NCBI GenBank assembly: GCA_963804425.1
Contig: CAWDQF010000001.1
Coordinates: 79,745 to 143,744 of the forward strand
Source: an uncultured Verrucomicrobiae bacterium
GTDB lineage: Bacteria; Verrucomicrobiota; Verrucomicrobiia; Chthoniobacterales; JAFAMB01
Length of the DNA stretch: 64,000 nucleotides
Direction of reading: 5' to 3'
Shown: positions 1-64,000 of the stretch, one piece after another
How positions within the stretch are numbered: position 1 is the stretch's first letter
How the letters are laid out: each line of letters begins with the position of its first letter
The notes under the pieces: model-generated
Seen by the model: the letters and a program-made list of their open reading frames with translations, nothing else
Told to the model about the DNA's origin: nothing
The model's database searches: none
Program-made: the position numbers and the translations under genes

Positions 1-1
1 C

Positions 2-535
2 CCGTCGCCGTCACCTTCGCCTTCTCCGTTGAGTTCGCCGTCGCCCACAGCGAGCCCAAAAATCCCGCGTGATTTGATACCCAACCCGAATAGTGTTCCC
101 ATCCCGACACCGCCGCCGTCTGCGCCCGATCTGCTGCCCGAGTCCCACAGCTTACCGGCCACGCCTACGCCTGGTCCTAATCCGGCCGATCTACTTCCCA
201 ATGGTATACCGATCGGAACTCCGACTCCGACCCCGAAACCGTTGATGGAACAGCAGGTAAAGGACACGGTGCGATTTCGCCAGATCTTGACCACCGCCAA
301 ACGCGAACCTACGGCGATCGAGTTGTGGGACAACGCCGCTAAAGCGGACAACTTTGAATACAAGCGCGAATGGCTAAGGCAATACGACACCTACGTCAGC
401 GGGGTGATGCGAAAACTTGAACCCCGGCTGAAAACAACAATTGACGCTTGGGAAAAGTTACAGGTGGCCACCCACTCGCAAGCAAATATTAAAGGGACGA
501 TTCCCTTACGCGACTTGCGATCCTCCAGTCGCTGA
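2..535 (+). CDS. Pro/Ser/Thr-rich hypothetical protein, 5'-truncated by window edge
   Basis: Frame is open from position 2; PSPSP/PTP linker followed by a helical C-terminal domain. Confidence 0.7.
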   Translation, partial: PSPSPSPSPLSSPSPTASPKIPRDLIPNPNSVPIPTPPPSAPDLLPESHSLPATPTPGPNPADLLPNGIPIGTPTPTPKPLMEQQVKDTVRFRQILTTAKREPTAIELWDNAAKADNFEYKREWLRQYDTYVSGVMRKLEPRLKTTIDAWEKLQVATHSQANIKGTIPLRDLRSSSR

Positions 536-763
536 TCCGCAGATTTGAAGCGGTTAGCTCCTGTTCAACTTTCGAACGCCAGCGGCCTCTTCGAGAACCC
601 AAAGCGTAAGTGCAATGAACTGCTGACCAAGATGCCGCTCTGCATCGTCGATCGTCGCCGAAACGGATCATATTTGCCTAACGTAAAGCTGGTAAGAATT
701 TGTGCTTGCGCAAACATCGTACGAGCGGGCAAAGGGAGAGTGGAGAGGCGAGGCCAATAGGAA

Positions 764-1606
764 CTAGCGTAAATATTCCATGATCAGCCGATTAAACTTC
801 TCGGGGTTTTCGATGAACATAAAATGTCCGCCGCCCTCTGCTTCTTCGAATAGTTCGAACTGCGAACCTTTGATTTGACTATGAATCCATTTTTGTGATT
901 TCCACGGTATCACGCTGGCTCGACCGCTGATGATCAGGGTGGGAAGGTTGATCCGCGGGATCAAATCTCGCCAATCCGTATGCCGGTGATTGTATATTAG
1001 GGTCGCAGCAAAGTCCCGGGGCATCCTCAGATTACATTGGACGATCCACTCTCTCATCTCCGACGTTGCCCCCTTCGTCACCATCCGATCGATGATTTGT
1101 CGGGTTACCTGTTCTGCTTCCTTGCTCCGTAAAGCTGCCACAGTGTCGAACACTTGTTGAGCGGTAAAAATAGCGCCCGAATCTTCTAATTCCTGTCGTG
1201 TCCAATGCGGGTCCGACGTGAGAAATGGCGGCTCATCGATTAAAATAATCTTCGACAAGCGTTCCGAGCCGAACAGGTCCATGTAGCACCAGATCACTGA
1301 CGATCCCATCGAATGCCCCAATAGCGCGACATTACTTAGGTCCAGCTCATTTAAGAGCTCGTACAGGTCCTTGGATAACCGCGAAATCTTTAACCCGTAA
1401 GACACTTTCTGTGATTCGCCGTGAGACCGTTGATCGAGAGCGATGACATCATATCGCGCGCTGAGTGGCTGGATCTGATGTTTGAATTCCTCGGCGCACT
1501 GGGACCAGCCGTGGATGAGAACAATCGAACGACCGCTACCCCGCCGTATATAGCTTAACTGGACGCCATCGGACGTGACAAAGGTTCGTCGAGGGAAATT
1601 GCTCAC
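764..1606 (-). CDS. alpha/beta hydrolase (non-heme haloperoxidase-like)
   Basis: HGWSQ, GHSMG nucleophile elbow, C-terminal GH. Confidence 0.9.
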   Translation of the reverse strand: MSNFPRRTFVTSDGVQLSYIRRGSGRSIVLIHGWSQCAEEFKHQIQPLSARYDVIALDQRSHGESQKVSYGLKISRLSKDLYELLNELDLSNVALLGHSMGSSVIWCYMDLFGSERLSKIILIDEPPFLTSDPHWTRQELEDSGAIFTAQQVFDTVAALRSKEAEQVTRQIIDRMVTKGATSEMREWIVQCNLRMPRDFAATLIYNHRHTDWRDLIPRINLPTLIISGRASVIPWKSQKWIHSQIKGSQFELFEEAEGGGHFMFIENPEKFNRLIMEYLR

Positions 1607-1770
1607 GATTCGAGCCTGTTCCTCCCATCCCGCATGTCAATCGAACTTCCAGACATCGCTTGGGTTTTGGCGAAGCGCGTGGAAGTTCGATCGACTCTTG
1701 CGTTCGCTACGGAGGCGAAGAGGGCTGGCGTCCAAATATTCAACACATAAAAACTTTGTGTGGAAGATTC

Positions 1771-1792
1771 GGATCTGACCCCATGACCGATG
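1771..1792 (+). repeat. 22-bp direct repeat, copy 1
   Basis: GGATCTGACCCCATGACCGATG; 21/22 identical to 3761-3782. Confidence 0.7.
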
Positions 1793-2003
1793 TCCAGTTA
1801 TCACCTACTGTCCGGCCTCAAGAGCGGACTTGTTGTGCCGCCGCGGCCTATCGGGAGGCTTTGAGCTCGTCAAGAACGAAGCCGAGCGTGGTTCCTCCAG
1901 CGCCGGTTGGTCGAGGTCTGACGTGCGGCGTCCTGAAAAAAACGAACGCCCTGTCGAATCCAGGCTGCGCGGCATTCCAATCGGCGGGTGTCTCCGGTCT
2001 TTT

Positions 2004-2909
2004 TCAGGTGCCCTGAGCGACGATTCGCAACTGGTCGCGGAGCCAGCGTTGAGCTGGTTCAGCGTTTAGCCGCGGATGCCAGATCATGAAATACTGAAAG
2101 CTCCCGATCTCCGCAGGCGGTTCCGCGGTGCGGACCTCAGTCATTCCATGGATGGCTTTGGCCAGTCGGCGGGGGAGCGTGACCACCAGATCGGTGTGAG
2201 CAACCGCAGCAACCGCCGGTACAAAGAACGGTACGGTGAGTGTAACGCGCCGCTTCAATCCAAGGTCCGCCAGCGGTCGATCCACTGAGGTTTGCTGCCC
2301 CGCCAGAACGGAGATAATCACATGCGGGAGGCCCAAGTACTGTTGCAGATTTAGTCGCCGCGAGCGGAACTTTCGTTCGGCGCTGAACAGGCACACAAAG
2401 TCTTCTTTAAAAAGGGTCTCCACTTCGAGCGGCGGAGGAGCGGCCACTGCACTGAGGGCCACATCGATTCTGCCGGCCTCCAGATCTTCGTAGGCCCGGT
2501 CATGCCAGGCCACGATTTCCAGGGTCATGTTTGGTGCGGCGCCTCGCATCCGTTCCGCTAACCCGGGCAGCAGGACCACGGACGCATTGTCTGTCATGGC
2601 CACCCGAAACCTCTCCTCACTCCGTGCCGGGTCGAAAGGTTCACCTCGGACCAGGGCCTCAAGCCGCGGCAACAAGTTCTCCAGCTCTCCGAGGAGCCGC
2701 TCTCCGCGGACCGTCCTCTCGTATTTACGACCTGTGCGAATCAGGAGCTCGTCACCGAACATTTCCCGAAGTCGTTCCAGCGCCCGACTCATCGCCGGCT
2801 GGCTTAACGAACAGCGCTGCGCGGCCCGGGTGACATGGCGTTCCTCCAACAGCGCGTAAAGCGCGTGCAAGAGGTTCAGATCGACATCCGTTAAATGCAT
2901 GGAACGCAT
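2004..2909 (-). CDS. LysR family transcriptional regulator
   Basis: DLNLL...HVTRAA...SQPAMS HTH plus substrate-binding domain; start could be 2900. Confidence 0.93.
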   Translation of the reverse strand: MRSMHLTDVDLNLLHALYALLEERHVTRAAQRCSLSQPAMSRALERLREMFGDELLIRTGRKYERTVRGERLLGELENLLPRLEALVRGEPFDPARSEERFRVAMTDNASVVLLPGLAERMRGAAPNMTLEIVAWHDRAYEDLEAGRIDVALSAVAAPPPLEVETLFKEDFVCLFSAERKFRSRRLNLQQYLGLPHVIISVLAGQQTSVDRPLADLGLKRRVTLTVPFFVPAVAAVAHTDLVVTLPRRLAKAIHGMTEVRTAEPPAEIGSFQYFMIWHPRLNAEPAQRWLRDQLRIVAQGT

Positions 2910-2931
2910 GAATCATATGCTAACAATTCAT
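2895..2931. promoter_or_regulatory. Putative LysR binding boxes
   Basis: ATGC-N7-GCAT (2895-2909) and ATGC-N7-TCAT (2917-2931) T-N11-A motifs at the divergent LysR/SDR junction. Confidence 0.5.
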
Positions 2932-2988
2932 TATGCGAATAGTAAGTCCGATTGTACGTGGACTCACACAACCATTAAAGGAGGCCAC

Positions 2989-3732
2989 TTGAATACCCAA
3001 CTGCAGAACAGAACAGCCATTGTGACCGGATCTTCGCGCGGGATCGGACGAGCCGTCGCTTTGCGCCTTGCGCGGGACGGTCATGCCGTCGTCGTCAACT
3101 ATGCCGGCAATAAAAAGTCGGCCAACGAAGTAGTGGCCGAGATCGAGTCAGCGGGCGGACGCGCTTTGGCCGTCCAGGGAGACGTGTCCAAGGCCGCGGA
3201 TGTGGTCCACCTCTTCGACGAGACCGAACGCGCCTTTGGCGGAGTCGATGCGTTAATCAACAACGCCGGGATCATGATCACGAAAACGGTCGGGGAAACC
3301 GATGACGATACCTTCGATCGCACTTTTGCCATCAATGTTCGCGGCGTGTTTCTGGCGCTGCGCGAAGCCGCGAAGCGCGTGCGGAGGGGTGGGCGGATTG
3401 TTAATTTCTCGACCAGCGCGACGCGACTCGCGCTGCCCGGCTACGCAACCTACTGCGCGTCCAAATCGGCAGTCGAAGTTTATACGTCCATCTTTTCGAA
3501 GGAACTCCGCGGTCGCGAAATCACGGTCAACGCAGTCGCTCCGGGTCCGGTGGGAACCGAACTGTTTCTCAGTGATAAAACGCCGGAACAGGTCGAGCGC
3601 CTGGCTAAGCTTAATCCGTTCGAGCGACTCGGTGAACCCGAAGACATTGCACGGGTAGTCTCGTTTCTCCTTGGGCCCGACGCTGGGTGGATCAACGGCC
3701 AGGTGATTCGAGCCAACGGTGGGATGGCCTGA
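2989..3732 (+). CDS. SDR family oxidoreductase
   Basis: TGSSRGIG, NNAG, YCASK; TTG start after AAAGGAGG. Confidence 0.93.
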   Translation: MNTQLQNRTAIVTGSSRGIGRAVALRLARDGHAVVVNYAGNKKSANEVVAEIESAGGRALAVQGDVSKAADVVHLFDETERAFGGVDALINNAGIMITKTVGETDDDTFDRTFAINVRGVFLALREAAKRVRRGGRIVNFSTSATRLALPGYATYCASKSAVEVYTSIFSKELRGREITVNAVAPGPVGTELFLSDKTPEQVERLAKLNPFERLGEPEDIARVVSFLLGPDAGWINGQVIRANGGMA

Positions 3733-3760
3733 CGATTTGCCAAAATTCCGTGATGCTGAA

Positions 3761-3782
3761 GGATCTGACCCGATGACCGATG
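3761..3782 (+). repeat. 22-bp direct repeat, copy 2
   Basis: GGATCTGACCCGATGACCGATG. Confidence 0.7.
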
Positions 3783-4018
3783 CTCTAATTTCCAATTTTT
3801 CGATCGCGTCCGATCGCGCATCTCGCGAAACCCGACGATCTCAGGCTGTTCTCGTGTGCTATTCTGCGATTCGCGCAGTCTTAAAAATCGGAAATCCTTC
3901 GGCCTCCGCCTTGGCCGCCACGGCCGCGCAATGCTCGGTCGTATCTGGTTCCGAGTATTGGGCCGGGTTGCAACGCACCAGATCCTTAACCAAAAGAATT
4001 GGCAGCCTGTCCCGCGCA

Positions 4019-4969
4019 CTATTTTTCGGTGGCTGCCCGGCGGCGTCGTCCACTTAGCAAATAGATGGCGGCACGCAGTTCAAGCAGAGGGTCATCCGAA
4101 GGATCGATTCCATCTACGCGTGGGATGGGATCGAAGATGATGTGTTTTTGCTCATGAGCGTTATCCGAGACTGGCTCAGTTAAAGCAACCGTGCCGAGTT
4201 CGCGCAAAGCTCGATCCTCTGGCCAATGGATGGTCGCATCGTCCACGGTATCTTCGTCGTTTGCCAACTGAACCAGAATACGAAACTTGATGGGACCATT
4301 GGCAATTCTTTCTGCGAGTTCATCGAACAGGTAGTTTGTACTCCTGGCAGCGACAGTAGCATCGTCCAGATGGTCGTTGCCATCTTCTGGGACGATCCGG
4401 TAACGTCCATAGCGGCTGACGCCATCCTTGTTGGTGAAGCGCATAGCCGTCACTCCGAAGTACGATTCTCTGGCGAAGCTGGATGGAGCGGGCTTAGGTG
4501 TCTGCACAAATTCGAGTGCCTTGGGATGAGTGCCAAGAAATGCTTCAATCGGAGACGGTGATGGCTTTGACGGATCGCTGGAGGCGAGTGCGCGCAAGAA
4601 CTCCAGAAATTCCGGGCCGGTTCTTGTGGGAAATCCATCAGTCGAATGGCTGACAATGTCGGTGTGAACGTGCTCGGCGAGATGAAACCGCATTGCGAGT
4701 CCGCGCGGATTCGCGTTGGGGTCGTTATCGGGTACCAGCGGTATGCCCGTGGAGTCAGAGAAGCGCACCGTTATCGGTGTAGACTTCCGGTTTATGTGTG
4801 GTGCGCGGGTGAGGGAAGCGGCGTCGGGCGAAGGCGTGAACGTACCTGTAAGCAGAGTGCCTTTGGCATGGGCAGGCCGAAAGCCGGGGTGCAGTCCGAA
4901 GATCGTGTCGAACTGCTGAAGCAGATCCTGACTCAGCGCAATTAGTCTATCGTCCGTTGGTAGTGGCAT
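4019..4969 (-). CDS. Catalase-related peroxidase (SrpA-like)
   Basis: RPAHAKG distal His, VRFS, R-AAIY proximal Tyr; short catalase fold. Confidence 0.9.
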   Translation of the reverse strand: MPLPTDDRLIALSQDLLQQFDTIFGLHPGFRPAHAKGTLLTGTFTPSPDAASLTRAPHINRKSTPITVRFSDSTGIPLVPDNDPNANPRGLAMRFHLAEHVHTDIVSHSTDGFPTRTGPEFLEFLRALASSDPSKPSPSPIEAFLGTHPKALEFVQTPKPAPSSFARESYFGVTAMRFTNKDGVSRYGRYRIVPEDGNDHLDDATVAARSTNYLFDELAERIANGPIKFRILVQLANDEDTVDDATIHWPEDRALRELGTVALTEPVSDNAHEQKHIIFDPIPRVDGIDPSDDPLLELRAAIYLLSGRRRRAATEK

Positions 4970-5280
4970 GATTGATTTTCCTCCTCAGAAACTGATTCAC
5001 TCTCGTTTCACTGTATCCGTCTGTCCAAACACCTAGTCGACGACGTGGCCGGACACACATACGTTAGATCGCATACCGCAGGGCCGGTATCTATCTGAGA
5101 TGTGAGCCCATTTCAATTCTTATATCGAGTGAAGCAAATCGTTTGAATCTGCTTGCCCAATGCGATCGCCCATATTCTGACGAGGAAGCAGACGGATCCT
5201 TCCAATTCTGGAGAAGATCGGCCCGTGCCGTGTGCCAAGTGATAGGTTGAGGCGCAGAAATCGATCGCTTTGTGTAGCTC

Positions 5281-5457
5281 TCAGAAATAGGCGGGATGGA
5301 TCAGCAGCGGTCCGCCACGGTGCGTGCAGGTGTCGCCGATGGCATGGTAAGTTCCCTCCACATTGCAGAGGACTATTTTCTGGCCTTCGATTGTGAACGC
5401 AGCCGCTTGGCCGGGTGGTACATCCTTGGTCTTAGCTATCTTGAGAAGTTTCGCCGT
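5281..5457 (-). pseudogene. Truncated Rieske [2Fe-2S] ferredoxin
   Basis: Hand translation TAKLLKIAKTKDVPPGQAAAFTIEGQKIVLCNVEGTYHAIGDTCTHRGGPL...*; start codon is ACG and the second CPxH ligand box is missing. Confidence 0.8.
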
Positions 5458-5639
5458 AATGCTTAAGTCGGGTTGATGGTTGCTGATCGAGCCGAAACCT
5501 CTGGATCCTGGTAGGCGTTACTCATGATGATGCGCGCCGCAAGCCCAGTTGGCCCGGCGCATCGCGCGGGTGCTTCTGGTTCGCCCGTTCGCTGCGTTGG
5601 TTTGCCAGGCAGTTCATTGGTCATTTGGTTCGATCACAC

Positions 5640-5876
5640 TCAGCCTTCGCCATCGTTACCGATGGCTTCGACCGGACATCCTTCCATGGCTTCCTTGCAA
5701 AGCGCCTCCTCCTCCGGGGTGGTCGGTTGCTTAAAAACATAGGAGTAGCCGCCGTCGTCGCTGCGCCTGAAATTAGCGGGTGCGGTTTCCCGGCACAGGT
5801 CGCAGTCAATGCACTGGTCATCGACGTAAAACTTTCCGGACACGTTTTCCGCGTATTTATTCGCAATGTCGGCCAT
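5640..5876 (-). CDS. Single-cluster ferredoxin
   Basis: CIDCDLC...CPVEAI. Confidence 0.93.
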   Translation of the reverse strand: MADIANKYAENVSGKFYVDDQCIDCDLCRETAPANFRRSDDGGYSYVFKQPTTPEEEALCKEAMEGCPVEAIGNDGEG

Positions 5877-6218
5877 AGATTCTCTTTCGTTTCATGCAGA
5901 CGGAAATTCGATTAGAGCGCGTTTCGTGACACCGGGCTGTTCTCGACCCGTGGACTAAAGCTGCACTAATTCAGCCAAGGCCGCTCATGCCTGCGGCCTC
6001 ACTCCGCAGGGAAACTAATCGACAAGCGTGCCTTATTACCCTTCCGTCGAACGACCCATTGTAAGGCGTTTTGACACGCGAGGCAAAACCAGGGAGGGCT
6101 TCAGGGGTGGAAAGCTCGCCGCCTGGATTTGTATATCACATCTCAGGCTAGCCGATGTGCTGAGCGATAGCCTGCAGCCGATGGCAAAGACAATGGTGAA
6201 ACTGGCTCTATCGCACTT

Positions 6219-6914
6219 TCAGTTATTATCGTCGGTCAGCGCAATACCACCGGAAAACGGCGTGAAGCAATTGAATGTGGTATTAAACCGGTATTTGTCG
6301 TTGATAGATAGAGCAAAACCGAAATCGCAATTGCTAACCATGTTCTCGAGGAAATAATTATTGCTGTCCGAAAAAACGCCGGCGTCGAATCCGGAGATGA
6401 CATTCCCGCTGACCAGGTTGCCGCCACCGCCGAAGATATGGACTCCAAAACCAGAGCCTCCGATTAATGGAAAGGTGATCTGATTATTTCGCACGACAGA
6501 TCCCGCGACTGTGGAGAAAACGACGCCATTGACAACATTGGTCAGCCTCAGGTTTTGCACCATATTGCCCGAGTTGAGCGCGGTTGTTCCAGTACGGTCG
6601 AAATAGACTCCGTAATGGAAAACGGCGATGATGCCGTTCTGGATAATGACGTTCCCGGCATTGTGCACGTAGACCCCGACGTTCGATGTCGGGGTGCCAG
6701 GGAAGTAGAGATAATGACCTCCCAGATCCAGGGTCACATTACTGCTGACGATGGTGATGGCTGCGCCGGCAGCCGATGAGTAAGTGAGGTTTGAGCCCAG
6801 AACATAGATGCCGGGAGCAGAGATGGTGTAGGGCACCGAGTTAATGATGGTCTGACCGAACGAGTCGGCAGCGAAGGATGCGATGGCCAATAAGGCGAAG
6901 AATAGAGATTTCAT
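6219..6914 (-). CDS. Secreted right-handed beta-helix repeat protein
   Basis: Signal peptide; SNVTLDLGGH and repeated V.nN.I Asn-ladder motifs. Confidence 0.8.
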   Translation of the reverse strand: MKSLFFALLAIASFAADSFGQTIINSVPYTISAPGIYVLGSNLTYSSAAGAAITIVSSNVTLDLGGHYLYFPGTPTSNVGVYVHNAGNVIIQNGIIAVFHYGVYFDRTGTTALNSGNMVQNLRLTNVVNGVVFSTVAGSVVRNNQITFPLIGGSGFGVHIFGGGGNLVSGNVISGFDAGVFSDSNNYFLENMVSNCDFGFALSINDKYRFNTTFNCFTPFSGGIALTDDNN

Positions 6915-6992
6915 CTGAGGGTTTATTTTCAATTAAATTCCCTCCATGGCGGGAAGATCCACTGGAAGGCTACGCTGTCGTAGGCCGGGAAA

Positions 6993-7160
6993 CTAGGCGG
7001 CGATTCCGGGCCAAGTCACATCAATTTGGTAGATGTCGACATCAGCGCTCTGTGCGGCCCAATACTGGGAGAACAAGGTTAGTACCTCGTTAGCCGATGG
7101 TGGAAGATCCAGATATTCGATTTCATTACCAGTTTTTGCCGCCCAATCTTCGGCGCGAGA
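6993..7160 (-). pseudogene. Fragment of sugar ABC substrate-binding protein (trehalose/maltose type)
   Basis: WAAKTGNEIEY...DVDIYQIDVTWPG resembles the N-lobe of such proteins; about 55 aa only. Confidence 0.6.
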
Positions 7161-7226
7161 CGGTTCGGCAGGCACTCGAAGGAGTGTCCGGAGCCGTTGC
7201 AAGATCGGCTCTGAGAAGCCTAAGTC

Positions 7227-7562
7227 TCACCGGCGCGAATTTTGGGTAGCGTAGGTAGCGAGGATGGCGGCGAGCATGTCGCCGAAACGTCCCTTGAGTT
7301 CCGCACAGCGGGTGGTGTTGTGCATTTGGACACCCTTGCGCTCGCTGCGGATAAGGCCGGCTTCGCGGAGGATTTTGAAATGCTGGGAGAGGGTCGACTT
7401 GGGCAATGTGCGGTTGTCGAGTTTGCGAAAGTTCGAGCAAGTGCAAGGCCATTCCGAGGTGGCCATTTCCGCGAAGATTTGGGCGCGCACGGGATCGGAC
7501 AGGGCATAGAGGAGGCCCTCCACGGTAATGTCGCGGAGAGCGGGATGGTAGAGCGGCCTCAC
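7227..7562 (-). CDS. ArsR/SmtB family regulator
   Basis: ALSDPVR...KSTLSQHFKILREAGLI; GTG start. Confidence 0.9.
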   Translation of the reverse strand: MRPLYHPALRDITVEGLLYALSDPVRAQIFAEMATSEWPCTCSNFRKLDNRTLPKSTLSQHFKILREAGLIRSERKGVQMHNTTRCAELKGRFGDMLAAILATYATQNSRR

Positions 7563-7582
7563 ATAGTCTTTATAACACGCGC

Positions 7583-7619
7583 TTGACAATTAGTCCATTA
7601 GTTCGTAAGTACCGAACTA
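7583..7619 (+). promoter_or_regulatory. -35 TTGACA and palindromic operator
   Basis: TAGTTCG-N7-CGAACTA at 7599-7619 between divergent ArsR and SDR genes. Confidence 0.6.
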
Positions 7620-7635
7620 CTGATCTAATTGTCTC

Positions 7636-8373
7636 ATGAATAACAAAACCATTCTCATTACTGGCGGAACTACCGGAATCGGCCTGGCCACAGCCCAACT
7701 CCTCAGCGCCGAGGGCGCGAAGATCATCGTCACCGGGCGCAATCCCGAAACTCTTGCTTCCGCTAGGAAGGTTCTCACCGACGTGGTCGTGCTCCCCTCG
7801 GACGCCGGTGACCTGGCCGCCGCGCAGGCGCTGGGTGAAGATGTCAAAAAATATGTGGATCATCTCGACGGAGTTTTCCTGAATGCGGGTGTCGCGACCT
7901 TCGTACCAATTGACGCGGCAACGCCCAAGAACTATGACGACATGTTCAATGTGAACGTGCGAGGTCTCTACTTCCAGCTTCAATCGCTGCTGTCGCTGCT
8001 GGGCAATCCGAGCTCCGTTGTATTCACCTCCTCCATCGCAGGTTCTATCGCCTTGGCCGGGGCGTCGATCTATTCGGCGACGAAGGCTGCGGTCATCTCC
8101 CTTGGCAAGACCCTAGCGGTCGAGTTAGCCGAGCGAGGCGTGCGGGTGAATGTGCTGAGCCCGGGACCGATTGACACGCCGATTCTAAAGAAAGTCGGCC
8201 TTCCCCCTGACCAGCAGAAAGGGTTTGAGGAAACGATTGTCGCCAAGTCGCTCTTGAAGCGGTTCGGCACATCCGAAGAAGTGGCCCGGGCAGCAAGATT
8301 CCTACTCTCCGAGGATTCGAGCAACATTACCGGCACGGAGCTGATCATCGACGGCGGCGTTCGATTGAACTGA
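7636..8373 (+). CDS. SDR family oxidoreductase
   Basis: TGGTTGIG, LNAG, YSATK. Confidence 0.93.
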   Translation: MNNKTILITGGTTGIGLATAQLLSAEGAKIIVTGRNPETLASARKVLTDVVVLPSDAGDLAAAQALGEDVKKYVDHLDGVFLNAGVATFVPIDAATPKNYDDMFNVNVRGLYFQLQSLLSLLGNPSSVVFTSSIAGSIALAGASIYSATKAAVISLGKTLAVELAERGVRVNVLSPGPIDTPILKKVGLPPDQQKGFEETIVAKSLLKRFGTSEEVARAARFLLSEDSSNITGTELIIDGGVRLN

Positions 8374-8438
8374 GCCTAGCCGAACTATCTCTTCCTTCCC
8401 AATTCAATGGTATCGGCTGCACCAAAGACAAGAACGGT

Positions 8439-8630
8439 TTGCCTCTCGAATCTATTCGAGTCCCAGTGCTTCAACCATCGGCCAATCAAGTGTTGATCCA
8501 TGTTGATAGCTCGTCACTCAAACCTTTGGAGTATAAACTGGCCCTACTCAACTTCTTCGGTCGAACGCCGCCTGTCATTCCGGGATTTGACCTGTTGGGA
8601 ATTGTAGCGGCGACTGGTGCCCTTTGCTGA
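8439..8630 (+). pseudogene. N-terminal fragment of MDR/quinone oxidoreductase
   Basis: QVLIHV...PLEYK...PVIPGFDLLGIV GroES-like domain, then stop. Confidence 0.6.
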
Positions 8631-8705
8631 TCATGATCGCGGGCACCAGGGCCGACCCGGGGCTGCCGCCTTATGCCGTAGTTTTCCTCAACGCCGGCTG
8701 GAGCC

Positions 8706-9089
8706 TTACAGGTACTGTCCAATGCAAAGAATATAGCCGTCCAAATCTTGTACTTCGAAATCACGAAGGCCATAAGGTGCATCTTCCATTTCACGATGGG
8801 TTTTAGCCCCACGTCGTTTCAAATCTTCATAAACCGCCGTGACGTTCGACACACAAATGTATGCATCCCAGCCCAGATCTTCGTGCACCTTATGGTTGGG
8901 AAAGGAGGAATCGATTCCCGGCAAGCTTTTTAGAAAGATGGCGGAGCCCAACCCCTGCACGATAACAAAATCGGGCCGCTCACCCCAGTAGCCGTCAAAG
9001 ACAAACCCCAGTTGATCGCGGTAGTACTCCGAGGCTTTCACTACATCGCGGACGATAAAATTTGGAGCGATGTTAAATTGTTCGTTCAT
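8706..9089 (-). CDS. VOC/glyoxalase family protein
   Basis: YYRDQLGF...PYGLRDFEVQDLDG. Confidence 0.88.
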   Translation of the reverse strand: MNEQFNIAPNFIVRDVVKASEYYRDQLGFVFDGYWGERPDFVIVQGLGSAIFLKSLPGIDSSFPNHKVHEDLGWDAYICVSNVTAVYEDLKRRGAKTHREMEDAPYGLRDFEVQDLDGYILCIGQYL

Positions 9090-9095
9090 AGAATT

Positions 9096-9710
9096 CTATT
9101 TTTTTACTTTTGCAGAGCTCGTTGCCAATCCGCCCTCGCGAAGAAGCGCAGCTGCCGCGGCCTTCGCCTTCGGTGCAATTTGCCCGTCGCGATAAATTAA
9201 GGAACGAACCAAGGCGCCGTCTACGAGGAGCATCAACTGGCCCGTAAGCAGTCCAACTTTCCGTGCCTTCGCTTCCTCCAGCTTTTCCGAAAACCAGCCG
9301 GCCACCGCATCCTTGTGCAGCCTTACGGCGTCCGCAACCAAGTCGGGATCGTCGCTCATTTCGGAAATCGCGTTAAGATAGGGACAGCCCCGATAATCGG
9401 GCGCGGCAAACCATCCGCCTAGAACATCAAAAACGCCGAGGATTTGGTCAATCGGGCTCGGGCCAAACGTCTGCGCCTGCTCGTTGAACCAATGTCGCGT
9501 TTTTTCATCGCGGGTCTCAAGGTACGCTTTCACCAATTCACGTTTGGTTGGAAAGTGATAATAAAGTGTGCGCTTGGTGACCCCGGCTTGCTTGGCCAAA
9601 AGGTCGATGGCCACCCCTCGAATGCCATGTCGATAAAAGAGACGGTCAGCCACCTCGAGAATAGCTAACCGGGCTTCTCCACGTTGGGGGCGGCGAATTT
9701 TACTTGGCAT
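9096..9710 (-). CDS. TetR family regulator
   Basis: AGVTKRTLYYHFPTK HTH; RGCP C-domain. Confidence 0.92.
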   Translation of the reverse strand: MPSKIRRPQRGEARLAILEVADRLFYRHGIRGVAIDLLAKQAGVTKRTLYYHFPTKRELVKAYLETRDEKTRHWFNEQAQTFGPSPIDQILGVFDVLGGWFAAPDYRGCPYLNAISEMSDDPDLVADAVRLHKDAVAGWFSEKLEEAKARKVGLLTGQLMLLVDGALVRSLIYRDGQIAPKAKAAAAALLREGGLATSSAKVKK

Positions 9711-10139
9711 TGAATCAACCTCGGCTCAAGCGTAATTGGGAGACTTCGTGTCACGACTGGCGGCCTCACCGATCTCCCCGTCAAAGATTTTTACCGTAAG
9801 ACTTGCCCCCAAATAGGCCGATGGTTGAGCGTAAAGACCGGTGGCAAAGGCTCCGGCATTTTGCTCTGAGTCGAGCTCGTAAAATTCTTTCACGGTGTTT
9901 GTATTCAGGCCAATCCGCCACGTCTTCGCAGAAGTCCCTTTGACTTGCTTGGGTTAGAAAATTTCGATCCGTGCTATGTATACCGAACGGACGATATACA
10001 TGCAATTGATTTTTGTGAATCCTGAGCAGTTTCTGCTCTTTCAGTGAAGGATCTCGTCGATCGGGTCCTAGGGCTGCGATCAAAGGCAAGAAAGCATAGG
10101 AGACACGTCTTAAAAAGAGACGTTCCTATGTCCTGCCTT

Positions 10140-10646
10140 TTATTGGCGCTCCAGGATGATATAGCGATCTTGCTTGTAGACGCAGTCGCCAAACGGGCGA
10201 TACCCGACTTTTGACGCCAGTCGTAGAGATCCTTCATTGTGAGGCTTGATGATGCAAACTGTCCGCGCGGGTCCGCGCTGTTCATCAAACCACTTGTGAC
10301 AGGCCGTCACGGCTTCGAGAGCAAGACCGCGACCTTGCGCCGATCGCAACATGATCCATGCAGCTTCAGGATAGCCATCGAATCGCGGGCCGAGGCCGCG
10401 GTGGAAATCGGCGAGACCAACCTCGCCGAAGAATCGGTTAGTCGCCTTCTCGACGACGGCAAACATCCCAAAATCAAGCAGAGACCAGTGACCTGCGTAT
10501 CTCAGGAGGCGGTTCCAGGCGTCCTCTCGGGATAAGTTGGGGAAACCAATAAATCGGAACAACTCAGGGTCCGAGAACATCGAGAACCATGGTTCGAAAT
10601 CCTCCAGTATATGAGGTCTGAGCATAAGCCGCGGCGTCTCAATCAT
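10140..10646 (-). CDS. GNAT N-acetyltransferase (RimJ/RimL-like)
   Basis: IETPRLMLR, QGRGLA, N..S.RLA.KVG. Confidence 0.9.
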   Translation of the reverse strand: MIETPRLMLRPHILEDFEPWFSMFSDPELFRFIGFPNLSREDAWNRLLRYAGHWSLLDFGMFAVVEKATNRFFGEVGLADFHRGLGPRFDGYPEAAWIMLRSAQGRGLALEAVTACHKWFDEQRGPARTVCIIKPHNEGSLRLASKVGYRPFGDCVYKQDRYIILERQ

Positions 10647-10704
10647 ACCGATATCTTTAACGGACGAACATCGATTGCCTCAAGTGACACCGATATTTCC
10701 ATCC

Positions 10705-10984
10705 CTAGTGCACCACTTCCGTGACTGGTATAGCAGCGTTGCTCGATCAAAATGGGCCGCCGGCAAGGCGCGACGAAGGAGCATATCTGAATCGATACGT
10801 GACTGAGGAGCAACGAGGCCGCCGAGCCAAAATCATCGCAACCCTGAGGGCTGCGCGGATATGGGTCGGGTGCTGTGTTGCTCGTCGGTCAAAGACCAAA
10901 GCGGGTATTCCTCCCTCGTCGCGCCGCGCACCCAACTAAAATCGCAGCAGCGCTGCTATACCAGTCACGGAAGTGGTGCACTAG
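10705..10984. mobile_element. MITE-like element with long terminal inverted repeats
   Basis: CTAG-TGCACCACTTCCGTGACTGGTATAGCAGCG and its exact reverse complement at the other end; no credible ORF. Confidence 0.8.
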
Positions 10985-11109
10985 TGCGCTGGCGGACGCA
11001 CACTACTGCTAGCTTCTAACTACGAGATGGAGAGAGGGGACGCTGCGTGGCGTCAGTTTCCAAAACCGCTGAACTTTCCTCATAGTTTGCTCAGGGGTGT
11101 TCGTCTAGC

Positions 11110-11847
11110 TCACTTCACCGCGACGGCGCTGACCCACGATTGGGCAAACAAACTCCAGGGCAACGACGCCCATTCGCGTAAAGCGGCACCGCAGTCGATT
11201 TGTGCAGCTTGTTCCAGTTGGATTGCCAGGTATTGGGCAATAACTTTCGAGTCAGGATAACATTCGTAACGGGCCTGTATTTTCTGCATTAAGAGACCAC
11301 CGGCCTCTAACCAGGACCCGAGTTGTCGCCCGGCACAGGTCTCTCCACCATTTTCATGCTGGAGCGTTCGATACCGGATAATCGCGGCCTCCACCTGATC
11401 GTTTGTTGGGCTCAGAATAAAACCGCTCCAGTCGGGGCTACATAGTCCAGCAACACCACGCGGTCGCAGAACCCGCCGAATCTCCTGGATCGCCCGGATC
11501 GGGTTTGCGAGATGCTCGAAGAGTGCATGGGAGAACACCAAATCGAAAGCGCAATCGTCGAAGGGTAACTCATAGATGGATCCGACGCGAAACATGAGGT
11601 TCGATGCAGAACGAGCTTGGGCTATCGCAATCTGAGATTCAACAAAATCAATTCCCGTTACCTGACCATTTGGTCCAACCGCTTCCGCCAAGCCAATCGA
11701 AATGGTCCCGGGGCCGCATCCGCAGTCTAGGACGTTCATTCCCAGTTTGAGATAGGGTTCGATAAACCCGCCATGGGTCCTAAACGAGCGCGTGGCCATA
11801 AAAGCGGTCGCATTCACCGAATGTCCTGGAGTGTAGTTTTCTTCCAT
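11110..11847 (-). CDS. Class I SAM-dependent methyltransferase
   Basis: VLDCGCGPG, LPFDDCAFDLV, LRPRG. Confidence 0.9.
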   Translation of the reverse strand: MEENYTPGHSVNATAFMATRSFRTHGGFIEPYLKLGMNVLDCGCGPGTISIGLAEAVGPNGQVTGIDFVESQIAIAQARSASNLMFRVGSIYELPFDDCAFDLVFSHALFEHLANPIRAIQEIRRVLRPRGVAGLCSPDWSGFILSPTNDQVEAAIIRYRTLQHENGGETCAGRQLGSWLEAGGLLMQKIQARYECYPDSKVIAQYLAIQLEQAAQIDCGAALREWASLPWSLFAQSWVSAVAVK

Positions 11848-12192
11848 CGTGAAAGTCTGGTCTTGAGCTGATAGCGTGATCTCTTGACGGTCGAGATCAA
11901 GTGGAGAAGAGGTCATGGGGACGTATTTCATCCTCCTCATGGCGACACCTTAGCGGAATTCAGGCACCTGCTCTTATATTTCGGCGAGCAAGCGTTCCGT
12001 TATAGCCGCGACTGTATATGCCCGGCTTGTCTGCCAGCGTGGAGCCCTAGAGGCGCTCTGTTTCCTCCCTTAGCTCCCTGTTCAATTTCCTTTCCTTTCG
12101 AAGATCGCCCTCTATCGCGATCCGCGAGGGCAAGACTCAGCCCATGGCGGAAAAGAAGTCTTCCGAAAGACGGCCTCTCTTCTTTCCATTCT

Positions 12193-12265
12193 GGCGCGCT
12201 CGTCTAGTCGGTTAGGACACGGCCCTCTCAAGGCCGGTGCACGGGTTCGAGTCCCGTACGTTCTC
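12193..12265 (+). pseudogene. tRNA-Glu(CUC) copy with disrupted acceptor stem
   Basis: 67/68 nt identical to 17930-17997; acceptor strands GGCGCGC/ACGTTCT give two mismatches. Confidence 0.85.
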
Positions 12266-12777
12266 CTGCAAAGCAAAATGATCGCCCTTATGTCGCCCTA
12301 AAAGTTCGCGCCTGATTGCGCGCTAGGAAGGTTAACGTCTTAGAGAAGATCTGCTGAGGCCGTGACGGTCACTCTCGGAGGTTTCATTGGACGGCTTAAA
12401 GCGGGACCGGTCGTCGAAGACTATAACGTGCAACAAGAGTGTTGTTTGTTGACACTTGACCCTGATGCTTGTCCCGTTGCTCGGGCATCCTCCCGTGGAC
12501 GCGGGAACTATGTCGGACAGGTTGGTGATTTGGGATTGGTTTGCTCGGGCATAAGCATTACTCAATCTAACCGAGACAGAGCTGATTGGTTTCTGACCTG
12601 TCTTATACGAGAGACCCAGGGTTGGGGCGCTGCCAGCGATAAAAACGGGATGCACTTGCTGAATGATTCGACGGAACAAGCGCCGATTGCGGAACGAACC
12701 AGATGCAAAATCTGCTTCAAATGCGTTGCGGAACGATCTTAACTCCAAACGATACCCAGCAACACCATCGCAGTTTT

Positions 12778-14136
12778 ATGATCACGTTCATCAAACACGC
12801 CCTTTCGGCCAGCGCCGAGGCGAACATTGAGATCGCAGGTTGGATCCGATCCCGGCGAGACGCCAAAGCCTTTTCGTTCCTTGAGGTTAACGATGGTTCC
12901 TGCCTGGGCAATCTGCAGGTGATCGTCGACCAGGAGGTGCCGGGTTACGAGCAGGTGCTGCAAGCGACGACCGGTAGCTCGGTGCGGGTGGCGGGCCGGC
13001 TACTTGCGTCCCCCGCCGCCGGCCAAAAATGGGAGCTTCGCGCCACGCATGTGGAAGTCATCGGACGGGCCGATGCGACCTATCCCCTGCAAAAAAAAGG
13101 GCACAGCGTCGAATTCCTTCGCACCATCGCGCATTTGCGCCCGCGATCCAATCTGTTCGGCGCGGTTTTCCGGCTTCGGAGTCGTCTGGCATACGCGGTG
13201 CATCAGTTTTTTCAGGAGCGGAATTTTGTGTACGTCCAGACGCCGATCATTACGGCCAGCGATTGCGAAGGCGCGGGCGAATTGTTTCGCGTCACCACGA
13301 TAAAACAGGACAGGGACAAGGCCGACGAACCCGACTTTTTCGGCAAGGCCACGTACCTAACGGTCAGCGGGCAACTGGAAGCCGAGACGTTCGCCTGCGC
13401 GTTGTCGAAAGTGTACACCTTTGGGCCTACCTTCCGGGCCGAGAATTCGAATACCTCTCGGCACGCGGCGGAGTTTTGGATGATCGAACCGGAGATGGCT
13501 TTCTGCGACCTACAGGGGGATATGGACCTCGCCGAGGAGTTCGTGAAAGCAATGGTGCGACACGTCCTGGAGCACTGCGCGGATGAACTGGGCCTGTTTA
13601 CTAAGTTTGTGGACAAAGGACTGATCGAGCGGCTCACTCTCGTGCCTGAGCGCCCGTTCCAACGGCTTCCCTACGCCGATGCGATCTCCATTCTTAACGC
13701 CTCCGGGCGGAGCTTTGAGTATCCCGTCACGGATGGCCTGAGCCTGCAGTCGGAACACGAAAGGTTTCTGGCCGAAGAGCATTTCCGGGTGCCGGTGATC
13801 GTCTTTGATCAGCCTTTGCAGGCTAAACCCTTCTATATGCGCGTGAACGATGATGGCAGAACGGTAGCCGCGATGGATGTGCTGGTGCCGGGCATCGGCG
13901 AAATCATCGGCGGTTCGCAGCGCGAGGAGCGTCTGAGCGTGCTGCAGGAAAACATGCGCTCGCGCGGTGTGCGCGAGGAAGAATATTGGTGGTACCTGGA
14001 TCTACGTCGTTTTGGCACCGTCCCCCATGCTGGTTTCGGTCTTGGGTTCGAACGGCTTCTGATGTTCTTAACGGGGGTATCCAATATTAGGGATGTGATT
14101 CCGTTTGCACGTACGCCTGGGAATGCGGAATTTTAG
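12778..14136 (+). CDS. asnS: Asparagine--tRNA ligase
   Basis: OB-fold N-terminus, [30 protein letters not shown]. Confidence 0.97.
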
Positions 14137-14209
14137 TGTCCTGTCCCATAAATAACCTGGCTTTCGTTGCGATGAAAATGGGCCGCCGGCACGCTCCACG
14201 GGTGGCAGA

Positions 14210-16037
14210 TTACCGTGCGCCGGATGGTTTCTGTGCTTCCTTCGCCCAAGAGTCCTTGAGCGTGACCGTCCGGTTGAAAACGAGGTGCTCAGACGTACTG
14301 TCTTTGTCCAGGACGAAGTAGCCGAGGCGCTCAAACTGATATCTGGTTTCGCTTCGCGCCTCCCGCAAGCTTGGCTCGCATCTAGCCGCAACGACTTCGA
14401 ATGAGGCGGGATTCAAATGGCGCTCCAAGTCGGTTGCGGTCTCGGGCTCGGGTTCTACGAATAGGCGATCGTAGAGACGCACTTCAGCATCGATCGAGTC
14501 TGCTGCGCTAACCCAGTGAATCGTCCCTTTGACTTTACGATTCGCGTTCGCCCCGCCGCTCTTGCTGTCAAGGTCCGCTGTGCACCGGAGTTCTAAAATG
14601 TTGCCAGCTGCATCCTTGATGACCTCTTCGCATTTGATGATGTACGCATACTTGAGACGTACCTCGCCGCCGGGCCGTAGTCGGAAATATTTCGGCGGCG
14701 GATCTTCCATGAAATCGCTACGTTCAATATAAAGCTCGCGTCGTGAACGTAACTGTGCGTGTACCAGAGTTCGGGTCTTCCGGGTTGTTGACCGCGTTGA
14801 GCGTTTCGCTTTGACCTACCGGATAGTTCGTCAGGATCACCTTGATCGGGCGCAAGACTGTTAGACGCCGAAGCGCCGTCTTGTTCAACTCGTCACGGAT
14901 GGCGTGCTCCAGTACCGCGACGTCGGTGAGGCCGTCATATTTGGTGATGCCGATGTTGTAGGCGAAGGCACGCAGAGCACTGGCTGTGACACCGCGGCGG
15001 CGCAGTCCAGAGATCGTGGGCATCCGCGGATCGTCCCATCCGGTGACGAGCCCTTTTTCGACAAGCTGCATGAGCTTGCGCTTGCTTAGAACGGTATAGG
15101 TGAGATTCAGGCGCGCGAACTCGTATTGGTGCGGTAGCTTCCGCGGCAAATCGAGGTTCTCCAGAATCCAATCGTAAAGAGGACGGTGCACTTCGAATTC
15201 CAACGTGCAAACGGAATGGGTCACACCTTCGATATAATCGCTTAAGCAGTGTGCGAAATCATACATCGGGTAAATACACCACCGGCTGCCAGTGCGGTGA
15301 TGCGCAGTATGCCGAATCCGGTAGAGCACAGGGTCCCGCATCCAAACGTTCGGCGACTGCATGTCGATCTTTGCCCGAAGCGTGCAATGACCGTCGGGAA
15401 ACTCGCCCAGGCGCATCCGCTGAAAGAGGTTCAGATTTTCCTCCGGCGAGCGTCCACGAAATGGACTCTCCTTTCCGTTTATGCGGTAGCTGTCAGTGTC
15501 CGTAGGCGAGAGGTCGTCCACGTACGCCTTGCCTTTGGCGATGAGCTGAACTGCGTATTCAAAAAATTGTTCAAAATAGTCCGAGGCGTAGAATGGCTCC
15601 CCTTCGCTCTCGGGTTGCGCTTGGCCGATTGCCGAATTTAGAGCAGCCTTTTCTACAACGATCGGCCATAAAGAAAAGTCGTGTCTTCCGTCGACCACTT
15701 GAATGTCGCAAGTTTTGCCCTTTGATTTCAGCCCGAGAACGTGGTCTGCCCAACCGGCGACTAGCCAATTTACGTCCTCGACAATCGACTCGACGTACTC
15801 AGTTTCCTCTTTGGTCGGGTTCGTGTCATCCAGGCGGAGATTACAGACCCCTCCAAATTCACGGGCGATCCCGAAATTGAGGCAGATCGATTTAGCGTGG
15901 CCGATATGGAGATAACCGTTTGGCTCTGGTGGGAATCGGGTGTGGCTAAATGAATACTTACCAGCCCTCAAGTCTTCCGCGACAATGTCGCGAATAAAAT
16001 CTGAAGGTGCAGTTTGCTCTTCAGTCTGTGTGCTCAT
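14210..16037 (-). CDS. glnS: Glutamine--tRNA ligase, frameshifted near 14741
   Basis: [35 protein letters not shown]; removing one base restores [16 protein letters not shown]. Confidence 0.93.
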
Positions 16038-16101
16038 GGAAAGATGGGCAACTTAATCGCGCGTGGCGAGTGTTCAAACTTTCGCACCAATCACAAGGTC
16101 C

Positions 16102-17097
16102 TCAACGCGCTTCGTCGAGCAAGATCTTATCCAGTGCGGCGGATATTCGCGGGGCGGCTGTAAGGCGGGCCCGCCATTCGCGCGGAATCGCGTCGACTCC
16201 GAGGTATGCGCCCAGCCAGGAACCAAGCATAGCCCCTCTTCCGGCATTGTCGCCGCCTGCTCGCAACGTCGCCAGAATAGCGGTCTCAAAATCGTTGCTG
16301 TGCTTTAGGAATGCATGAAGAGCGGAGGGGAAGCTTTGGCCCAATGGGCACGCTTGGCCGAATTCTAAAGTGGCTTCCGTCACTTCCTTCCCGGTTGCAG
16401 TGAGCACTTTCTGTGTTTGTTGGCGGAGCTCAGCGCTGTGATCCGGCACCAGCGGGCCGACTCTCACCATCGCGTTTTCTAAGGCGTCGGGTAGGTCGCG
16501 TCCAAGAAAAAGCTCCACCAGGAGCAGCCCGTGAAACTTCATGTAGCCAATCGCACGCGGGTTGTTCTGGCAGACGCGGGTCAGAGACTCGATTGTCGCC
16601 GGCAAGTTGGGGTCACGCCGATAACGGACGGCCAGTCCGGCCAGCCTGGACGCGGTAGCGGGCTCGTCGTCATCGGCTCCTTGCTGAAAGTCATAATCCC
16701 CTGGTGAATTTGATTCCCTGAAGCGTTTGTAATTTTTGAGCGTCCCCAGGGTCGCCCAGTCCAAGTAATCATGGTAATGAGAGGACCCAAATGTCTTGAC
16801 AAAGCGGTCACCAAAAGCGCGAGGATCGAAGCCGCCATGTTCGGCAATTGATTCCAGCAACACCAAGGCACCATCTCCGTAATGGGTTTGATCTCCCGGC
16901 TTCTTCGATTCATGGTAATCCCCAGCTGCTGGCGCCTCGAATCCAAACATGCCACCAGGGAATCTAGCGGAGAGCTCAGACAGATCGTAGATCCAGTGCG
17001 TGCCTAGAGCGGCTGCGTCTCCGACAAATTGACCCCACACCGCTGCCCGGAGTCGGTCTTCGGTAGTTACCTCCTTGGCTAAATCTTTCGCAATCAT
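16102..17097 (-). CDS. ADP-ribosylglycohydrolase family protein
   Basis: GQFVGDAAALG, GDQTHYGD, AGGDNAGRG. Confidence 0.88.
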   Translation of the reverse strand: MIAKDLAKEVTTEDRLRAAVWGQFVGDAAALGTHWIYDLSELSARFPGGMFGFEAPAAGDYHESKKPGDQTHYGDGALVLLESIAEHGGFDPRAFGDRFVKTFGSSHYHDYLDWATLGTLKNYKRFRESNSPGDYDFQQGADDDEPATASRLAGLAVRYRRDPNLPATIESLTRVCQNNPRAIGYMKFHGLLLVELFLGRDLPDALENAMVRVGPLVPDHSAELRQQTQKVLTATGKEVTEATLEFGQACPLGQSFPSALHAFLKHSNDFETAILATLRAGGDNAGRGAMLGSWLGAYLGVDAIPREWRARLTAAPRISAALDKILLDEAR

Positions 17098-17187
17098 ATT
17101 TAGCAAGTGACGTACAACACTCAACGTTACCAAATGGTTTTTATCGATGCCTGCGTAGTGTGTCATACTATGGGTGGAGGCTCACAC

Positions 17188-17388
17188 ATGGCCACTAACC
17201 TTTCCCTCGACCCTGTCTTGATCGAGCGCGCCCTGGAGCTTAGCGGCGAGCGCACGAAGAAAGCGGCTGTTACCCGCGCCCTCAAAGAGTTTATCGCCCG
17301 ACGGGAGCAGAAGGGCTTGCTCGAGCTGATGGGTAAACTTGAATGGGATACAGCGGTCGATTACAAAGCTGAACGTTCTCGTTCGTGA
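17188..17388 (+). CDS. vapB: VapB-family antitoxin
   Basis: MATNLSLD...TKKAAVTRALKEF; overlaps the PIN gene by GTGA. Confidence 0.88.
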   Translation: MATNLSLDPVLIERALELSGERTKKAAVTRALKEFIARREQKGLLELMGKLEWDTAVDYKAERSRS

Positions 17389-17792
17389 GCTTGTTTGTCG
17401 ATAGTGGCGTCTGGTCGCTGGCTTTTCGCCGGGATGCGGTTGCGACCGCCGTTGAAGTATTGGCGTTGCGGCAATCGCTTGAAGCGGGTGATACGATCCT
17501 GACAACGGGATTGGTTCTACAGGAACTCCTACAAGGGTTCGCAGGGCCGCGCGCTCGCCGACAGCTCATCGAACGTTTCGCAGCGTTGCCGTTCATCAAT
17601 CCGGATCGGCAAGATCACATTGAAGCCGCCGATTTACGCAACCGTTGCCGTCGCTCGGGCATTCAAATTTGGACTATTGATGCTCTGCTTGCCGAACTTT
17701 GTGTTCGTCACGGTCTCACGTTGCTCACGACCGATAACGACTTTTCTCGGATTGCCGCCCGTTTTCCTCTTCGGCTGTGGAAAGGCGCCTGA
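17385..17792 (+). CDS. vapC: VapC PIN-domain toxin
   Basis: VDSGVW, LQELL, IDALL, TTDNDF acidic residues. Confidence 0.92.
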   Translation: MSLFVDSGVWSLAFRRDAVATAVEVLALRQSLEAGDTILTTGLVLQELLQGFAGPRARRQLIERFAALPFINPDRQDHIEAADLRNRCRRSGIQIWTIDALLAELCVRHGLTLLTTDNDFSRIAARFPLRLWKGA

Positions 17793-17929
17793 GCGATCCG
17801 CAGATTACACAAATTCCGCCTATTGCAGATGCTAGGACTTTAATTCGTGTTTCTTCGTGTCCTTTCGCGGTTGAAAATTGGCTTTGCTTGAGTTTGCACG
17901 TTGCCGCGATAAATTGGCGGTTCCTACTT

Positions 17930-18002
17930 GGCGCGTTCGTCTAGTCGGTTAGGACACGGCCCTCTCAAGGCCGGTGCACGGGTTCGAGTCCCGTACGCGC
18001 TG
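17930..18002 (+). tRNA. tRNA-Glu(CUC)
   Basis: Full cloverleaf: GGCGCGT/ACGCGCT acceptor, CGGCC-CTCTCAA-GGCCG anticodon arm, GGTTCGAGTCC; CCA not encoded. Confidence 0.96.
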
Positions 18003-18151
18003 ATGCTTCGGTAAATCCGTTGGATCCCTGAGAATCTTTTACTGGAGCCGATTCATAAACAATTCGCCGCGCGCAAATCTTTCAGCAAAAATTCGCATTA
18101 CTTTGGAAGGGCTGAACAGATTTTGATGGCTGTCTGGTAATTATCGAAAAT

Positions 18152-18171
18152 CCGGCGCAAGCCGGTTTTTT
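18152..18171 (+). terminator. Rho-independent terminator
   Basis: CCGGC-GCAA-GCCGG followed by a T run. Confidence 0.7.
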
Positions 18172-18260
18172 ATTTCTGTCTAGTTGCATCTCAAACGGCG
18201 CTCTTGGTAGAGTGTCACGGTGAGTGGCGCAGTTCTTTACTCTTGTCTCGTTGCAAACCG

Positions 18261-18659
18261 ATGAACCGATCGATTTTCCACATTCTAATTGTACCGCTCA
18301 TCGCTGGCTTTTGCGCTTTCATTGGTGCTTTGACAAATGAGGCTGCTGGGCAAAATCCGCCTGACCACGCCCCGCCCGAGCACCACCGCCCGCCCGAGGG
18401 CGGGCCTCCCCCAAAACACAGACGTCATCGAGATGCCCTGGAATCCTCACCTACTCCGGAATCCAAAGCTACTCCGGAATCCAAAGCTACTCCGGCGTCC
18501 AAACCTACTCCGACATCCACACCTGCTCCGACGCCTACACCTGCTCCGACGCCCACACCTGCCCCGACGCCCACAGCTACACCGACATCCACGGTTACAC
18601 CGGCATCCACACCTGCTGCGACGGCCACTCCGACGGCCAAGGCCACAGCCAATTCCTGA
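18261..18659 (+). CDS. Secreted Pro/Thr-rich low-complexity protein
   Basis: Signal peptide then TPESKA/PTPA repeats. Confidence 0.65.
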   Translation: MNRSIFHILIVPLIAGFCAFIGALTNEAAGQNPPDHAPPEHHRPPEGGPPPKHRRHRDALESSPTPESKATPESKATPASKPTPTSTPAPTPTPAPTPTPAPTPTATPTSTVTPASTPAATATPTAKATANS

Positions 18660-18856
18660 TAACTACGCTCACGCGAAATCCTTCAGGCGGGCGTGCGCGG
18701 GCTATCGAGTGAGAGTCCCGTCCGCGTTACCCAATAATAACCAACTCGGAGAAGGCGGTTCACGTCCCGAGCATTCCCGCTTGGCACTCCGGTCAATTCC
18801 ATTTCGGAGTGGACCTGATGTGCGCAAGGGTTCACGGTCAGCCGACTGATCGATTT

Positions 18857-19570
18857 ATGAAAGTCAATCATCACAAGTCGAACCTGTTTCAGCTCTGTCG
18901 GTTCGGAGTTATTAATGCCTATCTTTTTCCGGAGAGGGATCAGACGTTTACTCTCATCGACACCGGGATCATCAGGTTTGGTCACGCCATTATCAGAGAA
19001 GCAGCCAAGCTGGGCCGTCCGGTGGCACGCATTGTCCTTACGCATGTGCATCGTGATCATGTCGGTTCGCTGGAGTATCTGACGCGCAAACTTCCTGAGG
19101 TTGAAGTGGCTGTGGGGGAACGTGAGGCGAGATTTCTGCAGAGAGACTTTTCACTCGATTCGAACGAGCCGAACGCAAGAATCAAGGGGATGTTTTCACT
19201 TTGTCGGGCTCGACCGACGAGACTCTTGGGGGAAGGGGATCGGGTTGGCTCCTTGTCCGTCATCGCTTCCCCAGGTCACACTCCTGGGCACATTGCCCTT
19301 TTTGACCCGGCGACCCAAATCCTCTTCGGGGGAGACGCCTTTCACAGCATGTTCGGGGGGGTGAGTGTGGCGAGTGCACCCAAGGCTCTGTTTCCTTTTC
19401 TCGCCATGGCAACCTGGCACGCACCGACGGCACTGGAAAGCGCTCGACGATTGCTTGCGGTTGAGCCGGAGTTCTTGGCACCGGGTCATGGTCCGATCGT
19501 GGTCCAACCAGCTGAGGCGATGCGCGAGGCAATCGCCCGAGAGACCATTCGCCTGGACGCCGTGGTTTAG
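18857..19570 (+). CDS. MBL-fold metallo-hydrolase
   Basis: THVHRDHVG, PGHTPGH, GGDA, PGHG. Confidence 0.92.
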   Translation: MKVNHHKSNLFQLCRFGVINAYLFPERDQTFTLIDTGIIRFGHAIIREAAKLGRPVARIVLTHVHRDHVGSLEYLTRKLPEVEVAVGEREARFLQRDFSLDSNEPNARIKGMFSLCRARPTRLLGEGDRVGSLSVIASPGHTPGHIALFDPATQILFGGDAFHSMFGGVSVASAPKALFPFLAMATWHAPTALESARRLLAVEPEFLAPGHGPIVVQPAEAMREAIARETIRLDAVV

Positions 19571-19627
19571 AAAAGAAAATCGAAGCGTTTATCGAGCTTA
19601 AGCCTTCGCAGAAAATAATAGCAGAGC

Positions 19628-20115
19628 TTGCATGCGCCAAACCCCGCAACGATTCCGGCACAAAAACCCCGCGCGTTCTCCACCATCTTGTTGGCTGGCC
19701 TGGCATGCGGTGTTTTGGATATCTCCGCCGCATTCGGCACCTGGGCGGCCTGGGGAATCAAGCCGATCCGAATTCTGCAAGGCATCGCCAGCGGGATGCT
19801 TGGCCCAAAATCCTTTAACGGCGGGGGGAGACCGCTACGCTGGGGGCGGCATTTCATTTCCTAATCGCCTTCTCGGCAGCTGGAGTATTCTATGCCGCAA
19901 GCCGGAAACTCACGTTCCTGACGCGCCGCCCGATTCTCTCGGGCGTGCTGTACGGGATCGCGGTCTACCTCTGCATGTACTGGGTCGTGATGCCGCTCTC
20001 AGCTTACCACAAGCCTCCATTCTCCATCTCCGCAACCGTTATCGCGATTATCACGCACGTGGTGTGCGTCGGAGTCCCCATCTCGCTCGTCGTCCGCCGG
20101 TACTGGAGCCGGTAA
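19628..20115 (+). CDS. Membrane protein, frameshifted in G run 19823-19828
   Basis: ILLAGLACGVLDI...LQGIASG continues in another frame as LGAAFHFLIAF...GVLYGIAVY...HVVCVGVPI. Confidence 0.75.
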
Positions 20116-20241
20116 GGGTAGAGAACGCCGTCATCGCCCGAAACGCCGAGAACGGATTAACAGGCCGCAACAAATGTGCTTTGCCTCGTTTTCCCTTCCT
20201 CCACCAAACAACTCAAGGTTGCTTGGTTTACTTCTCACCAA

Positions 20242-22932
20242 TCAGTTCGATTGCGGCTTCCCAGCGGTGAATCTTGGGTCGACTTCGTTGAACCGCGCGA
20301 GTGCGGCTGCCAAGTCGTCGATGCGCGTCGGCTTACTCAGGTAGTCATCCATTCCAGCGGCAAGGCATCTTTCGCGGTCGCCTTCCATGGCGTTAGCCGT
20401 CAGGGCGACGATGTGCATTTGCCGTTTTGCATGACCGTTGTAGGTGGACTCACGCTCACGAATTTGTTGTGAGGTTTCGTAACCTCCCATTTCAGGCATG
20501 TGGCAATCCATCAAGATCAGGTCGTAATCTGTTCGTTCCAATGCACTCAGAACTTCCAAGCCGTTGGCAGCGGTATCCGCGTCGTAACCGAGTTTTCTGA
20601 GCTGGAAAAGCACGACCTTTTGATTAATCGGATTGTCTTCGGCTAAAAGTATTCGTACCGGGCCATAGATGGGATTGAGCGAAGGCGGAGGAACAGTCGG
20701 CGCGTTCGCTGGAGCCTGCACTACCGGAGGTGCTGGGGCTTCGCCAAGTAAGCGAATGAGACAATCAAATAGTCTTGCTTCCTTCACCGGCTTGAACAGG
20801 CACTCGGAGATACCGGCTTCCTGCATGGCGTGAGCATCGAGGCGCAGGCCAAGCGAAGTAAGCATGATTTTTCTGGTGCTCACAAATATTGGATCAGCCT
20901 GCATGGCGCGGGCGAGAGCTAAGCCGTCCATGCCGGGCATCTGCATATCCAGGATCGCTAAGCGGTACGGAAAACCGGACGCTGCAGCAGTATGGAGCAT
21001 GTGCAGAGCTTGCTCCGCAGAGGACGCATACTCATCGCGCATGTTCCATGCGGCAAGCTGATAGTGCAGCACTCGGCCATTCGTGGAGTTATCGTCCACC
21101 ACAAGGACTTTCATTTCAGCAAGATGATCCGTCCGCCGTCGCTTCAGGCTGATTGGCGCAGCCGAATGTTTGAGCTGGACCGTGAACCAGAACACTGAGC
21201 CGCGGCCCGGTTCGCTCTCTATCCCGATCTCTCCTTGCATCAATTCGACGAGACGCTTGCAAATGGCTAAACCGAGCCCGGTCCCGCCGTATTTACGTGT
21301 GGTCGAACCGTCCGCCTGAGTAAAGGCTTGAAAGAGTCGCGCCTGTGCTTCGGGGGCGATGCCGATGCCGGTGTCAAGGACCTGAAACCGCATGGTTACG
21401 TGTTGGGCATTCCTACACTCCTCAGAGACCTGCACTACGACCTCGCCGTTTTCGGTGAATTTAATGGCATTGCCAATGAGGTTGGTAAGGACCTGGCGAA
21501 TCCGCCCGGCGTCGCCACGAAGGTAAGTAGGAGTGTTAGGTGGGAGAAGTCCTGCTAGTTCCAGACCCTTGGTATGGGCGTTTTCCGCCAGTAGTTCCAG
21601 GGTGTCCTCGATAGTCTGGCGGAGATCGAAATCCTCCTCTACCAGCGATAGTTTGCCCGCTTCGATTTTCGAGAAATCAAGGATGTCGTTGAGGATAGTT
21701 AACAACGATTCAGCGCTGCCGCTCACCGTGCGGGCGAACTCGCGTTGTTCAGGCGTCAGCTCCGTATCGAGCAGCAGATCCGTCATACCGATCACAGCGT
21801 TCATGGGCGTGCGGATTTCATGGCTCATGTTCGCGAGGAACTCGGATTTAAGGCGCGCTGATTCGAGCGCGGCGTCGCGTGCTCGGGCTAGTTCCGTCTC
21901 CGCGTGTTTGCGTTCGGTTATATCTTCTGCGGTTCCGACATGGCCGACGAGTTGGCTCGGCGCGGTATGCATAGCCTTAGCTCGGGCATGCACCCAGCGT
22001 AGCTCCCGAGTCGGCGTTAGTAGGCGGTACTCGCGATCGAAATCGCTCCCGGATTGAGCTGCGATTTGCCATTCCTGCAATACCTTCCCCTGGTCATCCG
22101 GGTGGAGGGCCTCTGCCCATCTATCGCCGAGACTTTGTTCGAAGGACAAACCTGAAATTTCAGTCCAACAACGGTTGACGTACAGGTAACGGCCCAAGGA
22201 ATCGGTTTGGTAAATCCCAATCGGCGCGGTGGCGCTGAGTTGGCGAAACTTTTCTTCACTCGTGGCGAGCTCAGCGGTGCGCAAAACCACTTTGGATTCT
22301 ATCGCAGTGTTAACGGCCGCAAGCTGGGCCTGATGGGCCGCGACGTGCCGCATCTCGCGGAGGCTTTGGCGAATGGAAAGGACGAGGAATAGGTCTTCGA
22401 ATAGCACCCATCCGCCATGCTCTAGGGCTCGCCCGAGACCGGCGGCATGTACCCCAAATACCGATTCGGGCCAAAAGGCACCCCGCAGCAGATGATCGGC
22501 GAGCACTACTGCGGTGCCGGTGGCCAAGACCCGCCAGTCCCGGTAAAACGCCAAAAATGCAAGGGAACCAAAGACGTGGAAATGCGTTTCTATCCGGCCG
22601 CCTGAGAGATGAATGAATAATGCGGAAGTGAACATCTGTGCGATCGCCACAGCGTGGCGAGTCAGCGTGTGCCCTGGCCATTTCCAGATCAGCAGCAGTG
22701 GACAGGAGCAGATCACTCCACCAAGAAAAATCGCGGCCCAGACATGGGGATGAACTTGACTGGTTGTGCCGATCCATGCGCTTGGCGAAATCCAGAATGC
22801 CATTCCTATGCCCGCGAGCCATTGGAGCACTAGCAAACGAGCAAAGAGAGAATCTGTGTGACGGTAAATGCTATTCTGTTGCGCGAGAAAGTACTCCTCT
22901 GTCCGCAAACTGAGGGCATCATTCGAACTCAT
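20242..22932 (-). CDS. Hybrid sensor histidine kinase (membrane domain, PAS, HisKA, HATPase, two REC)
   Basis: [19 protein letters not shown], two receiver domains (LDMQMP, MDCHMP). Confidence 0.95.
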
Positions 22933-23561
22933 GGTATGCGAGAGGTAGACTCATCGAAGAGCGGGCATCCGAAAACCGGTGTCCTAGCCAGAGGGATCGT
23001 GCCCGTGTTGGCATAGGACCGGACGGCGGAGCACCCGGCATTCTCTCCGCTATGGCCGCGGGCGCCTGTGATGCCACCGTGAAATCTCAAATTGCCTGAA
23101 GCGTCGTAGAGGAGCGTTTCACCGGATATCGTAACACGAAAGAGTTGCGCCTCTCGACCCTCCGCATCGCTAATGACAGCAGTTCCTGGCAATTGCGAGG
23201 CGGCGCGCCACAAATCGGTGTGAGTCCAGGAATCCTCTTCTCCCGGCGGCTTGAGGAAAATGACCTGTGCATGAAGTTGTCCCGCCGAGTGCGCGAGAAG
23301 AACAGCGAGTTCGCTGATGCTAGCTCGCGAGCAGGGGCAGTTTGGATGCACAAACATGACGAGTGTCGATGCTCCGGGCGCACGCTGAAGGGAAGAAGAT
23401 TCGGGCCACCGATCAGGAGGAGTACCGCTCTTTCCCGGCGCAACGCTGTAAATCCAGAGGGCGGTCATGCCCGTACAGGCCAGTAACAACCACAAAGCGA
23501 AAGCGATCGGTAAGGCAAGCGATCCGGTCGTTTTCGGCTTAGCGGGTAGTGCGACTTGCAT
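22929..23561 (-). CDS. RedB-like membrane-anchored thioredoxin-fold protein
   Basis: N-terminal TM, HPNCPCSRAS, GGITGARGH, PVFGC; overlaps the kinase start. Confidence 0.7.
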   Translation of the reverse strand: MQVALPAKPKTTGSLALPIAFALWLLLACTGMTALWIYSVAPGKSGTPPDRWPESSSLQRAPGASTLVMFVHPNCPCSRASISELAVLLAHSAGQLHAQVIFLKPPGEEDSWTHTDLWRAASQLPGTAVISDAEGREAQLFRVTISGETLLYDASGNLRFHGGITGARGHSGENAGCSAVRSYANTGTIPLARTPVFGCPLFDESTSRIP

Positions 23562-23820
23562 GAAGCATCTATCGACTACCGGCGCAGTCGGTTTAAGAAT
23601 ATTAATATTTTCTAGAATTATAAATAGCGAGTGGATTAAGGAGAAGGATGCAGAAATAGGTGGATAATGTCATCGCCCGGGGCTGGAAACGGGCGAGTTA
23701 TCTTGCCGAGTGGAACTGCGCAGAAAGAGCATGTGCACAACACGCCCGATCCGCGGAGCGGACACACAGCGTCCAGATTACCGGGTAGACGATCGCTGAA
23801 GATCGGGCGAGAGAATACGC

Positions 23821-24801
23821 ATGAGTACTCCTCTTACTCGACGACTTGGTGCGCATGAACTTCCAGCGATCGGAATGGGTTGCTGGGCGATCGGCGGGCC
23901 GTTTTGGTTTGGTACCCAGCCGCTCGGCTGGGGCGAAGTGGACGATAAAGAGTCAATCGCCGCCATTCACAAAGCGCTCGATCTCGGAATCACCTTTTTC
24001 GATACCGCAAACATTTACGGATGCGGACATAGCGAACGGGTTGTCGGGAGCACTCTCCAGGGCGTTCGCGAGCAGGTGATCATCGCCACCAAATTTGGGA
24101 ATACGTTCGATGAATCCACTCGCCAAAAGACCGGACAAGACGCTTCCCCGGAAGGGATTCGCCGGGCCTGCGAGGAGAGTCTACAACGGCTAGGCACAAC
24201 TTATATCGACCTTTATCAATTTCACTTGAACGACTACGATCTGGAGAAGGCGGCTGAGGTGCGCGAAGCTCTCGAAGAACTGGTAGCCACCGGAAAAATT
24301 CGATCTTATGGGTGGAGCACTGATTTTCCGGAGAGAGCCAAAGTGTTCGCCGAAGGCAAGCACAATGTTGCCGTTCAGCATGAGCTCAGCGTTTTCTTTG
24401 ATGCGTCCGAAATGCTGCGGTTTTGTGAAGAACGAGGACTTGCGAGCATCAATCGTTCTCCACTGGCGATGGGACTGCTAACAGGCAAATTTGATGCGAA
24501 ATCACGATTAAACGCGGATGACGTACGCGGCATACAGCCCGAGTGGCTTCGCTATTTCGACGGAGGTCAACCCAAACCGGAATGGCTGGAACGGGTGGCC
24601 GCCATTCGAAAGATCCTGACGAGCGACGGAAGAACGCTCACTCAAGGCGCTCTAGCCTGGATCTGGGCACGCTGCCCGCAGACCATTCCAATCCCGGGGT
24701 TCCGCACGGTCAAACAGGTGGAGGAGAACGTGGCTGCCCTTCGATTTGGGTCGCTCAGTGAGGCAGCGCTCCAGGAGATTGCGGGCTTGCTGACAAAGTG
24801 A
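23821..24801 (+). CDS. Aldo/keto reductase
   Basis: GMGCWAIGG, FDTANIYG, IATKFG, PIPGFR. Confidence 0.93.
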   Translation: MSTPLTRRLGAHELPAIGMGCWAIGGPFWFGTQPLGWGEVDDKESIAAIHKALDLGITFFDTANIYGCGHSERVVGSTLQGVREQVIIATKFGNTFDESTRQKTGQDASPEGIRRACEESLQRLGTTYIDLYQFHLNDYDLEKAAEVREALEELVATGKIRSYGWSTDFPERAKVFAEGKHNVAVQHELSVFFDASEMLRFCEERGLASINRSPLAMGLLTGKFDAKSRLNADDVRGIQPEWLRYFDGGQPKPEWLERVAAIRKILTSDGRTLTQGALAWIWARCPQTIPIPGFRTVKQVEENVAALRFGSLSEAALQEIAGLLTK

Positions 24802-24884
24802 TCCAAAAAAGATACCCGCAAGGAACGCAAAGCCGCTGAGTCCAGACAAAGTGATCGGTGAGAAGTGAGACGTGAGATCACCGA

Positions 24885-26567
24885 TCACTTTGGCTCCCGA
24901 TTGGTCCTTTTGTCGTCCGCTCCTCCGGGTTCCTTTACCGTCTGCACCGGCTTCAATCGCGACATTACCGACTCCTCGGGGACCCAGTGCTGGATCCCGA
25001 GGTGGCGCTTAGGACTCGGCAAATTCGGCCCGATGTGCAGCGTCCAGAGCTCAGACCACAGCGCGTGTTCGTCTCGCGTGATTCGCCGATCGAGTCGTTC
25101 GACAGCACCCCATGAACTGTACATGGCCTGTAAGCGGAATCGATTTGGATTATCCATATCCTGGTCGAGCCGAGCGTTGAATGCACCGTTCCGGAGAAAG
25201 ATCAGCCTGATCTTTCTGGTCAACCGGAAGAACCGGATATGGTTTTCCGGTGCGACCTCGATCTCTACCGCCGCAGTGATTGGTCCGTCGTCGGTTTCTG
25301 GTAAGTAGAGATGCTGAGGTTCGAACGGCAGCGGGTCAGGTTCCAAGTTGGTCTCTGTGGAGAAATCGATCGACCATCGTTTCGCAGTGAGCGCGCTGCC
25401 GACTCCCAGCGCACTGGCTGAGAACAACGCCCACTCTAGACTCAGCGCAGTCGCTAGCGCACCCCACACAATTCCGGCTAACGCCATGCCGCCTTGCGAC
25501 AGCATCATGTGAGTGGCATTCATCCGGCCTCGGATCCAATCCGGTATGACCCGCTGGCCGGCTACCCAAAGCTCCGAAGCAGAAACTGTCCAAGCAGCTC
25601 CGGCTAACGCTGAAACGATAAAGAAAAACTGCGGATTGCGCACGACCGCCATCAACGCGTAACTCAAGGCTAAGACAAACCCGCTCAACACGGTCATCTG
25701 ATTCGGTGTGAGCCTCTTTCGGGCGGGCTCGAGGATGAACAGAGCGCCGGCCAATGACCCGAGGCCCATACAGGTGAATACGAAGCCGAGCTTCAACGGG
25801 TCGAGGTGAAGAGCCTTTAGCCCAACCACCGGTAGCAACGCTGGGATCGCTCCGATCAGCACGCCGAAGATAAAATTTCGCAGCAGAACGATTTGAACGC
25901 CCGGTGCGTATCGCATGTATCGGACGGCTCCGGCCAATGAGTCGAAAAAGCTTTCCAGCGGTGTGTCGAGCATTTCGCTTTTGCGCTTCCAAGTCATTAC
26001 CGCGAACAGCACTAGAACGAAGGCCAACGCGTTCAAGGCAAACACGCTGCTCACGCCAACCAGGGGCACCAAGAAACCGCCAATCGCCGGACCAATAATA
26101 CCCGCTAAGTTCATCTGGATTCCGCCAAGCGCGATTGCGGAGGGAAGTTGTTCTCGACCTACGATCTCGGGTATCGAGGCTGAAGCGACCGGGGCCTGAA
26201 AGGCAAAACCGGTTCCGAGCAGAAAGACACCGGCGAGGATGATCTCGGGAGTCAATCCGCCCAAAAAGGAACAGACGGCCAGCAGACCCGCGCTTCCGGC
26301 CAACCAACAGTTAAAAATGCGCAGCAGCCGGCGACGGTCGGCAAGGTCGGCGAGAGCGCCGGCAGGCAAAGTAAACAGAAAAAAAGGAAATGTGCCGGCT
26401 GAGGACATCATCGAGAGCCAAAGAGTTGGCACCCGCAGAGAATTCATCGCCCAGGTCGCGGCCATTTCGTGAGCCGAAACGCAGCAACCCGACACGACTA
26501 AAGCAGACCACACACGAAGATAGGTCGGGTTACGCAATGAGGACCAGATGGATGTATTAGCTGTCAC
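24885..26567 (-). CDS. MFS transporter with C-terminal soluble domain
   Basis: GALADLADRRR motif A, about 12 hydrophobic segments, extra C-terminal domain. Confidence 0.88.
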   Translation of the reverse strand: MTANTSIWSSLRNPTYLRVWSALVVSGCCVSAHEMAATWAMNSLRVPTLWLSMMSSAGTFPFFLFTLPAGALADLADRRRLLRIFNCWLAGSAGLLAVCSFLGGLTPEIILAGVFLLGTGFAFQAPVASASIPEIVGREQLPSAIALGGIQMNLAGIIGPAIGGFLVPLVGVSSVFALNALAFVLVLFAVMTWKRKSEMLDTPLESFFDSLAGAVRYMRYAPGVQIVLLRNFIFGVLIGAIPALLPVVGLKALHLDPLKLGFVFTCMGLGSLAGALFILEPARKRLTPNQMTVLSGFVLALSYALMAVVRNPQFFFIVSALAGAAWTVSASELWVAGQRVIPDWIRGRMNATHMMLSQGGMALAGIVWGALATALSLEWALFSASALGVGSALTAKRWSIDFSTETNLEPDPLPFEPQHLYLPETDDGPITAAVEIEVAPENHIRFFRLTRKIRLIFLRNGAFNARLDQDMDNPNRFRLQAMYSSWGAVERLDRRITRDEHALWSELWTLHIGPNLPSPKRHLGIQHWVPEESVMSRLKPVQTVKEPGGADDKRTNREPK

Positions 26568-26654
26568 GACACTTGGAAACGCGGGGATTCGTTAGCGTGA
26601 ACTTTTCTTTCGTGGTTAATCAAATTTCCGTTCGCCAAATAGTAATCTGCTCAG

Positions 26655-27023
26655 CTAATTACGATAGCAAAGTTCGATCAAAATGTTCCCGTGGCAGACC
26701 TTTGGGTAGCACCAACAACCTAATACTTTGCCGCGCAACTCCGGCAACCGTGCCAGTAAGTCCGGTCTTTGCGAAATGTAGCTCCGATATTCGTTTACCG
26801 CCCGATCATGGTCCGTTTTTCGGCCTTTGGCCGGATTAAACCAGGGAGAACGCTGGTAGTGCGTATGGCGTACCGAGTCGCCGATGTAAACAAAGCACCC
26901 GGATCCCTCAGCCCACGTGACGAGGTCTTCGTCGGCGCGCCGCCCTTTTGTCTTTCTGACATTCGCGACCACGGAACCGCCTGCCTCTACCGTCCGTTTT
27001 CTCTCAACTTCGTCGGATCTCAT
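26655..27023 (-). CDS. DUF4326-like protein
   Basis: VYIG...SPWFNP...LRGKVLGCWCYPKVCHG. Confidence 0.8.
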   Translation of the reverse strand: MRSDEVERKRTVEAGGSVVANVRKTKGRRADEDLVTWAEGSGCFVYIGDSVRHTHYQRSPWFNPAKGRKTDHDRAVNEYRSYISQRPDLLARLPELRGKVLGCWCYPKVCHGNILIELCYRN

Positions 27024-27065
27024 TCGTCTGAGCGAATGACCAATAGCCGGAGTTTGCGCAGCGGG

Positions 27066-27524
27066 CTAAATCCTCTTTTCGAAACAGACTGCCGTCGCGT
27101 CGTCCTCGAAGGGATGGAAGTTCGGTACTCGATAGAACCCATCTTTGCCGTAAAGCGCCATTGATTCCGGCTGTTTCACCCCGGTCTCCAAACGGATGGC
27201 GTCGTAATCAAACTCTCGAGCAAACCGTTCGAGTTCGTTCAGAATCTTGTTGGCAATCCCGTGACGGCGTTCACCGGGTACGACAAACATCCGCTTTATT
27301 TCTGCCAACTCTTCTTCCATCGGCACCAAAGCTCCGCAGCCGATCGCTTTTCCTTCCGATCTGACAACCAGAAAAACACTCCTGGGGAATGACACGAGCT
27401 CGGGATCGAAATAGCCGACATCGGCCGGAGGCTGGTCGTAACGTTTTCGAACTTCGTCGATAAACGCCGACAAAAGCTCCTGAGCCTCCGGCGACCGTGG
27501 GTCTTCTGGTGCAATGGTAATCAA
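27066..27524 (-). CDS. GNAT N-acetyltransferase
   Basis: GCGAL, EIKRMFV, RLETGVKQPE. Confidence 0.9.
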   Translation of the reverse strand: MITIAPEDPRSPEAQELLSAFIDEVRKRYDQPPADVGYFDPELVSFPRSVFLVVRSEGKAIGCGALVPMEEELAEIKRMFVVPGERRHGIANKILNELERFAREFDYDAIRLETGVKQPESMALYGKDGFYRVPNFHPFEDDATAVCFEKRI

Positions 27525-27725
27525 TCGATGAAACCCCTTTACTAGATCCAGGGTATCAATGCCACGTTTTTGCTTTACATTTTTGGCTTTGGCAAGTCTA
27601 CCTGTTGCTCGCGGCTTGGGTGAAGCGGCCGCCGAAACGGACTCGCTCAGAAAGCGACAGCTTTTCGATGGTTGGTTTCGTTTTAGTCGCTAGCGCTCCG
27701 TGCATCGGAGCAAAACAAAAGCATC

Positions 27726-28088
27726 ATGAAGCTACCTAACATTTTTGAGAAAGAAGTGACTCCTGAGACGTTCCCGGCAGGTAACGTCATATTCCGGCAA
27801 GGCGAAAATGGAGAGTCGATGTACGTGGTGAAGTCCGGTGAGGTTGATCTGTATATCCATGATAAGCTGGTTGAGACCGTAGGGGTTGATGGTTTTTTTG
27901 GTGAGGTGGCGCTCCTTGGGCATGTTCCGCGCAGCGGCACAGCGAAGGCAAAAACGGATTGCACATTGATCCCAATTAACGAGCGGCATTTTCTGTTTAT
28001 GGTCGAGGAGACGCCTTTCTTTGCTTTGTTGGTGCTCCGAGCGATGGCGTTTCGGTTACGACGGCATAATGAGGTTGCGTCAAGCTGA
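27726..28088 (+). CDS. Stand-alone cyclic nucleotide-binding domain protein
   Basis: IFRQGE, FGEVALL, PRSGTA. Confidence 0.9.
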   Translation: MKLPNIFEKEVTPETFPAGNVIFRQGENGESMYVVKSGEVDLYIHDKLVETVGVDGFFGEVALLGHVPRSGTAKAKTDCTLIPINERHFLFMVEETPFFALLVLRAMAFRLRRHNEVASS

Positions 28089-28319
28089 TATTTTCCTCAA
28101 CGGCCGTTTTCGTTTGATAGATTGAGACATACGCGTCGATCGAAGGGAGCTGCTTGCAGCTCCCGGGAATAATCCGGCTGCGAAACCGAGGGATCGAACC
28201 CAGCAGGTAGGCGTCTGTGCCATGGCTCGTCCCCGGGAGCCGCAAGCGACTACCCTCCGATCGATGGGCTTATTACACAGAGGCAATTGGTTGGCGTAGG
28301 GAGCTTTGCTACGGGGATT

Positions 28320-29333
28320 TCACGATCTGCCAGGCAACCACGCCTTTTTGCCGGATTGGAGACGCTGCAGTAGCAGAGGGCCGCCAGCCCCCAGCACGAC
28401 GAGGATGCCGATGACGCAGCGGTCGTAGTAGGAAGAAACGCCGAGAAGAATCAGTGAGTTGTTAATAATGGTCACGAGGAAAACCCCCATCAGGGTGCCA
28501 AAAACACTGCCTCTACCTCCGGTGATTCTGGTTCCGCCAAGCACAACTGCTGCTAATACATTGAGCTCTGTACCGACCAAATCGAACGGGTTGGCAACGC
28601 GTATCTGTGAGCCATGGACGATTCCGGCGATGCCGGCGATAATGCCGATCGCCACGTAGATAAAGAATCGAATCCGCGCGACCGGAATCCCGAGTCGATC
28701 GCTCGCGACTTCGCTTCCGCCAATAGCGTAGATTGATCGTCCGAGCATCGTGTAACGCACCAGAACGGCAACGAGAATCGCGACAATCACCAGAGCCAAG
28801 GTCGTTGCCGGTAAGCTAAACAGACTGCCATCAGCCAGCTGGCCCCGATAAAGGAAGGCCCGCGATAACTGAAGCATGCTATCGGGGATGTCAGTGATAT
28901 GTTTGGTCCCGACAAAGGTCAATAGGATCCCTCGGAACAGATTCAACGTTCCGAGAGTCACGATCAGAGTGGGTAAACGAAAGAGAGCGATCAGCGTTGC
29001 GTTGAAAGCGCCGAGGATTCCCCCAATTACTGCGGCAACGAGAAAGATGGAAAACAGTGAGCCATGAGGATCGATCTGCACAAAGAGTTTGACCGTGGCG
29101 TACATCGACAATGCGCCCACCGCAGTGAAGGAGACGTCGAGCCCGCCGGAAAGCAGAGCCAGGTAAACGCCTAGGGCAAAGAGACCGGTGGTTATGCTAT
29201 CTCGAACCAGATCGAGCAGATTGGGAGCGCTCAGAAAAACCGGATTGATGCAGGTGACGACCGCGCATAGAACGACCATCGTCAGCAGGATCACTCCTTC
29301 CGACGAACGTAAATATTTCAACAACCAACCCAT
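28320..29333 (-). CDS. Sugar ABC transporter permease
   Basis: GGLDVS, GRSIYAIGG, ELNVLAAVVLGG. Confidence 0.92.
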   Translation of the reverse strand: MGWLLKYLRSSEGVILLTMVVLCAVVTCINPVFLSAPNLLDLVRDSITTGLFALGVYLALLSGGLDVSFTAVGALSMYATVKLFVQIDPHGSLFSIFLVAAVIGGILGAFNATLIALFRLPTLIVTLGTLNLFRGILLTFVGTKHITDIPDSMLQLSRAFLYRGQLADGSLFSLPATTLALVIVAILVAVLVRYTMLGRSIYAIGGSEVASDRLGIPVARIRFFIYVAIGIIAGIAGIVHGSQIRVANPFDLVGTELNVLAAVVLGGTRITGGRGSVFGTLMGVFLVTIINNSLILLGVSSYYDRCVIGILVVLGAGGPLLLQRLQSGKKAWLPGRS

Positions 29334-29336
29334 GCG

Positions 29337-30824
29337 TTACTCCATCGTTACCTCACGTGCCAAGGTTTGAAGATCCAGACTGCGCGCAGAATGCTCGTTG
29401 GTTAGTTTTCCGTCTGCTATTACCAGGATGCGATGGCAAACGCTGAGTAATTCAGGAAGATCGTCGGAAACGACGAGGATTCCGGTACCCGCTTTGGCCA
29501 ATGCCGCGATCAAGAGGTGAATTTCATGTTTCGATCCGACATCGACTCCGATTGTCGGCCCATTCAGGATTAAGAGTTTCGGATTCAGATCGAGATAACG
29601 AGCGATCAGTACGCGTTGTTGGTTACCACCGGAAAGGGTTTGGACCGGGTCACGGCCACTTTGAGTCTTGATATCGAGCTGGCGGATAAACGCCTCGCCG
29701 TCGCGCCGGAGCCGCTCCTGGTCGAGCAGGCCAAATGAGACACGCTGGCCCATGTTCGCGATAAGCATATTGTCGAAGATTTCCTGCTCGAGAAATAGGC
29801 CCTCACTCAGGCGATCCTCCGGAACGTAACCGATGCCCAACCGCTGCGCCTCCCGGACGGTCCGAGGATGAATTTCTTGCTCATCGAGCCGCACGGTTCC
29901 CGAGTCTGCCGGCATGTGACCGGCGAGACTTAGCGCCAGCTCGGAACGTCCAGAACCCAATAAGCCGGTGAGGCCGACGATTTCGCCGTGTCGTACCTGA
30001 AAGCTAACGTCGCGGTAATGCGGCTCGGTGGTCAAGGACTGCACCTCTAAGAGCGGCGGAAGATCGGTTGCCGGAGCGGGCGGTTGTAGTCTTTCTATCT
30101 GGATCCGACGCCCGGTAATCGCTTCACTGAGCTGAGCGGTAGTGAAATCTGTGATTGCCCCGAAAGTAACTACTTCGCCGTTTCTGATCACGGTCACGTG
30201 ATCGCAGATTTCGTGGATCTCTTCCAATTTGTGCGTAACGAAAATAAAGCTGACCCGCTCCTGGCGGATCGCATGAACAATTTGGAAAAGCGTTCGTACT
30301 TCGCGTTTGGTGAGTGCGGAGGTTGGCTCATCCATGATGATGATCTTGGAGCGGTTGCTCAGGGCACGGGCGATGGCGACGAGTTGCTGATTTGAAACCG
30401 GTAACTCCTCAACCAGCGCATCCAACGGGATGTGCACTCTCATCTTTTCCAGAATCGCCTGCGCTTGTTGGCGGAAACGTCGAAAGTCGATCAACCTGCG
30501 ATGCCGAGAGACACTATCCAGAAAGGCGATGTTCTCGAAAACCGACAGGTTGGGGAGCAGGGAGAAATCCTGATAGATTACACTCAGGCCAAGATCAATT
30601 CGCCCGAGCGCATTCACCTTGGTGGCGTCATGCCCATCGATAAAGACCTTTCCATCGTCCGGTTTCAACGTTCCGGCGATAATCTTAATAAGCGTCGATT
30701 TGCCGGACCCATTTTCTCCGGCGAGACAGTGAACTGACGCGGGTTCGACCGCCAGAGTCACGTTCCTGAGGACAGGAACACGGACGTACGTTTTCGAGAT
30801 GTCCTGGGCGAGTAGCGAAGCCAT
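29337..30824 (-). CDS. Sugar ABC transporter ATP-binding protein
   Basis: GENGSGKST, DEPT, LSGGNQQ; two NBD halves. Confidence 0.94.
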   Translation of the reverse strand: MASLLAQDISKTYVRVPVLRNVTLAVEPASVHCLAGENGSGKSTLIKIIAGTLKPDDGKVFIDGHDATKVNALGRIDLGLSVIYQDFSLLPNLSVFENIAFLDSVSRHRRLIDFRRFRQQAQAILEKMRVHIPLDALVEELPVSNQQLVAIARALSNRSKIIIMDEPTSALTKREVRTLFQIVHAIRQERVSFIFVTHKLEEIHEICDHVTVIRNGEVVTFGAITDFTTAQLSEAITGRRIQIERLQPPAPATDLPPLLEVQSLTTEPHYRDVSFQVRHGEIVGLTGLLGSGRSELALSLAGHMPADSGTVRLDEQEIHPRTVREAQRLGIGYVPEDRLSEGLFLEQEIFDNMLIANMGQRVSFGLLDQERLRRDGEAFIRQLDIKTQSGRDPVQTLSGGNQQRVLIARYLDLNPKLLILNGPTIGVDVGSKHEIHLLIAALAKAGTGILVVSDDLPELLSVCHRILVIADGKLTNEHSARSLDLQTLAREVTME

Positions 30825-30860
30825 GTTGTTTTGAAATCAGAAAAAGAGGTCACGCAAAGA

Positions 30861-30896
30861 CCTGCCCGCAACGCTTCGCGTAGCGATGCGGGCGGG
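30861..30896. repeat. REP-like palindrome
   Basis: CCTGCCCGCAACGCT...AGCGATGCGGGCGGG imperfect hairpin. Confidence 0.55.
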
Positions 30897-31245
30897 CGCA
30901 CCGGCGCTAAGGACAGGCAGACGGAGCAACGGATACGGAATATAGAAACCGGGGTCGGTAGCGGCCACTGTCACGCTATGTTCAGTGTTTGATCCTTCAC
31001 GAGCTCTGGCGCAGAGCGAGCGCCTATGTCATATCACAAAACGCGCCATTCGTTGGGGAGGGATCGCGGCCTCTCCGACATAGCCTTCAATGCGTCATGT
31101 TCAAATTCATGCACTGGGCGACGTCGCGATCCGCGCGATCTGCGGCGCACTAGGACGTGCGCCCTCCCGGCCTCTGCGTGGGGACGATTGATTCCTTTCG
31201 CGAATGTGCCGCAAAATGGCGTCGGCCGGCAGCTACCGTTCGATT

Positions 31246-32244
31246 CTAAAAATTAAATTTATCCATGTTATCCTTGGTGCAATCGATCCAGCCGTTTCCG
31301 TAGATTATCTTGTTATTAACCAGTCTGATCTTCTCGTATCCGGGTAATCCGAGGTCCATTCCGTCCGTGACCTTCTTGCCGTTCAGCACCATCACCGCGA
31401 TTTTATTCATGGCATAACCCGCGATCGAAGAATCCCAAAACGAGATCATGCGCACGGCACCGGTCGGCAAATATTTTTTAACCAAAGACGGAACGCCGGT
31501 GCCAACCACCACCACTTTATCCTGGAGGCCCGCCTCCTCTACCGCCAAGCCGCAGCCGGGAGCGTCGGTTGAGGCACTGCCTTGGAACCCCTTGATGTTC
31601 GGATGCGATCGGAGCAGCTCTTTCGCCTTGGCGTAGGAAACTTGCTGATCGTCATTGGTCTCGATCTTGTCCACGGCGAGCTTCATCTTGGGATATTTTT
31701 TCTTTTGGAGAGCGATCGCGCCGTCAGCCCACTCGTTATGGGTTTTGGAAGTGAGGCTTCCGACAAAGACGGCGTACTCCCCTTCGTAGTTCATCCTTTG
31801 GGCGAGGTTTTCCATGATATGTTCGCCGAAGGCGGTGTTATCGAACGCCTCGAGGTCGTAATCTGCGTTCGTGATATTGGACGCTTCATGAGCGATGACC
31901 ACGATGTGATTATCCATCGCCTTTTTCAGGACCGGCTCCATGGCTGGCGGCTGAAAGGGAACGACGCAAATCGCATCGACTTTCTTGGCAATAAGGTCTT
32001 CGATAATTTGGTTTTGTTGCGCAGAGTCGGTCACCGGCGGACCGAGTTGCACAGTTTGATTCCCGGTATCCTGGGCGAATTTTTTCACGCCGGTTTCCAT
32101 GTAGTTGAACCAATTGATGCCACTAATCTTTACGACAGTGGCCAGATTATATTTCTTGTCCTCGGCGGAGCTGCGGGAGACAAAGCCGGTGACAAAAACA
32201 AGACAGACGACAACAAGGGAGGGAACCAAGAATTTTGGTCTCAT
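31246..32244 (-). CDS. Sugar ABC substrate-binding protein (LsrB/RhaS-like family)
   Basis: Signal peptide; VVKISGINWF, QNQIIEDLIAKKVDAICVVP. Confidence 0.9.
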   Translation of the reverse strand: MRPKFLVPSLVVVCLVFVTGFVSRSSAEDKKYNLATVVKISGINWFNYMETGVKKFAQDTGNQTVQLGPPVTDSAQQNQIIEDLIAKKVDAICVVPFQPPAMEPVLKKAMDNHIVVIAHEASNITNADYDLEAFDNTAFGEHIMENLAQRMNYEGEYAVFVGSLTSKTHNEWADGAIALQKKKYPKMKLAVDKIETNDDQQVSYAKAKELLRSHPNIKGFQGSASTDAPGCGLAVEEAGLQDKVVVVGTGVPSLVKKYLPTGAVRMISFWDSSIAGYAMNKIAVMVLNGKKVTDGMDLGLPGYEKIRLVNNKIIYGNGWIDCTKDNMDKFNF

Positions 32245-32397
32245 GATTTTTCTGCGATGTAGTGATTTTTGGGGGGTACTGTAGGGCTACAGATAAGCTC
32301 TGCTTGGAGATTCAGGCAAGCCAGTATCAAGAAAAAGAAAAGGTTTAGAGTGTTTCGACTAGCTCGCAGAGGAGTTTATGGTAAACGCTTTTCAGCC

Positions 32398-33402
32398 GTG
32401 AACCGAGAAGCCGTCCACGCCCCCCCAGACAAAAAATCACGCTCGCTGTCCGAGAATACCCGCTACGTGATTCGGCTCGCGATTTTCACGGCGGTAATCT
32501 TCTTGGTCTTTTGTGCACTTCGACCGGCGGCTTTTCTCTCGGCGGCTAACCTGAGTTCGATGGCCTACCAGCTTCCTGAGTTCGCGATTCTCGCGTTAGC
32601 CATTCACCCAACGATGCTAACCGGAGGAATCGATCTCAGCGTGGTAAGCGTAGCTAACTTGAGTGCCATTATCGCTGCCTTCCTCATGCGTAGTCTGCCC
32701 GAGCAAATTTTTCTGTTAGCCATTCCGGTGGCACTACTGGTCGGGGCGGTCGCGGGAGGTACCAATGGTCTACTGGTTGCTGGTTGCCGGTTGCCAGCCA
32801 TTCTGGCAACGTTGGGAACACTGCAGTTTTTCGCTGGAATTGGGATTATTCTAACGAAAGGCAGCTCAATCACCGGCCTGCCAAGCAGCTATGCCTACGT
32901 TGGTAATGGCGCAGTTTTCGGAATTCCGGTGCCGTTGTTAGTTTTTATTCTGGCGCTCGGCGTGATCTATCTCATCACCGCACGCATGCTAATCGGCAAA
33001 CAGATGCGCCTGTACGGCACCAATTCGCGAGCCGCTCCTTTTGCAGGAATCCCGACTTTTCGCGTGTTGATGCTCACGTATATCCTGAGCGGGATCATGG
33101 CTTCGTGCGCCGGATTGTTGATCCTGGCGCGCGCAAATAGCGCGAATCCAGACTACGGTACTTCCTATCTTCTTTTGGCTGTGCTGATTAATATTCTGGC
33201 GGGAGTAAACCCGAACGGCGGTTCTGGAACCGTCTTGGGCTTGGTGTTGGCCGTACTTTCCCTGCAGTTCTTGTCGAGTGGCCTCAATTTACTTTCAGTG
33301 AACAATTTTGCCCGAGACCTCCTTTACGGCGCGTTACTCGTAACCGTCATGGTCGCGAATCGGCTGCAGCGGCGGATCCATTCGACGCGGGTAAAGACCT
33401 GA
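32398..33402 (+). CDS. Sugar ABC transporter permease (divergent orientation)
   Basis: TGGIDLS, PAILATLGT, LAGVNPNGG. Confidence 0.9.
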   Translation: MNREAVHAPPDKKSRSLSENTRYVIRLAIFTAVIFLVFCALRPAAFLSAANLSSMAYQLPEFAILALAIHPTMLTGGIDLSVVSVANLSAIIAAFLMRSLPEQIFLLAIPVALLVGAVAGGTNGLLVAGCRLPAILATLGTLQFFAGIGIILTKGSSITGLPSSYAYVGNGAVFGIPVPLLVFILALGVIYLITARMLIGKQMRLYGTNSRAAPFAGIPTFRVLMLTYILSGIMASCAGLLILARANSANPDYGTSYLLLAVLINILAGVNPNGGSGTVLGLVLAVLSLQFLSSGLNLLSVNNFARDLLYGALLVTVMVANRLQRRIHSTRVKT

Positions 33403-33491
33403 GGCGGGCAGGTCGGCGGTCCAAGAGGACAAGCCCTGCCAGTTTTCAGCGCGCGGATATTCGCCCGCTGAAAAGTGGGCAAACCAACAAG

Positions 33492-33561
33492 AAGTGTAAC
33501 CTCAACAACAAAAAGTGTTACCTATGTCTTGAACCTGAAGTGTTCCCATGTCCTGACCACA
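33492..33561 (+). mobile_element. Orphan IS end remnant (IS481-like)
   Basis: Three AAGTGTWMCC repeats ending ...ATGTCCTGACCACA; no transposase nearby. Confidence 0.55.
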
Positions 33562-33580
33562 CCGCCGCTCTGGGCATCTG

Positions 33581-34852
33581 CTATTTGCTATCGCGCTGAA
33601 GGCGCGCAGCCAGCTCACAAATTTCCCGGACATGGCGGAATTGCGACGCGTTTACCACCAACTCACGACCGAGTCGAAGCGCATTGCGTTCGCAGCGGGA
33701 GCGAATCTCGGGATCTTTGATGGCTTCAAGATCTTCAACGTGGGCGAGACCCAGAATGCGCCGGATCATCTTCACTCCAGCAAAACCTAGGGTGTCGCAA
33801 AAGAGCTGTTGCATATATCGCCGGCGTTCGGGTTCGAGCGACGAAATCTGCTCGGCAAACAGGGAGGCGTGGTAAGCGTCTCCAGTGGGGTGACGTCGCC
33901 AGAGTTCGAGAAACCGATCGGCGAACTGATTCCATACCTCTTCGACGGTCTGCAGCAACCACGACCGATATTCATTCCGCGCGCCCGGAGCGGGTTCATG
34001 TCCACCCTGAGCGAAGAATGCGAGGAACAGATTCCCAATCACGGCGCCGATGTCGAAACCCATCGGCCCGAAAAAGGCAAACTCCGGATCAATCACCTTG
34101 GTTTCTTCAAGGGTCGCCATGATGGACCCCGAATGGAGATCGCCGTGAAGCAACGCTTCCGCTGAACTCAGAAATTTCAGCTTTAGCCGCTGCGCGGCCA
34201 CCTTCAATTCATCGTCACGGCGGAACGCCTCCGCCATATCATCGAGTTGCGGACTGGTCCATCGATTCAGTTTCGCAATCCGATAAGGATCGGTGAAAAC
34301 CAGGTCTTCCGTGATTTTGCAAAGCTCGATGTTCTCGCAAAAAAGACCAACCCGCCTCTTCTTCGTGGCGGCATCCAGGAATAGGTCGGAGGTCTTGAAG
34401 AGTGTCTGCGCCATGAACTCGGCGATATGCCCAGCAAGTTTTCGATAAACTATCCCTCGGATAAAGCCTTTGCGGAGGATGATGTGCGGCGAGAGGTATT
34501 CCATGACGATCGCAGCAGCGACGTCATCGAAGTGATAAGGTTTTGGCACCAAATGAGGAACGTGACGGACCTCTTCGCACAGCGCCTCGTGCTCAAAGAA
34601 GCTTCGGCGTAAAGGGAGGAGCCAGGCCTCGCCGACGATTCTCAGGTACGGTAGAGCCTGCTTGACGATCACTGCCTGGCCGGAACCGCGCACGATAAAT
34701 ACTTGATTCAGATTGCCGTCACCAACCTCGTTGGCTCGCCAAACCGTGCGGTCGGAGCCGAGGAGTTCGCACACGGCCGGAATCGAGTGAACAAAATCGA
34801 GGACGGAACGTTCATTTAGCGGAGCGTACCCATCAGGGATTATCTGGCTCAT
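33581..34852 (-). CDS. mtnK: S-methyl-5-thioribose kinase
   Basis: EVGDGNLN, VKQALPY, HGDLHSGS, DPEFAF, RRILGLAHVED. Confidence 0.95.
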   Translation of the reverse strand: MSQIIPDGYAPLNERSVLDFVHSIPAVCELLGSDRTVWRANEVGDGNLNQVFIVRGSGQAVIVKQALPYLRIVGEAWLLPLRRSFFEHEALCEEVRHVPHLVPKPYHFDDVAAAIVMEYLSPHIILRKGFIRGIVYRKLAGHIAEFMAQTLFKTSDLFLDAATKKRRVGLFCENIELCKITEDLVFTDPYRIAKLNRWTSPQLDDMAEAFRRDDELKVAAQRLKLKFLSSAEALLHGDLHSGSIMATLEETKVIDPEFAFFGPMGFDIGAVIGNLFLAFFAQGGHEPAPGARNEYRSWLLQTVEEVWNQFADRFLELWRRHPTGDAYHASLFAEQISSLEPERRRYMQQLFCDTLGFAGVKMIRRILGLAHVEDLEAIKDPEIRSRCERNALRLGRELVVNASQFRHVREICELAARLQRDSK

Positions 34853-34938
34853 TTTGGGGCGAATGTTGATGACCAGCCGATAGCAAATTTGGCTATCGGC
34901 TATTGGCTATCGGCCATTTCACTGTATTCCTTTTATCC

Positions 34939-35430
34939 ATGTACCCCAGACCGATCAATCACATTGGCCTTACTGTGGAAAATCTTGAGGAAGGTATTCG
35001 CTGGTATCAGGAGATTCTCGGCTTTGAAGTTCTCATGGGTCCTTTGGATGTCACTGTGGATGATTCACTGCTCGGCGAACTGCTGCGCGACTTTTTTGAT
35101 CCACAACTCAAACGACTAAAGATGTGTCATATGACTACCGGGAATGGCGTTGGATTTGAACTTTTCGAATTTGTCGAACCGCGCTCTCGGCGGCCGGCCA
35201 ACGACTTCGAGTATATGCGCGGCGGTTTTTACCACATCTGCGTTACCGACCCGGACATCGAAGGTCTGGTAAAGAAGATCGTCGAGTCGGGTGGTTGCCA
35301 ACGTGGTGCGATTCGGGACCCTTACCCGGGTTCTTATTTCCGTGCCGCCTATTGTCACGACCCATTTGGCAATATCATCGAAGTGCTTTCCCGCTCCTGG
35401 GAACAGATGCAGAGCAACCGGGACCGGTGA
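34939..35430 (+). CDS. VOC family (lactoylglutathione lyase-like) protein
   Basis: NHIGLTV, GFELFEF, HICVTDPD, DPFGNIIE. Confidence 0.88.
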   Translation: MYPRPINHIGLTVENLEEGIRWYQEILGFEVLMGPLDVTVDDSLLGELLRDFFDPQLKRLKMCHMTTGNGVGFELFEFVEPRSRRPANDFEYMRGGFYHICVTDPDIEGLVKKIVESGGCQRGAIRDPYPGSYFRAAYCHDPFGNIIEVLSRSWEQMQSNRDR

Positions 35431-35500
35431 ATGACGACCGATGGCAAATCGCAGATAGCCAAAATCTACTGTTTGCTATTGGCTATTGGTCATCGCCCTT

Positions 35501-36271
35501 ATGCCTACGATCGCTCAATCTGTCTCCTGGTGGTGTTTCGTTCCCGAGAAGCTGACTCCGAAAGAGTTTGTTCGGGCATCCGCTGATGCCGGTTATGTCG
35601 CGCTGGATCTAGTGCCGCCCGAGTACTTCTCTTTGGTGGCCGAGCACGAATTGAAGATTGCCGCCATCGCTGGCCACGAGTCTTTAACTGTGGGACTCAA
35701 CAAACGAAGTCAGCACAGCCGCATCAAAAAGGAGGTAGAGGCAAAGCTGGCTGATGCAGTCCGCCATCGGATTCCTAACCTGATCTGTTTTAGCGGAAAC
35801 CGGGACAGCCTAGGAGACGACGAAGGTGCAGATATTACGGCAGAGGGTTTGACTTTGTTAGCTCCGCTAGCCGAACGAGAAGGCATCACGCTTATCCTGG
35901 AACTGCTGAATAGTAAGATTGACCATCCGGACTATCAGGCAGATCGCACGGCGTGGGGTGTCTCGGTATGCCTAAAGGTGAACTCACCGCGAGTGAAGCT
36001 CCTATACGATATCTATCACATGCAAATTATGGAAGGAGATGTCATCCGCACGATTGAAACGTCTCATCCCTGGATCGCTCACTATCACACGGCCGGCAAT
36101 CCTGGTCGAAACGATTTGGACGACGAGCAAGAGATAAACTATCCCGCCATTTTACGAGCGATTAAGGAGACCGGGTACGATGGCTATATTGCTCACGAAT
36201 TCATTCCGAAAGGTGACGCGATTGCTGCGCTGAAAAATACATTTAGACGGTGCGCGTTGATTTTGGAATGA
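35501..36271 (+). CDS. Hydroxypyruvate isomerase-family TIM barrel
   Basis: [29 protein letters not shown]. Confidence 0.9.
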
Positions 36272-36333
36272 AATCCGGTATACGCCAATAGTTATCCTGA
36301 CTATTTCCGCGCCTTCACCTCATTCAGGATCTT

Positions 36334-36864
36334 ATGTCTCGTGCACTTCTTATTTCCGCGCTGATCTCTCTGGCCTTCTGGCACGTAGCCCCGGCTCGCG
36401 AGCCTGAGGCGGCCCAAACCATCGAAGAGCTCGAGGTCGGTATTCAGAATAAGTCGCCCGCAACGTACTTTGCTCTGGCTACCGAACTCTATCGCAAAGG
36501 GGAGAAGGAGGCTGCGAGCTTCTGGTATTATGTGGGCGAGGTGCGCTACCGGTTTCTTTTGTTGGCAAGAGCAAAAAGTTCCGAGGCCTCTGACGAACAA
36601 GCTCATTTTTGGTTTTTGTCTGAGAGCGTGGGACGATCGATTTACGAAAAAGCTGACCAACGCTCGGCAGTTCTCATGCGAGCAATCGATCGCGCGCTGG
36701 CCTGGGATCTCGAACAACCCAATGGCTATACTTCAAAGGCTGCGTTCAGAGCAGAGTACGAAAGAGCCCGGCAGGAACTCTTGGGATTGCGGCAACGGAT
36801 CAATGAAGACGCGGCAGGATTTACCGCGGGGCGCAAGGGTATTCGAGATATTTTGTCGTGGTAG
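36334..36864 (+). CDS. Secreted helical hypothetical protein
   Basis: Signal peptide; 176-aa ORF co-oriented with neighbours. Confidence 0.7.
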   Translation: MSRALLISALISLAFWHVAPAREPEAAQTIEELEVGIQNKSPATYFALATELYRKGEKEAASFWYYVGEVRYRFLLLARAKSSEASDEQAHFWFLSESVGRSIYEKADQRSAVLMRAIDRALAWDLEQPNGYTSKAAFRAEYERARQELLGLRQRINEDAAGFTAGRKGIRDILSW

Positions 36865-36881
36865 TTCGAACGCTTCGAATC

Positions 36882-36955
36882 AACCGCGAATAGACGCGAA
36901 TACACACGAATAATTACTTCCCCTCATTCGTGTCCATTAGCGTCTATTCGCGGTT
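36882..36955. repeat. Intergenic palindrome
   Basis: AACCGCGAATAGACGC...GCGTCTATTCGCGGTT; related half-site near 17843-17872. Confidence 0.65.
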
Positions 36956-37119
36956 CCAAATTCGAGAGATTGCTATTCGTACCATCAAATTAATTGTTTG
37001 CCGGCTCCCTGGACGGGCCCACTGCGTGTGCCATTCCGACGTATCGCCATTATGATTTTGACACTGCCGGCAAATCATCCAGGGTAGCGGCACTCGAGGT
37101 TTTCAGTGAACCTTTTCTT

Positions 37120-37809
37120 ATGGATGACCCGTCTATCCCCACCTCTTCGGTAGGCTCGTCGGAGATCGATCCCAATCGGCGTCCAATCAAGATGCGTTCA
37201 GCGCGATGGGCGCAGACGTTGGCTGCTACTTGCGTGAAGTTGGGGATCAGCCCGAATCAAGTTTCTCTATTCAGTGTGGTCTGCGGTTTAGCGGGAGCGG
37301 CAGTATTTATCGGTGAGGCGTTCGGTTGGGGATCGCCGTGGTTCCTGCTTGGCGCTGCTGCCTGCGTTCAGTTGCGCTTGCTCGCAAACATGCTGGACGG
37401 TCTCATCGCTGTGGAAGGCGGACGCCAAACCAAAACGGGAGAGCTCTATAATGAGATCCCGGATCGGATTGCTGATGTGCTTTTCTTGGCTTCAGCCGGC
37501 TACGCATCCCATCATGCCGCTTGGGGCGTCGGAATGGGTTGGAGCGCCGCCGTACTGGCAATAGGTACAGCTTATATCCGGGCGCTGGGGGCTCGACGGG
37601 GGACAGCGCAAGACTTTGGTGGTCCGGTGGCGAAACAGCAAAGGATGTTCTTGCTGACGGTAGGCTGTCTTTTGGCGGCCGGAGAATACTTCGTGGGCTG
37701 GCCTCGGCAATCGCTGTTTTGGATTCTGGTTCTTATTAATCTCGGAACGCTTGTCACCTGCGTCCGGCGCACATTGCATTTGGCGCAAAGGTTGGAGGCG
37801 GCTTCGTGA
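37120..37809 (+). CDS. CDP-alcohol phosphatidyltransferase (YnbA-like)
   Basis: ISPNQVS, LDGLIA...GELYNEIPDRIAD. Confidence 0.9.
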   Translation: MDDPSIPTSSVGSSEIDPNRRPIKMRSARWAQTLAATCVKLGISPNQVSLFSVVCGLAGAAVFIGEAFGWGSPWFLLGAAACVQLRLLANMLDGLIAVEGGRQTKTGELYNEIPDRIADVLFLASAGYASHHAAWGVGMGWSAAVLAIGTAYIRALGARRGTAQDFGGPVAKQQRMFLLTVGCLLAAGEYFVGWPRQSLFWILVLINLGTLVTCVRRTLHLAQRLEAAS

Positions 37810-38408
37810 TCGCCGGATTGCTGGCGGCTTTTATCCGTCTCTTTACGGGGGTGCAGGCGCGTTGGGTCGGATGTGCTCCGGATGAAACCCGCCGTATCTA
37901 TTTCGCGAACCACACCAGTAATTTCGATTTTCTGGTGCTCTGGGCGGTCCTGCCGGTGGAAACACGGAAACGAACGCGGCCAGTAGCCGCGAGCGATTAC
38001 TGGCGGGGTGGAAGATTGCGTCTTTTTTTAGCAGAATCGGTTTTTCGCGGGGTTTTGATTGAGCGCAAGAAAGTGACGCGCGCCAACAATCCGATGAATC
38101 AACTCGTTCCGGTAGTATCCAACGGCGAGTCGCTGATTATTTTCCCGGAAGGCGGCAGAACGACTGAGCCAGAGATGCGGCCGTTCAAGAGCGGGCTTTA
38201 TTATCTGGGCAAAGCTGTGCCTGATGTAGATCTCGTCCCGGTTTACATCGACAATGCTAGTCGGGTCCTACCAAAGGGTGAACTCTTGCCGCTCCCGCTC
38301 TTGTGCTCGGTGATTTTTGGGGAGCCGTTACGCTTGCAAAAGAATGAATCGAAAGAGGCGTTTCTCACCCGGGCGCGAGCGGCGGTGGAAGGCCTAGTTG
38401 ACCTATGA
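37806..38408 (+). CDS. Lysophospholipid acyltransferase
   Basis: NHTSNFD (HX4D), FPEGGR. Confidence 0.92.
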   Translation: MIAGLLAAFIRLFTGVQARWVGCAPDETRRIYFANHTSNFDFLVLWAVLPVETRKRTRPVAASDYWRGGRLRLFLAESVFRGVLIERKKVTRANNPMNQLVPVVSNGESLIIFPEGGRTTEPEMRPFKSGLYYLGKAVPDVDLVPVYIDNASRVLPKGELLPLPLLCSVIFGEPLRLQKNESKEAFLTRARAAVEGLVDL

Positions 38409-39358
38409 ATCTGCTGAGCGCCGATCGGGAAATGCAACTGTTGACGGCTGGAATCTTGGCCGTGTTAACCGTGGCTTCAGTCATTGGTTTTATCCTGCAT
38501 CTCCAAGTAAAGAGCGAGAAAGGAAGAGAGGTAATAGCGAACCTCAATGCGCGCATCAAAGCGTGGTGGGTGATGACCATTGTTTTCTTTCTGGCACTAG
38601 CCACCGGCGGCATCGGCTCGGTGATTCTCTTCGGGCTGATCTCTTTTCTCGCGCTTCGCGAATACATCACGTTGACGCCAACCCATCGGGCCGATCATCG
38701 AGCCCTGTTCTGGGCCTTCTTTATCATCACACCGCTGCAATATGTGCTCCTGGCGTTCCAACGTTATGGCATCGCCGTGATCATGATTCCGGTCTACGCC
38801 TACTTGTTTATTCCTATCCGCAACGTGATTGCGGGAGAGTACCAAGATTTTCTAGCCCGCAATTCGAAGATCCAATGGGGCTTAATGATTTGCGTCTATT
38901 TCGTGAGTTACGCACCCGCCTTACTGCTGCTGCACGTTCCGGGAAGGGAAGGGCAGAATGGGAAGCTGCTCTACTTCCTGGTCTGCGTGACTCAGTTGAG
39001 CGATGTGCTTCAGTATGTCTTCGGGAAATGTTTCGGACGGCATAAAATCGCGCCCAATATTAGTCCCAACAAAACAGTAGAAGGGTTTGTTGGCGGAGTG
39101 TTGGGAGCGGTGCTCGTCGGAACCGGCTTGTGGTGGATCACGCCCTTTGCCTGGTGGCAAGCTTCGTTGATGGCACTGGTGATCGCGCTAATGGGCTTTT
39201 TCGGAGGCCTCGTCATGTCAGCGATCAAACGCGATCGCGGGGTCAAGGATTACGGGGCAATGATTCCAGGGCATGGCGGGATCCTGGATCGTATCGATTC
39301 TCTCTGCTTCGCCGCACCGGTTTTTTTTCACGTCACGCGTTATTACTTCGCTTCGTGA
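38405..39358 (+). CDS. Phosphatidate cytidylyltransferase (YnbB-like)
   Basis: ISPNKTVEG, IKRDRGVKDYG, PGHGGILDRIDS. Confidence 0.93.
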   Translation: MNLLSADREMQLLTAGILAVLTVASVIGFILHLQVKSEKGREVIANLNARIKAWWVMTIVFFLALATGGIGSVILFGLISFLALREYITLTPTHRADHRALFWAFFIITPLQYVLLAFQRYGIAVIMIPVYAYLFIPIRNVIAGEYQDFLARNSKIQWGLMICVYFVSYAPALLLLHVPGREGQNGKLLYFLVCVTQLSDVLQYVFGKCFGRHKIAPNISPNKTVEGFVGGVLGAVLVGTGLWWITPFAWWQASLMALVIALMGFFGGLVMSAIKRDRGVKDYGAMIPGHGGILDRIDSLCFAAPVFFHVTRYYFAS

Positions 39359-39564
39359 GGATTTTTGGGAGCGTTCCGACCGGCTAGTCGTTCGCCCCGG
39401 AATCCAAACCCTGTCCCAACTAGCTGCACACCGATTCGCCTTCTCGGCAAAATCTTGAATCGTGCGCGGCCAATTGCTAACCTCGGCGCCGATTTCCGAT
39501 AGAGTCTAAATTTTTGGCGCGCGTTCTCGTCTATCAACCAACTATTCCGATCCGGCAAAAAACT

Positions 39565-42500
39565 ATGGATCAAGCAACCACTCCCGCCGTGGGAAAATCG
39601 GAAATGCAGAGATTGCCGCACGCAGTGTTTATCTGCCATGCGAGCCAGGACAAGAAGGTGGCCGATGGCGCTTGCGCCGCCTTGGAATCGGATGGCGTCC
39701 GCTGTTGGATAGCTCCGCGCGATATGCTGGCGGGCCGACCCTATGCTGCCCAGATCACCGAAGCAATCCGTAGCGCGCAAATACTCGTGCTGATACTGAG
39801 CCGGGAATCGAACCGCTCCAAACAGGCGCTAAGGGAAGTAGAACGCGCCATTCATTGCCAATTGCAGGTGCTGACCTTCCGGGTCGAGCAAATTGAACCA
39901 AACGATGACTTGGCTTTCTTTCTCTCGGCCGATCATTGTGTCGAAGCGTCGTCTGGCCCGTCAGAAATCTACTGTCCGGCACTGTTGCGCCAGACGATAA
40001 CCCTTTTGCAGGCCAGACCGGAGATCGCAGAAGGGAGCGAACCTGCACCGCCAGAGATTTACGGTAATTTCCGAATCCTGCGTCGTTCGGACGGTTCTCT
40101 TTTCCGGTTAGGCAAGGGAGGTATGGGCGTCACCTGGAAGGCGATCGACGTTAATCTGGATCGTCCAGTCGCGTTGAAGGTCATCGGAGTCGATCTCTTA
40201 AACAGTACGCAGGCCCGCAGCCGTTTTCTAAGGGAGGCCCAAGCCGCCGCCAAGATGCATCATCCGCATGTCGCCACGGTTCACCATTTTGGGCAGGAGG
40301 GAGATGCCTACTTCTACGCCATGGAGTTTGTCGAAGGGGAAGACTTGGAACGCTACGTCGCTAGGCACGGACCACTCTCGCCTGCGATGGCGTTGCAGGT
40401 GGTGCTGCAGGTCGCGCAAGCCCTGGAAGCTGCCCATTCGTATCAGCTCATTCATAGGGACATCAAGCCGGCCAACATCATGGCCACCGTGAATCGAGCC
40501 GGGAGTTTGGAAGTCAAACTGGTCGATTTCGGTCTTGCTAAGGGCGCTGGGGCCAAAGACTTTGATATGGCGCGCATCACTCGGTCACAGGATTTTGTGG
40601 GCAGCCCAGCCTTTGCCAGCCCTGAGCAGTGCGAAATGGGAGAGCTGGATACGAGGTCAGACATCTACTCGCTTGGCGTCACCCTCTGGTATTTGCTCAC
40701 CGGGAAACGTCCGTTCACAGGAACCGTGGGCCAAGTCATGATCGCGCATGCCGTACAGCCCCCTCCGTTCGAACAGTTGAATGAGGTATCGGAGCCGGTG
40801 TTGGAGCTGCTCAAGCAAATGTTGGCCAAGAACCCGGAGGAGCGACCGCAGTCGCCGCAGGAATTGCAAACCGCGGTGGTAGCCGCGGCCGCTCGACTAG
40901 CGACGGAGTTCAATGCGGTACCGGAGCGAATTCCCGTGGAAGCGGCGCGAGAGGAGCTCCCGTCCGACCGCACATTTGAATGGGATGGAGCCGGTGAACC
41001 GGAACAGCTCTACACAATCGCCTCTCCGCTCTTCGATGGCTACCTGAGCCTCGAGCTGGGAAGTCTCGTGGGCGATCGCTACCGACTAGTCGAGGAGGAA
41101 CGAGAAGGCACAGGCGGCCGATTTTTCCTCGCTCAGGATGAAAAGCCAACCGGTAGTAAACCATTCCAGGTGGGGCTGAAAATAGTACATCCCGGGGTCA
41201 TAGCAGACCCCGGTCTGCTTGATCTGATGGAAAACGAACTCGGGGTGATCGGCAGATCGCCCCATCCGCACGTGGTCAAATACGTCGGTTTGGAACGGAA
41301 GTACCAAACTCCATTCATCATTAGGGAATGGGTCCACGGCTTTCTGATGTACGACCTGTTGCGGTGGCGTGGTTCTTTCCGGGCGGCTGAGCTCCAGATC
41401 TTACTCGAGCCATTGGCCGCTACTCTAGATTTCGTTTCTGGGCAAGGGTTCGGTCTAGTCGAAGTGAGTGTGCGCAAGATCCTCGTGGTATGCCCAGAGG
41501 ATTTGCATCCGGATCGCTTTGCGGACTTCGCTCGTCGCGATGTGCGCGAGTGGAATCACTGCACACTGAAGCTGAACCCTTTGAGTATCGCACCGCTACT
41601 CTATCGCAGGCGGGCCAATAGACCTCAGCAGACGCTCGTTCCTACCAGCCAGGTGCTGTCATTGACCCAGGCCGAAGCTGGCGTCCGCGGTATTAAAGTA
41701 GTCCGCCTCTACGGGCGGCTCGTGTACGAACTGTTGAGTGGACATGCTCCGGTGCGTGGCGACTCGCAAAGATACTCGCCGTTGTCGGAGTTGAACGAAG
41801 GGGGCAACGCGACGCTACGGAGCGCTTGCATTGAGGGCCGCCAATCGGAAGCTTTTCGCAGCTGCACGGAATTCTGGAATGCGTTAAAGGAGAACCTGGC
41901 AGCCCGGTCTTGCGCCTCCACCGTACCGGTATCTCCATCAACCATTTCTGCTCCGGCCGCGCCAGCGTCTTTGCCGCCCACACCGTCCGCGCCGACGTCG
42001 TCTCCTGCGGCCACGCCACCTCCGAAACGAAATCTGATCGTCGGATCGATTCTTGGCGGAGCGCTGATCATCGGGTTGGCGATTTTTGCTGCGATCCGCT
42101 TTGGTGGCACCGGATCAAGTCCTGCCTCGACGGCGACCCCCACACCGGTTCAAGAGATTTCTACACCAGTACCCACGCCTACGCCTGCAGCACCGGCGAC
42201 CACGCCTATACCATCGACGCCCACGCCCGTACCATCGACACCCACGCCTATACCATCGACGCCCACGCCCGTACCATCGACACCCGCGCCCGTACCATCG
42301 ACACCCGCGCCCGTACCATCGACACCCGCGCCCGTACCATCGACACCCGCGCCCGTACCATCGACACCCGCGCCCGTACCATCGACACCCGCGCCCGTAC
42401 CATCGACACCCGCGCCTATACCATCGACACCCGCGCCTATACCATCGACGCCCAGCCCAATACCACCGACCCCAGTAGTAGACCCGGTCCGACAAGCAGA

Positions 42501-42894
42501 GATTGCGGAGCAAGAGTTAGGGCAGGCTTGGTCGGCCCTTACGGAGGCGCAGCGGGACGCCATTCGACAAGAGGAGCGGGAATGGATTAAAATGAAAGAC
42601 AACACTCCGATTGCTGAGCGAGCTCAGGTCATTCGCGCACGAACTTCCTATCTTCAGAATCTTGCCCGAAATCAGAACAATACTAGGAGCTCCACAGATC
42701 CGGTCGGCGAGGTGCAAATCGCGGAGCAGGAATTGAATCAAGCTTGGCGGGCCTTAACCGAACGGCAGAGGGAGGCTATTCGACAGGACGAAAGGGAATG
42801 GATCAACATGAAAGATAGTACTCCGATCGCCAGGCGAGCACAGGTCATCCTGGCCAGAGCCGCGTATCTCCGGAATTTGGCTCGGAATCACTAA
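39565..42894 (+). CDS. TIR + Ser/Thr kinase + pseudokinase + TM + Pro-rich stalk + two LprI-like repeats
   Basis: VFICHASQD...CWIAPRD...REVERA (TIR); GKGGMG/VALK/HRDIKPAN/DFG; degenerate second kinase; LIVGSILGGALIIGLAIFAAI TM; duplicated C-terminal helical unit. Confidence 0.88.
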   Translation: MDQATTPAVGKSEMQRLPHAVFICHASQDKKVADGACAALESDGVRCWIAPRDMLAGRPYAAQITEAIRSAQILVLILSRESNRSKQALREVERAIHCQLQVLTFRVEQIEPNDDLAFFLSADHCVEASSGPSEIYCPALLRQTITLLQARPEIAEGSEPAPPEIYGNFRILRRSDGSLFRLGKGGMGVTWKAIDVNLDRPVALKVIGVDLLNSTQARSRFLREAQAAAKMHHPHVATVHHFGQEGDAYFYAMEFVEGEDLERYVARHGPLSPAMALQVVLQVAQALEAAHSYQLIHRDIKPANIMATVNRAGSLEVKLVDFGLAKGAGAKDFDMARITRSQDFVGSPAFASPEQCEMGELDTRSDIYSLGVTLWYLLTGKRPFTGTVGQVMIAHAVQPPPFEQLNEVSEPVLELLKQMLAKNPEERPQSPQELQTAVVAAAARLATEFNAVPERIPVEAAREELPSDRTFEWDGAGEPEQLYTIASPLFDGYLSLELGSLVGDRYRLVEEEREGTGGRFFLAQDEKPTGSKPFQVGLKIVHPGVIADPGLLDLMENELGVIGRSPHPHVVKYVGLERKYQTPFIIREWVHGFLMYDLLRWRGSFRAAELQILLEPLAATLDFVSGQGFGLVEVSVRKILVVCPEDLHPDRFADFARRDVREWNHCTLKLNPLSIAPLLYRRRANRPQQTLVPTSQVLSLTQAEAGVRGIKVVRLYGRLVYELLSGHAPVRGDSQRYSPLSELNEGGNATLRSACIEGRQSEAFRSCTEFWNALKENLAARSCASTVPVSPSTISAPAAPASLPPTPSAPTSSPAATPPPKRNLIVGSILGGALIIGLAIFAAIRFGGTGSSPASTATPTPVQEISTPVPTPTPAAPATTPIPSTPTPVPSTPTPIPSTPTPVPSTPAPVPSTPAPVPSTPAPVPSTPAPVPSTPAPVPSTPAPVPSTPAPIPSTPAPIPSTPSPIPPTPVVDPVRQAEIAEQELGQAWSALTEAQRDAIRQEEREWIKMKDNTPIAERAQVIRARTSYLQNLARNQNNTRSSTDPVGEVQIAEQELNQAWRALTERQREAIRQDEREWINMKDSTPIARRAQVILARAAYLRNLARNH
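42211..42462 (+). repeat. 12 x 21-bp in-frame tandem repeat (PSTPAPV)
   Basis: CCATCGACACCCGCGCCCGTA unit; six central copies identical. Confidence 0.92.
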
Positions 42895-43539
42895 AACTTA
42901 GTGGGCGCTAGTCGTTCGAGACAGCCCTGAAAGTGCGTTCCATGGCAGGCTGGAACGCGGATTTGGTAATCACATTGAATCTGGTCAACCGATGATTATG
43001 GCGCAATGGGAGCCTAGCATTGAAACGCGCATTCAGCGCTGATCGTTTGGATATGCCCATTCTTAGCCCTGCGGGCTAGGCTATCCTGAATCGCGACTTC
43101 GCCGCTGAAAAAACCTGTCCATCAAATCTGATCAAGCGAAGCCCGACAGGCCGTGAAGGGCCGGAAGCGTATTTTGCACCATTTTCCCAGCGCTGAAGTG
43201 CTGGGCTTCTATGAAGCCGACGTTGTCAAGCCTCGCCGCAAAAAGCTTTGTTTGAATGTTTTTAGTTAGTTTTCTGCGCAATCAGACAACAACCCACCTC
43301 TGGCCGGCTTTGGTGCTTGATCGGCGCGGTGTGAGGTACGAACACCGCAGCGATCAAACACCAAAGTTCGGTGACCTCCTTAAAGCGCGCGCTGCGCGCT
43401 AGGGAACTAGCTCTGATCGGCTAAAAGGTCTTTCTCTCGGGGGATTGGTTCGCTCCTTTTTTCTTTTTGTTGTCGACTCTGGAGCTTGCTCTTTTTGGTC
43501 TTCAGCCAACGTTTGCTGTCCCAACGCGAGCTTGATCAT

Positions 43540-43750
43540 GATTGCCCGGTTTAAGCTTCTATCGGTGGGAAGGCTCCTTCCTCACACGGTGATTTATGCA
43601 ATTGAGCATTCCAAGGGACAGCAACCAGCGGTCTCATCTACTTTTCGGGTTTTGACCCAAGCCCAGCATCAGACGCGCGCCGTTGCTGCCAAAAAGTCAC
43701 CTCAAGGTCGCTGCTTAAAATTCTACCTGCCCCAGGCTTCTGACTTTGCT
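43540..43750 (-). ncRNA. Putative bridge/seek RNA
   Basis: Stem-flanked internal loop carrying UGCUGGGCU and AAAAGUAG matching the target; second loop with AUAGAAG matching the donor junction; boundaries approximate. Confidence 0.7.
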
Positions 43751-44856
43751 CTAGGGCTTGGCTTGGAGGACTAAACTCAGTTTTTCAGCCGTGGTTTGTC
43801 CGCTGGCTAAACGCCATAAATCGATGGCTAAACGCCGGGCCGCTTTGACTACCAAGCGTCTCTTGGCGCGCTTGCTCTTTACTAAGCCAGCCCCCAGCTG
43901 GCGTACCGGTGGATAGTGGGGCTGCCAAATCATGAGCCGCCAGACCATCTCCACTAAGCTCCAGCGCACCATCCGGTTGCCACAGCGGTTGATCGAACCC
44001 TCTTTACCCCGGCCATCGCTCTGGTGGATGCCGGGACATAAGCCCGTATAGCTGGCGACTTGTCTGCGATTCTTAAAGCGCTCCCAGCCCTTCATCTCGT
44101 ATTCCAACACCGCCGCGCTGTAGGCCCCCACTCCCTTGGGTAAGATCGCCGGAGCCAGCGCTTCGATTCGCCGCCGCAACCCTTTTTGCTCCTCCTGAGC
44201 GCTCAACACCTTCTTGCGCCAAGCTTCTAACTGCTCTTTCATCCAGTCTTTGAGCCGGGCATCAGCGTTGAGCTCACACCACCCTTTGCCCTGCCACCAT
44301 CGAGCTCGCACTTCGATGCCTTGAGCACACAACAAGCCTTTACCGCGCCCCTCATAGCGGCTCCGATCGGCCATAATCTGACGATGATAGCGAATCAAGG
44401 CTCGTTTTTCTTCCTGTTTCACACTGGGCACCCCCACCACACTTAAGGCCTTGTGCTGACCCCTCAGATAGCGATCCAATTGATCGGTCAACTCTGCACC
44501 ATCGCGCCGATCGGTCTTTTGCTGCTTACCTCCTTGGCCCATCGCCTTGGGCGCTACCACCAGGTTCTTGACTCCCAGTTCCTCCAGCTGTCGATGTAAC
44601 CAGTAGCCGCTGGCTCCCGCTTCGTAACAGCTATGTATGCGCCAGCCCTCGGCCAACTTCTTCTCTACCCAAACCAAAAAGGCCTCATGACTCATCTTGC
44701 CCACCGCCTTGATCCGCCCGCCATCCTCCTGCATCGCTACGGTCACCTGCCGATAGTGCATATCCAGTCCCAACTTCAGGACTCGATCGCCATTGTGCTG
44801 CCCACTTGCTTGGTTGCCTTCACTGCCCGATCTTGTTTGGTATAGATATTATTCAT
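43751..44856 (-). CDS. IS110 family transposase/recombinase (apparent frameshift near 44801)
   Basis: LGLDMH, CYEAG, KTDRRD (DEDD), SYTGLCP-GIHQSDG catalytic Ser, GNRMVR; ATG at 44856 is one base out of frame. Confidence 0.93.
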
Positions 44857-45121
44857 AAAGCCGACAGTTTAGCAGCGGGTGCTGCTAGCTGTCGGCTCAT
44901 GTCATCTACCATCAATGAATCCCTTTGGAATCGAACTTCTCATCTCTGGTGAACCCACGCTATTGCCTCAGGTTTGATTTTGATCCGTCTTCAAAACGTC
45001 AAATCTTAACCCACTCACTAATGCATTTGGGTGAGCCCCAAAACCGACGGGGTAGAGAATTACTGCACATCAGGGTGCAGGTAGACGTGCTCGTTGAGCT
45101 GCAGCTTATAACTCGTTTCGA

Positions 45122-46744
45122 TCACAGTTTCGTGACCGGAGCGAATGACTTTGCCAGTATGGACGACATCATCGCCGAGCTTGGTATGACTGGCAGCATC
45201 TTGTTCGATCGTTTTGCCCCAAATAGCAGAACGCAACCGGACACAAAAACAACGATGAGTAGCGGCAGCGTATATCGAGGTTGCGCGTACGCGAAAACGC
45301 AACTCGCTAGATCCGCGATCGTTCCAACTGCGATGAAGCTAAGCGCAACGAGAAAAAGCTCGCGAGAGAGCCTTTGGCGAATCAGTCGCATGACCCCCAC
45401 CGAAACAAACAGGAAGCACCAAAGAACGATCGGTACGCCTTGCCAATGATTGATGAAGGGATCGCGATCCACGGCGGCCAGCATGGGTCGCGCATCTTTC
45501 AGTTGAAACATGGGCAGCCGCGGAAGATCACTCCAACGGGAGGGCAGCTTCTCGAGAAAACCCGCGAAAAGGAACGTTGCAAACGGCCCCGATCGTGCCA
45601 CTCGGTAATCGCTGGTTGGCGCCCAGGTGCGAACAAACTCTTTCCCTATGACCGCCAGCAACTTCGGGGGCGTGGCCTGGTAGAGGCATTGGGTTGCGCG
45701 CGAAATAATGCGATCCCTTTCCGCCTGGAGGTCCTCGCCGCTCGCACCCTGTTCCAAGAGGGCTCGCTCGATTACTTTCTCGCCACCGAGATGATACGAC
45801 CCGAACTTAAACTGTGCTTCGATTGCCAAACGGACGTTGACGTCGTCGGTCAGAGCTAAACCAGTAGCGAGGAATTTGGCGTTCTCGGCCGGAGAAAGCT
45901 GAGCGATGAGCGTCTCAAATCGGTCACTAAATGTCGCTCCATCCGTTGGGCGCTCGATAACCGCGAATTGTCTGCACAAAATCAAAACGAGACCTTTCTC
46001 AATTCCGCCGACGCTTAGACTGATCACCAGCGAAACGGCGGCGGTTCGCAGAAGCGGTTTCAGCTCGGTCCAATGTTTGCGCGCGCACAGCCAACGCGAA
46101 CCCAAGCAGATTGTGATAACGGGCAACCAAAGAAGCAGGATGCCATTCACCTTTCGCGAGCCGACCGCCAGCAACAGCGCAGCCGAATAGATAATCCAGT
46201 CTCGCCAACCGGCAGATCGAAGCAAGATGCGAATCCCGGCGGAAAAGACAATGATCCAACTGACAGCCGTCATCGCTTCGGATCCGGCGGTATGTGCAAA
46301 CGTATAAAAACTTGCTACCGAACCGAGTAGGACGGCGGCAATTCCGCGGGTGACATTAGACCACCCAACGGAAAATAGCAGATAGCGAAGAGCCAACCAG
46401 AGCCCAGCGTGTTGAAAGAAAATCAGCACCCAAACGGCGAGCGACGACGGATTTTGTTCACTAAAAATCGCCGGCGCGGTTCCATGCGTTAGCGTGTCGG
46501 TCAACCAGAAGGGGAGCCGGGCAAGGAAGCAGTAAATCGGCGGAGAATGTAATATGTTAAGGGAGCCGGGCGCGGCGATTAGCTGTGCGACTGCGTCGAC
46601 GTCCTTCCAGAACGGTTGATAACGAATGAAAAGCCAGATTGAAGGAACGACGACGGCAGCGAGTGGATGTTTACCTATCCATTCAAGGGCCAGCTCAAGA
46701 GCCCGGCGAGTATGCGATGAAAAAGACAGGAGCTTCTGGTGCAT
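45122..46744 (-). CDS. Multi-pass membrane protein (possibly GT-C-like)
   Basis: Many TM segments, N-terminal WKDVD, large periplasmic loop, C-terminal PRYTLPL. Confidence 0.65.
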   Translation of the reverse strand: MHQKLLSFSSHTRRALELALEWIGKHPLAAVVVPSIWLFIRYQPFWKDVDAVAQLIAAPGSLNILHSPPIYCFLARLPFWLTDTLTHGTAPAIFSEQNPSSLAVWVLIFFQHAGLWLALRYLLFSVGWSNVTRGIAAVLLGSVASFYTFAHTAGSEAMTAVSWIIVFSAGIRILLRSAGWRDWIIYSAALLLAVGSRKVNGILLLWLPVITICLGSRWLCARKHWTELKPLLRTAAVSLVISLSVGGIEKGLVLILCRQFAVIERPTDGATFSDRFETLIAQLSPAENAKFLATGLALTDDVNVRLAIEAQFKFGSYHLGGEKVIERALLEQGASGEDLQAERDRIISRATQCLYQATPPKLLAVIGKEFVRTWAPTSDYRVARSGPFATFLFAGFLEKLPSRWSDLPRLPMFQLKDARPMLAAVDRDPFINHWQGVPIVLWCFLFVSVGVMRLIRQRLSRELFLVALSFIAVGTIADLASCVFAYAQPRYTLPLLIVVFVSGCVLLFGAKRSNKMLPVIPSSAMMSSILAKSFAPVTKL

Positions 46745-47338
46745 TAGTGAGCGGCGGTCTGAACGCCGCAGCCTCAGGCTCCTCCATGATCCGAGCAGCG
46801 GACGGTCGGTACCCGCGATACCATTAGCCGCATGGCACGCGCGAGCTTTTTCCGCGCACCCTCTAACCAGAGACCGGCTCGACTGAGGTCCAGCTTGGAG
46901 CATGAGACCGCTCGTCATTAGGATTGGTTAGATCTCTTTCCGGATTCGCCGTCTATCATGTTCTTGGCGCAAGCGAGCGGGTCTTCGGGTTAGGGGTCGG
47001 GCAGCGGATGATCGGGTGATCGCCGCGGTAAAGAACCAATGAGAACCGCGCCTGGTCTGGCAGCCGCTGGACCAGGCAGGCGGGTGAGAGATGGCCAATG
47101 CTTAGAACCAGCGGAGTAATGGAGCGTTGGGTTAATGGAATATCGGAACGGCCCGGCCCGTAGGTCCTTGGCTATATATACTTCTCGGCTCCTGTCTTCC
47201 GGGGTTTCGCCCTACCGGCCCTGGCAATGGCGCATCGACTCTGAACCCGTATTCCTTTGCCGATCATTTTGGCTATCGGTTTAATGGCTATTTGCTATTT
47301 CTCTCCGGGGTGCGTCCTTACTTCTGCGCAGGATCGAA

Positions 47339-47836
47339 ATGAAACGTGTGAAAGTCTCGAATCTGTTCTCTGTTTTTCTGGCGATGGTGGGGTTAGCATC
47401 GGTTGGTCTAGCCGTTGATTACGCTGATCTAGTTACTAAGGGCTATCGCTGGGTGGCGGTCGACGGACCGTACGCGTATACCTCGAAGGAAGCGGCACGA
47501 AAATTCTCTTTGCGCGCCAGTCGGAAATCTGAGTTAGAACACGCGGATGAAGCTGTTTCTTATTACCTGATACCTGGAATGGTGGTTCTCGTGGTCGAAA
47601 ACGATACCGCCTCGGGTCTCTCTCGAATCCGTGCCGGTGGGATAGCCGCTGATCTTTGGACTTCCACCAAATACCTGAGCACCCATCCAATCAAAAATCC
47701 CTATGGAACGATCGAAACTCCCGAGAACTCCGGGATCATCTCGTTCTCTAGCCCCGGACCGACTCCGACTTCGAGCGCCAACCCCGCCGCTTTCGGAAGT
47801 CCGGCAGCGACTATTACGCCTTCAGCGCCGAAATAG
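47339..47836 (+). CDS. Secreted hypothetical protein
   Basis: Signal peptide, globular core, Pro/Thr tail. Confidence 0.7.
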   Translation: MKRVKVSNLFSVFLAMVGLASVGLAVDYADLVTKGYRWVAVDGPYAYTSKEAARKFSLRASRKSELEHADEAVSYYLIPGMVVLVVENDTASGLSRIRAGGIAADLWTSTKYLSTHPIKNPYGTIETPENSGIISFSSPGPTPTSSANPAAFGSPAATITPSAPK

Positions 47837-48037
47837 TCGGGGCGGCGCCGGGCGCGCAGCCCTGAAAGCGCGGCCGGCACCGATGTTTTTCACGATGGAA
47901 GAGGATCCGGGTGTAGCGCCGAAGGCGTGCGTCAGGATAGCCTTAGCAGAGAGTTGAAAAACGCTTGGTTGAGGAAAACTGATAACAACTGCCTCCTGAG
48001 GTTTTGGGATAGGGCCCGAAGGGCCAAGAAAACATAG

Positions 48038-48866
48038 CCCAGGCTTTAGCCTGGGAAATTCCATCCCGACAACAACCGCCCTGTAGGGGGCGGGAGATGT
48101 GGTGTCCAATCACCTGATCGCGGAGCGATTCATTGCTAATCCCATGAGCCGGCTGCGCGAGGAACATCCGATCTTCGGATTGATCTGGTTTGCCTTTTCA
48201 GACGCCCCCACAGGGCTGGTCGCCTTTATTCCCGGCTACCCAGGCTTTAGCCCATGCGCGTCAACACAAGGGCCCGGACCAGCAGCAGAGCTGTCTCCAC
48301 AGCGTTGAGCCATGGGTCGCGGCCTGTCGGCGGTAGTCCCGCAACGACGACGAAGGAGAAAGGAACGCAATGAAAGTAGCCGGAAAATCGTCCCGGAGGA
48401 ACAGAGCGAAAGTAGCCCGGTACGAAGTGCCGGGAAACGAAAAAAAGCCCCTCCGTCCCGCTAGGGACGGCTGAAATGTTCAGGTCTCTTAGTGGTGTTT
48501 AGCTGCCGTTCAATGCCACGTGTCTAAGCGACCCACTTGCGATCAAGCGACTCCTTTCCTCCTTCGTCTCGCTTTCGCGAGACCACGGCGGACAAGCCGG
48601 GACGGCAGAGAAGCGTCCCTCAGCGTCTTTAGCAGTCACTTCCTTATGTTGACGCGCATGGGCTTTAGTCTGGGAAATTCCACCCCGACAACAACCGCCC
48701 TGGAGGGGCGGGAGATGTGGTGTGCAATCACCTGATCGCGGAGCGATTCATTGCTAATCCTATGAGCCGACGAGGAACATCCGATCTTTGGGATTGATCT
48801 GGTTTGCCTTTTCAGACGCCCCCACAGGGCTGGTCGCCTTTATTCCCGTCTACCCAGGCTAAAGCC
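48038..48866. repeat. Two ~210-bp direct repeat units bounded by CCCAGGCT(TT/AA)AGCC(TGGG) REP palindromes
   Basis: 48038-48250 nearly identical to 48663-48866. Confidence 0.88.
48251..48662. mobile_element. MITE-like element, 21-bp TIRs, 6-bp target duplication
   Basis: CCCATGCGCGTCAACACAAGG vs CCTTATGTTGACGCGCATGGG (20/21); CTTTAG on both sides. Confidence 0.85.
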
Positions 48867-49076
48867 ACTGGTTGGTGACCACCGCTCTTGTCCCGCACTT
48901 TCAGTGCTGATCTCGCTTCATGTCCGGTCCTAGGGCGTTGCCCAGGCTATCGTGAAGCGCGGCTTCGCCGCTGAAGAGTTGTTGCGACAAATTTTGATCA
49001 AGCAAAGTCCGACACCACCCTGCTAGGCTTTCTTGAAGCGCGCCTTCGGCGCTTTGGAGCCGTTGCGCAGCGGGAT

Positions 49077-49232
49077 TTATTGGCTGCTCGAGTTGCTCGT
49101 CCCGCTCGGTGCGGAATTGAGCGGGATGCCCTCAGGACCCACGTTCCAGCCTGAGTTCTCGGAACAACCCTCGAGGCAAAGCGCTCCAAAAATCGAGATA
49201 AGCACAAGCGGAAAGGCGGTTCGCTTTTTCAT
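49077..49232 (-). CDS. Small putative lipoprotein
   Basis: MKKR + hydrophobic stretch + LEGC lipobox-like motif; 51 aa. Confidence 0.5.
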   Translation of the reverse strand: MKKRTAFPLVLISIFGALCLEGCSENSGWNVGPEGIPLNSAPSGTSNSSSQ

Positions 49233-49432
49233 TGACCCAAGAATAGCCACAGGTCCAAGTGGCGCCAGCGCACAGTGCAAAAAGCGGGCTAAAGGATTGA
49301 CTTCCAGGGAGGAGAAGCTGAACATTTCGCGCACTCCGAGAAGTCCGCTTCCCAAATAAGTTCAGCTTGGGAGATGAACGCAAGGCAGCGGTCAATCTTC
49401 GGTCGCTTCCCCGTCGCACTGAGTTGGGTTTC

Positions 49433-51064
49433 ATGGCAGAACAGCATCGAGAATCTTCAGCTTCCTCGGCAACCATTAGCGAACCGGTGCTGGCGCTGCG
49501 CGGAGTCAGTAAATCGTTTCCGGGAGTGCGGGCGCTCGCCGATGTTTCCTTTGATGTCCACGCTGGCGAAGTGCACGCATTGCTTGGAGAAAACGGCGCG
49601 GGAAAGTCCACACTGATCAAAATTATTTCTGGAGTTTACCCGCCTGATACCGGTGAGATGTCGGTGGAGGGTCACCCGGTCCGTTTTCTGAGTCCGCGCG
49701 AAGCTCAAGCTCAAGGGATTGCGACGATCTACCAGGAGTTCAGCCTTTACCCGGAGCTGACGGTTGCCGAAAACATTTTCGCCGGACATATGCCGCGGAC
49801 GCTGGGCGGAATCGCGCTGGATTGGCGCCGTGCCGCCAGAGAGGCAGCGACGGTTCTTGAGTCCTTGGATGCCGGCGATCTGGATGTGAACGCGCGGGTC
49901 GGAACGCTCTCGGTCGGCAACCGGCAAAGGGTTGAGATCGCGAAGGCGTTGTCGCGTCGGGCCCGCATTCTGATCTTGGACGAACCGACCGCTGTTTTGA
50001 CTCAACACGATGCCGATCGACTGTTTGCCATCATCCGGCGTTTGGCCGCACAGAAAGTGGCGGTCGTTTACATCAGCCATCGCTTGGTTGAAATTTTTGC
50101 TCTGGCCAACCGGGTGACTGTCCTGCGGGACGGCAGCTTGGTGGCGATCAAGTCCGTCTCAGAAACAAAGGAGTCTGAACTGATTCGGCTAATGGTTGGG
50201 CGCGCGCTTGAGCAAGAGCCGGTCTCACACGCGGAGCGATCGGTCAAGAGAGGACCACTGTTGTTGCGAGCGCGCAGTCTCGCTCGAAGACCGATGCTAC
50301 GCGACGCCAGCCTTGAATTGTATGCTGGCGAAATCGTTGGATTGGCCGGGCTGATCGGATCAGGGCGATCCGAATTGGCGCAGGCCATTTTTGGGGTAAT
50401 GCCGCCTGAGTCGGGAACCGTAGAAGTGGAAGGACGAGAAGTGAAAATCAAACGTCCGGAAGATGCGATGGAACTGGGCGTCGCTTATGTGCCTGAAGAT
50501 CGGCAGCGCCAGGGCTTAATCACCGCGATGACAGTGGGCGAGAATATCGGAATGACCCGGCTCAGCGCCCTAAAGAAGGGACCGTTTATCGACTTTCACG
50601 CGGAGGACACGCTGGCTCGAGAGTATATCGACAAACTGCGAATCAAGACGCCTCATGCGCGGCAAGTGGCGCGTAATCTTTCCGGCGGAAACCAGCAAAA
50701 GATTGTGGTGGGCAAATGGCTGGCAACCAATCCGCGCATTCTCATTGTGGATGAGCCGACGCGGGGAATCGACGTCGGGGCGCGGGCTGAGATTCATCGG
50801 TTGCTTGATGCATTGGCTCGAGAACAGGGGTTGGCGATACTGGTCATTTCAAGTGATCTCCCGGAGATCATGCGGCTGAGCGACCGTATCCTGGTCATGC
50901 GCGAAGGTTTACTGGTGGCTGAATTTACGCGGAAGGAGGCCACTCAAGAAGCAGTCATCACGGCGGCGTTGGGCAGGCACACCATCGAGGTCCCGGAGGC
51001 ACCAACTCAATCGGTCGAGCATCCAGGTCCGGCTGCACCCGGAGACGGAAAGCTCCGAGTCTAG
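49433..51064 (+). CDS. Sugar ABC transporter ATP-binding protein
   Basis: [21 protein letters not shown]. Confidence 0.95.
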
Positions 51065-51067
51065 TTT

Positions 51068-53128
51068 ATGTCGACCGCTCCTTCACCGATCCGTTCAGCC
51101 AAGCTTGGCCCGACCGATGGCAAGGTTTCCACGTTTGGTAGCTGGGTGCGATTGCTGAATCAGCAGGAGACCGTCCTTTTTGTTGCGTTCTGCTTGGTCT
51201 TTGGGTGGGTAGGCTCACTCAATCACGGATTCCTCGAGTTCAGCAACTTCGTCTACATGCTCTACAACTGCTCCTACATCGGGATCGCAGCGATCGGCAT
51301 GACGATGATCATCCTCTGCGGCCATATCGATATTTCTATCGGAGCTGCGCTAGGCGTCTGCGCCACGGTGGCAGGAAAGCTCGCTGTTGCTGGGGTCCCA
51401 TTAGCGGTCGTTTTTCCGGCGACGATTCTTGCCGGAGGAATCATCGGTCTCATCAATGGCCTATTGGTGGCGTACGGTCGGATACCCGCTATTGTCACCA
51501 CCCTTGGAATGGCAAGTATCTTAAAAGGGACTCTGATCCTCACCACAGGTGGGAGCTGGATTTATGGTTTGCCGCCCGGCTTTGGTATTAGTCGTACTTC
51601 GATTGTCGGGATTCCGTTACCGATTCTCGCGTTGATTCTGTTTGGGACCGCTTTTGCGCTCTGGCTCAAATATTCGGCAAAAGGCCGAGAACTCTATGCA
51701 GTCGGCGGAAACGCCGAAGCGGCCCGTTTATCAGGTATTTCTGAACGCCAGGTGACGATTCGGGTGTTTGTGATGAATGGGCTTCTGGTTGGGTTAGCGG
51801 CTATTCTGTACGCGACTAACTTTACGGCGATTCAAAGCAACGTAGCGCCGGGGTTTGAGCTGACGGTGATCACCGCTGCCGTGATCGGGGGCGTTAGCAT
51901 CCTCGGCGGAACCGGAAACGTCATGGGGGCGTTGCTGGGCGCGCTGCTGCTCCAGACCATCGGGACCGCGCTTGTTTTTCTTCACATTCGTGCTGAATGG
52001 TTCCTGACCGTCCAAGGAAGTCTCATTCTACTAACCATTCTGCTCGACGTCTTCCGGCGCCGACAAACGAGTGGTCCAGGCGCGGTAATGTCGGGAGGAG
52101 GGAGTGGACAGGCGGCTTCGCCCGACGTGTTTCGATTGCGCTGGCTGAGCCTTCAGGAAGCGGTGCTCGCTGGGATTCTGGTGATCGCGATGATCACACT
52201 CTCTTTTCTATCCGATCGGTTTTTCACGACGGCAAACCTATTGAATCAAACTCGCTTCCTGAGTGAGGTGGCGCTTCTGGCCGTGCCCATGACCTTCTTG
52301 ATAATCATGGGTGGGATCGATCTCTCGGTCGGCTCGATCGTCGCGTTCAGCGCCGTTCTGCTAGGTTTCTCCTGGCAGGTACTCGGCTTTCCGCTCTGGG
52401 TCGCGGTGCTCATCGGGATTGCGGGCGGAACCTTTGCCGGGTACCTCAACGGACTAGTCACCGTTTATCTCGGTGTGCCGCCCTTGATCGTTACTCTGGC
52501 GACGCTGGCGATCTTTCGTGGTCTGGCGTATGGGATTAGCGAGTCGCGCTCATTCAATGGGTTCCCGGACGCGTTTGCGTTTTGGGGCAGTGGTGAAATT
52601 GCCGGTTTACCATTTCAGCTCTACCTCCTGATCGTTGTTTTCGCTCTAAGCGCTCTGGTGCTTGGCGCTACACCGATTGGACGCCGGGTTTATGCAATTG
52701 GAAACAATGAAGTCGCTGCTCGTTTCGCCGGCCTCCGCGTAGGTCGGATTAAGCTGTTGGCCTACACATTCAGCGGGTTCATGGCCGGGATAGCCGGATT
52801 TATTTTTACCTCGCGCGTGACGTCGACGCGAGCAGACGCTGCTACCGGCCTGGAACTGGACGTGATCGCAGCGGTCGTTTTTGGCGGAACCAGCATCTTC
52901 GGCGGCCGGGGCACGATTCTCGGAACCGCCCTCGGTGTTGTCACCATCCAGCTTTTGAAAAATGGACTTCAATTGGCAGGATTTCGGGGAGAAGCCACGG
53001 TGGTTCTGATTGGCACCGTACTGATTCTCTCCATTTTGCTAAATCAATTTTTGGAGAAGTTTGTCCTGTCTGGACGCAGCTTCTTCAAACTACCACAGAA
53101 ACCGGAATCAATAATACGAGCCCCCTAG
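51068..53128 (+). CDS. Fused double sugar ABC permease
   Basis: Two complete permease domains (GHIDIS...; GGIDLS...) joined by a Gly/Ser linker. Confidence 0.9.
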   Translation: MSTAPSPIRSAKLGPTDGKVSTFGSWVRLLNQQETVLFVAFCLVFGWVGSLNHGFLEFSNFVYMLYNCSYIGIAAIGMTMIILCGHIDISIGAALGVCATVAGKLAVAGVPLAVVFPATILAGGIIGLINGLLVAYGRIPAIVTTLGMASILKGTLILTTGGSWIYGLPPGFGISRTSIVGIPLPILALILFGTAFALWLKYSAKGRELYAVGGNAEAARLSGISERQVTIRVFVMNGLLVGLAAILYATNFTAIQSNVAPGFELTVITAAVIGGVSILGGTGNVMGALLGALLLQTIGTALVFLHIRAEWFLTVQGSLILLTILLDVFRRRQTSGPGAVMSGGGSGQAASPDVFRLRWLSLQEAVLAGILVIAMITLSFLSDRFFTTANLLNQTRFLSEVALLAVPMTFLIIMGGIDLSVGSIVAFSAVLLGFSWQVLGFPLWVAVLIGIAGGTFAGYLNGLVTVYLGVPPLIVTLATLAIFRGLAYGISESRSFNGFPDAFAFWGSGEIAGLPFQLYLLIVVFALSALVLGATPIGRRVYAIGNNEVAARFAGLRVGRIKLLAYTFSGFMAGIAGFIFTSRVTSTRADAATGLELDVIAAVVFGGTSIFGGRGTILGTALGVVTIQLLKNGLQLAGFRGEATVVLIGTVLILSILLNQFLEKFVLSGRSFFKLPQKPESIIRAP

Positions 53129-53131
53129 ACC

Positions 53132-54190
53132 ATGATATCAACTAATCCATCGCGCTTTCTCAAAGCGCTTCTTCTGTTGCTGGCAGCGTCCGCTGCCAAC
53201 ACTCTCGCCGCCGACAGTTCGTACGACGGCGGGCAGCCGACTAACCCTAAGGATCTCAAAGGCAAGAAGGTCGTCCTCGCCGATGTTCCGAAACTGATTG
53301 GGATCGGCTACTTCAACGCGACCGCGAAAGGAATTGCGGAAGGGTGCGCCGATTTGACGAAAAATGGATTGCCAACCGAGGTGACCACCGACGCTCCGAC
53401 CGAGGGCGATATCCAGAAGCAGATCGAATTCATTGACAATGCGATTTCGCGCGGGGTCGACGGTATTTTTTTTGCTGCCAACGATCCGGTGGCAATCTCA
53501 CCAGTGCTGCGCAAAGCGCTGAAAGCCGGGATCCACGTAATCGGCTATGATGCCGAGTCACAGCCGGATGCGCGGGAGTGGTTTGCTCAGATGTGTACGC
53601 CGGACGGGGTGGCGAAAGCTCTCATCGACGACATGGTGTCCCAAGTAGGCGAGCAAGCCGATATCGCGATCGTCACGAGTTCGATGACGGCAGCGGGCCA
53701 GAACGCCTGGATCGCGGAGATTAAGAAATACATTCCGCAAGCTCATCCCCAAATTAACATTGTGACGATCGTGCCCGCGGAAGAGGACCAACAGCTGGCG
53801 TTTAAGAGAACCGGTGAAATCTTGAAAGCCTATCCCAGTGTCAAAGGTATCATTGGTTTGTCGAGCGTCGCATTTCCGGGCGCGGCGGATGCGATTACGC
53901 AGGCCAATTTGATCGGGAAAATCGCGGTCGTTGGTTTGTCGACGCCGAACCAAATGAAACCTTTTGTGAAGAACGGAGCCGTGAAGGATGTCATTCTTTG
54001 GAATCCGGTCGACCTTGGTTATTTGGCGGCTTACGCCATGCGCGCTTCAATTGACGGGACGCTGAAACCGGGCGCCACCGAACTCGAAGCCGGAAAACTG
54101 GGGAAGGTGAAGGTGATCAACGGCAGCCAGATTCTATTGGGGCTGCCAAAGGCGTTCAATAAGGAGAACATCGATCAGTTCGATTTTTGA
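53132..54190 (+). CDS. Sugar ABC substrate-binding protein (RhaS/LsrB-like)
   Basis: Signal peptide; VPKLIGIGYF, LWNPVDLGY, NIDQFDF. Confidence 0.9.
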   Translation: MISTNPSRFLKALLLLLAASAANTLAADSSYDGGQPTNPKDLKGKKVVLADVPKLIGIGYFNATAKGIAEGCADLTKNGLPTEVTTDAPTEGDIQKQIEFIDNAISRGVDGIFFAANDPVAISPVLRKALKAGIHVIGYDAESQPDAREWFAQMCTPDGVAKALIDDMVSQVGEQADIAIVTSSMTAAGQNAWIAEIKKYIPQAHPQINIVTIVPAEEDQQLAFKRTGEILKAYPSVKGIIGLSSVAFPGAADAITQANLIGKIAVVGLSTPNQMKPFVKNGAVKDVILWNPVDLGYLAAYAMRASIDGTLKPGATELEAGKLGKVKVINGSQILLGLPKAFNKENIDQFDF

Positions 54191-54432
54191 GAGTCTTAGA
54201 TCGCACGAAGGGATCGATAGATCCGAACCGTGACAAACCCGCGGCTGGTAAGGCGAAAGCCCGGTGCGGTATAACCCGCACCGGCTTGAGCCGTTCGTTG
54301 TTTCTAATCGTTCATGCCGCCATGGTATTAGTGGGTTGCGGGACCATACAGCGTGCGGCTCAAACGTGTCTTCCTAAAGCACAAAGGCGCGCCGAGGTTT
54401 TCTCCCTAGTGTGAGAGAAAGCGACTCTTGCG

Positions 54433-54466
54433 TTGACAAAGCGTTATTGAGAGTCATTTTCAGTAA
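54433..54466 (+). promoter_or_regulatory. -35 TTGACA and Fur-box-like operator
   Basis: TTATTGAGAGTCATTTTCAGTAA imperfect palindrome directly upstream of the iron permease. Confidence 0.6.
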
Positions 54467-54468
54467 CG

Positions 54469-55485
54469 ATGAGTTCTGCCGCCGTTCAGTCTGCTCCGCC
54501 AAGCGCCTATCAGATCCGGCCGAGTCTCCGGGTCTTGCTACTGATCGGCGCCGCAATTGTTGCCGGCATTCTGGTGTGGCAGGGTATTGCCGCTAACGGA
54601 GCTCCAGATCCCACGTTGCCCCATACCAGCCGAGCGGTTGCGTCGCTCGATATCGCGGTCCTCGTTTTTCGCGAGGGTTTGGAGTGTATTTTGGTATTGT
54701 CCGCGATCATGGCGAGCATGGTCGGTCCAAACGAATCCCAGCGAAAACCGGTCGCGATCGGCGTTGGTATTGGATTTCTGGCCACATTGGTGACGTGGTT
54801 CGTGGCGGCTGGCATCATCAGTGATCTCTCAAAAAATATTTCCGCTCTCGACCTCCAAGCTGGAACCGGTCTGTTGGCTGTCGTGGTGCTGTTGGTGATA
54901 ATGAATTGGTTTTTCCACAAGGTCTATTGGGGCGGCTGGATCTGTCTCCACACTCGGAAAAAGAAGTCGCTTTTGAATGACGCTAAGGGATTGCACATTT
55001 CGCAAACCAGCTTGCTCTGGGGGCTTGGTCTCCTTGGATTCTCATCGTTCTACCGTGAGGGATTCGAAGTAGTGTTGTTCCTGCAGAGTTATCACCTCCG
55101 AATGGGGAATGGACCGGTTTTGATCGGAGCGATTATCGGGATGTTCCTATCGGGACTTGTTGCGGTATTGACGTTTTTTGCACATCGCCGGCTGCCGTAT
55201 CGGAACATGCTCGTCCTTACGGGTACGATGCTTGGATTCGTTCTGCTCGTCATGGTTGGCGAACAGGCTCAGGAGATGCAGCTGGCTAACTGGATTCCGG
55301 CGACAAAGATCGATTGGCTCGCCAATTTTACGCCCGACTGGATGGGTGTCTGGTTTTCGTTTTATCCTACGGTTGAGACATTGACCGCACAGGGGCTGGC
55401 AGCTGCTCTAGTCATTGGTTCTTACTTTATCGCCCGCCGTCAGAGGAACTCAGATCCGGCGGTAGCTACGGCAAACCCGGCATAG
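54469..55485 (+). CDS. FTR1/EfeU family iron permease
   Basis: REGLE and REGFE motifs in TM helices. Confidence 0.92.
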   Translation: MSSAAVQSAPPSAYQIRPSLRVLLLIGAAIVAGILVWQGIAANGAPDPTLPHTSRAVASLDIAVLVFREGLECILVLSAIMASMVGPNESQRKPVAIGVGIGFLATLVTWFVAAGIISDLSKNISALDLQAGTGLLAVVVLLVIMNWFFHKVYWGGWICLHTRKKKSLLNDAKGLHISQTSLLWGLGLLGFSSFYREGFEVVLFLQSYHLRMGNGPVLIGAIIGMFLSGLVAVLTFFAHRRLPYRNMLVLTGTMLGFVLLVMVGEQAQEMQLANWIPATKIDWLANFTPDWMGVWFSFYPTVETLTAQGLAAALVIGSYFIARRQRNSDPAVATANPA

Positions 55486-55498
55486 AGAGACGAGTGGC

Positions 55499-55984
55499 CT
55501 AGCTGAAGCGCCGGGTTTTAAATTCGGGCCAGAGAGGGATTAAGTCGCGATCTTGAACCGCGATCTTGGCCCAGACATGGTTACTCGAAGCCGCTTCCCG
55601 CACAGCCGTGCGTGCTTCATCCAGCCGCCCGAGTTGGCAACAGTAGCACCCGATTTGGAAAAGGATGTGGCCGTCGTCCGGAAAATAATGTCGTGCCATT
55701 TCGAGCAGCTCGAGGCCTGCTTGCAGCGATACAGAATGCCGAGTCGCATCCGCCAAACTGGCCCAGCACTCAGCCTCCCCCGGATATAATTCAACCATCT
55801 TCCGCGTGAGGGAAAGCATTTCAGACCATCGCTTTGCCATTCGTAATGCCGCGCTCCAGATGCTCAGAATGCTGAGCCGCTCGCGACCACCCAACGATTC
55901 GAGCTCTCCGACCGCATCATCTACCATCCCGAGTTCAAAGTAGCCCACAGCAATCTCAACTAGTTTCTCGTTCTCCGGCGTCAT
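55499..55984 (-). CDS. TPR repeat protein
   Basis: AVGYFELGM, FQIGCYCCQLGRLDEA, DRDLIPLW. Confidence 0.8.
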   Translation of the reverse strand: MTPENEKLVEIAVGYFELGMVDDAVGELESLGGRERLSILSIWSAALRMAKRWSEMLSLTRKMVELYPGEAECWASLADATRHSVSLQAGLELLEMARHYFPDDGHILFQIGCYCCQLGRLDEARTAVREAASSNHVWAKIAVQDRDLIPLWPEFKTRRFS

Positions 55985-56286
55985 GGCGGGGCTATTGAAG
56001 ATACGGTCTGGGTCTCGAATTGGACGTGCGGTGGAATAGCTGATGGCGAATAGGCCATCGCCGATACCCAAGATTTGCTATTCGGCTATTTGCGATTGGT
56101 CATCCGTTCGGCGCCCCCGCCGTTTCCCGGCTAACTGACTATCTCTCCGCCGAACGAGACCGTCCCAGGAATGGAACGGCAATCCCACTTACGGGGGAAT
56201 CAAGTCGTGCTTATTTGCGTTCTTTAAAACGCAATATGATACGTAAGTACTTGTATACAATGATATTACAAACCAACTTAAATAAG

Positions 56287-56301
56287 TGGCACACCATTTG
56301 C
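56287..56301 (+). promoter_or_regulatory. sigma54 (-24/-12) promoter
   Basis: TGGCAC-ACCAT-TTGC matches consensus, preceded by an AT-rich tract. Confidence 0.75.
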
Positions 56302-56319
56302 CTATATGAGCTGCGAGTC

Positions 56320-56445
56320 ATGAACGAGCTGAAAACAGGTTTTTTGATGCTCTTAGTTTGCGTGGCGTTCTGCGTCCAAGCAAATCCGCGGTTTTGGGGA
56401 GGACTTTGCCAATGGGTTGGTCAGCTCTTCGGTGTCTGGCACTGA
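56320..56445 (+). CDS. Small hydrophobic protein (41 aa)
   Basis: MNELKTGFLMLLVCVAFCVQANPRFWGG...; directly downstream of the sigma54 motif. Confidence 0.5.
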   Translation: MNELKTGFLMLLVCVAFCVQANPRFWGGLCQWVGQLFGVWH

Positions 56446-56731
56446 ACCAATGAATACTCGATTTCCCAAATCTGTTCTCAAGTCGCACCGAAAGAGCGTC
56501 GATGAATCAGGCTCGTTAGACCGGAGGTCCGCCGAGGGCCGGAAGCCGATCTACCCACGTATGCTCACAACTTTTTTTCCGATGTCGCTGACTCTTGAAG
56601 GCTTTCACGTCTGCGGGGGGCCGAGCCTTTGAGTAGTCTAGGCAGGCGGCTGGGCGGCCCTTGGGTCGTCCCAGCCGCCATTGCTTTGCGGTTCGAACGG
56701 CCGCTAGGAAGTCACACCGAAGCGGACGCGC

Positions 56732-58567
56732 CTAATTGGTGGGAATCAACGTCACATTTCGGATTGCTCGGTCCGCCACTTCGTAAATTGCAAAACCTTC
56801 GTAGATTTTCTGTGCCCCGGTCACTCGCTCCTGATCGATAACCGTCTGACCGGCGGAGAGGCGCTGAAGAATCTGCACATGGAGCGCTGGTGTTTCTGAG
56901 AAGAGATGCTCGTATTGCTTTCGAATTTCGTCTCTTCCGGTCGCCAAGAGCTGGTCTGGATATTGGTACACCTTCGCGTCCGGACTGTATGCTGCAGTGA
57001 ACGCCTCCGTGCTCCTTGCGTTATAGGCATTGACCTGTCGCTGGACGATGTCAACGGGCGTTTCTTGTAAAAGGTCCCCGATCTGGTGCTCGATGCCATC
57101 CTTGATGACGGTCTCTATTTCGGAAGCGTTGTCGATATCCGCAAGAGGGTTGGCGCGTAGGATGACCAAGTCAGCTGACATACCTGGATCGATAGCGCCA
57201 ATCTTCGAGTCTCTGGCGAACACCTTCCCTCCGTTTATGGTCGCGGCAGTCAGAATTTGCATCGGTGTCAGCCCGGCTTCGGCCATCAACTCGAATTCGC
57301 GGAAGATCGATGGTCCATGCAGAGTGCCGATGTTCCCGGCGTCGGTGCCTGCTGCGATCGTAACTCCGGCATCCTCTAGAGTTTTCAAGTTCCGAAGTGC
57401 AGGCTCAACCGATAGCTTCCTTCGGCTGGCTACATAGTTCGGGTTGGCCATCGCCTTTTTCACTCTTTCGGGAATCTGCTCCGCAGGTAGATGACGCAGA
57501 TCAAACAGAGAGCCAACTATAGTAGGATTGCCGGTCTCCAATTCGACCGGCAAGAGATTAAGCTGCTGCGCGAAGCAGCGCGAATATCGTTCAAACACGA
57601 CTATGGTCGGAATGAGGATGGTCGCTTTCTGCTTCAATAGTTGGACGAACCGGTCATCAACGTCGCGATCGACCACGCTGTGAACCAGCACATCAGCACC
57701 CTCTTCCACAGCGGCGCGCGCAGTTTCCAACTCGGTCGCATGAATCGCAACTCGCAAATGCAGTTGGTGACTCTCCTCGATTACCGCGCGAACAATTGGG
57801 CGGAATGCGTCGGCGGAACTGTTTTCGTCCACGATGTACCAGACTTTGATTAGATCCGGTTTTTCGGCTGCTTGTTTGCGAACCATGGCTCGCCCTTCAT
57901 CAGGCGTTGTCACCTTAACAATCGGCGGATCTCCTAGGTCCAACGGGTCGTCCGCGATGCTCGATATAAGCGGTCCAGCCACAGCAACTCGCGGGGCCAA
58001 GGGATTTGCGTTTGCCTGGTTGCGGACGGCGAAATTCCAGAACGGTCCCCCCACGTCCACCACGGAGGTCACACCGTTTCGGAGATAGCGCCGAAAAGTA
58101 TCCGCTAAGTCACGCTTAATGGAAGCGACTTCCTCCGGATAAGGTCGAATCGTGCGCAGATCCAGAGCATCCGGGCGGGTATAGAGTCCGCCAGACTGGA
58201 AAAAATGCACATGAGCATCGACGTATCCGGGAAGCAGCCATTTGCCGTGTGCATCAATCACCCGCGTATTGGCCGGTACATTGTTCGTCGGCGCCTGAGC
58301 GACGCCGATTATCCTGTCGCCCTCGATCGTGACGATAGAATTCTCCAGCACTTGGGATTTTGCGGGATTGATTAATGTCGCGCCGACGATTGCGATTCTC
58401 GCTGGGGGTGAGGTATCAGGTTTGTCGGTTTGATCTTCAGGAGCGGCGATCGCGATTGTGGACCCAATCAGGGCCGAAATGCCAACCGACAAAAGTGTGG
58501 GCAACCCCAACCTCTTCGAGCAAACTGTGCCAGCCTGTCTGCAAGAGGTGAGCTCAGACCCACGCAT
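56732..58567 (-). CDS. Secreted amidohydrolase with C-terminal SnoaL/NTF2-like domain
   Basis: PGYVDAHVH, AIHA, LVH, AGTDAG; C-terminal VQRQVNAYNAR...VIDQERV. Confidence 0.88.
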   Translation of the reverse strand: MRGSELTSCRQAGTVCSKRLGLPTLLSVGISALIGSTIAIAAPEDQTDKPDTSPPARIAIVGATLINPAKSQVLENSIVTIEGDRIIGVAQAPTNNVPANTRVIDAHGKWLLPGYVDAHVHFFQSGGLYTRPDALDLRTIRPYPEEVASIKRDLADTFRRYLRNGVTSVVDVGGPFWNFAVRNQANANPLAPRVAVAGPLISSIADDPLDLGDPPIVKVTTPDEGRAMVRKQAAEKPDLIKVWYIVDENSSADAFRPIVRAVIEESHQLHLRVAIHATELETARAAVEEGADVLVHSVVDRDVDDRFVQLLKQKATILIPTIVVFERYSRCFAQQLNLLPVELETGNPTIVGSLFDLRHLPAEQIPERVKKAMANPNYVASRRKLSVEPALRNLKTLEDAGVTIAAGTDAGNIGTLHGPSIFREFELMAEAGLTPMQILTAATINGGKVFARDSKIGAIDPGMSADLVILRANPLADIDNASEIETVIKDGIEHQIGDLLQETPVDIVQRQVNAYNARSTEAFTAAYSPDAKVYQYPDQLLATGRDEIRKQYEHLFSETPALHVQILQRLSAGQTVIDQERVTGAQKIYEGFAIYEVADRAIRNVTLIPTN

Positions 58568-58594
58568 TTCGCTCCTACCAAAGCGGTTCGGCGA

Positions 58595-59776
58595 TCACAG
58601 TTCTTCCGGTTTCGCGAGCAACGAAGCCATGCGCTGAATCAGCCGGCCAGAGGCGCCGCCATCCATAATCCGGTGATCGAACGTAATTGTAAGCTCTGCC
58701 ATCAAAACCGGCTTAAACTGGCCGCTTTCCTCATCCCACACCGGTCGCTTTTCGCCTCGACCAAGCCCAACTATTAGCGTTTCAGTCGGCAACGGAATTG
58801 GAGTGGCCCACGTGATTCCAAGTGGTCCGAAGTTCGTAACCGAAGCGACCGAGCCCTCGCGAATATCTTCCGACAAACGACGGGCGCGCGCGGCGCTCAC
58901 CAGATCCTGATAGGTTTTGCCCAGTTCTGAGATCGGCTGTTGATCGAGGCGGCGGAGAACCGGAACTATGATGCCATCTTCGACTTCGACGGCAATCCCG
59001 ATATCGATCGATTTGGGCAAGATGAGCTGATCACCGGCTAAGCGCGCGACGTAAGCCGGGTGTTCGGCAATCGCGACGGCCAAGGCTTTGGCCACGTAAA
59101 GGGCAGGACCTGGGGGAATTTCTATCTGCTTGCGATGAGCAAGGATCGGATCCAGGGCAAAGGCAACCCCAGCGGTTGCCAGGGGGCGAGCCCAACTGCG
59201 ACGCATAGAATCCGAAACTGCTAAGCGCATGGCTGAGGCCTTTTCGGTGGGATTGGATTCAAGTGCGGCCAGATAACTCTCCAGATCGCGTGCGGTGACC
59301 CTGCCGCCTTTACCGGTGCCGGCCAACAACCCTATCTCCTGTTGACGCCAACCTAAGTCATCCATCCGCGCCCTCACTCGAGGAGAGATAAATGGACCAC
59401 CTTGCGATCGGATCGGCGCGAAACCACCTGTCGTTGCTTCGCCGGGTTGGAAGGAGACCGGCTCAGGCTCAACCTGCGCAGTAGGTTGCGCAATGGGGCC
59501 CGCTCCGGAAGCATTCAAGCGTTCCGCGTCCTCGACGCTAGCCTCGACATATCCCAGCACAGTCCCGATCGGATATGTTTCGTTCACCGATGCCGAAAAA
59601 CTTTCAATCTTTCCGGCACACGGAGTTGTGACGCCCATCACCGCCTTATTCGTTTCGACCTCGATGATTTCCTGGTCGGTTTCAACCGCTCCACCGACGT
59701 CGACACAAAAACGGACAACGGTGGCTTCGGCGATGGATTCGCCAAGCTGCGGCATAATAATTGGCACTTTGGGCAT
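58595..59776 (-). CDS. 2-oxoacid dehydrogenase E2 (dihydrolipoamide acyltransferase)
   Basis: MPQLGES, ETNKA lipoyl site, GTGKGGRVT, FDHRIMDG. Confidence 0.93.
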   Translation of the reverse strand: MPKVPIIMPQLGESIAEATVVRFCVDVGGAVETDQEIIEVETNKAVMGVTTPCAGKIESFSASVNETYPIGTVLGYVEASVEDAERLNASGAGPIAQPTAQVEPEPVSFQPGEATTGGFAPIRSQGGPFISPRVRARMDDLGWRQQEIGLLAGTGKGGRVTARDLESYLAALESNPTEKASAMRLAVSDSMRRSWARPLATAGVAFALDPILAHRKQIEIPPGPALYVAKALAVAIAEHPAYVARLAGDQLILPKSIDIGIAVEVEDGIIVPVLRRLDQQPISELGKTYQDLVSAARARRLSEDIREGSVASVTNFGPLGITWATPIPLPTETLIVGLGRGEKRPVWDEESGQFKPVLMAELTITFDHRIMDGGASGRLIQRMASLLAKPEEL

Positions 59777-59800
59777 AGGATCGATTGACCGGTTAAAGAG

Positions 59801-60769
59801 CTACCACTGCAATATTTGGCGTACCCGTTCGGTGATCATCGCGACGGATGGCCTTGACGCCAGCCAGAGATCGGGATGGTAAGGAATAGGTACATCTCGG
59901 CTGTTGAGCCGCTGGGGAGGTGAATCCAGTAGATGAAATCCTTTGGTGGCAACCCGAGCGATGACCTCGGCGTTTACTCCGCCCCAAGGCCACGATTCTC
60001 CCACACAGAGCAACCGGCCGGTATTGGCCACGGACGCGAGAACGGTTTCTGTATCGAGCGGCTTTACTGTTCTGAGGTCAACGACCTCAATCTGGATACC
60101 AGATCGAGACAACTCTTGCGCAGCGACCAGAGCGTCATGAACGGTTGCACTGTAAGTGACTATCGTCAGGTCTCTACCAGCTCGAGCGATCCTGGCTTTC
60201 CCGGCGGTTTGGCCGTTGGTCTGCGGTAATTTGTCGGCTTTTACTCGGTTGTAGAGAAATTTGTGTTCGCAAAAAATGACTGGGTCATCGATCGCGATAG
60301 CCTCTAGCAATAGGTCATAAGCATCTTCCACCGTTGCCGGAGTCATCACGATTAGCCCGGGAAAGTGGGCATAGGTGGATTCCAAGGCTTGGCTGTGAAA
60401 TGGACCACTGCCCGGGTTTCCACCTGAGGGCATTCGAATCGTAATCGGACAGGGTATGTTGGTTCGCCAATAGAAGGCCGCGGCCTGGTTGACGATTTGA
60501 TTGAAAGCATTCGAAGAGAAATCGCTGAACTGCATTTCAACGATAGGGCGCATCCCTTCAATGGCGGCACCGACGACACTGCCCACCATCGCATCCTCGC
60601 TGATCGGTGAATCCAATACGCGTCCCGGAAATTCTTTCGCGAGATTCTTAGTTGCTTTGAACGCACCGCCGAAATCCGCAACGTCTTGGCCATAAATGTA
60701 GACTCGCGGATCATCGCGCAGCGCTTTGGCCTGGGCTTCTCGAATCGCTTCGAGATAGGTGATGCTCAT
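59801..60769 (-). CDS. 2-oxoacid dehydrogenase E1 beta
   Basis: GQDV..FGGAF, EMQFSDF, GPFHSQ, VVDLRT. Confidence 0.94.
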   Translation of the reverse strand: MSITYLEAIREAQAKALRDDPRVYIYGQDVADFGGAFKATKNLAKEFPGRVLDSPISEDAMVGSVVGAAIEGMRPIVEMQFSDFSSNAFNQIVNQAAAFYWRTNIPCPITIRMPSGGNPGSGPFHSQALESTYAHFPGLIVMTPATVEDAYDLLLEAIAIDDPVIFCEHKFLYNRVKADKLPQTNGQTAGKARIARAGRDLTIVTYSATVHDALVAAQELSRSGIQIEVVDLRTVKPLDTETVLASVANTGRLLCVGESWPWGGVNAEVIARVATKGFHLLDSPPQRLNSRDVPIPYHPDLWLASRPSVAMITERVRQILQW

Positions 60770-60772
60770 TCG

Positions 60773-61801
60773 CTAGAAATCAAAATCGACTAATCGTCGG
60801 GTGGCAAGAGGGATCCAATCTTCATCGGCAGGAGAGCATGCCGGTTCGCGTTGAACTTGCTGGGTCGCTGCTTCGACCTCCGCTTTTGCCTCCTGCCTCC
60901 AAGTCAGCAAAAGACTTTTATCAGCCCAATGCTGTTCCAGAAGAAAAGATTCGCTCGCATTGATACAATCGCGTCCTGAAGGCTCTTTGAATAGCTGCTT
61001 GTCCATATATGAGGCATCGTCATGCTCCGCATGACCAGTGAGACGCAAGCAAGTTGCTACGACCAATTGCGGACCGGCACCGCTGCGGGCCCGATCGACA
61101 GCATGGCCAACGACCTCGAGGCATTGTCGTAAGTCGGTACCATCCATCCCGTAACCCTCCACGCCGTAGCCGACGGCTTTGTCGATTAGATCATGACACG
61201 CGAATTGCCGTTCGTTTGGTGTCGAATAAGCATATCGGTTATTGGTTACCACTAAAACCAGGGGCAGTTTTTCCACAGCGGCGAAGTTCAGTCCTTCGTG
61301 AAATGCTCCCGTGGAAGTGCCGCCATCTCCGATGGAAGTGGCCCCCACCGTTCCGGTGATTCCTTTCATCCGGCGGGCTAGTAGAGATCCTCCAACCACA
61401 GAAATCATCGCACCTAGATGACTGATCATCGGATAGGTGCCTTCTTTCGGATGGCCGCGGTGAACGTTACCGTCGCGTCCGCGGGCCGGAGCTGTTTTGA
61501 CCCCCGAATAAGTTCGCAGGATATCGAGTATCGGCTCTCCAAAAGCCAAACGGCCTGCTTGATCACGAATCAGTGGCGCGAAGATGTCACCACGTTTCAA
61601 CATCGTACCGATCGCGACGCTGACCGCTTCCTGACCTTTTCCAATGTAGACTCCGCCAGCGATCTTGCCGGCGCGCCAAAGATTCGCGATTTTTTCTTCG
61701 ACCGTTCTTGCGAGAAGCATCCACTTGAATGCCTTCACATACTGTTCCTGGAACCCGGCTGGCATGGTATCCCTCCGAGGCTCCTTGAGGGTTTTCAGCA
61801 T
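60773..61801 (-). CDS. 2-oxoacid dehydrogenase E1 alpha
   Basis: GQEA, GDGGTSTG...NN TPP motif, RLTGHAEHD. Confidence 0.94.
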   Translation of the reverse strand: MLKTLKEPRRDTMPAGFQEQYVKAFKWMLLARTVEEKIANLWRAGKIAGGVYIGKGQEAVSVAIGTMLKRGDIFAPLIRDQAGRLAFGEPILDILRTYSGVKTAPARGRDGNVHRGHPKEGTYPMISHLGAMISVVGGSLLARRMKGITGTVGATSIGDGGTSTGAFHEGLNFAAVEKLPLVLVVTNNRYAYSTPNERQFACHDLIDKAVGYGVEGYGMDGTDLRQCLEVVGHAVDRARSGAGPQLVVATCLRLTGHAEHDDASYMDKQLFKEPSGRDCINASESFLLEQHWADKSLLLTWRQEAKAEVEAATQQVQREPACSPADEDWIPLATRRLVDFDF

Positions 61802-62041
61802 CGGGAACGAATATCAGCATTCCTTCGCAGCATGCAAGGATTTCGAAACCGGTTTTTCCGCGCGCGCTGGTAGAGCGATGCTCCTGCGTTACGCGAAAAT
61901 ATTCGTAATCCTAATCCATGGTCCTTGGTGACAAGTGGATGTGCCCGCCGAGCCCGACCAGCGCCATTTGGCTTATACAGGAGTCTCGCCCTACCAATCT
62001 TAGGTTACGCGAATGTCCTGCCGCAGGACCACTACCAGCAG

Positions 62042-63910
62042 CTAGAAATGGAGACGCAATCCGCCGTAAAAAGTTCGTCCGAGCGCCGGAAAACCATTAA
62101 CTTCAGCATACTTTTCGTCAGTCAAATTTTCGATGCGTCCGAATACGCTAAAAAAATCCGTTACGTGATATTCACACGCGAAGCGGAGTACTGTGTAATC
62201 TTCCAGATTTACATTGGGTGCGCCGAAGTTTTCGTCTTGGCGAGCGTTTACGGTTACGAGCTCCAAGGTGGCGTCGAAACGACGACACCATTCATAAGAG
62301 ATGGAGCCGGAGAATTGGTTCCTGGGTCGCCTCGGTAGACGAGAGCCAGCCGGCTGGCTAATGTCAGCGCCCGAAGTGGTAATCGCGTCGAGGTAAGTGT
62401 AGCTCCCAGAGAGAGTGAGATTCGGCAACGGACGTAGGACCGCAAACAGCTCGACGCCCTGGATCCGATCCTTGCCTAAGTTGAAAGCTACGAAGTTGCT
62501 GTTAAATCCGACTGTATTGGAAGAGGTGCTGTAGAAAAAGTTGGCGCCGATTCGCAGCCGGTCGTTTGCTAGAGGTTGTTCGAGGCCGATATCGAATCCT
62601 TTGTCCCGATCGGCCAGGAGTTGCGGATTTCCGCCAAAGATTTTATCCTGGCTGCTTGGCGGCGTGAATCCGGTGCCGTAACTGGATCGGAAGATTGTTC
62701 CTGTGCACGGAACCACATAATTACCTGCCAGCCGATAGGTGAATCTTCCGGCAAAACCGCTAAAAGCATCGTATCTAATGCCGCCATACAGATCGAGATT
62801 CTTTAGCGGAGTCAGCTTTAACTGACCAAAGCCGGCAGTATTGTCTGTTTTATCACGGATCAAAGGATTGCCTAGTAACGTTTGGGGCCGCTCCTGGTAG
62901 ACATCGATGTGATTGTAATACGTTCCGGCCGTCAGCGTCAGCCAGGTCGCCGGTGCGATATCGGTCTGGTACTCGAATTGAAACCGCCGGAATACGCCAC
63001 GGGTTGGACCGGTAAACGGATCGAGACGATTCGGATTGTTGATTTGCCGTTCCTGGTCGTCGGCGAAATAGACTTTATTCTTCCACCATTCCGTCGGCGT
63101 GAACTCAAGGGTTGGAGCCAAAAGCCAGCGCTCGGTGCGAAGATTATCGACCGATTGAGGATTAAAAATTGTATTGGGAGATCCGGCGTCCGCGTAGCCG
63201 TAATAATAGACGAGCCCGATCCTTAAAGCCGGTATGGGAGAAAAGCCGACGTCGCCCAGTAAAGCGAGCGAACGGTAGCCGTTATTCTGTCGCGAGTTCT
63301 CCGTGTCATATCGACTGATGCCGAAGGAGAAATCGAGTGGACCCAATCGGCCGCTGGCACCGCTCGCTTCGCGAAACGAATCGTACGAGCCGCCTTCGAA
63401 ATAGGCGGACCCGGTCGGTTGGTCTTCGCCGCGGCGCGTGATCAGGTTAATCACACCACCGGAAGCCTGCGAACCGTAAAGCGCGCTTTGTGGTCCCCTG
63501 ATTACCTCGATCCGGCTGATGTTGTCATTGGTGAAATCGGCGAAATTGAATGCGCCGGAGAGTCCTTGATTGAACGGGATGCCGTCCAGCAAAACTTGAG
63601 TCTGATCGCTGCGCGTGCCACGGATGAACACCGAAGTCACTTGCCCGGGAGTTCCAGTCTGCACGACGTTGACCCCGGGAACCGACTGGAGAGCGTCAGA
63701 GACAAATCGATATTGATGCAGTTCGATAGCAGAATCCGATATCACGCTGATGGCAGAGGGCGAACGATCCTCGGGAGTATCGAGGCGAGTCGCAGTCACC
63801 GTAACCGGTTGAAGTTCCGCTACTGGGCTGGGCGAGGGGGTTTGCGCGAATCCAACGAAGGGAAATAGCGCAGTGGCTACCGCGAGTCGGAGAACGAATC
63901 GTTTTGTCAT
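62042..63910 (-). CDS. TonB-dependent receptor (BtuB-like)
   Basis: VTVTATR TonB box, RIEVIRGPQSALYG plug, terminal Phe. Confidence 0.92.
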   Translation of the reverse strand: MTKRFVLRLAVATALFPFVGFAQTPSPSPVAELQPVTVTATRLDTPEDRSPSAISVISDSAIELHQYRFVSDALQSVPGVNVVQTGTPGQVTSVFIRGTRSDQTQVLLDGIPFNQGLSGAFNFADFTNDNISRIEVIRGPQSALYGSQASGGVINLITRRGEDQPTGSAYFEGGSYDSFREASGASGRLGPLDFSFGISRYDTENSRQNNGYRSLALLGDVGFSPIPALRIGLVYYYGYADAGSPNTIFNPQSVDNLRTERWLLAPTLEFTPTEWWKNKVYFADDQERQINNPNRLDPFTGPTRGVFRRFQFEYQTDIAPATWLTLTAGTYYNHIDVYQERPQTLLGNPLIRDKTDNTAGFGQLKLTPLKNLDLYGGIRYDAFSGFAGRFTYRLAGNYVVPCTGTIFRSSYGTGFTPPSSQDKIFGGNPQLLADRDKGFDIGLEQPLANDRLRIGANFFYSTSSNTVGFNSNFVAFNLGKDRIQGVELFAVLRPLPNLTLSGSYTYLDAITTSGADISQPAGSRLPRRPRNQFSGSISYEWCRRFDATLELVTVNARQDENFGAPNVNLEDYTVLRFACEYHVTDFFSVFGRIENLTDEKYAEVNGFPALGRTFYGGLRLHF

Positions 63911-64000
63911 AACAGGTCTTTCCAAACGTTAGGAGAGCGACCTGTCGGATGAGGACGGCCTCTCTCATTCTTCTTTTTCTGCGAAGAAGGTTTTTCATGC

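What the first reader, a model, noticed from the sequence alone, without database searches (positions are those of the whole stretch)
43186..44925. IS1111-type element with a readable RNA guide for its REP-like target
Seen: removing the element restores CCCAGCGCTGAAGTGCTGGG-CT-ACCATC, a REP-like palindrome cut at a CT core. Sub-terminal IRs sit 7 nt (including the core) and 3 nt from the ends. Downstream of the recombinase, the minus-strand transcript reads UGCUGGGCU (43668-60; identical to left target plus core, 9/9), a GGGU/ACCC hairpin, then AAAAGUAG (43645-38; its GUAG is complementary to core plus right target CTAC), closed by a GTCT/AGAC stem. A second loop carries AUAGAAG (43562-56), complementary to the donor junction CTTCTAT; a left donor guide is not clear. 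Known: this is the layout of IS110/IS1111 bridge/seek RNAs. Inference: a programmable RNA-guided recombinase with its own target specificity.
Basis: partly seen in the sequence, partly recalled or inferred. Interest (0 to 1): 0.85.

Follow-up and report, generated by a model that had tools for sequence, protein, structure and literature searches.

The report
RNA-guided IS1111 element in REP repeat
This is a 1.7-kb jumping gene of a known RNA-guided kind, carrying its own guide RNA that matches the palindromic genome repeat it lands in; the reading is right, but it is a new example of a mechanism described in 2024.

Summary
The element is window 43208-44907: 1700 bp, no duplication, CT core. 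The genome holds 5 full copies plus broken and miniature derivatives, all at the same point of a hairpin repeat. A soil-metagenome contig joins 43205 to 44906 and skips exactly 1700 bp, so an empty site exists.

The recombinase (minus strand) matches IS110/IS1111 families. Downstream lies a conserved RNA scaffold with two variable segments, 43668-43660 and 43644-43638. In relatives from other genomes (68-87% aa identity) these covary with the flanks. The 5' guide matches its own flank 9/9 in 7 of 8 loci. The 3' guide matches 7/7 in 5 of 10. A second loop pairs with the right end, and that pairing covaries with a distant clade. The left-donor guide stays unclear.

The window copy has a 5' frameshift absent from its four full-length sisters, so it probably moves only in trans.

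The target repeat matches Rfam Acido-Lenti-1 (66 genomic hits over threshold). Some of those repeats flank RAYT-like genes.

Verdict: a real, well-supported new member of a known kind.

The parts
43208..44907 (-). Whole IS1111-type element, 1700 bp, counting one copy of the CT (AG on the coding strand) core
   Evidence: Copy ends in own genome. A metagenome contig skips exactly 1700 bp between 43205 and 44906, with 2 nt that fit either side.
43186..43207 (+). Left half of the target: REP-like hairpin CCCAGCGCTGAAGTGCTGGG plus core CT
   Evidence: Weak Rfam RF01687 match of 21.7 bits, below the gathering score of 37.
44908..44913 (+). Right half of the target (ACCATC). Only AC next to the core fits the 3' guide at this copy.
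43751..44773 (-). DEDD/Tnp recombinase ORF as it stands in the window: 340 aa from a TTG placed 2 residues before the first catalytic Asp
   Evidence: Sister copies encode 367-368 aa from an upstream ATG.
44840..44856 (-). Upstream ATG (44856-44854) and the frameshift zone. The window copy has two extra T (44848, 44842) against two sisters, and lacks a G near 44840 against three other copies, so the ATG is out of frame.
44859..44900 (-). Left-end sub-terminal repeat (ATGAGCCGAC, 44900-44891) forming a hairpin with an inner copy (CUGUCGGCU, 44867-44859)
43619..43696 (-). Target-binding loop module: outer stem, long stem CAGCAACGGCGCGCGUCU / AGACCGCUGGUUGCUG, and an internal loop holding both guides
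   Evidence: Consensus fold of 8 relatives; one compensatory pair (C-G in 6, U-A in 2)
43660..43668 (-). 5' target guide UGCUGGGCU. It is identical to the window-left target plus core, and pairs with the opposite strand.
   Evidence: Matches its own flank 9/9 in 7 of 8 relatives' loci with a readable flank
43647..43658 (-). Hairpin GGGU-CAAA-ACCC between the two target guides
43636..43644 (-). 3' target guide AAAGUAG (43644-43638), complementary to core plus right target CTACTTT. The following AU (43637-36) is complementary to the last bases of the element's window-right end, as a handshake guide would be.
   Evidence: The handshake concept is taken from PMC11208158 (passages read).
43555..43562 (-). 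Right-donor guide AUAGAAG plus handshake C, complementary to the junction G-CT-TCTAT
   Evidence: It covaries with a distant clade, which has AUAGCAGG against the end CATAGC|AG|G.
43568..43581 (-). Hairpin of the donor-binding region (GGAAGG-AG-CCUUCC). The stem sequence differs in relatives but still pairs.
43588..43593 (-). Degenerate candidate left-donor guide AUCACC. It lies at the position homologous to GUCAU / UCAACU in distant relatives.
   Evidence: Only 4 of 6 can pair here, so it is not established.
43304..43373 (-). Long, nearly perfect hairpin in the distal non-coding region, kept in the miniature derivative. Role unknown.
43211..43229 (-). Right-end sub-terminal repeat (GUCGGCUUCAU, 43221-43211) and a perfect TTGACA (43229-43224) 22 nt from the end

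Best explanation
Window 43208-44907 is one copy of an IS1111-group (IS110 family) insertion sequence. Its serine/DEDD recombinase is aimed by an RNA made from the non-coding region downstream of the gene.

The RNA carries a target-binding loop. Its 5' guide UGCUGGGCU pairs with one strand of the left target plus the CT core. Its 3' guide AAAGUAG pairs with the other strand of the core plus the right target. Two further bases (AU) can pair with the element's own end after strand exchange.

A second, multi-loop region carries AUAGAAG-C, which pairs with the other element end plus the first target base.

The element therefore inserts, without duplication and in one orientation, after GGGCT at the foot of a REP-like hairpin. 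About 134 such empty sites exist in this genome. G and U at the two variable guide positions would let one guide pair with all four repeat variants through G:T and U:G wobbles.

The window copy itself has a frameshift at the start of the gene. It probably moves only with recombinase supplied by the four intact full-length copies.

Shown: anatomy, copies, empty site, guide-target covariation. Inferred: RNA expression, RNA-protein complex, wobble tolerance, trans-mobilisation.
For: Protein: Pfam PF01548 and PF02371. NCBIfam NF033542, 'IS110 family RNA-guided transposase', scores 144.1 bits against a cut-off of 140 on a sister copy. The D, E, D, D residues and the Ser of the GL-P----S motif are kept in the rows of a 16-row alignment that cover them; the L027 row lacks the N-terminal third.

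Copies: 5 full copies, 1 split by another IS, 2 deletion derivatives and 2 partial ends. All 8 left flanks end in a hairpin plus (G)GGCT. Of 10 right flanks, 9 start with AC.

Empty site: one contig of run X6 (243 nt, 118 nt on the shorter side) joins 43205 to 44906.

Conserved scaffold with variable guide segments in relatives at 68-87% aa identity.

5' guide against its own right flank: 9/9 in 7 of 8 loci and 8/9 in 1. Cross-type matches are 4-8/9.

3' guide against its own left flank: 7/7 in 5 of 10 loci, 6/7 in 2, 5/7 in 2, 4/7 in 1.

One metagenome-assembled genome holds two guide variants whose left flanks match their own 3' guides: L021/L022 against L023, plus the L026 flank, whose own guide region is not held.

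Stem covariation: C-G to U-A at one pair.

Donor loop: the window clade has AUAGAAGC with the end CATAGA|AG|C. Distant relatives carry GAUAGCAGG, and a readable end CATAGC|AG|G was found in 6 of them (L030-L033, L035, L037).

The guide order (top-strand match 5' of bottom-strand match, in the gene's orientation) and the 7-nt/3-nt end extensions agree with PMC11187229 (sections 7, 9).

Empty candidate sites: 134 for T[GA]C[TC]GGGCTAC.
Against: No RNA data: no RNA run was listed, so transcription, processing and protein binding are untested.

No sigma-70-like promoter in the integrated element (0 found). The circle junction has a perfect -35 but only a weak -10.

No clear left-donor guide.

The fold energy of the 281-nt guide region is not unusual (z = -1.56).

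The window copy's own right flank fits the 3' guide at only 5 of 7 positions, and its gene is frameshifted.

The relatives are few and related: 4 guide types on each side. The covariation therefore rests on a handful of independent events.
Confidence: 0.87

Rival explanations
1. It is a seekRNA-only system. The RNA recognises only the target, and the target-derived flanks during excision. The element ends are recognised by the protein through the sub-terminal repeats and the invariant AGATGACATG box. On this view the 'donor loop' match is not a working guide.
For: For ISEc11 an 82-nt RNA holding only the target matches sufficed for transposition (PMC11187229, section 10). The left end AGATGACAT is unchanged in 7 of the 8 distant loci (37-48% aa identity), and L029 showed no match. 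In the close relatives L024 carries AGATGGTAT instead. No convincing left-donor guide was found.
Against: AUAGAAGC sits in a conserved loop in the same geometry as the 3' target guide. It changes together with the right end and the first flank base between two clades. Durrant et al. report donor-binding nucleotides in multi-loops for many IS1111 elements (PMC11208160, passage read).
Confidence: 0.25
2. The matches between the non-coding region and the target are relics or chance, for example captured target sequence. Target choice would then be made by the protein reading the hairpin.
For: REP hairpins are structured DNA that proteins can read. GCTTCTAT alone is not rare in the window (38 of 100 shuffles gave 2 or more).
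Against: The two matches are split, lie on opposite strands, overlap at the core and flank a hairpin inside a conserved stem. They change in step with flanks in other genomes, including a target type (AG|CGCCATT) in which I saw no hairpin by eye (not tested by folding).
Confidence: 0.04
3. This particular copy is an inert fossil. The frameshift and the poorly matching right flank mean it will not move again, even in trans.
For: The ATG is out of frame only in this copy. The right flank ACCATC matches the 3' guide only at the core plus AC. For ISEc11, both donor flanks had to match the target for excision (PMC11187229, section 7).
Against: Ends, repeats and RNA gene are intact, and the guides are identical to those of the sister copies. 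In IS621 the right target guide pairs with only the core plus 2 nt (PMC11208158), which this flank provides. A 435-bp derivative lacking both gene and RNA lies in a proper target site, which suggests that trans action occurs.
Confidence: 0.3

Closest known systems
IS1111-group elements with seekRNA (ISEc11, ISPa11, ISKpn4; Siddiquee et al. 2024, PMC11187229)
   Same: DEDD plus PF02371 recombinase. Sub-terminal inverted repeats with 7-nt and 3-nt extensions. A long non-coding region downstream of the gene. Two short target matches on opposite strands, the top-strand match 5' of the bottom-strand match. No target duplication. A REP target, as for ISPa11. Natural re-direction among relatives, as for ISEc11 and ISXne4.
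   Different: The host lineage differs: the relatives carry Verrucomicrobiota and Acidobacteriota labels. The protein is longer (367-368 aa) because of a poorly conserved N-terminal extension. The non-coding region is much longer (543 nt) and has an extra long hairpin. The target is a different repeat family. No experiment has been done on this element.
IS621 bridge RNA (Durrant et al. 2024, PMC11208160; Hiraizumi et al. 2024, PMC11208158)
   Same: The loop layout is stem, 9-nt guide ending in the core, hairpin, shorter guide starting at the core, then two handshake bases. The core is CT. Guides pair with opposite strands. A G:T non-canonical pair is seen in the IS621 structure. There is a second loop for the donor.
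   Different: The RNA lies downstream of the gene instead of upstream. Relative to the gene, the recombination site is read in the opposite orientation. The donor region is a multi-loop with only one clear guide. The sub-terminal repeats are long.
ISPpu9 / ISPpu10 of Pseudomonas putida (PMC12288879, abstract only read)
   Same: IS110-family elements inserted in REP sequences, with an RNA gene downstream of the transposase and partial modules elsewhere in the genome.
   Different: In ISPpu9 the downstream Ssr9 RNA was not required for transposition. Here the downstream RNA carries covarying guides. No free-standing RNA module was found in this genome.
Rfam RF01687 Acido-Lenti-1 RNA motif (Weinberg et al. 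2010, PMC2864571)
   Same: The target repeat has the same two-hairpin layout. The genome holds 66 matches over the gathering score. The element inserts between GGCU and A of the model consensus.
   Different: The motif was filed as a probable non-coding RNA. Here it behaves as a dispersed DNA repeat, and some copies flank Y1-transposase (RAYT-like) genes in inverted orientation. The sub-family the element uses scores lower than the top hits.

Membership tests
IS110 family, IS1111 group | N-terminal DEDD (RuvC-like) domain plus C-terminal Transposase_20 domain | tested here: met
   PF01548 E = 4.7e-07 and PF02371 E = 2.2e-16. NF033542 scores 144.1 bits against a cut-off of 140.
IS110 family, IS1111 group | Catalytic D, E, D, D and the Ser of the GL-P----S(T)G motif (motif as written in PMC11187229, section 6) | tested here: met
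   GLD, YEAG, KTDxxD and GLCPGIHQS are conserved in the rows of the 16-row alignment that cover them (L027 lacks the N-terminal third). The residue after Ser is D here, not G.
IS110 family, IS1111 group | Sub-terminal inverted repeats with a 7-bp extension at the left end and a 3-bp extension at the right end | tested here: met
   AGATGAC|ATGAGCCGAC and GTCGGCTTCAT|AGA in the gene's orientation
IS110 family, IS1111 group | The long non-coding region lies downstream of the transposase gene | tested here: met
   543 nt downstream against 51 nt upstream of the ATG
IS110 family, IS1111 group | Site- and orientation-specific insertion without target duplication | tested here: met
   8 left and 10 right flanks. 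The empty-site contig skips 1700 bp with a 2-nt overlap.
Bridge RNA / seekRNA | Two guide segments in one internal loop around a hairpin, pairing with opposite strands of the target and overlapping at the core | tested here: met
   43668-43660 and 43644-43638, around the hairpin at 43658-43647, inside a conserved stem
Bridge RNA / seekRNA | Guides covary with the natural target | tested here: met
   5' guide 9/9 in 7 of 8 loci; 3' guide 7/7 in 5 of 10 loci. There are four guide types on each side.
Bridge RNA / seekRNA | Donor-binding loop with both a left and a right donor guide | tested here: inconclusive
   The right-donor guide plus handshake base is supported. The left-donor guide is only a degenerate candidate. 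The left end is nearly invariant across the family (one close relative, L024, differs at two bases), so covariation could not be tested properly.
Bridge RNA / seekRNA | The RNA is transcribed and bound by the recombinase | not testable with these tools
   No RNA run was listed for this sequence.
Bridge RNA / seekRNA | A promoter is rebuilt at the circle junction | tested here: inconclusive
   A perfect TTGACA lies 22 nt from the right end. The best -10 candidates match 3 of 6 positions at spacers of 17 or 19.
REP / RAYT repeat (target) | Many dispersed extragenic palindromic copies | tested here: met
   123 RF01687 matches at E <= 0.01 among 150 scored candidates, 66 of them over the gathering score. 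134 sites fit the guide pattern.
REP / RAYT repeat (target) | Inverted copies flank a Y1 (RAYT) transposase gene | tested here: inconclusive
   Met for two other sub-families, at C3:699573-699911 and C4:8519-8725. Not found for the sub-family that the element targets.
Rfam RF01687 Acido-Lenti-1 (target) | Score at or above the gathering score of 37 bits | tested here: inconclusive
   The interrupted site scores 21.7 bits and a neighbouring intact repeat at 43062-43106 scores 28.1 bits. Sites with the element removed could not be scored, because no Infernal run on joined sequence was available.

The most novel reading that the evidence does not exclude
[quoted passage not shown] It is a REP-type DNA repeat spread by RAYT-like Y1 transposases. 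It also serves as the landing pad for a clade of RNA-guided IS1111 elements in Verrucomicrobiota and Acidobacteriota. The guide carries G and U at the repeat's two polymorphic positions, so that one RNA reaches all four repeat variants by wobble pairing.
Probability: 0.5. Interest if true: 0.5.

Novelty: new member of a known kind. Interest (0 to 1): 0.4.

Why it matters
The mechanism (bridge/seek RNA-guided recombination by IS110/IS1111 elements) was published in 2024. Bridge RNAs were predicted for 93% of catalogued IS1111 elements (PMC11208160). The main claim therefore adds an example rather than a principle.

The example is unusually clean. It offers a natural series of four guide types on each side. 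The 5' types match their flanks exactly wherever a flank could be read, and the common 3' types match in most loci. One genome bin holds two guide variants. There is an empty site for the window's own copy. The family comes from little-studied soil phyla.

It also offers material for three open points in the IS1111 group:
- how the left end is recognised when no clear RNA guide exists;
- whether G:T and U:G wobbles widen the target range;
- what the long extra hairpin does.

The side result, that Acido-Lenti-1 looks like a REP/RAYT repeat and an IS target, would give a function to an orphan Rfam family.

Tried and rejected
Rfam search of 42000-46000 at E <= 1: no family matched the non-coding region. 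The only hits were two sub-threshold Acido-Lenti-1 matches in the flank and a spurious mir-971 match.

PDB sequence search with the intact sister protein: no match at E <= 0.01.

Fold energy: the guide region alone is not unusually stable (z = -1.56). The whole non-coding region gives z = -4.05, driven by the long hairpin.

Search for a left-donor guide by scanning the whole sense strand for pairing with the left end, wobbles allowed: nothing convincing in the loop. Candidates seen:
- CGUGU (43588-84) could pair with ACATG of the left end. The one relative with a changed left end (L024, GTATG) stays wobble-compatible. The segment does not reach the core.
- AUCACC (43593-88) lies at the homologous position of better matches in distant relatives.

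AGGUGAC at 43702-43696 (AGAUGAC in L017 and L023, AGAUGAA in L019, L020, L021, L022 and L027, AGAAUGAA in L024) copies the left-end start and lies just 5' of the RNA scaffold. I considered it as an internal end for a separate RNA module, as in ISPpu9. No free-standing module was found in the genome.

Promoter scans: none in the integrated element, and only a weak -10 at the junction.

RNA evidence: no RNA holder listed. The circle junction was not seen in the contigs laid. A second joint in run X1 (43184 to 44911, with 25 other letters between, shorter side 23, depth 2.4) is too weak to use.

My first regex for repeats near the Y1 genes found nothing because the pattern was faulty. I used the coordinates instead and read the sequences.

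Supplementary files were not opened. Additional File 1 of PMC2864571 may describe Acido-Lenti-1 further. The supplementary tables of PMC11208160 and the database of the 2026 preprint may already list this element family.

Searches behind 'not in print': 'Acido-Lenti-1' found 6 papers, 5 of them listed. None names the motif in its title or abstract. I read passages in two of them, and neither links it to REP elements or insertion sequences.
Full report
**The thing itself**

The hairpin CCCAGCGCTGAAGTGCTGGG (43186-43205) is followed by CT and then by the element. The element ends in ...GTCGGCTCATGTCAT-CT (44906-07) and is followed by ACCATC.

Counting one CT, the element is window 43208-44907, 1700 bp. 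The minus strand carries a 340-aa ORF (43751-44773) that matches Pfam DEDD_Tnp_IS110 and Transposase_20.

The inverted repeat ATGA(A)GCCGAC / GTCGGCTCAT lies 3 nt from the window-left end and 7 nt (core included) from the window-right end. In the gene's orientation this gives the 7-nt left and 3-nt right extensions that PMC11187229 (section 7) gives for the IS1111 group.

**Copies and boundaries**

The window's genome (12 contigs, 5.5 Mb) holds the following:
- 5 full copies at 97-100% identity;
- one copy split by a 438-aa IS256-like transposase gene;
- a 435-bp derivative made of the two ends only;
- a rearranged derivative;
- two partial right ends.

All 8 left flanks end in a hairpin followed by (G)GGCT: TACCGGGCT four times, TACCGGCT once, TGCCGGGCT once and TGCTGGGCT twice. 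Of the 10 right flanks, 9 begin with AC: ACTAT four, ACTTT three, ACTAA one, ACCAT one. One begins ATATT.

A contig of a soil-metagenome run from another study (X6; 243 nt, depth 6.16, 118 nt on the shorter side) joins 43205 directly to 44906. It skips 1700 bases, and 2 letters fit either side. This is the empty site of the window's own copy. It fixes the boundaries and shows that there is no duplication.

**The gene**

The four other full copies and the split copy have an ATG 51 nt inside the left end, in frame with the ORF. It gives 367-368 aa in the four full copies. In the window copy this ATG is out of frame because of small indels at 44840-44848, which leaves a TTG two residues before the first catalytic Asp.

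Relatives in other genomes also carry an upstream extension.

The intact sister protein passes NCBIfam NF033542, 'IS110 family RNA-guided transposase' (144.1 bits against a cut-off of 140). It keeps the D, E, D, D residues and the motif Ser.

**The RNA**

A scan of one genome per species found 11 related loci at 68-87% aa identity. They lie in assemblies labelled Verrucomicrobiota, Verrucomicrobiae, Chthoniobacterales, Acidobacteriaceae and Acidiferrales.

Their downstream regions align with the window's from the stop codon to about 43490. The scaffold is almost invariant...UGGCAGCAACGGCGCGCGUCU-[variable]-GCUUGGG..CCCG-[variable]-AGAU(G/U)AGACCGCU.GUUGCUG....

The consensus fold places them on the two sides of an internal loop around a hairpin, closed by a 17-pair stem. 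One pair of that stem changes from C-G to U-A in two sequences.

**Covariation with the target**

All of this is read in the gene's orientation.

The 5' guide is the reverse complement of AG plus the 7 bases that follow the right end:

| Guide | Flank |
|---|---|
| TGCTGGGCT | AG CCCAGCA |
| TACTGGGCT | AG CCCAGTA |
| CCCTGGGCT | AG CCCAGGG |
| AATGGCGCT | AG CGCCATT |

It matches 9/9 in 7 of the 8 loci with a readable flank, and 8/9 in the eighth. Cross-type matches are 4-8/9.

The 3' guide equals the 5 bases before the left end plus AG. AACTTAG and GATTCAG match 7/7 in 5 of 10 loci. The remaining loci give 6/7 twice, 5/7 twice and 4/7 once. The window family's AAAGTAG matches 7/7 at 3 of the 10 right ends in its own genome.

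One genome bin carries two guide variants (L021/L022 and L023). In each, the left flank matches its own 3' guide, and a fourth locus of that bin (L026, guide region not held) has the L023-type flank. L023 has lost its right end, so its 5' guide could not be checked there.

The relatives are few and related, so the independent events number perhaps a dozen base changes. All of those that could be checked against a flank are mirrored in the DNA. I take this as strong evidence that these are working guides.

The order matches the IS1111 arrangement in PMC11187229 (section 9): the segment that pairs with the top strand lies 5' of the one that pairs with the bottom strand. Read in the window's plus orientation, the layout is that of the IS621 target-binding loop: stem, 9-nt left guide ending in the CT core, hairpin, then the right guide starting at the core (PMC11208158).

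**Handshake and donor loop**

After the 3' target guide come AU(GA). These are complementary to the last bases of the window-right end, so AAAGUAGAUGA is complementary to the integrated junction TCAT-CT-ACTTT.

In the second region, AUAGAAG-C (43562-43555) is complementary to G-CT-TCTAT, the other junction. On its own this 8-mer is not rare. But distant relatives (37-48% aa identity) carry GAUAGCAGG at the homologous place, and in 6 of them a right end CATAGC followed by AG and G could be read. The window clade has GAUAGAAGC and CATAGA-AG-C.

So the guide base and the handshake base both change with the DNA. This supports a right-donor guide with a handshake base, in the sense of PMC11208158.

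A left-donor guide is not established. The left end AGATGACAT is the same in 7 of the 8 distant loci (L029 showed no match), and among the close relatives only L024 differs (AGATGGTAT), so covariation could not be tested properly. At the homologous loop position:
- the window family has AUCACC (4 of 6 can pair);
- some distant relatives have UCAACU or GUCAU (5 of 6 and 5 of 5).

**The target**

The flank hairpin, and a neighbouring repeat at 43062-43106, give sub-threshold matches to Rfam RF01687, Acido-Lenti-1. The genome holds 123 matches at E <= 0.01 among 150 scored candidates, 66 of them over the gathering score.

There are several sub-families. The element uses the one reading CCCGGCACTTCGTACCGGGCT|ACTATC...GTCCC..GGGAC. 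It does not use the commonest one, CCTAGGGCT..GCCCTAGGCTATC.

The pattern T[GA]C[TC]GGGCTAC has 134 empty sites: TACC 90, TGCC 26, TGCT 13, TACT 5.

The guide has G and U at the two variable places. It could therefore pair with all four variants by G:T and U:G wobbles. This is an inference, and the observed insertions in three of the four variants are consistent with it.

Two Y1-transposase genes are flanked by inverted RF01687 repeats. One has the HVH and GYG motifs that I recall as typical of RAYT proteins. The repeat family therefore looks like a REP/RAYT system. [quoted passage not shown]

**What is not shown**

- No RNA data exist for this sequence.
- No promoter-like site lies in the integrated element. 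The junction offers a perfect -35 but a poor -10.
- The role of the long hairpin at 43304-43373 is unknown. It is kept in the miniature derivative and conserved in relatives.

**Comparison and verdict**

This is a member of the IS1111 group of the IS110 family, with a bridge/seek RNA. All structural membership features tested were met, except the left-donor guide and the junction promoter, which are inconclusive. Expression could not be tested.

It works like ISEc11 and ISPa11 (seekRNA) and like IS621 (bridge RNA). Its RNA lies downstream, and the site orientation is reversed relative to the gene. It is a new member of a known kind.

Interest is moderate. It is a clean natural reprogramming series from soil phyla, a possible asymmetric way of reading the donor, and a likely identity for an orphan Rfam motif.

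Noticed in passing
G000:C3:699381-700107, G000:C4:8326-8968, and window 43062-43106: Rfam Acido-Lenti-1 (RF01687) repeats flank Y1-transposase (RAYT-like) genes in inverted orientation at two loci. The genome has 66 hits over the gathering score. The motif behaves as a REP-type repeat with several sub-families.
   Followed up: partly
window 39514-42894 (+): A 1126-aa ORF next to the element. By eye it reads as an N-terminal TIR-like segment, a Ser/Thr kinase core (HRDIKPANIM) and a long tandem PAPVPSTPA-type proline/threonine repeat. It was not run against any family library.
   Followed up: no
G000:C4:43405-44804: One copy of the element is split by a 1.4-kb insertion that encodes a 438-aa transposase. 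By eye it looks IS256-like, but it was not scanned. A similar end sequence occurs inside the rearranged derivative on C7.
   Followed up: partly
window 43333-43341, equivalent in G000:C3:611236-612933: In the C3 copy the loop of the long hairpin is replaced by its reverse complement (7 changed bases), so the loop has been flipped. This explains the self-match on the opposite strand.
   Followed up: no
window 43696-43702 (-): AGGUGAC copies the first bases of the left end and sits just 5' of the RNA scaffold. The relatives have AGAUGAC (L017, L023), AGAUGAA (L019, L020, L021, L022, L027) or AGAAUGAA (L024). It is unexplained. It might be a processing signal or an internal end.
   Followed up: partly
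L021, L022, L023, L026 (one metagenome-assembled genome): Two variants of the element with different guide pairs coexist in one genome bin. For each, the left flank matches its own 3' guide; L026 holds only the L023-type flank, and L023 has lost its right end.
   Followed up: partly
L017 (Acidiferrales label) against the window's genome: An element at 87% aa identity, inserted in the same type of two-hairpin repeat, sits in an assembly labelled as a different phylum from most other relatives. Either both element and repeat have been transferred, or the contig was binned wrongly.
   Followed up: no
G000:C12:265846-266280: A 435-bp miniature derivative that keeps 214 bp of the right end (with the long hairpin) and 228 bp of the left end, lacks the guide region, and lies in a proper target site.
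   Followed up: partly
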